Shown piece after piece: positions 1-27,505 of a stretch of 27,505 nucleotides of DNA. The notes below the pieces were generated by a model that was not told the DNA's origin, searched no databases, and saw only the letters and a program-made list of their open reading frames with translations. Both the position numbers and the translations under genes were made by a program. This DNA comes from a virus (taxonomy: Duplodnaviria > Heunggongvirae > Uroviricota > Caudoviricetes): the IMG/VR virus record IMGVR_UViG_3300001687_000947. One strand, 5' to 3'. Position 1 is the first letter of the stretch, and the number at the start of each line of letters is the position of its first letter.

Positions 1-3000
1 ACTTTTACTGGGGATGATACTGCATGGACAGAAGTTGGAACTTCACCTTATCTTGATGCTCAGGATCAACCAACTAATTATATCTATAATGCTAGTAAAA
101 AGGCTGCACAAGGATATTTTGGATTTGAAGATTCTGGATCTCTAGGTGTTATTGGTACTGTTAACTTAGAAATGTATGGTTGGAACGCAAGTGCTCTTGA
201 TGTTCATGATCTTGATATGAATGGTAATGCGTATAACATTTCATTTCCACAAGGTGCTTGGGGATGGAGCACAGTTGATATTACTTCAGATTATTCTGAT
301 TGGTCAATTATTTCAAACGCTTCTTTACAAATTATATCTGAGAACAATAATAATGCTGTTAGTATTGATGTGGCTAGAATAGTTGTTTATTATGCTGCAG
401 GCTCTGAAACTGCTGATGTTTACTTAACATCTTTATATGGAAACTTAGCTAATGTTTCACAAACATATGATTTTATTAATGATATTAGGAATACCGTTAA
501 TAAAAGCATTGATGGTTTTCATACCTTATATGTTTCAGCAAGTAAATTATATTCTTTTATATGGGATGATATAAGTCAAGTATCTAGTACTCTTACAGGT
601 ATTTATAGTTATATTTTACCTAAAGTAGATAAGGTATTAACTGTAATACATAATAATTTAAGTAATGTCTCTAAGACTATAGAAGGATTATATAAAAGAT
701 TTGAACGTTTAGGTCAAAATGATTTTAGTAATCACCTTAATGTGTTCCAGATAAGAGATTATGTTGATGCAATTAATAGTATAGGATATGATATTAGTAG
801 TGGACTTGAGCAAGTAAGTAAATTGCTTATTTCAATATGGAAAAGCTATGCTAATGTTGATGTTACATTAACAAGCTTATCTAATATTAAATCATATGTT
901 ACTAAAGCTAGTTCTATGTTATATGATAATCTAGTTGCTGTTAGTAGTCAATTATCTTCTTTATGGAAAAATATTGCATCAGTAAGTAAAACAGTAGTTA
1001 TTGATTATGGTTTTGCTGGTTTAGTTAATAAACTAATTACTTTAACACATGGTTTACTACAGAACATTAATGCTACATCATCCTTTAACTTTAATGTTAA
1101 AACTAAAGTTAATCAAACTATATCTTCAGTACATAAATTGCTTAGTAATGTAAGTAAATCAAGTGTTATTGGATACAAACTATTACAGAATATATCTAAG
1201 TTACTTGGTATAGAATATAATGTTGGCATAGGATGGTTAAGTGGATGGAGTTACCGTAAGCAACATGTCTTTAATTCATTAACTGGAGCTGGATCTAATT
1301 ATCAAGCAAAGTTCATTGGGCATCAAGATAGTGGATCTGATTCTGGAGATAATGTTTACTTTAACTTTAAAGTTAATCCTGACTATAGTGATATTAGGGT
1401 AACAAAGGTAGATGGTCTTACTTTAGTTGATAGTTGGTTAGGAGAGAATAAGAGAACAGTTAGTATTGCTACAAGTAATGCTAGGGATCAGGGAATACAT
1501 AATATTATTAGACCTTCAACTTATTATTTTAATGGATATACTTACTTTGGTTATATTGGTCACAGTACTGATTTTGATGTTTATATAAAACGCTTTGATC
1601 ATAGTACTAAACAATGGTCTAGTCCCGTGTATGTACATGATGGTTATGATAATCATGGGGCTCCTTGTATATGGGTTGATGCAGATGGTTATATTCACGT
1701 TATAGGATCTGGGCATGATGCTGCTTATTTACATCATTCAGTTTCTACCAATACAGAAGATATTTCTGCTTGGACTGCTCTAGATGATATAGATGATGGA
1801 TCTTACGCTACTAGTTATCCAACTATATATCAGGATCCAACAGATAAAGATACTGTTTGGTTATTAGCTAGAGAGGGTTATGCTTCAGATTCAAGTTGGT
1901 TTATATGGAAATCTACTGATGGTGGTACAACTTGGAGTCTTAAACAAACTATTGTTGACTATGAAACTGCTCAGTATGTTATGCCAGGACAAATGTATGA
2001 TGGTAAGATATATTTAATATTTCTTGAGTATGATTATGGTGGAAATGGTAATGTTGATTACTTTGCATTCTATTTTGATACTAGTGATAATAAATGCTAT
2101 GCTCCTGATGGAACTGATTTAGGAACAACTGTTACTACTTCAGAAGCTTTGTCTTATTGTCAAGTAATAGATAGTCAACCATATAATATTGGGGGTGCTG
2201 TTACTAGAGTTGGAACTACTGGAGACTGGTATATTATAGCTAATGTTGAAGATAGTAGTGAATCATTTTGGAGACTTAATCTTTATAAATGGAATGGAAG
2301 TAGTTGGGATATGACTACGCTTCAAGAGATACCCATTTCAAAGTACATTGAGTTTAGAGTATTAGATGAAAATGATCTTCAAATATGGTTAGGTTGTAAT
2401 GATGCTTCTACTACTTACCAGACTGTTCAAGAATGGAGATATAAAGATGGAAAGTTTACTCATGTCCGCAATTTATTCTTAGGCTCTGATAGTCCTTATA
2501 CTGTTATGTACATTAAGTGGCAAATTCATAGTAATGGAATTGATTTACTCTTTGCTGATCAATATCTTGGTCAACCTAGCACAGACATTAAAGTTTATGC
2601 TTATTCTTATAGTGGAATCTTTGGAAGTGATCAAGATATTTGGGTCAAAGTTCCAGAGGATATAAGCTCTAATCCTTATACTATTTATGTTTACTATGGA
2701 AATGGTGGAGCTAGTACCGTTAGTTCCATTATAGATACCATGTTAGCTGGAAATGATGGAGTAGAAGGAAACTTTAGTGAAGAAACTGTTGGAACAGGGT
2801 CTCTTGAAACTACTTTAGATGTTTATAGAAGCTCTGGTAATTCTACTGGTGATGCTTATGTAGCTGGTTATGATATTACTAATTGGAACTGGTATGCTAG
2901 TGTTGAGAGAATGGATGTTGCTAGTAGCAGTTTATCTTCAGATAATGATGAAGTTATCTTTGGATTATTTGATTCTGATACTATTGATATTACTGGAACT

Positions 3001-5151
3001 AGTGTTAATGTTGATGCTAAGAGAAGATTTGTTGTTACTAGAACTGCTCCAGGATCTGATCTTTATAGCAATTCTATTATGGTAGCTTATTATGATGATG
3101 GTGGAACCATGAGAACTTGGGATGGAAGTGCTTGGACTACAAATACAGTTAGAACTTCAGCTACTTATGATGTTCATGTTGATATGTGGAGTGATGGAAG
3201 TAACTTATTTGCTGATATATACAAGGAAACAACTAATACTAGCTATTTTAGTTCTTCTGCTTCTATTTCAATCTCAAGCGTTGATACTTTTACTAATGGA
3301 ACTGTCTTAGTTTATGGTGAACCTTATACTGATAAAGGTTATATTACTACTCAAGTGGATGATTTCTATATTAGGAAATATGTTGGATCTGAAGTAACCA
3401 ATGGAACTTGGGGAGAAGAAGAAAGTGAAGGAATCTTTGTCTATAAACTATTAGTGTTTATGTTTGACAGTATTGGTGGAGTAATTAAGCAACTTGCTAG
3501 TATATTTGGAATAAATAATGTTGTTAATACTTCAGTTGAAGCTATATATAAACTCAGAGAAAACGTATTTAATACAACTGCATTAAAGTATAATATTCAA
3601 TCATTGGTAAATAAAACAAGTTCATTTTTACATAATATTTTAGCTAATGTGTCTAGTTCAACAACTATGAAATATAATTTGAATACAATTGTTAACAAGG
3701 TACAATCATTACTATATGATATTATTGCTAAAGTTTCTAATAATACAGAATTAACATATAATATTAGAAGTCTTAAGGAAAGGACATTATCTTTATTATA
3801 TTCATTGAAATCTAAAATAAGTAATTCTGTTACTATGGGATATGAAATTAGAGAGTATATATCTAATTCAATTAGTTCAATTTATGGTTTGCTTAGTAAT
3901 GTATCTAATACATTAGAAGCAAGATATGGTTTAATAGCTAAGGTTAACAAGCTATTCTCCAGTTTCTATGATGTTATTGTTGGTGGAATAGTAAATACTA
4001 CAATATCATTATCTTACAGTTTAGTATCTAAAGTTAACCAGTTACTTAATAGCTTATATGATAATAGAGTTACTAGAGAAAAACTGAGCTCATTTGGATA
4101 TAATCTTAAGAGTAATGTAAGTAAAGCAATATCAATATTATATAAACTTAAGGCTAATATAAGTGATATACTTAATGGAAATTGGACTATTAGTGAAAAT
4201 GTTAGTAATTCAATAGTTGCTGGTGGATATAATATACTTGAAAATGTTACTAAGATATTAGATTCAATATATGACAATATGACTAACGTAAGTAAAACAT
4301 TAGAATCAATATATAATATTATAGCAAAACTAAATGTTAATGTTGAAATATCTTATGAAATTAATAAATTAGTAAATGCTACATTAAGTTCATTACATAA
4401 GTTATATGCTAATATTTCAAATAGTATAGTATCTGAATATGGATTACGGACTAAGATATCTAAAGTGTTATCAGCATTTTATGATATAATAGTTAGTGGA
4501 ATAGTTAGTAAAACATTAAGTTTAACTCATAGTTTAATAGCTAAAGTAAATGATAGTTTAGATGTTAAATATAGTATTATGTCATTAAGAGATAAACTGT
4601 ATTCATTCAGTTGGAAACTTAAAGAAAATATAAGTAAATCAATAATATCACCTTATGGTTTAAGAGCTAATGTAACTAAGCAATTAAGTTCATTCTACAA
4701 TATTATAGTTTCAGGTATGGTTAATTTACAGTTTGTTATGTCATATAGTCTTAGACAGAACATTAACAAGTTGCTTTCATCTAACTATTCAATATTAGAA
4801 CTTATGGGCAAAACAATGGAGTTAGGGTACAATATACTTAGTAATATAGATAAATTGTTTATTGGTAATTACAATAATATAGTTAATGTAATTAAGTCAT
4901 TTAGTTCAAACTATTTAACTAAAACTAATATAAACAATTCACTTTCTTCAATGTATACCATAGTAAGTAAAGTCTCTAAGATATTAGTTTCTAGCTGGTA
5001 TATATTATCAGGTTATATAACTTCTATAATAACTGAGGTTATTAAGCCAACAAGCACTTACATAGTAGTATCAGGTAAGAATACATATGAAATAATTAAG
5101 AAGAAAGCTAGATATATACTTAAAACATTATTAAAGAGAGGAGAATCTTAG
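1..5151 (+). CDS. Giant virion fibre/adhesin-like protein, 5'-truncated (>1716 aa): beta-sandwich domain, 14-aa repeats, DUF2341-like domain with inserted BNR beta-propeller and ConA-like domain, 14-aa repeats
   Basis: Frame 1 is open from base 1 (TFTGDDTAWTEVGTSPYLD...) into the annotated Met at 172, so the true start lies upstream of the window. Motifs: W-x-Y-R...SDIRVT...W and IWVKVP...IYVYYGN (DUF2341-like); DNHGAPCIWVDADGYIHV (BNR_4-like); Asp-box KSTDGGTTW at 1909-1935. Confidence 0.7.
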   Translation, partial: TFTGDDTAWTEVGTSPYLDAQDQPTNYIYNASKKAAQGYFGFEDSGSLGVIGTVNLEMYGWNASALDVHDLDMNGNAYNISFPQGAWGWSTVDITSDYSDWSIISNASLQIISENNNNAVSIDVARIVVYYAAGSETADVYLTSLYGNLANVSQTYDFINDIRNTVNKSIDGFHTLYVSASKLYSFIWDDISQVSSTLTGIYSYILPKVDKVLTVIHNNLSNVSKTIEGLYKRFERLGQNDFSNHLNVFQIRDYVDAINSIGYDISSGLEQVSKLLISIWKSYANVDVTLTSLSNIKSYVTKASSMLYDNLVAVSSQLSSLWKNIASVSKTVVIDYGFAGLVNKLITLTHGLLQNINATSSFNFNVKTKVNQTISSVHKLLSNVSKSSVIGYKLLQNISKLLGIEYNVGIGWLSGWSYRKQHVFNSLTGAGSNYQAKFIGHQDSGSDSGDNVYFNFKVNPDYSDIRVTKVDGLTLVDSWLGENKRTVSIATSNARDQGIHNIIRPSTYYFNGYTYFGYIGHSTDFDVYIKRFDHSTKQWSSPVYVHDGYDNHGAPCIWVDADGYIHVIGSGHDAAYLHHSVSTNTEDISAWTALDDIDDGSYATSYPTIYQDPTDKDTVWLLAREGYASDSSWFIWKSTDGGTTWSLKQTIVDYETAQYVMPGQMYDGKIYLIFLEYDYGGNGNVDYFAFYFDTSDNKCYAPDGTDLGTTVTTSEALSYCQVIDSQPYNIGGAVTRVGTTGDWYIIANVEDSSESFWRLNLYKWNGSSWDMTTLQEIPISKYIEFRVLDENDLQIWLGCNDASTTYQTVQEWRYKDGKFTHVRNLFLGSDSPYTVMYIKWQIHSNGIDLLFADQYLGQPSTDIKVYAYSYSGIFGSDQDIWVKVPEDISSNPYTIYVYYGNGGASTVSSIIDTMLAGNDGVEGNFSEETVGTGSLETTLDVYRSSGNSTGDAYVAGYDITNWNWYASVERMDVASSSLSSDNDEVIFGLFDSDTIDITGTSVNVDAKRRFVVTRTAPGSDLYSNSIMVAYYDDGGTMRTWDGSAWTTNTVRTSATYDVHVDMWSDGSNLFADIYKETTNTSYFSSSASISISSVDTFTNGTVLVYGEPYTDKGYITTQVDDFYIRKYVGSEVTNGTWGEEESEGIFVYKLLVFMFDSIGGVIKQLASIFGINNVVNTSVEAIYKLRENVFNTTALKYNIQSLVNKTSSFLHNILANVSSSTTMKYNLNTIVNKVQSLLYDIIAKVSNNTELTYNIRSLKERTLSLLYSLKSKISNSVTMGYEIREYISNSISSIYGLLSNVSNTLEARYGLIAKVNKLFSSFYDVIVGGIVNTTISLSYSLVSKVNQLLNSLYDNRVTREKLSSFGYNLKSNVSKAISILYKLKANISDILNGNWTISENVSNSIVAGGYNILENVTKILDSIYDNMTNVSKTLESIYNIIAKLNVNVEISYEINKLVNATLSSLHKLYANISNSIVSEYGLRTKISKVLSAFYDIIVSGIVSKTLSLTHSLIAKVNDSLDVKYSIMSLRDKLYSFSWKLKENISKSIISPYGLRANVTKQLSSFYNIIVSGMVNLQFVMSYSLRQNINKLLSSNYSILELMGKTMELGYNILSNIDKLFIGNYNNIVNVIKSFSSNYLTKTNINNSLSSMYTIVSKVSKILVSSWYILSGYITSIITEVIKPTSTYIVVSGKNTYEIIKKKARYILKTLLKRGES
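412..1227 (+). repeat. N-terminal block of about 18 degenerate 14-aa (42-nt) protein repeats
   Basis: Translation parses as VSKLLISIWKSYAN/VDVTLTSLSNIKSY/VTKASSMLYDNLVA/VSSQLSSLWKNIAS/VSKTVVIDYGFAGL/VNKLITLTHGLLQN etc.; V/I at position 1, aromatic or His at position 9. Confidence 0.8.
3481..5016 (+). repeat. C-terminal block of about 36 degenerate 14-aa protein repeats
   Basis: Manual parse from VIKQLASIFGINNV to VSKILVSSWYILSG gives 36 units of 14 aa (a few 15-16 aa) with the same consensus as the N-terminal block. Confidence 0.85.
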
Positions 5152-5154
5152 ATA

Positions 5155-5162
5155 TTTATATA
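5155..5162 (+). promoter_or_regulatory. Archaeal-type TATA box (TTTATATA)
   Basis: Intergenic; begins 31 nt upstream of the GGTGA SD (5186) of the 5198 gene. Confidence 0.55.
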
Positions 5163-5197
5163 TAACATGGAGATTATATTAGGATGGTGATAAGTTA

Positions 5198-5527
5198 ATG
5201 ACTAAATATACGTTAACAACTAATGATGTAAAGTATATAGAAGTATATATTAAAGATAAGAGTGAAATTACTGGAAGTATTACACCACATGATCTTTCAG
5301 GTGCAGATAGTATTGTGTTTAGAATGCGTTTATATGGTTCAACAGCTAATGCAATAGAAGTATCTATGGAAACAGTTGCTACTCCTTCATGTACTCTTGG
5401 GTTCTGTAGAGCACTAGTTACTATTCCAGCTATTGGAAACTACGTTTCTGAATATGAAGTGTTTGAAGGCATAAACCATGATACTTGGGAAGGTCATACT
5501 TATAAGGTAAGAGATGAATTGGGGTGA
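5198..5527 (+). CDS. Small Ig-like virion protein resembling the BppU N-terminal domain
   Basis: 109 aa, GGTGA SD at 5186. Pattern DLSGA-x-IVFRM...G...GNYVSEYEVF...TW resembles the BppU_N family as recalled. Confidence 0.5.
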   Translation: MTKYTLTTNDVKYIEVYIKDKSEITGSITPHDLSGADSIVFRMRLYGSTANAIEVSMETVATPSCTLGFCRALVTIPAIGNYVSEYEVFEGINHDTWEGHTYKVRDELG

Positions 5528-5533
5528 TAAATT

Positions 5534-6202
5534 ATGCCAGTACATGCTAGTTATAAGAAAATGATTAATTCTATGGGTAAAACCTATAAGACAGGTAAAG
5601 TTGAGTGTAAAAAACTTAGTGATGGTTCTCAAGTTTGTGTAAGTGAGAAAGCTTGGAGTGTATTCTTTGGATGGTTAAATAAACATAATAAGAAGGAAAC
5701 TGAAGCACTTGCTGTTGGTGGAGAAGCTGTTCAGGCTATTACACCTAAAATATTTGCTACTAAGAAGAACACTAAGAGATGTGAAGAGTTCTCTGGTTTA
5801 ACTGATGAGGACTTACATTATAATCATGCTAAAGCTCATGCTGAATTTGCTGAGTTAGGTGATGAAGCATGTAAGGTTCACTTTAAGATTGCTAATGAAA
5901 TGATTAGGCGTGGTATTCCACATATTGAAAGAACTAATTGTGATATAGTTGTTTCTCTTAGTATCAACTTAGATAAATTGGATATTTCAACGGAAAATGA
6001 TAAGGAAAAACTTAAGACTAAACTTAAAGCATGTAAAGTTATGTTATTTAGGTTAAGTCAAGGTGTACCATTTGAATCTGGTGTATTTAAAGGAATGAGT
6101 CTTGAGGAACAGAAGCATATGATTAAGGTGTTTATGAGGAAACTTAAGCGTATGATAGGTAAAATTGATGGTATGATTATTGAAGATATACCTAGAGAGT
6201 AA
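5534..6202 (+). CDS. Hypothetical head-module protein with a His-rich H...H...H...EMxRRGxxH motif
   Basis: 222 aa, GGGGTGA SD at 5521-5527, codon style like its neighbours; function unknown. Confidence 0.75.
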   Translation: MPVHASYKKMINSMGKTYKTGKVECKKLSDGSQVCVSEKAWSVFFGWLNKHNKKETEALAVGGEAVQAITPKIFATKKNTKRCEEFSGLTDEDLHYNHAKAHAEFAELGDEACKVHFKIANEMIRRGIPHIERTNCDIVVSLSINLDKLDISTENDKEKLKTKLKACKVMLFRLSQGVPFESGVFKGMSLEEQKHMIKVFMRKLKRMIGKIDGMIIEDIPRE

Positions 6203-6203
6203 G

Positions 6204-6216
6204 AAACCTTTATAAT
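6204..6216 (+). promoter_or_regulatory. BRE/TATA-like element AAACCTTTATAAT
   Basis: Intergenic; TTTATAAT begins at 6209, 30 nt upstream of the GGTGG SD (6239). Confidence 0.55.
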
Positions 6217-6248
6217 GTTATATATAGTGTATTTAACTGGTGGTCAAT

Positions 6249-7157
6249 ATGGATAAGATAGCTAAAGAGCTAATTGCTGATAATATGGCATTAGGTAAAA
6301 GAGTTAATGAGCTTGAGAGTCAATTAACTAAGTATACTGAAGCTGAAATGTCTTATACTTTCCAGATTGTTGGTTTTAGTGAAACTGATAAGGGTGTAAT
6401 TATCAGGGGAGTATTCTTAGCTGAAGGTATATGGAAAGGATTAAAGTTTGTTTATGAGAACATGAAGAAATTTGCTGATATGTTTATTGGTACTAGTCTT
6501 ATGAAGGATCATGGTTGGGACCCTAAATATGGTAATATGCAAGGTGGTAAAGTTACTAAGGTTATTCCAGTTGATAGTCTTAGAGCATTAGCTTTTGAAG
6601 GTTTAGTTACTCATCCAGCTTTTATAGAGCTTGTTGAAACTGGCGCAGTTGATAGTATTTCACCTAAAGCTAACTGGATGATAGATGAAAGTACTGGTGA
6701 ACAGGTAGTTGTTGGTGTTGAGAAATCTATTGAAGCAAGCTTAACTGCTGTTCCAGTATGTGATTTCTGTAACATATTTAGTGTTGGATTATCATATTAT
6801 GAGCAAGAGTTAAATAATAGCTTAGATAATATTACTAATATGCCTGTAGTTAATGATGATGAAGAAGGCAATATTATTTATACTGAAGTAAGTCTAGCAA
6901 AGTGGACTATTGCTTATATAAATGATTTACCTGATAGTGCATTTGCGTATATTTCTGCTGGGGGTAAAAAGGATTCTAGTGGAAAGACTGTTCCTAGAAC
7001 TCTTAGACATTTACCTTATAAGGATAAAGATGGCAAGATTGATTTACCTCACTTAAAGAATGCTATAGCTAGAGCTAAGCAAGCAAAGATTCCAGCTGAA
7101 GCTAAAACTAGGGTTATGACTAAACTACAGCGTATATTAAAACGGATTAAGGGGTGA
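6249..7157 (+). CDS. Prohead (capsid maturation) protease with a C-terminal LPDSAFA (DUF6582-like) domain
   Basis: Protease-like order FLAEGIW...LMKDH (His)...DSIS (Ser)...EASLTAVP, located upstream of the MCP. Start moved from GTG 6240 to ATG 6249 because GGTGG at 6239-6243 is a well-spaced SD. Confidence 0.75.
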   Translation: MDKIAKELIADNMALGKRVNELESQLTKYTEAEMSYTFQIVGFSETDKGVIIRGVFLAEGIWKGLKFVYENMKKFADMFIGTSLMKDHGWDPKYGNMQGGKVTKVIPVDSLRALAFEGLVTHPAFIELVETGAVDSISPKANWMIDESTGEQVVVGVEKSIEASLTAVPVCDFCNIFSVGLSYYEQELNNSLDNITNMPVVNDDEEGNIIYTEVSLAKWTIAYINDLPDSAFAYISAGGKKDSSGKTVPRTLRHLPYKDKDGKIDLPHLKNAIARAKQAKIPAEAKTRVMTKLQRILKRIKG

Positions 7158-7164
7158 TAATGTT

Positions 7165-7629
7165 ATGGTAGAGAATGATGAAGGTAATTCTGGTGGTAAT
7201 GTTAATGATGATACAGACTATAAGAAAATAGCTGGGGAAGTTGTTAAACATATAAATATTCCTGAGAAGGTTGATGAAGAGAAGCTTAAAGCTGATATAC
7301 TTAAAGAATTTGAGGGTAAAATACCTGAGAAAGTTGATGTTGAAGATATTATTAATAAGGCTGTAGAGAAAGCAAGTGAGAAGATACCAGAAAAGGTAGA
7401 TAGGGAAGCTCTTAAAACTGAGATTTTAACTGAAATTAAGAAAGATATTCCTCAAGCAACTAATGAGGAAGATATAATAACTAAAGCCATTACTGCTATG
7501 GAAGAGAAGTTAAAGCCTCCAGAGCCTAAGAAAGTAAAGATTAGGCATGACAGTAGAACTGCTGCAAGACTTATATTGGGGGATTCACTTGAAGATGTGC
7601 AAGTAAGGGAAGGTGAAGAGGATGAGTGA
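7165..7629 (+). CDS. Acidic helical scaffold-like protein with four 21-aa repeats
   Basis: 154 aa, E/K-rich, between protease and MCP; GGGGTGA SD. Confidence 0.55.
   Translation: MVENDEGNSGGNVNDDTDYKKIAGEVVKHINIPEKVDEEKLKADILKEFEGKIPEKVDVEDIINKAVEKASEKIPEKVDREALKTEILTEIKKDIPQATNEEDIITKAITAMEEKLKPPEPKKVKIRHDSRTAARLILGDSLEDVQVREGEEDE
7258..7509 (+). repeat. 4 x 63-nt (21-aa) tandem repeat starting IPEKVD
   Basis: Pro codons at 7261, 7324, 7387 and 7450, exactly 63 nt apart; DNA CCTGAGAA(G/A)GTTGATG is still recognisable. Confidence 0.85.
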
Positions 7630-7912
7630 GAGTAAAGATGCTATGATTAAGATGCTTATTGAGCAACTTTCAACTAAGGATCAAGATAAGAGAGAACTGG
7701 AGAAGAAACTTGTTGAGTTATCTGAACAGATAATTGAATTGAAGAACAGTATTAATAACGCTAATACTCCAACTGAGAGAGCTGTTCCACTTTCACAGCT
7801 TAGAAATATGCTTAATGAAGCAACAGGATATGTGCAGAAGGATCAAACTAAGAAAGATATTGATACAACTATTGATATGATTTTAGAATATGCTAAAGCT
7901 GAAGGTTATTAA
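7622..7912 (+). CDS. Short coiled-coil protein, scaffold-like
   Basis: Heptad-like LEKKLVELSEQIIELKN immediately upstream of the MCP; ATG 7622 preferred because GGTGA at 7612-7616 is an SD. Confidence 0.55.
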   Translation: MSESKDAMIKMLIEQLSTKDQDKRELEKKLVELSEQIIELKNSINNANTPTERAVPLSQLRNMLNEATGYVQKDQTKKDIDTTIDMILEYAKAEGY

Positions 7913-7960
7913 AATATACCTTTAAGGTAAGGTATATTCCATATTTTTATTTGTTTTTAT
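7913..7960 (+). terminator. Stem-loop followed by a T-rich tract
   Basis: Perfect 10-bp inverted repeat AATATACCTT (7913-7922) / AAGGTATATT (7929-7938) directly after the stop codon, then ATATTTTTATTTGTTTTTAT. Confidence 0.6.
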
Positions 7961-7973
7961 GTATATTATATTG

Positions 7974-7987
7974 TAACATTTATATAT
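7974..7987 (+). promoter_or_regulatory. MCP promoter, BRE/TATA (TAACATTTATATAT)
   Basis: TTTATATA begins at 7979, 31 nt before the GGTGG SD (8010); an identical 14-mer occurs at 27263-27276. Confidence 0.6.
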
Positions 7988-8020
7988 GACCTTACTGTAG
8001 TTTATATACGGTGGTCTATA

Positions 8021-9106
8021 ATGAAAAGTAAAATAGAAGAACTAGCTACTGCTGGTAGTGCTGCTGTAACTGCTATTACTCCCAAAATAATTTCTGCTGT
8101 TATTGAAGAAATAGCTAGAGATAATGTTGTCTGGGCACAATTCTATAGAGTTAATACTGACTTGATGAGGAACGGTGGAACAGAAGTAGTCTTTCCTAAG
8201 AAAGGTTCTGGTGTTGTTGCTGGTTGGGGTCTTTCACAAGGTGAAGGATTAACCGCTAGTGGAATGACATTCTCTGCTGTAACTATTGGTATATCCAAAG
8301 GTGGAGTTGGAATTGGACTTTATGGTGAAGCTTTAAGACAAACTAATAGGGACGTTATTCAAATTAACCTTGAGGAAGCTGGTAATGTTTGGGCTGAAAC
8401 AATTGATATTGCTGCATTTCAAGCTATGTTCCCAACTGCTACTGCAACTGCATGTAACGGTGGAACATTTGTTGCTGCATCAGTTAATGTTGTGGGTGTT
8501 AAGAGTGTATCTCCTAGCACATGTACTGGATTTACAATAGTGAATCTTGGAACAAGCTCAAGTATAACTTATGCTTCTGGTGCTGTTGGAACAGTAACTT
8601 ATTGGTATTCTCCTGCAACTCTTGGATATGAGGGTGTATCTGCAACTGCTGGATCTTTAGGAGCTAAAGATTTACAGAATTGTAGAAATGGTATAAGAGG
8701 ATACAAATACAAGCCAAGTGTAGCCGTTGTACATCCTCAATTAGTTACAAACCTAATTTATGATCCTGCTGTTAAATTTGTTGAACAAGCTGCTTATACT
8801 GGTGCTGATAAAGCTCACGCTTATACTGGTGAATTGGGGCAAGTTATGGGTCTTAGAATCATAACAACTGTGTATGCACCAACTATTGCTGTTGCAGTTA
8901 TTGATGAAGGTAAACTTGGTTACCAAGTTGTAAGGAAAGAACTGGACATGAATAGGGATCAATATACTGGTATGTCAATGGATTGCTTATACTTCTGGGG
9001 ATTTGCTGAGAAAGGCTTTGGTGTTGTTAACACAAGAGCTTATGGTTGTGTGGCTATAAAAGGCACTTATGGCGTAGATATTGGCTTAGGTTCTGGATTT
9101 CCTTAG
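8021..9106 (+). CDS. Major capsid protein, HK97 fold
   Basis: 361 aa. N-arm P-x-I, E-loop-like G-TEVVFPK...W..S.GE, spine helix with ETID, later W-like region VVHPQLVTNL, G-LG-VMGLRII and C-terminal F-G-GVVN. Gene order protease-scaffold-MCP-adaptor. Confidence 0.88.
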   Translation: MKSKIEELATAGSAAVTAITPKIISAVIEEIARDNVVWAQFYRVNTDLMRNGGTEVVFPKKGSGVVAGWGLSQGEGLTASGMTFSAVTIGISKGGVGIGLYGEALRQTNRDVIQINLEEAGNVWAETIDIAAFQAMFPTATATACNGGTFVAASVNVVGVKSVSPSTCTGFTIVNLGTSSSITYASGAVGTVTYWYSPATLGYEGVSATAGSLGAKDLQNCRNGIRGYKYKPSVAVVHPQLVTNLIYDPAVKFVEQAAYTGADKAHAYTGELGQVMGLRIITTVYAPTIAVAVIDEGKLGYQVVRKELDMNRDQYTGMSMDCLYFWGFAEKGFGVVNTRAYGCVAIKGTYGVDIGLGSGFP

Positions 9107-9180
9107 TTAAGGTGAAACTATTTTTACCTTAACATTCTTTCTCCATTAGTTTCCCATTATATTTTATTTATTTTTAGTTT
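9106..9180 (+). terminator. Stem-loop followed by a T-rich tract after the MCP gene
   Basis: GTTAAGGTGAAA (9106-9117) pairs with TTTTACCTTAAC (9122-9133): 12 bp with one G-U and a 4-nt loop. It is followed by a long pyrimidine/T-rich run. Confidence 0.6.
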
Positions 9181-9209
9181 ATGATAATATGACTTGTCTA
9201 GACACAAGG

Positions 9210-9217
9210 TTTATTAT
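9210..9217 (+). promoter_or_regulatory. TATA-like box (TTTATTAT)
   Basis: Begins 30 nt upstream of the GGTGA SD (9240) of the adaptor gene. Confidence 0.5.
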
Positions 9218-9251
9218 ATAAGTAGCACTTTATTTTGTTGGTGAATGTGTA

Positions 9252-9881
9252 ATGGTAAATTATCTTACTACTCCTGATAATGTTAGGAAAAGATTAGGTC
9301 TTACTCCTGATGAAGCTCCTGATGAAGTTGTATATGAATATATTTCTACTGCTCAGAAAGATGTACGTAAAGATTTGGCTTTCTTCCAGTTTGATGATAC
9401 TCTTAGCGGTAATATTAATGGTGTTAATACTACTTTTTCTACATGTAATAGTTTTATAGCTGATATGAACTATGATAATATTGTTAATAATTCTGATATA
9501 GAAGTTTATGGTTGGACTATAAGTGATGATCCTGGAACCAGAGTAACTATTTCATTATCAACTATTTATCCTGAATATGGTAAAGTTGTTACTAATAGTG
9601 CTCCAAGTGGGTTAGCTAAGATTACAGCTAGATATTATTATTATGATACTTATGTTGATAGTGAGCTTATTCCAGAGGCTTGTGCTGATTTAGCTGCTTA
9701 CTTGTATGCTGGACGTGAATTATTACTTATGCCTAGACAATGGATGTTTGGTGCTTATAGGTTCATTAAATCAGTTGAATATAAAGAGTTACTTGAAAGT
9801 TACTATGGAAACTTAGATAAAATTCTTGGTTATGCTAGTCTTAAAGATTCACATGATGAACCAACTTTAATTAGAGGGTGA
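9252..9881 (+). CDS. Head-tail adaptor (HK97 gp6 / SPP1 gp15-like) with an inserted beta-domain
   Basis: N-terminal Y-x-T-P-x-x-VR-x-x-LG helix and later IPEACADLAAY helix are typical of gp6-like adaptors; follows the MCP. Confidence 0.65.
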   Translation: MVNYLTTPDNVRKRLGLTPDEAPDEVVYEYISTAQKDVRKDLAFFQFDDTLSGNINGVNTTFSTCNSFIADMNYDNIVNNSDIEVYGWTISDDPGTRVTISLSTIYPEYGKVVTNSAPSGLAKITARYYYYDTYVDSELIPEACADLAAYLYAGRELLLMPRQWMFGAYRFIKSVEYKELLESYYGNLDKILGYASLKDSHDEPTLIRG

Positions 9882-9885
9882 TTAA

Positions 9886-10242
9886 ATGAAATCTCATATG
9901 GAGCTTATAATTAAGATTATGATTAGAAGATATGGTGAAGATGTTAATCATAAGCAACGTGTTAAGACTGATCTAGGTGATGGTGAAGCAGAGTATTCTT
10001 ATGAAGTTAAAGAGCCTAAACGTGGACAGTTTAAGAAGATTACTCCTGAAGATGAAACTGTTAACCGTTGGGGACGCAGAATAGAAGCTGATGCTATAGG
10101 AACATTTCCTGTTGGTACTAAAGTGTATGAGAGTGATTTAATTGAATTGGATGATGGATGGTATGAGATAGATAAGAAAATAACCCATAGGACTGGTGGA
10201 GTAGATGATTATATTGAAGTATTTCTTAGAAGGAGACAATAA
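9886..10242 (+). CDS. Head-closure/stopper protein (SPP1 gp16-like)
   Basis: 118 aa, beta-rich, with ESDLIELDDGWYEI, typical of the D-x-I...Y-x-I stopper pattern; synteny. Confidence 0.6.
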   Translation: MKSHMELIIKIMIRRYGEDVNHKQRVKTDLGDGEAEYSYEVKEPKRGQFKKITPEDETVNRWGRRIEADAIGTFPVGTKVYESDLIELDDGWYEIDKKITHRTGGVDDYIEVFLRRRQ

Positions 10243-10661
10243 TGATAACTGTAAATGTTAAAGGTATAGAGAAAATGGTTTCTTTATCTCAGAGATTTAT
10301 TGGATTTGAGGATAAAGTTAAAAGTATTGTTATTGAGGAACTAGAGTATTATGCTGATTCAATAAGGAATGATCCTGAGGTTCCAAAGGAATATGCTGAT
10401 GCTATTTATATAGCTATTGTTGAAGAGTTTGATGTTATTGCTTTAGCTGTTCATATACCAGAGAGAATGGCTTATGAACGCTTTGGCAACAGAGTACAAT
10501 GGGCTGTTTATAAGTGTCCTAGACGCAAATATAATGATGGTATGATAACTAAAGAGTATGATGGTCCACATTTTATTAGAACAAAATGGAATGATTATAA
10601 AGCTACATTTATTAATAATGTTAAGAGTAAGATAATACAAGAAATAAAGAGTGGTGCATAA
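10242..10661 (+). CDS. Neck/tail-completion protein (HK97 gp10-like)
   Basis: N-terminus MITVNVKGIEKM and C-terminal PHFIR; between stopper and terminator; TAATG overlap with the previous gene. Confidence 0.5.
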   Translation: MITVNVKGIEKMVSLSQRFIGFEDKVKSIVIEELEYYADSIRNDPEVPKEYADAIYIAIVEEFDVIALAVHIPERMAYERFGNRVQWAVYKCPRRKYNDGMITKEYDGPHFIRTKWNDYKATFINNVKSKIIQEIKSGA

Positions 10662-10662
10662 T

Positions 10663-11451
10663 ATGGTTAGCTTTGATTTATGGAAGATACAAACTACTTT
10701 TATGAATAGTATACGTGCTTATGTTTATCCTGAGCAAGTACATTACCAGTCTGTAATATCTATGTTTACTAGGGGTGGTACTATTACTCAGGAATTTTAT
10801 CCTTTCTCTACTAGTATTAATGCTTATGGTGTTTATGTTACAAGTGTTCTAGGTAGCCCAGGTCCAATGACTATTTCATGTATTTGTGGTAGTAACACTA
10901 TGAATTCTGGAACTGTAGCTGGTACTGTTGGTTGGAATATTATTAATTGTTCATGTGAAGATATTGTTTCTTCAAGATACTCTAGTTTAGTTGTTGAAGC
11001 TTCAGTTAATGCTGATAATAATTATAATTTAGGTGGAGATCCCAATAATGATTATTTCTTTAATGGTTCAGCATCTACTATTCCAATAGCTTTTACTGTT
11101 GGAGTTAAAGACTTTGTTTATAGAGCTTATAATGATGAGCTTATTAAACAGAATAATTTGCCTGTAATAGTTGTTGATGTTACAGGTAGACCAAGGGTTA
11201 GAGATAGATATCTTAGTGGTGATTACACTTGGCTTGATATTACAGTTAGAGCTGATGTTTACGGTAAGCATAGTAATGAAGTTGATAAGCTTATTTATGG
11301 TGCTGATAGGGGAACATATAAGAATAGAAAGTCATTTGATGAAATATATTATGTTACTCCAAGTGTTATATCTCAGAAGGATTATGTTAGACCAGAAGTG
11401 CTTCATAGAAGTGTTAGTTGGGTAGCAAAACAATTAATAGCTAGAGAATAA
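10663..11451 (+). CDS. Tail terminator protein with an inserted beta-rich domain
   Basis: C-terminal half LPVIVVDV...ITVRADVYGK..EVDKL resembles SPP1 gp17 / lambda gpU-type terminators; directly upstream of the tail tube. ATG 10663 has GGTG at 10653. Confidence 0.5.
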   Translation: MVSFDLWKIQTTFMNSIRAYVYPEQVHYQSVISMFTRGGTITQEFYPFSTSINAYGVYVTSVLGSPGPMTISCICGSNTMNSGTVAGTVGWNIINCSCEDIVSSRYSSLVVEASVNADNNYNLGGDPNNDYFFNGSASTIPIAFTVGVKDFVYRAYNDELIKQNNLPVIVVDVTGRPRVRDRYLSGDYTWLDITVRADVYGKHSNEVDKLIYGADRGTYKNRKSFDEIYYVTPSVISQKDYVRPEVLHRSVSWVAKQLIARE

Positions 11452-11453
11452 TA

Positions 11454-11461
11454 TATAAATA
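11454..11461 (+). promoter_or_regulatory. TATA box (TATAAATA) upstream of the tail tube gene
   Basis: Begins 31 nt upstream of the GGTGG SD at 11485. Confidence 0.5.
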
Positions 11462-11495
11462 GGGTAGTAATGTTTATTAGTATAGGTGGTTAATA

Positions 11496-12308
11496 ATGGG
11501 AAGATATTTCAGATTCACAGAAGGTGCAAACAGTAATACATTTGATTTCACAGTTAGAGCTGACTTTAGTGAGAGGAAAGAATACTTTAGTGAGTTTGTT
11601 TTTGGTGGAGAACGTGATAAACGTATTTATGGTCTTACAAGAATTACTCCAACTGCTAGTTGGGAATATGATGTTAATGGTTTAGCTTTCTTAAGATTTG
11701 TTCTAGGGTCTCTTAGTGGAAGTAGTGTAACTTCTGTTACGGATACTCCTGAGATGGGAACTATTCATGCTGGTGTAGATGGTATTAATTATGGTATTAC
11801 ATCATCCAAAGTTGATACTTGGAACTTTACTGTAGATGAAGGTGGACCAGTTAAAGCTGAAGTTACTGCTATGGGTAAAGGAACTACAACTGTTGCTCCA
11901 GCTGCTTACACTACAGATATTGATCAAGCTGTGGTTATGCCTTATGATGTTGGTGTAACAATTGGTACTAGTAGTATTGGATTTGTTAGATTTAACTTGA
12001 ATATTAATAATGGTTTACAACCTGTGTTTAAGAACCAAACTGTACCTGTAACTATTAGACCAACTGGTTTAGAAGTTAGTGGTAGAATCAGAGTGTTAGA
12101 GTATTATGACTCTGATGTTGTAGATGGTTCTTTAGCTATTAAGGTTGGTACTTTAGGAGTATTATATGTTCCAACAGTTAAGTTCACAGAGGTTCCTCCA
12201 ACTGCAACAGGTTATGAGCTTCCAGAAATAGAATATTCATTTAATGGATATCCAACAACTAGTCAAGATGCTGTTTGGGCAACATTGAATAATACGCTTA
12301 AGTGGTAG
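11496..12308 (+). CDS. Major tail tube protein
   Basis: 270 aa, with two beta-rich halves (VDTWNFTVDEGGPVKAEVTAMG; FNLNINNGL...GLEVSGRI); followed by the chaperone and tape measure genes. Confidence 0.75.
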   Translation: MGRYFRFTEGANSNTFDFTVRADFSERKEYFSEFVFGGERDKRIYGLTRITPTASWEYDVNGLAFLRFVLGSLSGSSVTSVTDTPEMGTIHAGVDGINYGITSSKVDTWNFTVDEGGPVKAEVTAMGKGTTTVAPAAYTTDIDQAVVMPYDVGVTIGTSSIGFVRFNLNINNGLQPVFKNQTVPVTIRPTGLEVSGRIRVLEYYDSDVVDGSLAIKVGTLGVLYVPTVKFTEVPPTATGYELPEIEYSFNGYPTTSQDAVWATLNNTLKW

Positions 12309-12310
12309 AT

Positions 12311-12694
12311 ATGGTGAAAACTAAGAAAGAAGAAGAATTAACTATAAAGTCTATAATAGAGAATACTCCTGAAACTTTTTATATACCAGAATTTGGTAAT
12401 GTTACCGTTAGGTGTCCAACTACTGGTGAGAAGCTTGATGCTAAGAGAGAAGCATTGAAGATTACTGAAGGTTTAACTGAGTTTGATACTAATGTTGAAC
12501 ATGCAAGAATCTTAGCTATGAAAATGATTATTAAACCAAAGATTACTGTTGAAACATATTTAGATAGTAATGATGCTAGAATTTCAATTGTGCTTGATAC
12601 TGTTCATATGTGGTATAATAAGAAAATGGCAAAGCTTAATGAAAGTAGACAGGAGTTAATTAGAGATTTTTTAGAACTGAAGAAGGAGAGCTAA
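12311..12694 (+). CDS. Tail assembly chaperone (gpG-like)
   Basis: Between tube and tape measure; contains VTVRCPTTGE and a slippery heptamer near its 3' end. ATG 12311 preferred over GTG 12302. Confidence 0.7.
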   Translation: MVKTKKEEELTIKSIIENTPETFYIPEFGNVTVRCPTTGEKLDAKREALKITEGLTEFDTNVEHARILAMKMIIKPKITVETYLDSNDARISIVLDTVHMWYNKKMAKLNESRQELIRDFLELKKES

Positions 12695-12927
12695 GTATTG
12701 GGTTCTTCTATTTGCTTAAGGAGAACAATTTTGACTGGAACAAAGCTAAAGAAGTGTTCTATAGTATGACTGAACCTCAAATATTATGGTTCAATATTAC
12801 TGCTGCTACTGAGAAACGTAGACTTGATGATGAAGCTGAAGCTGAAGCTAATAGAAGAAGTAATGTGAAAGGTAAAGGTTTTGGTGGAACAGAAATAAAT
12901 AAAAGGTCATTTACCTTTAGAGATTAG
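12667..12927 (+). CDS. -1 frameshift extension (gpT-like) yielding a G-T fusion protein
   Basis: T TTT TTA at 12667-12673 is in X XXY YYZ phase. The -1 frame is open from there (RTEEGELSIGFFY) into the annotated 12712-12927 ORF. Confidence 0.7.
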   Translation, partial: FFRTEEGELSIGFFYLLKENNFDWNKAKEVFYSMTEPQILWFNITAATEKRRLDDEAEAEANRRSNVKGKGFGGTEINKRSFTFRD

Positions 12928-12946
12928 TATGGTGTGATGATATAAG

Positions 12947-15127
12947 ATGAGTAGTGGTGGAGATGCAGATATATTCATTGGGATTACTGTACAAACTGAT
13001 CAATTAGCGGAAGCTAATCAATTGGTTATTGATTTAACTAATAATCTTAGGAATCTTCAGGGTACAGCATCTCAAGTACATCTTCAACAGTTAGGAACTA
13101 GTTTTGGTAATATATCAAGTGAACTTGCTAAGGTTAAAGGTATTATCTCTGAAACTACTCCAAATGTAACTGGATTAACTAGAAATATGATTGAATTATC
13201 TACTGCTGGATTAGAGTTTAGTTTACCAGCACTTGAGAAGATGCCTGGTTTACTTAGTAATATAAGTAGAAACTTAGGTATTTTACCAAGTAATGTTAAA
13301 GATTTGTGGATGGCACTTGGTAAAACAGTTAATGTTGGTGGACTAATACAATTTGGTGTAGGTATAAAGGAGTTAGGTGAAAGTTTAGGTTATACTGATC
13401 AAAACCTAAAGGATTTTGTTAGAAACGCCAGTATACTTAGGGAAATAGCTACTAAGACATTTGGTGGAGCAAGATTATCTGGTAAGCAATATGAAGCATT
13501 TATAACTAGTTTAGCTGAAGATGCTAAAAGGGAAGTTCCACAGATTGAGAGTATAATGAACAGAATGTCTAAGGCTTTTATGGGTTTATCTGCTGTTGAT
13601 AAGTTTGCTATTGATTTAGAGATGCCTAAAGCTAAGGTTTTAGCTCATGATTTAGGTAGACTTGGTGCTATTCAGGCTGATTTAACTAATGTTACTCATG
13701 CTATGAATAATGCTCATAGATTATCAGGACCAGCATTAGAACAATTGTCTCAAATTACTAATCTTGGAACTGAAGAACTTAAAGCTAACTCTAGAGCTGT
13801 TGAGGATAACGCTAGAAAATATGATATGTTAAGAGATTATATGAGACACACTAGAACAGCCATTGGACCATTAGGTTATGCTTTCAGAGATATTACTATG
13901 CAATTATATTGGGCATCACTAGGATTCTTATTCTTAACTATGACTATCATAAGAAGTGAACAAGCTCAGTTAACAGCTGAACGTAGAGCCAATGATTTAG
14001 CTAAGTCATATTATAACATTATACAGTTACAAAGAGATTATGCTAGAACAATGATAGAATTTGGTGCTAATAGTGAGGAAGCTGGTAAAGCAAGTGTTCA
14101 ACTTGAAATGGCTGAACGTGATTTAGAATTACAACAGAAATCTTTAGCATTAGCTATTAAATCTGAAGTGTTGCAAAACTTACAGTATTATGCATCTATG
14201 ATACCTTTAACTGTTAATACTATGTGGTTACTTATGACTGTTATTGGACAAGTTAGAGGAGCATATATGACTTTAACTACTGAGAAGATGAGAAATGCTA
14301 TATTTACAATGCTGGAAGCAAAAACAACTAAGACGGCTTCATTAATGCAATTTATTGATAATGCCGCTAAAGCTACAGGTACAACTGTTACTAAAGCTTC
14401 AAATGTAGTTAAGGGTAAAGAAATTACTCTTGAAGGTATTTATACTGCTGTTAAAACAGCATCTAATTATGCTAGAAGTATAGGTTTGGGGTTATTAACT
14501 TTAGGTATAGGTGTTGCTATAGCTTATACTGCTACTACATTAATGATGGCTCATGCTGAGAAAGAAGCTGCTAGACAAATGAAAGAAATGAATATACAGA
14601 TGGAAGAGCTTGGTAGTAGATGGGGTAGAATGTCACTTGGAGCTCAAGATGCTTCATTTAATATAGCTGAACTTAATAATGTTGTTGATATGACATCTGA
14701 TGTAGCTAATAATGCAACTGATTCTTTAGTTGGTCTTGATAATACTTTAGCTGGTAAATCAGTTGATAAGTCTGCATTAAAAGCTGCTGATGCTATGAGT
14801 ATTCTTAATGCTAATATTAATAGGATTGATACTGGTTCAGCAATGTTGAAACTTAGTGAATTTACTGGTGAACTAGATAGTATAGATGAAGATAAAAGAA
14901 TTAGTGTTGATGCTAAAGTTAGTAAAGATGTTGTTACTGGTGGTATTATGGATAATAATATAGCTAACTATAGAATGTTATCCAATAGGGATACTGGTAA
15001 CAGATATAATGTTACTATTATATTTGAGAATGTTAATGTTAGAGATCAAAATGATATTGATAATATAGCTGTAGCTATAGATAAGAAGTTTCAACATCAT
15101 ATTCATGCTATAGGTGGGGAAGTGTAA
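12947..15127 (+). CDS. Tape measure protein
   Basis: 726 aa, helical and A/L/M-rich, with hydrophobic segments (LYWASLGFLFLTMTII; GLGLLTLGIGVAIAY) and C-terminal YNVTIIFENVNVRDQNDID; follows the chaperone. Confidence 0.85.
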   Translation: MSSGGDADIFIGITVQTDQLAEANQLVIDLTNNLRNLQGTASQVHLQQLGTSFGNISSELAKVKGIISETTPNVTGLTRNMIELSTAGLEFSLPALEKMPGLLSNISRNLGILPSNVKDLWMALGKTVNVGGLIQFGVGIKELGESLGYTDQNLKDFVRNASILREIATKTFGGARLSGKQYEAFITSLAEDAKREVPQIESIMNRMSKAFMGLSAVDKFAIDLEMPKAKVLAHDLGRLGAIQADLTNVTHAMNNAHRLSGPALEQLSQITNLGTEELKANSRAVEDNARKYDMLRDYMRHTRTAIGPLGYAFRDITMQLYWASLGFLFLTMTIIRSEQAQLTAERRANDLAKSYYNIIQLQRDYARTMIEFGANSEEAGKASVQLEMAERDLELQQKSLALAIKSEVLQNLQYYASMIPLTVNTMWLLMTVIGQVRGAYMTLTTEKMRNAIFTMLEAKTTKTASLMQFIDNAAKATGTTVTKASNVVKGKEITLEGIYTAVKTASNYARSIGLGLLTLGIGVAIAYTATTLMMAHAEKEAARQMKEMNIQMEELGSRWGRMSLGAQDASFNIAELNNVVDMTSDVANNATDSLVGLDNTLAGKSVDKSALKAADAMSILNANINRIDTGSAMLKLSEFTGELDSIDEDKRISVDAKVSKDVVTGGIMDNNIANYRMLSNRDTGNRYNVTIIFENVNVRDQNDIDNIAVAIDKKFQHHIHAIGGEV

Positions 15128-18100
15128 TGGTACAGTATGAATATGAGAAGGGTTATGCTCAAATAAGACATGGTGGAAACTATTATTATCCAACTGAAGG
15201 TGAGTTAACTAATAGGTTAAGTGAAGGATGGTCTCATGCTCAATTCAGATTTATTGAGGATGATATGGATCTTGTTGAGGGTGATCTTGCTACTATAGAT
15301 TTTGTTAGACCTGGTTACCAATATGCTTTGTTTAAGGGTGAAGTAACTGAAATAAGTAATATTACTGAAGGTAAGGAAAGATACTTTGAAGTAATGTTTG
15401 ATGGTGAAGGAAGAAAACTTGATTGGCGTATAGCTCAACTTCCAAGCTCTACTATGGCTGAACATGAATATATTGCTACAATTATGAGTTATGTTAGTGG
15501 TTTAATAGGATATTCTACAACTGATTCATTAACTAATCCTGTATCTCCAAGTAGAGGTGGATCAGGTAGAAGAATGGTATGGGAAGCTCTTACACAGTTC
15601 TGTAAAGATAAAACTATAGATTTTATGATAGATGATATGAAGGGAACAGTATACTTTTTCCATTCACCTATTGGCACTATTAGTGGATCATTTGATCCAA
15701 TATTAGTAAGGGATAGAACTGATAGCATAAAGAAACTTAAAACAAGAATAACATTGTATAATGAGTCAAATCTTGTTAATGAGCATTATGATTGGTGGAG
15801 TGAATCAACATTATATATTAAATGTTTCACAGCAGATACTCCAGCTGGTCCAATAGATCAGGATGGTACAGTTATGTTACTTACTGATCTTGATAATAGA
15901 CCTGATTACTGTAGAGACTATAGTGTTGTGGCTAGAGGAACAACAGATAATAACTTTCAGGTATGGGTTGGTATTACTCCAGATAGTATTATTCCAGCAG
16001 TTAGAACATTTAATTATAGTTATATTCCAGTTATGAGCAAACACTATAAGATAGGTATAGGAGATCAAGATAAGATGTACTTTAATGTATATCTTAGTTC
16101 AAGCGTATGCCCAGATGGTAGTTTGCCAGTTGATAATTATCTTAAAGCTAAACGTGGACCAATAACATGCTTAAGTGCTGGACCACATGATAAGTTAAGC
16201 AGTATAACTACTGGTGGATGGAAAACTGAACATCTTAATATATATGAGGACTTTGAAACTGTTGGAACTTGGAGTGGAAGTATTGCTCAAGCTATAATAC
16301 AGCTTACAAGTACTTTCTATACTTACTTTGGTGGAAGTGATGAATTTTATGTTCAGCCAGTTAAACAAGCTGGAATATTCATTGATGGAATATACTTTGA
16401 GAATGTTATATCTTACACTTATTCTGTAGCTGGATCAGAATCTTCATATGATATAAGGGAATATTTGCCTTCAGATGAGTTATATACTGGTAACCTTGAA
16501 ACTGGAAGTATTACAGCTAAAAGTAGACTAGGTGACTTATGGAAACCAGAGGAAGCTTTAAGGGATGTTGTTATAGAAGGTACACAATCTGCTACTGTTG
16601 GATATGAAGCCACATTCAATTCAGGTGGAACAGCTGAAACTTATCTTATTCAAGAGGTAACACATGAGTTTGATGGTGATGATTGGAGAACTAGGTTAAT
16701 ATGTAGTTCATCTAAAGCTCACCATGAGTCAAGTGATAGAGCAATAAAGATAAGAAATCTGGGTTATGCTGTTAGACAACTTGAGCATTTTGCTAATGAC
16801 GTAGCTGGTGATACTGATATTCTACGTAAACAAATGACTGCTGTTGCTTTTGCTCCAGTATTTCCACAGCCAAGTGATATTTTAGGTGGAACAATTAAAG
16901 CTGAAGATTTAATATTTAATGGAACAATAGTTTCTATAGGTAACATTGGAACAATAGGTACTATAGATAACTTTAGTGTTGGAAGTATAACAAGTATTGG
17001 TACTATTGGAAATATTGGTTATATGGAAAACTTAAGCGTTGGATCAATAGAAGTTATTGGTACAGCTGATATTTCATATGCTATTATAGATGATATTAAT
17101 GTTATAGGGATAGCAACTATAGGTATAGCTAATGTTGATAATATTGGTACAATAAATACTTTATCAGCTGGGATACTAGTTGCTGGTGATGTTACTGTAA
17201 CAGAAATAAGTAATGTTGAAATAATGAGTATTGCATCAGCTACAATAAACACTTTAAATCTTACATCACAAATTGTTGGTAATCAAGTTGTTGTATCAAA
17301 TAATATTGCTGATTTAGCTATTACAGCTGGTAAGATTGGTAATAATGCTGTTGTTGCTGAAAACCTGTATATTTCTTATCCAGAAGATAATATGATTCAT
17401 AATTACAGTTTTGAAATAGATAGTAATAATGATAATCTTCCTGATGAACTTACTATAAGTTTCTCATATGGATCATTAGCTACGTGGGGATTAAGTTCAG
17501 AAGCCTTCTCTGGATCTCAAGGTGTTGCAGTTACTTTTCCAACAAATGGTGAATACTTATACTTGGATACATCTTATAGTATTCCAGTATGTGAATATGA
17601 GCAATTCTTTGCTAAAGTTTATGCTAAGGCTAATGTGACAACCAGTTGTGCAGCAGTTGGAATGAAATGTTATGATGCTGGTGGAACCTTAGTTGGTGGA
17701 TTATTTTCTAACAAGTTTAATCTTACTACTTCATGGCAAGCTTTCCAGATGAGACATACTGTTGATGCTGCAACTAGATATATTGTTCCTTCTTTATACA
17801 TATATAATCCAACTGTGTATCCATGTACAGTATACTTTGATGATTTTATATGTAGAAGAGTTATAATGTCAGGTTTACAGATAGCTAAAGATGTTACTAT
17901 TGATGTTTCAGGTGCAACCATAACTAATATGCAGATAGCTGGTATAATTCAAGGTGCAAACATGGACTTTACTAATGCTACTATTGATAATCTTAATATG
18001 GCTGGTGGATCAATAACTAATGTTAGTTTTGGAAGTATAAACAATTTAGCTATTACAGGATGTACAATTGATTCTGTTACTATAGGAGCAATAACTGGTG

Positions 18101-18870
18101 ACAATATTATATTGGCTAGTCATATTGATAATGGAGCAATAACTGCTGGTAAAATAGCTTCTGGAGCAGTTGAAAGTGATAAAATTACGGCTAATTGGAT
18201 TACAGGTAAAAGCTTTAGAACAGCTGATAGTGGCTCTAGAATAGAGTTTAATGCTCAAGGTATAAGAGGCTATAGTATTGAAACTACAATGTTTAGCATT
18301 TCAGCTTTAGATGGTAAAATGTACTGCGGTAACGGTAGTGTAGTACTTAGTAATTTAGGTATAGGGCTTAATGGTATATCATTATTCTTGTTTGATTCAG
18401 TACCTAATCCTAAAGGAGCCCTTAATGCTAATTCATCTTTTGTTAATCTTGATTCTAGTGTTTCTATATATATTAGAGCAAATAGTTTAATAGCTTTTAA
18501 TACTAATTCTAAAACAGTACAATTAGAACAATGTAATCTTGTTCCCCAATATGCTAATCAAAGCTCCGTTGGAACAGCAAGTAAATATTTTATGGATGGA
18601 TATTTCAATACTATACATTATCTAGCTGCTGATTCTGGATTTGATGATTATGATGATCTTGAAATGGCTAGATATTTAACATATAAAGATAAGAATAATA
18701 AATCTAAAATAGATTTAAAATCACTAAGTTTCCTAATGGATGACAATGATTTTATTAGTGCTAATAAAATGAACAATTTTCTTTTGGGATGTGCTAAACA
18801 AACAGCTGAAAAACTTGAAGCTATAGATAAGAGACTTAAACAACTTGAAGATGAAAAGGTGAATAAGTAA
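15127..18870 (+). CDS. Baseplate hub / central tail spike with a beta-helical segment, a CBM-like domain and a C-terminal coiled coil
   Basis: Hub-like N-terminus (LFKGEVTEI); I-G-x-I-x-x repeats at about 16921-17260; ITAGKI repeats; CBM4/9-like domain NMIHNYSFE...VYFDDF at 17389-17862; C-terminal LLGCAKQTAEKLEAIDKRLKQLE. Confidence 0.7.
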   Translation: MVQYEYEKGYAQIRHGGNYYYPTEGELTNRLSEGWSHAQFRFIEDDMDLVEGDLATIDFVRPGYQYALFKGEVTEISNITEGKERYFEVMFDGEGRKLDWRIAQLPSSTMAEHEYIATIMSYVSGLIGYSTTDSLTNPVSPSRGGSGRRMVWEALTQFCKDKTIDFMIDDMKGTVYFFHSPIGTISGSFDPILVRDRTDSIKKLKTRITLYNESNLVNEHYDWWSESTLYIKCFTADTPAGPIDQDGTVMLLTDLDNRPDYCRDYSVVARGTTDNNFQVWVGITPDSIIPAVRTFNYSYIPVMSKHYKIGIGDQDKMYFNVYLSSSVCPDGSLPVDNYLKAKRGPITCLSAGPHDKLSSITTGGWKTEHLNIYEDFETVGTWSGSIAQAIIQLTSTFYTYFGGSDEFYVQPVKQAGIFIDGIYFENVISYTYSVAGSESSYDIREYLPSDELYTGNLETGSITAKSRLGDLWKPEEALRDVVIEGTQSATVGYEATFNSGGTAETYLIQEVTHEFDGDDWRTRLICSSSKAHHESSDRAIKIRNLGYAVRQLEHFANDVAGDTDILRKQMTAVAFAPVFPQPSDILGGTIKAEDLIFNGTIVSIGNIGTIGTIDNFSVGSITSIGTIGNIGYMENLSVGSIEVIGTADISYAIIDDINVIGIATIGIANVDNIGTINTLSAGILVAGDVTVTEISNVEIMSIASATINTLNLTSQIVGNQVVVSNNIADLAITAGKIGNNAVVAENLYISYPEDNMIHNYSFEIDSNNDNLPDELTISFSYGSLATWGLSSEAFSGSQGVAVTFPTNGEYLYLDTSYSIPVCEYEQFFAKVYAKANVTTSCAAVGMKCYDAGGTLVGGLFSNKFNLTTSWQAFQMRHTVDAATRYIVPSLYIYNPTVYPCTVYFDDFICRRVIMSGLQIAKDVTIDVSGATITNMQIAGIIQGANMDFTNATIDNLNMAGGSITNVSFGSINNLAITGCTIDSVTIGAITGDNIILASHIDNGAITAGKIASGAVESDKITANWITGKSFRTADSGSRIEFNAQGIRGYSIETTMFSISALDGKMYCGNGSVVLSNLGIGLNGISLFLFDSVPNPKGALNANSSFVNLDSSVSIYIRANSLIAFNTNSKTVQLEQCNLVPQYANQSSVGTASKYFMDGYFNTIHYLAADSGFDDYDDLEMARYLTYKDKNNKSKIDLKSLSFLMDDNDFISANKMNNFLLGCAKQTAEKLEAIDKRLKQLEDEKVNK

Positions 18871-19262
18871 TGGGTGGATACTTTAATACTGTACATTTTA
18901 ATAGTATAGTTGTTGGAACAATAAGTGGTGGAGAACCACCTGGTGGAGCAAGTAGTTTATCTGATTTAGCTATTGATGTTACTAAAGACTGGGGAACATT
19001 TGGTATAAATAATATGGGTTCACTAGCCTTTGCTTCTGGAGCAACAATATATTCTGTTGGTGAAACTTTAGTTACTACAGGAACAATTAAACCTGCTGGT
19101 TATATGACTAATGCAGGATCTATTGGTATAGCTGTAACTATACCAGTTAATAGTGGTGGAATAGAGAACATTTATGTTCTTGATGGAATAATTGTTGGTT
19201 ATAACACAGTATCAGTTGAAGCAACAGTATTTCCATATACTTTTCCATTCATACTAGGATAA
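18870..19262 (+). CDS. Small tail fibre / tail-tip protein
   Basis: 130 aa, G/S/T-rich, with the fibre-type motif IYVLDGIIVG and ending FPYTFPFILG; TAATG-coupled to the hub gene. Confidence 0.5.
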   Translation: MGGYFNTVHFNSIVVGTISGGEPPGGASSLSDLAIDVTKDWGTFGINNMGSLAFASGATIYSVGETLVTTGTIKPAGYMTNAGSIGIAVTIPVNSGGIENIYVLDGIIVGYNTVSVEATVFPYTFPFILG

Positions 19263-19311
19263 TTAATATATAGGATATGAAATATAAATAATAGGAGAGA
19301 GTGATATAAAT

Positions 19312-19761
19312 ATGCCAATTACACATCAAAATGTTGAGCCAGCTAATGGAACTTTAGATGCTGATGAATATAATGCTACACATGATATTAGTGGAGCAAG
19401 TATAATTACTTCAATATGTTTTGCTTATGCTGGGACATTAGTGCCAGGTAACACTATAGCTCCAATAATTATTGTACCAACAAGTTTAGATATAGTTAAT
19501 GTTTATGCTGTTGTTAAAACACCTTGTACAAGTGGTGCTATATCTGTTGATGTTAATAAGAATGGAATAACTGTATATAGTACTCAAAGTAATAGACCAA
19601 TCATTAACGCTAATTCATACTCTGTGTTAGCAACTATTCCAGATATTACAGTATTGAATCTTGGTGATACTTTAACTATAGATATTGATACTGTTGGTAA
19701 TACTATTGGAACTGATCTTACTGTTATAGTTAGATGTAGACAGGAATTATATATAGTATAG
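19312..19761 (+). CDS. Small beta-sandwich tail-associated protein
   Basis: 149 aa. The pattern VKTP...ISVDVNKNG...LNLGDTLTIDIDTVG...GTDLTV resembles a module common in phage tail genes (recalled, not searched). Confidence 0.5.
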   Translation: MPITHQNVEPANGTLDADEYNATHDISGASIITSICFAYAGTLVPGNTIAPIIIVPTSLDIVNVYAVVKTPCTSGAISVDVNKNGITVYSTQSNRPIINANSYSVLATIPDITVLNLGDTLTIDIDTVGNTIGTDLTVIVRCRQELYIV

Positions 19762-19773
19762 TGAGATGATATA

Positions 19774-22305
19774 ATGACATCTATTACAACTGATGGAACC
19801 GTGTTAATGGTTGGTGGAGACCCATTTTATATTCAGGGTATGCAAGAGAATATGAATCCAAATATTTGTTTAAATGGTCCAACTGATTATTGGAATCTTG
19901 AGCATTTTCAAGATCTTAAAGAGCATGGTTGTAATTTTGTTGAAACTAATAATATACCTTGGAGCTATTATATTAAAAGTGATGGTTATCCAAATACTGC
20001 TCAGACAGAGAAAGTACTAGATGTTTTTGCTGATTGGGCTCAGCAAGAACATGTTTATTATTTATTTACTATGGTTGGATTTAATGGTCCATCATGGAAA
20101 ATACCTTCATGGTGGAATGCTGGTAGAACAAGTGATGAGTTTGAAGTTGATATGTATAACTTAGCTGAAACTGATCTTAATTCAGCAAGAGCATCTGTTT
20201 ATAGATTCTGGGATTTTATAGCTGATAGATATAAAAATAATTCATATGTTTTACTTAACTTCTTTAATGAACCATTTTATGGTAATGATATTGCAAGATA
20301 TGGTGGACAAGCTAGTTTACATACACAAAGATATGTTGATATGGTTGAGAAAATTTATGATACTGTTAGGGCAGCTGGGTTCAATAATTTAATTTTTGTT
20401 GATTTTCCAGGAACTTATTATCATACTTCAGCTAGGATAGATGTTGATAGGGACGTATGTTATGAAGGTCACTTGTATCTTATTCCATTTACTTGGATTA
20501 ATACTATGAGTACATGGAAAATAGAAATAGACCGTTTTGAAGATATATTCTGTACTGATTTTGGTAAACCATGTTTTATTGGTGAATATGGATTCATAGG
20601 CACTTTACGTTGGGATAGTGATGGTGATGGTACTCTAGATAGTACTGATTATACTCAGATAAATGCTGATTTCTATCTTAGACAAAATCCAATCTGGGAA
20701 AGTGTACTTGCTGAGGAAGTTGATTATATTGAGAATTCAACTAATTTATGTGGTCACAGTTGGCATTGTCATGGATGGTTATATGGTGGATGGTATCATT
20801 ATTATTGGGGACAAAGGGGAGCAGATGTTTTTGATGCTAATGAAAGTGAATGGTTAATGAATTTGGTGTTAAGTGGAACAATTCCTGATACTGTTCCACC
20901 TACTCCACCTAGTACATTGATATTTACTGATGGAGAAGAAGGTTCTTCACAGGAAACATATGGTGATTTTAGTGCTTGGGATGGTACTGTTGTTGTAGGT
21001 AGTGAATCTATGTTGATTTCAACTGAGTATCCTCATCATGGATCATTATCTTTTAAGTCCGTTACTCAAGGTAGTCAAGGATATTATGGTTTAGCTTATA
21101 GGCTTGGTTACGTTTCTGAAAGTACTCTTAATCTTGAGATACAAAATGCTAGGTTTAATGGTACTCCTGATGTTGTAAGTACAGGCTATACTTGGATGGG
21201 AGTATCTGGCATTGATGGTGTTAATAAAACTAATGCTAGAGCTGGAATATATAATGATAATGGAACATTAGAATGGTTTATTAGAGCTAGACATGATGGT
21301 GGTTTTACTAATGTTCATACTATAGTAGCTACTACACCTCAGATTAATACTAATTATAGTATGGAACTTGAGTGCATTAAAAATGGAACATTAACTCTTT
21401 ATGTTAATGGAACAGCAGAATGTCAACTTGCAGGATGGAATACTGATAGAGCATTTAACTATACATTCATAGGATTCTGCTTTAATGAGGGAACAAGTTC
21501 ACCAGCTACATTCTGGTGTGACTGTGTTAGAATGACCCCTTCAACAGTTGATGGTGGAACTGTTCCTCCAGATACAGTTGATTTCTTATTTGCAGATGGA
21601 ACAGTTGGTTCAACTCAGGAAACAGCTGTTAATTTTAGTGCTTGGGATGGCACATTCTGTAGTTCAGGTAATACTGCTGCTATTACAACAATGAATCCTC
21701 ATCATGGTTCACTTTCATTTACTTTCTATGTTGATGAAGATCCAACAGAATGGTGTATGGCTTACCATGAGTTATCTGATACTATTAATACTTTAGATAT
21801 TAGAGCAATGAACTTTAGAACAACTCAGGGTCCAGGTTCAGTTGGTGCTAGATACCAGTTTATGGGATTCAGTAGAAGTGGATCACTTACTTATCAGTTT
21901 ACTCAAGCTAATATTGTTAATGATGATGGAACATTCAGATGGGGATTAACTTATTGGAGTGATGGATCACTTAATTATTATGAGCCAGTAATATCTAATA
22001 CTGTTGCTGTTGATACTGATTATACTGTTGAAATACAATGTATACGTGGTGATGGTACTAATGGAACAACTAGATTATATATTGATGGAACAATGGAACT
22101 TGAGGTTACTGGTGTAAGTGTTGGAAGTGAATGGGCTAGATATGCTTATATTGGTAACAGAAATAGTGGATGGGTAATTAATAAAACTACATTGAACTTT
22201 GATTGTGTTGGAATATCAACATTATATATAGGTGTTGAAGGTGAAGGAACGGCTCCACCTTCAATATCACCTGTTAGACAAGGAATTTATACTCAGATAA
22301 TATAG
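19774..22305 (+). CDS. Glycoside hydrolase (clan GH-A, GH5/cellulase-like) with two tandem lectin/LamG-like domains
   Basis: Acid/base motif FFNEP (E166, about 20269), H-x-Y motif EGHLY, nucleophile motif FIGEYG (E271, 20584), Pro/Thr linker PDTVPPTPPST; no signal peptide. Confidence 0.8.
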   Translation: MTSITTDGTVLMVGGDPFYIQGMQENMNPNICLNGPTDYWNLEHFQDLKEHGCNFVETNNIPWSYYIKSDGYPNTAQTEKVLDVFADWAQQEHVYYLFTMVGFNGPSWKIPSWWNAGRTSDEFEVDMYNLAETDLNSARASVYRFWDFIADRYKNNSYVLLNFFNEPFYGNDIARYGGQASLHTQRYVDMVEKIYDTVRAAGFNNLIFVDFPGTYYHTSARIDVDRDVCYEGHLYLIPFTWINTMSTWKIEIDRFEDIFCTDFGKPCFIGEYGFIGTLRWDSDGDGTLDSTDYTQINADFYLRQNPIWESVLAEEVDYIENSTNLCGHSWHCHGWLYGGWYHYYWGQRGADVFDANESEWLMNLVLSGTIPDTVPPTPPSTLIFTDGEEGSSQETYGDFSAWDGTVVVGSESMLISTEYPHHGSLSFKSVTQGSQGYYGLAYRLGYVSESTLNLEIQNARFNGTPDVVSTGYTWMGVSGIDGVNKTNARAGIYNDNGTLEWFIRARHDGGFTNVHTIVATTPQINTNYSMELECIKNGTLTLYVNGTAECQLAGWNTDRAFNYTFIGFCFNEGTSSPATFWCDCVRMTPSTVDGGTVPPDTVDFLFADGTVGSTQETAVNFSAWDGTFCSSGNTAAITTMNPHHGSLSFTFYVDEDPTEWCMAYHELSDTINTLDIRAMNFRTTQGPGSVGARYQFMGFSRSGSLTYQFTQANIVNDDGTFRWGLTYWSDGSLNYYEPVISNTVAVDTDYTVEIQCIRGDGTNGTTRLYIDGTMELEVTGVSVGSEWARYAYIGNRNSGWVINKTTLNFDCVGISTLYIGVEGEGTAPPSISPVRQGIYTQII
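20917..22230 (+). repeat. Tandem duplication of a roughly 220-aa beta-sandwich domain (666-nt offset)
   Basis: F-x-DG-x-x-GS-x-QET...FSAWDGT...PHHGSLSF occurs twice; the 18-nt TTTTAGTGCTTGGGATGG is identical at about 20967 and 21633. Confidence 0.85.
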
Positions 22306-22317
22306 GAGTGAACAATA

Positions 22318-22659
22318 GTGAGTTTTCCCTATAAGTTTCCTGTACCACTTGGAGGTGATATGATGGTAAATGTTATATTTGATGGAACAGTAAATGAAGC
22401 AGATGATGTTACTCCAATAGAATTACTTAATGGTATTATTCTTATAACTAGACCTGATAATAGTATAGTAACAACATTAGAAGTAACAACTTTATCTGAT
22501 GGAAGCTTTGTTGAAAATACAGAGTTATCTGACGGAGTTTATTCTGCTGTGGCAACCTTTAGTAAAGAAGGATATATAGATGGTATAGCTAAAGTTGATT
22601 TTACTGTTAAGCCTGAACTTAAGAAAATGGTGGTAACTCTTAATGTGTCTATGGAATAG
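22318..22659 (+). CDS. Small Ig-like beta-sandwich protein
   Basis: 113 aa from GTG 22318 (GGAGTGA SD), or 99 aa from ATG 22360 (GGAGGTGA SD); TTLSDGSF...DGVYSAVATF..GY is typical of Ig-like/CarboxypepD_reg-like folds. Confidence 0.5.
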   Translation: MSFPYKFPVPLGGDMMVNVIFDGTVNEADDVTPIELLNGIILITRPDNSIVTTLEVTTLSDGSFVENTELSDGVYSAVATFSKEGYIDGIAKVDFTVKPELKKMVVTLNVSME

Positions 22660-22719
22660 ACTATTAAAGTTATTATCTATTAAGAAGAAAACTATGATTG
22701 TAAAGTTAAAAGTGAAAAC

Positions 22720-24948
22720 TTAGAATATTTCCCAGTCATATGTTTGAGCTTCTTCTTCTCTAGCTCCCCAACATGCTAATTGTAAAGCATCTACACGGTC
22801 ATCATTTTGTTTTGTTGTCCAATTATATCTTCTTAATTCAGTTACTAAATTATGGTATACTTCTGGGATAGCTATTCTTTTCTGGTGGAATATTGTTTTA
22901 AGGTGGGATTGCATTCTTACTTTATACTTGTTAAACACTATAGTGTTAACAACCACTCCTTTATCTTCTAGTCTTTGGTTTTCACTAATATTTTCATGAT
23001 CTGCATAAACATATATTACATTAAAATCTCTAAGTATCTGTATTATTTTTTGTTGCATATCTTTATATTCTTCTCTACGCCAAGCATCAACAAATATTAC
23101 TCTATAAACATTATCTTTACATCTTTGTACAAGAACTATTGCTGTATAATGTTGATTATGCTGATAAGAAACTTTACCATTTCTTCTAGTAAATACTATT
23201 TCAGATGGAACATTAAATCCAACTATGGTTCCATTATATTCTATATTTCTATAATGTTCCTTACTTGGTATTGAGTCTCTACTTAGAAAATTAACTCTAT
23301 ATCCCTTTATTCCTCTATTAGAAATATATGAATGATACTTGCCAGTTTTACATGCTATTTCTTGTACATCCTCAGCTAGTCTACTGGAATAAGTATTATA
23401 TCTAATAAAGTATTTATCTCCATCTCCTTTAATAAGTGAGTCAAATAGAAAACTTAAGTAATATCCATCATATAACTTAATTTCTTGTGGAATATATTTA
23501 TCTTTAGATTTGCCCAACTTACTAAAATAATTAACTAAATTTTTATCATAAAATAATATTCTTCCATTATTATCATACCATGTGTGTATATTCATCAAGT
23601 TTCCAATTTCTATTATTTCATTAAAATAAATATTATTTGCTATTGGATCCTGATGTATACAGAATCTTGTTTTTGTATCTATATTTCCTTCTGATATATA
23701 CCAACCTAGTAATCTCATAAATAATTTAGTATTATATTTTTTATTTCCTATTTTTATATTATCTGATTTTATTCCATTATATTTTGCTTTTCTTATAATA
23801 TAATGATGTGTAACATGTTCTCCAGCATAATGCATATGCAAGTTGTTTTTGTATCTATTTTTATATGGTATTAAATGTCTAGTTTTACATAAAATATCTA
23901 AGTTTCTGTTCTTTATATGTGTCATTAATCCTTTATAGTTACTAACATTTATTGCTGTTATTTGTTGATATTCACTTTCCATGTTATTCTGGTTTAAACA
24001 TAATACTTTTTCATTCTTAGATACTTTATCTAGTCTTTTCCATCCATTTAATGTTAATACTTCAGTATCTCCAGACAAACAGTATCCCCAGTCTATACCA
24101 GCAATTACCTGAGTGTCATCCTCTACTGTAAATTGAGGTACATCCTTAACAGCATCTTTAAGTAGTTTGGGATCAATAAGTACTCCTAAACCAGAATATG
24201 CTTTACCTTCCCAGAATATAGTGAACATATCATCAGGTAATGACCGTTTAGCTTCTTCCCACTTATTTCTAGTATTAGGACAATCCATAGCATCCCAAGC
24301 CTTACGTTCCCAACCAGTATACTTTTCTTTATTCTCAGCTATTTCAACAAACTTTGATCCAAATACCATTGGTGTACCACTTAATATTATAAGATCCATA
24401 TTTGAGTGACCTATAATACGGAAAGTATCATTTATAACAAAGTCTCCAGCTATTGCTCCCTCATCAACTATTACACAATCAGTATGTTTACCTTGTATAG
24501 CTTTTTCACTATTAGGTACAGCTAATATAACTGATCTATCTTTAAAGTACACTCTACTAGTTAATGGGTCACCTTCAACTTCTGATGCTATTATAGGATT
24601 ATCTTCTATAGCACGTTTACTATGAGCATAAAGTGATTTAGCTTGATCTTCACTACCTGAAATAATTAATACTGAATAAGGACGGTTTATGAATCTAGGA
24701 AGTACCACAGTAAGCCATAATGCTATACATGAAAGTAATATACTTTTACCTGTACCACCAGCAGCTTCCAATAGTAATCTCTTTAGTCTTTCATGTTCTA
24801 CAGGTGAATTAATGCGTTTAAGCCAATTCATTACTTCTGCTTGATACTCATATGGTGGATATCCCATAGCATCATTAAAGAAACTAGGTGGATCCTTATA
24901 CCATTGTAGAAACTTTACTGCTTTATAAACTTGATCAATTTTTGGCAT
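22720..24948 (-). CDS. terL: Terminase large subunit, interrupted by an intein
   Basis: Walker A AAGGTGKS, Walker B CVIVDEG, coupling motif SGTP, nuclease GIDWG / YADHE / DDRVDAL. ATG 24948 (MPKID) has a GGTGG SD; the extein alone is about 433 aa. Confidence 0.92.
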   Translation of the reverse strand: MPKIDQVYKAVKFLQWYKDPPSFFNDAMGYPPYEYQAEVMNWLKRINSPVEHERLKRLLLEAAGGTGKSILLSCIALWLTVVLPRFINRPYSVLIISGSEDQAKSLYAHSKRAIEDNPIIASEVEGDPLTSRVYFKDRSVILAVPNSEKAIQGKHTDCVIVDEGAIAGDFVINDTFRIIGHSNMDLIILSGTPMVFGSKFVEIAENKEKYTGWERKAWDAMDCPNTRNKWEEAKRSLPDDMFTIFWEGKAYSGLGVLIDPKLLKDAVKDVPQFTVEDDTQVIAGIDWGYCLSGDTEVLTLNGWKRLDKVSKNEKVLCLNQNNMESEYQQITAINVSNYKGLMTHIKNRNLDILCKTRHLIPYKNRYKNNLHMHYAGEHVTHHYIIRKAKYNGIKSDNIKIGNKKYNTKLFMRLLGWYISEGNIDTKTRFCIHQDPIANNIYFNEIIEIGNLMNIHTWYDNNGRILFYDKNLVNYFSKLGKSKDKYIPQEIKLYDGYYLSFLFDSLIKGDGDKYFIRYNTYSSRLAEDVQEIACKTGKYHSYISNRGIKGYRVNFLSRDSIPSKEHYRNIEYNGTIVGFNVPSEIVFTRRNGKVSYQHNQHYTAIVLVQRCKDNVYRVIFVDAWRREEYKDMQQKIIQILRDFNVIYVYADHENISENQRLEDKGVVVNTIVFNKYKVRMQSHLKTIFHQKRIAIPEVYHNLVTELRRYNWTTKQNDDRVDALQLACWGAREEEAQTYDWEIF
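23155..24081 (-). mobile_element. 309-aa intein with a LAGLIDADG homing endonuclease and a non-canonical C-terminal junction (HN|Q)
   Basis: Block A CLSGDTEVLTLNGW; HEN blocks LLGWYISEG, LIKGDG and TYSSRLAEDVQ; C-terminal RRNGKVSYQHN. Removing it restores GIDWGY-QHYTAIVLV. Confidence 0.9.
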
Positions 24949-25471
24949 TTTGTTGTTCCCACCTGCTAGCAAATTTCTCTAAGTATTCTGGTGGGAAATC
25001 ATGCATACATCTTATTATTCTATGGAACAAATCATCTGTTGTTTCTTGTATTTCAAGTTTAGTACTCCATTTAAGATATTGCTCTATAGAATATCTTGCT
25101 TCACCAACAAACTTAAGGAATAACTCTCCATATTGCTTAATATCTTCAAGTGACCGTATTTCTTTACTTATAGTTTCAACTCTGTTAGTTACAAGTTGCA
25201 AGTTTCTACTGAATGTTTTAACTATCTCTATATCACGCTTAATGGTTTCTCTAACTACTTTATCTCTAAGTTGATTAGCTTTAATTGTTTCACTTACTAA
25301 AGTTTCCACATGATTAGCAAAATGTTTCTGGAAATTAAAGTATTTAAGATGTTTTTCACTATGTTTAGTATAAGCTATTCTCACTATATCTTTAATACTG
25401 GTTCCTTCAAGCCTAAGTTTATCATATTCTTTATGATGAGGACTAGAACATATTTTACAGATTCTACCCAT
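24935..25471 (-). CDS. terS: Probable terminase small subunit (N-terminal CxxC...H/H zinc-binding HTH, helical C-terminus)
   Basis: Directly upstream of and overlapping terL; CKIC...KHFANH pattern followed by a helical oligomerisation-type region. ATG 25471 (MGRICKIC) has a GGTGG SD at 25482-25478. Confidence 0.6.
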   Translation of the reverse strand: MGRICKICSSPHHKEYDKLRLEGTSIKDIVRIAYTKHSEKHLKYFNFQKHFANHVETLVSETIKANQLRDKVVRETIKRDIEIVKTFSRNLQLVTNRVETISKEIRSLEDIKQYGELFLKFVGEARYSIEQYLKWSTKLEIQETTDDLFHRIIRCMHDFPPEYLEKFASRWEQQNAKN

Positions 25472-25508
25472 AGATGACCACCAAGTACCATAAGTAACCA
25501 AAATACAG

Positions 25509-25520
25509 TATATAAAGGTT
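25509..25520 (-). promoter_or_regulatory. BRE/TATA of the terS-terL operon (AACCTTTATATA on the - strand)
   Basis: Matches the + strand element at 6204; TTTATATA begins 34 nt upstream of the terS SD. Confidence 0.6.
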
Positions 25521-25689
25521 CCACATTAAAATAGAAAATTCAAGCTATATTAAATAAACATAACACTTAAGATTCCATAAAAAACCCATAATAGCTACAC
25601 TATAAAATGTATATCCTTATATTGTATATTAAGTTTTCATATATGGATGTTATCCTTAACTTTAGATTTAAATAAATAAAAATAATGTG

Positions 25690-26382
25690 TTAAGCTAAGA
25701 TTTTTATTCTTAACTTATTTGAAAATTGTATTTCTGCTAACTGATAGATAAATTCTATGGCTTTGTCAATATCTAAGGTTTTGATATAATCTATGTTTGC
25801 GTATATTCTACGTTTAAGATTTCCAATTTTAGATTCTACTTTTTGGTTGTAAGGGTGTTTATAATCTTTTACTAAATGAAATATGTTTAAGTGTGTATCT
25901 GTAAACTTAGCATTAGTGTCAATTCCTATATTCTTATATCCTTTTGATAATGCTTTTAATAGCATATCTCCAAAGAATAACTTTTTTTCTCCACAATTTT
26001 TTAAGCATTTATAGAGTTTAATATTAACATTAATACCATTAGATAATATTGCTAATTTGATTTTATATTTATTATTAAACACTAGTACTCTTTGAGATTT
26101 ATTAGAATCACATAGAGATTTAAAAGTGATATCTGATAAATCTATGATTGCGTCAACCTTTGAAGGATTAATTTTACTATCTTTTTTTATACGTTTCAAT
26201 TTATCCTTTGATAGTTTTGTTTTATATCCCATTGCTTTAATTTTTGTTACTGATATTTTACTAAGTTTACTTATCTTAGAATAGCCTAGATTTAGTTTAA
26301 GTGATTCTTCTATAATGCTTTGTTGTATAGCTGTTATAACCGTTGTTTTTCTTCCATATTTGTTACCTTTTTTGAATCCCAT
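25690..26382 (-). CDS. HTH protein with a degenerate DDE/RNase H-like transposase core
   Basis: HTH-like LGYSKISKLSKISVTKI. IGIDTNAKF and HPYNQKVESKIGNLKRR resemble the second-Asp and Glu motifs of IS6/IS481/IS1595-type transposases. No terminal inverted repeats were found. Confidence 0.4.
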   Translation of the reverse strand: MGFKKGNKYGRKTTVITAIQQSIIEESLKLNLGYSKISKLSKISVTKIKAMGYKTKLSKDKLKRIKKDSKINPSKVDAIIDLSDITFKSLCDSNKSQRVLVFNNKYKIKLAILSNGINVNIKLYKCLKNCGEKKLFFGDMLLKALSKGYKNIGIDTNAKFTDTHLNIFHLVKDYKHPYNQKVESKIGNLKRRIYANIDYIKTLDIDKAIEFIYQLAEIQFSNKLRIKILA

Positions 26383-26664
26383 ATTTTAAACCTAAACTCT
26401 AATTTGTTTTATGAATATTTAAAACCTTTTATGCTAGTGTAAAATTTATGTAAAAAATTAGTTTTATATAAAACAATATTTTAACATATTTTAGTTAATG
26501 AGTATAGTTTACAAAATTTTAAATATAACTTATTTACATAACGTAAGATTGATTTAAAATGTCAAAACATAAAAACCAAAAGCTAGATGCCAAAACCTTA
26601 AGGGAATTGGTTATTTTATCAGAAATATTTGATTGTATATATATTATAAAGGGGGGAAATCTAA

Positions 26665-26910
26665 TTGACTGATTACAGATTTTATATTATAGATGCTGAT
26701 AGGGTAGTAACTTACAAAGGTAAAAATATTAAGTTAAATGATGCTATTAATAAAATTCAAATGGAATCAAAATTATTTACTTTTACTGATGTAATCCATT
26801 CTTTAATAGTCTTATATGACTTATTAAATAAAGAACTAGAAATAAAACCAACAGTAAAACCCAAAAACCAAACAACAGAAAATAACCTAAACTATGACAT
26901 ACACACCTAA
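26665..26910 (+). CDS. Hypothetical protein
   Basis: 81 aa, TTG start after a G-run; plausible N-terminal two-thirds and a compositionally odd C/A-rich 3' end. Confidence 0.35.
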   Translation: MTDYRFYIIDADRVVTYKGKNIKLNDAINKIQMESKLFTFTDVIHSLIVLYDLLNKELEIKPTVKPKNQTTENNLNYDIHT

Positions 26911-26966
26911 ACCCAAACCACCCATCTTTACATATATCCATTATATTCTTTTCTTTATTTTGTGTT

Positions 26967-27152
26967 TTATAGAGTGTTTTTTTCTGTGTTTGTTTGTTTG
27001 TTATGGTGTTTTAATTCATATTGGTAAAACATAAAGCATTTATGACTTATTGTTATTTTATGGTTTTTAGTGAATAAAATGATTGAAAAAGCTATAAGTG
27101 AAACTATAAGTTTTATGGTTAAAGTTTTAGGGATTATTATTTTAATTCCCAT
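26967..27152 (-). CDS. Hypothetical small membrane protein
   Basis: 61 aa with one hydrophobic stretch (LIVSLIAFSIILFT); could be spurious in such AT-rich DNA. Confidence 0.25.
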   Translation of the reverse strand: MGIKIIIPKTLTIKLIVSLIAFSIILFTKNHKITISHKCFMFYQYELKHHNKQTNTEKNTL

Positions 27153-27262
27153 AGCTTTAAAAATTGGGTTATATTGCTATAACTCCATAAAGGGAAATAA
27201 GATTAAAGTTTAATAAAATGCTTATTTTCCTTCCCTTTTGTTTTTTTATCTCTTATAAAAAA

Positions 27263-27276
27263 TAACATTTATATAT
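27263..27276 (+). promoter_or_regulatory. BRE/TATA element identical to the MCP promoter
   Basis: TAACATTTATATAT; the TATA box begins 29 nt upstream of GGTGA at 27297. Confidence 0.5.
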
Positions 27277-27324
27277 AAGTCTAATATTTTAATTTAGGTG
27301 ATTCTATAAAATTTGGGAAATAAG

Positions 27325-27505
27325 ATGTTTTCAGCAAAAAATATTTTAAATGAAGCTAGCAACGCTAAATCACCTGAAAGACCTAAACAACCTAATCATT
27401 ATGCAACCTTTGGAAATAAACTAGTAGAAGACTTTGACGGAAACTTAATAAGTTTATCTGAAGCATGGCAAAAAGTCTCAGCAAATACTAGAATAACCAA
27501 TAATC
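27325..27505 (+). CDS. Hypothetical protein, 3'-truncated (not in the supplied ORF track)
   Basis: Open frame MFSAKNILNEASNAKSPERPKQPNHYATFGNKLVEDFDGNLISLSEAWQKVSANTRITNN runs to the window end, with an upstream TATA and GGTGA; in-frame TTG at 27313 is an alternative start. Confidence 0.55.
   Translation, partial: MFSAKNILNEASNAKSPERPKQPNHYATFGNKLVEDFDGNLISLSEAWQKVSANTRITNN

Follow-up and report, generated by a model that had tools for sequence, protein, structure and literature searches.

Canonical protein splicing is defined by the step that needs the residue at position +1, directly behind the intein. Class 1 inteins whose +1 residue was changed to Ala generally cleave and do not ligate, and a Cys or Asp at position F:4 of block F serves the +1 nucleophile. 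Class 3 inteins have no nucleophile at residue 1 and use the F:4 Cys of a Trp-Cys-Thr motif as nucleophile. Bacterial intein-like domains (BILs) are treated as a separate, non-mobile and mostly self-cleaving group; they are not known to carry a homing endonuclease or to be present or absent at a conserved site, and their bacterial host proteins, in which they occupy variable regions, are non-essential and in many cases secreted. The +1 residue of inteins is described as Cys, Ser or Thr, with the qualifier "usually" in PMC7664689. As reviewed in PMC4031507 and PMC7664689, type A BILs are the only domains known with experimental support for joining of the flanks without a nucleophilic side chain, by way of a thioester, Asn cyclisation, and attack of the free amine. 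With a His-Asn end and no nucleophile at +1, domains of this type are able to splice along this route (Dassa 2004; Aranko 2013; both reviewed in PMC4031507; PMC7664689). In the type A BILs tested, cleavage products outweigh the ligated one; a BIL that has Tyr at +1 spliced only after this residue was mutated to Cys (PMC4031507). Inteins of the large terminase subunit (TerL) are known from mycobacteriophages, where they have active endonucleases, occur patchily in related phages, and have been shown to splice (Kelley et al. 2016, PMC5050341). Their insertion sites, seven in total, are all located in the ATPase domain (PMC5050341), in contrast to the site described here, which is located in the nuclease domain.

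Our window, i.e., the whole stretch of 27,505 nt that was analyzed, encodes a TerL gene including an intein at 22720..24972 on the minus strand, as supported by the open reading frame, a Pfam Terminase_6C match (TerL residues 605-733, E 1.8e-8) and at least 38 TerL homologues. The frame comprises 750 aa from TTG 24972. However, ATG 24948 is the likelier start, since it yields 742 aa in agreement with database protein P0002; counted from there, the intein covers residues 290-598. The N-extein (24082..24972, minus strand) was delimited by alignment and contains the ATPase domain, with Walker A at 24742-24765 and Walker B at 24457-24477, as well as nuclease strand beta-1 (residues 289-294 in the AF2 model). 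It ends with IAGIDWGY (24082-24105, minus strand), which includes the catalytic Asp294. The C-extein (22720..23154, minus strand) begins with QHYT and supplies the remainder of the RNase H-like nuclease domain, based on Pfam Terminase_6C, AF2, and Foldseek; strand beta-2 spans residues 610-617 (AF2 secondary structure), and the terminase nucleases of G20c and D6E match this part in Foldseek. Pfam, alignment and Foldseek together thus reveal both hallmarks of a terminase large subunit, a P-loop ATPase and an RNase H-like nuclease with its catalytic Asp, and the intein is inserted in the beta1-beta2 hairpin of the nuclease domain, three residues past the first catalytic Asp. GenBank phage records contain none with this TerL. 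The only name attached to any TerL homologue stems from a 2-kb contig binned to a Thorarchaeota MAG, which is weak.

Read on the minus strand, GIDWGY is followed by the Cys of the intein (TGT 24081-24079), and the intein ends with His (CAT 23160-23158) and Asn (AAT 23157-23155) ahead of Gln-HYTAIVLV. The +1 codon is CAA (23152..23154, minus strand) and encodes Gln607, a non-nucleophile, just as the initial annotation had read it. Its further statement that no single base change turns CAA into a codon for Ser, Thr or Cys was borne out for all nine changes, which give K, E, stop, P, R, L, H, Q, and H. The same codon occurs in an independent assembly, L005, which differs from the window by five SNPs over 6.2 kb; intein and +1 codon are identical, and the three SNPs within TerL are all synonymous (none non-synonymous).

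The boundaries of the intein are fixed in three independent ways. First, the site reads G-x-D-W-G-[WYF]-x-H-[YP]-T in empty alleles, which align without a gap once the segment from Cys to Asn is removed; among them, the sister allele P0004 also has Gln at the +1 position, and P0044 (GVDWGH-FPSPT) presents exactly the flanks of the intein allele P0010. In the intein/empty pair L002/L003, the ORFs are equally long after removal of exactly 960 nt. Finally, the terminal Asn of related inteins aligns with N606. A sequencing or assembly error or a misplaced junction, in favor of which we found nothing, is ruled out for practical purposes by L005, by the 18 alleles known at this site, by L002/L003, and by the comparison of P0044 with P0010. 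Three further candidates were rejected: a junction shifted to Thr610 would leave the hairpin three residues shorter than in every empty allele; an alternative genetic code is incompatible with +1 codons that vary among alleles (CAA, AGA, CGC, and others); and an RNA intron does not fit an insert that is an unbroken in-frame ORF of 309 codons encoding Hint and LAGLIDADG parts, with a GC content of 23-25% as compared to approximately 33% in the flanks.

The intein itself (23155..24081, minus strand) consists of 309 residues (298-606), a Hint domain with an inserted LAGLIDADG homing endonuclease, as determined by AF2, Foldseek and profile matches. Profile and structure searches were needed because Pfam assigned no family to residues 290-620, with no Hint or BIL model matching the intein, and because a search of the PDB with the single sequence gave marginal matches only. 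The AF2 model of the precursor has a pLDDT of 94.9 and places beta-1 and beta-2 at either side of the Hint termini. The best Foldseek matches of the intein are the TliVMA, PhoVMA, and PI-SceI inteins together with I-DmoI, and its profile matches PI-PkoII, the Spl DnaX mini-intein, and the AceL NrdHF intein. AF2, Foldseek and profile matches all support a Hint fold with blocks A, B, F, and G.

The motifs were compared across 16 full-length alleles and 92 canonical relatives. Block A (24040..24081, minus strand) starts with Cys1, which is Cys in 15 of the 16 alleles and Ser in one. Block B (NLDILCKTRHLIPY, 23863..23904, minus strand) contains the invariant His366 (23877-23875), which aligns with its block B counterpart in the Spl DnaX mini-intein, and the clade-specific Asn357. 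It reads LCKTRH, with Lys363 at a position that is Thr in 84/92 relatives. His389 (23806..23808, minus strand) is found in all 16 alleles when the clade is aligned by itself and in 15 of 16, with one gap, in the mixed alignment; fewer than 8 of the 92 relatives have His there. LAGLIDADG motif 1 (FMRLLGWYISEGN, 23683..23721, minus strand) bears the acidic Glu428 (Glu in 15/16 alleles, Gly429 in 16/16), and motif 2 (LFDSLIKGDGDKY, 23410..23448, minus strand) bears Asp517 (Asp in 15/16, Gly516 and Gly518 in 16/16). Together with the I-DmoI match (E 7e-6), this corresponds to a monomeric endonuclease with two LAGLIDADG motifs, both acidic residues being retained as had been noted. Blocks F and G (TIVGFNVPSEIVFTRRNGKVSYQHN, 23155..23229, minus strand) end with His605-Asn606 (23160-23155). 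Block F reads IVGFNV, with Gly585 at F:4, where relatives carry Cys (81/92) or Asp (8/92); the position is variable within the clade. The deviations in blocks B and F that the initial annotation had pointed out therefore stand against the 92 relatives.

In total, 18 non-redundant intein alleles were collected at this single TerL nuclease site, G-x-D-W-G-aromatic before the intein and x behind it; all sequences are metagenomic. Their +1 residues are R (four), F, Y, A and T (two each), and Q, E, G, M, D, and V (one each), the Thr alleles being P0047 and P0065/L008. A non-nucleophile is present at +1 in 16/18 intein alleles and in 63/74 empty alleles, an outcome that supports the initial reading, and the +1 spread of the intein alleles is indistinguishable from that of the 74 empty ones (15% S/T; Fisher p = 1). 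The relatives at other sites differ from the clade (p = 2e-14): at least 118 of 124 have S/T/C at +1, and 65 further relatives in IMG/VR are all canonical at this position. The end of the intein shows the same partition, with His-Asn in 18/18 clade alleles vs Gly-Asn in 104/124 relatives, and the penultimate His in 16/16 full alleles vs 1/92 relatives. With relatives at this very site non-canonical at +1 and the junction confirmed at the nucleotide level, the anomaly in the window is neither an error nor a lone decayed copy.

In an intein tree of the full alleles and canonical inteins, all 16 alleles fall into one clade (SH-aLRT 96), which lies within the canonical relatives. Several features shift jointly in this clade: the penultimate Gly has become His, the F:4 Cys/Asp is lost, Lys frequently replaces the block B Thr, and N357, H389, and R524 appear as new (near-)invariant residues. 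This pattern suggests a single old, site-specific intein clade that no longer uses Ser, Thr or Cys at +1. Mean intein identity is 38%, and only 37/309 positions are kept in at least 15 of the 16 alleles. The conserved set includes Cys1 (the sole replacement, Ser, is still a nucleophile), His366, His605, and Asn606; since these residues are kept at such low identity, the chemistry at both junctions is under selection.

This bears on whether the intein is removed at all. The initial annotation had suggested, as one option, that it is tolerated unspliced. TerL would then work permanently as an 86-kDa terminase-endonuclease fusion, made possible by the adjacent Hint termini and the position of the insert in a surface hairpin. 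AF2 indeed predicts both domains with high confidence in the presence of the insert, and canonical splicing is impossible without a +1 nucleophile. However, in a permanent insert Cys1, the block B His, and His-Asn should drift, yet they are invariant in 16-18 alleles apart from the one change from Cys to Ser at position 1, and the clade even gained a penultimate His that its relatives lack. Moreover, the insert would remain three residues from the catalytic Asp294, beside the nuclease active site. We thus disfavor a permanent insert and regard it as quite unlikely.

Of the described groups, class 1 LAGLIDADG inteins (PI-SceI, TliVMA, PhoVMA, PI-PfuI, and PI-PkoII) agree with the intein in architecture and fold, with Foldseek E values of 1e-15 to 1e-8, and likewise have Cys1, a block B His, a terminal Asn, and homing. 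An in-frame insertion at a conserved site, with colinear empty alleles, is likewise common to both, and the clade has Cys or Ser as first residue and a C-terminal Asn preceded by His. In contrast to class 1, the defining +1 nucleophile is missing clade-wide (Gln607 in the window, a non-nucleophile in 16/18 alleles), whereas at least 95% of the relatives have S/T/C there, and the block F helper residue is lost. The intein also differs from class 3 in that Cys1 is present, and F:4, which is Gly in the window, varies within the clade. Approximately 190 sequence relatives, which occur in viral and large multi-intein proteins, have the signature Cys1 ... [YW]-Cys(F:4) ... Gly-Asn followed by Ser/Thr/Cys. 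They include inteins at three other sites of the same TerL family and at the equivalent nuclease site in other TerL families (P0180, L032). These relatives resemble the clade in sequence (24-34% identity), in block A (C-x-x-x-x-T-E-[VI]-L-T), in the endonuclease, and in R-R-N-G-K before the C-terminus, but they retain the +1 nucleophile, Gly before the terminal Asn, and Cys at F:4. Their signature is shared by the AceL NrdHF intein (PDB 6ZGQ), which is filed as class 3.

The likeness to type A BILs is of a different kind. As reviewed in PMC4031507 and PMC7664689 (Amitai 2003; Dassa 2004; Aranko 2013, structure 2LWY), these domains combine a Hint fold, an N-terminal Cys, and a His-Asn end without Ser/Thr/Cys at +1, and the same holds for the window intein and, as to the +1 position, for 16/18 clade alleles. 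Unlike BILs, which are found in variable protein regions and are not known to carry an endonuclease or to home, the TerL intein has an intact LAGLIDADG endonuclease, homes, and is inserted at a conserved site within the catalytic core of a viral enzyme that is essential. Furthermore, according to the tree it descends from canonical inteins. Since the clade is nested among these and no Pfam Hint or BIL model matches it, the indirect evidence speaks against common descent with BIL-A, and the resemblance would be convergent, as judged from a tree of the clade and canonical inteins.

The intein appears to be an active, mobile homing element. L002 and L003 are 98.8% identical upstream, and 27 of the 40 mismatches between their TerL genes fall between -40 and +100 nt from the junction (p = 4e-17); the exact excision boundaries of this pair, combined with a co-conversion tract, argue for homing. 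On the extein tree, the presence of the intein requires 15 changes, at least ten of which are forced. The intein-bearing TerL seems to have remained functional: extein branch lengths match those of the empty sisters, and intein and extein divergence are correlated (Mantel r = 0.73, p = 2e-4), even where extein identity falls to 21%. The closest intein pair shares 63-64% protein identity; selection was judged by conservation, branch lengths and the L005 SNPs rather than by dN/dS, because saturation of synonymous sites is to be expected at this distance. In the complete 107-kb genome G002, TerL occurs at one locus only, and its allele has Thr at +1; the check for a second intact TerL covered two IMG/VR records. 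Alleles P0003 and P0023 were not found in IMG/VR, and a scan of genome contigs revealed no relative.

These data also bear on a scenario of dead-end invasions, in which the few alleles with Thr/Ser at +1 sustain the intein, non-nucleophile alleles are invaded from there by homing again and again, and the resulting defective genomes are packaged in trans at co-infection and sampled by metagenomics. The two Thr alleles exist, TerL acts in trans, and homing is active. On the other hand, subclades share their non-nucleophiles and co-diverge with their exteins (41-69% extein identity in the F/Y group; likewise the Q/R/E group), the Mantel correlation and the lack of acceleration in the exteins of intein alleles are not those of dead ends, and P0003, with Arg at +1, recurs without any change on 16 contigs, the assemblies belonging to three collections (ENA, JGI, and Logan). 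We consider such invasions highly improbable. A defective virus, another option of the initial annotation, was rejected in view of the age of the clade, its co-divergence with the exteins, and their unaccelerated branches.

An intein lineage without the textbook Ser, Thr or Cys at +1 must mature in another way, probably by the route demonstrated for BILs. For the TerL intein, we tentatively regard a thioester, Asn cyclisation, and subsequent aminolysis as the most likely course, based on the conserved residues. Cys298 would undergo an N-S acyl shift, aided by the block B His366, which would leave a thioester at Tyr297. Asn606 would then cyclise with the help of the clade-specific His605 and free the alpha-amine of the +1 residue, whatever its side chain. 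The Hint fold, together with the extein strands as they pair, would keep this amine beside the thioester, which it may attack directly. The predicted product is a native Tyr297-Gln607 peptide bond in an intact TerL of the same length as in empty alleles, and the freed intein would act as homing endonuclease on empty alleles. Aminolysis is not automatically efficient, since the tested BILs mainly cleave and the BIL with Tyr at +1 needed a Cys.

Conserved Cys1 and His-Asn fit equally well with cleavage only, i.e., hydrolysis of the Cys1 thioester and Asn cyclisation without ligation. The terminase would then consist of two chains, the ATPase with beta-1 and the rest of the nuclease, held together by beta-1 as a central strand of the RNase H-like sheet, which would already be folded. 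Aeh1 NrdA, a phage enzyme divided in two by the gene of a homing endonuclease, is active as two chains, and AF2 folds the nuclease domain around the insert, so that a nick in the hairpin could be tolerated. BILs without a +1 nucleophile yield mainly cleaved products as well (PMC7664689, PMC4031507). Nevertheless, the hairpin flanks (W-G-aromatic and x-H/D/P-x-T) are equally conserved with and without intein, which is unexpected for a permanently open turn, and with thioester and amine held together, ligation would compete with hydrolysis. In addition, 8/18 alleles would gain an N-terminal F, Y or R, which is destabilising in bacteria, although this is a weak point. Cleavage without ligation seems less likely to us than aminolysis, beside which the initial annotation had listed it. 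A surrogate nucleophile has also been considered: the conserved Thr at +4 (+5 in F/Y-P-x-P-T alleles) would attack the thioester, and after Asn cyclisation TerL would be ester-branched, or the +1 amine would resolve the ester to a peptide bond. Thr610 is invariant in the intein alleles, at +4 in 12/16 and at +5 in the other four. However, Thr/Ser is kept in all empty alleles and in TerL generally and thus says nothing specific, the ester would be unable to rearrange by the normal 1,2 O-N shift, and we know of no intein or BIL with a nucleophile beyond +1. We give this variant very little credence.

If aminolysis applies, the clade may, as we cautiously propose, constitute a fourth mechanistic kind of true intein, which is mobile, bears an endonuclease, resides in an essential gene, and splices without a C-extein side-chain nucleophile. 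It would have arisen from canonical inteins by gain of the penultimate His and loss of the block F helper, with BIL-A-like chemistry acquired by convergence, and would accept almost any +1 residue. Our survey of the literature on inteins without C-extein nucleophile, a fourth intein class, and Asgard-virus terminase inteins found no description of such a clade. A monophyletic lineage of genetically classic homing inteins persists in an essential viral enzyme without the +1 nucleophile, to approximately 21% TerL identity. If it ligates, protein splicing in nature need not depend on the side chain at +1, and BIL-like chemistry can arise from an ordinary intein, which would be an evolutionary route between both groups; it would also provide a natural start for traceless ligation, hitherto limited by the Cys, Ser or Thr at the junction. 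In the case of cleavage alone or of permanent retention, the clade would exemplify a novel means by which an essential packaging motor accommodates a selfish element.

The window encodes capsid, tail tube, tape-measure-like and GH5-domain proteins of an uncultured tailed virus. Its large terminase (TerL; 22720-24972, minus strand) combines a P-loop ATPase with a Terminase_6C nuclease. Directly after GIDWGY, three residues beyond the first nuclease Asp, the frame carries a 309-residue insert and is open throughout. On the minus strand, its first residue is Cys (TGT, 24081-24079) and its last two are His-Asn (23160-23155); Gln at the +1 position (CAA, 23154-23152) and HYTAIVLV follow. The initial annotation had placed an intein at 23155-24081, with Lys for the block B Thr, Gly in block F and both LAGLIDADG acidic residues retained; these boundaries and readings were all borne out. 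Although the open TerL frame extends back to TTG 24972, the database protein begins at ATG 24948. An AlphaFold model of residues 262-750, based on an alignment of 96 rows, is confident (pLDDT 94.9, pTM 0.86) and locates the insert in the nuclease domain, between strands beta-1 (289-294) and beta-2 (610-617). Foldseek matches the insert to the endonuclease-bearing inteins TliVMA, PhoVMA, PI-SceI and PI-PfuI and also to I-DmoI, and the remainder of the model to the nucleases of the G20c and D6E terminases. GC content is 23-25% in the intein versus about 33% in its flanks.

Upstream of TerL, and overlapping its start, lies a 188-aa ORF (24935-25501, minus strand), which starts with Cys-x2-Cys ... 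His-His, has no family match and is likely the small terminase. A counterpart precedes TerL in the IMG/VR record L008, and the DNA records L001, L002 and L003 have a 178-183-aa gene in the corresponding position. Just downstream of the tail genes, an 843-aa protein (19774-22305, plus strand) carries a GH5 cellulase domain at its N-terminus (Pfam E 3.5e-12) and two similar C-terminal modules, each with the motifs F/Y-SAWDGT and NPHHGSLSF; it may serve as a glycan depolymerase of the virion or in receptor binding. A very large ORF (1-5151, plus strand; open at the left edge of the window, 1659 aa or more) combines BNR/sialidase-like repeats (PF15892, E 1.9e-11) with a weak tape-measure match (phrog_305), which is unusual for a tail protein.

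Word-indexed and profile searches of 1.84 billion representatives yielded 182 proteins, in which an intein HMM placed every copy and its junctions. Eighteen non-redundant alleles carry the intein at the exact TerL site, directly after G-x-D-[WYF]-G-[WYFH] and before any residue. All 18 end in His-Asn, and the first residue, where the N-terminus is present, is Cys (15/16) or Ser (1/16). The +1 residue is R (4), F, Y, A and T (2 each), or Q, E, G, M, D and V (1 each), never Cys or Ser. The same position in 74 empty alleles reads R11, E8, A8, K8, V7, S6, N5, T5, G5, Q4 and others (Ser/Thr 15%), a spread no different from that of the intein alleles (Fisher p = 1). The missing nucleophile pointed out in the initial annotation is common at this site, non-nucleophiles occupying +1 in 16 of the 18 intein alleles and in most empty ones. 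Related inteins inserted elsewhere (124) look different: 104 end in Gly-Asn, and their +1 residue is S79/T21/C18 (p = 2e-14 against the alleles at this site), the six exceptions being mostly visible alignment slips of one or two residues. A further 65 relatives from IMG/VR are all canonical at +1, and at three other sites of the same TerL family the inteins are followed by Thr, Ser and Ser.

A sequencing or assembly error at +1 is ruled out by a second ENA assembly (L005), which spans 20720-26942 with five SNPs; these spare the intein and the +1 codon, and the three in TerL are all synonymous. The junction is real, as the initial annotation had read it. Empty alleles are colinear with intein alleles after removal of C...N; e.g., the empty P0044 reads GVDWGH-FPSPT, the exact flanks of the intein in P0010. 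Two samples contain nearly the same virus with the intein (L002, protein P0006) and without it (L003, P0030), showing 18 mismatches over the 1500 nt upstream. Removing exactly 960 nt from L002 leaves an ORF equal in length to that of L003 (1275 nt, 40 mismatches). Of these mismatches, 27 fall between -40 and +100 nt relative to the junction (p = 4e-17); they are mostly synonymous and include the +1 codon (AGA Arg versus AAG Lys). This cluster is the co-conversion signature of homing.

On the extein tree (94 rows), intein presence is scattered, with 15 changes required, of which well-supported branches force at least 10. An intein allele often has an empty sister with an identical +1 residue: P0001 and P0004 (Q), P0010 and P0044 (F), P0051 and P0123 (D), P0042 and P0022 (R), and P0023/P0026 with the empty P0049 in one four-member group (Y). 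Branch lengths are similar within pairs. In a phylogeny of 108 inteins, the 16 full alleles group as a single clade (SH-aLRT 96) that lies within the canonical relatives, and intein and extein divergence are correlated (Mantel r = 0.73, p = 2e-4; extein identities 21-64%). Because of scattered presence, single clade, correlated divergence and similar branch lengths, the element is old and mobile among related viruses, in terminase genes that remain under normal constraint. A source-sink model of dead-end invasions is thereby rejected, and so is the defective virus considered in the initial annotation. In other TerL families, two canonical relatives ending in Gly-Asn, with Thr or Ser at +1, occupy the structurally equivalent nuclease hairpin, L032 (G-M-D-F-G-L before, T-P-A-A after the intein) and P0180 (G-C-D-I-A-R-F-G, S-D-D-T), which hints at a possible entry route of the clade before loss of +1 dependence.

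Some TerL alleles of this family contain two inteins (P0010, 1142 aa; P0040, 1104 aa; P0045, 1083 aa). P0010 and P0040 combine the nuclease-site intein lacking a +1 nucleophile with a canonical Gly-Asn/Ser relative, located after Q-G-Q-H near Walker B or after G-D-D-F-V-D; therefore, both types coexist in one protein. Canonical relatives often occur several per very large protein (2000-3700 aa), with up to 8-9 matched stretches, e.g., in P0101 (3308 aa), P0116 (2602 aa) and P0129 (3693 aa). In L008 (107 kb, direct terminal repeats, rated complete), the sole TerL (1480-3784) occupies two overlapping frames: a 184-aa ORF stops just past Walker B (2034), and the remainder, open from about 2017, bears a nuclease-site intein with Thr at +1. 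This may reflect a frameshift, a programmed shift or an assembly error.

Within the clade, the penultimate residue is His in 16/16 (relatives: Gly 86/92, His 1/92). At block F position 4, where 81/92 relatives have Cys and 8/92 have Asp, the clade varies (S, G, A, M, D, others), and the block B Thr of 84/92 relatives is Lys in 8/16 and Thr in 6/16. N357, H389 and R524 are conserved in 14-16/16 members and rare in relatives. At a mean intein identity of 38%, conservation in at least 15/16 alleles is limited to 37 of 309 positions, among them Cys1, His366, His605, Asn606 and the two acidic residues of the endonuclease. Since the junction residues are invariant, an insert that stays in TerL unspliced for good is unlikely. 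From these patterns, the residue serving the +1 nucleophile has been released from selection and the chemistry at both junctions kept or reinforced, pointing to a change of mechanism, not decay.

The second canonical step, transesterification to the +1 side chain, is impossible in 16 of the 18 alleles. The best-supported alternative is the route of type A bacterial intein-like domains (BILs), which have a His-Asn end and no +1 nucleophile, and for which it has been proposed and partly demonstrated (Dassa 2004, Aranko 2013 reviewed in PMC4031507; PMC7664689). A thioester would form at the N-junction, Asn would cyclise at the C-junction, and the freed alpha-amine would attack the thioester. The acquired penultimate His would help Asn to cyclise with no branched intermediate, and indifference to the +1 side chain is consistent with the observed +1 spread. 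However, cleavage dominates in tested BILs (PMC4031507; PMC7664689), and one with Tyr at +1 remained unspliced (PMC4031507). The main rival is a terminase of two chains, with the nick in the beta1-beta2 hairpin. Thr610 could conceivably act as a surrogate nucleophile, but this has no precedent, and TerL itself explains its conservation.

Known phage TerL inteins splice canonically and are located in the ATPase domain (PMC5050341), whereas this element sits in the nuclease domain. The literature searched yielded neither an intein clade without a C-extein nucleophile nor a 'class 4' intein; in a 2025 survey of actinobacteriophage inteins, 'non-canonical' refers to endonuclease architecture and the word 'nucleophile' is absent from the text. 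In ancestry, fold, genetics and the logic of its site, the element is an intein. It lacks one feature that defines inteins, the +1 nucleophile, and two that define BILs, the absence of an endonuclease and a place in variable, non-essential proteins.
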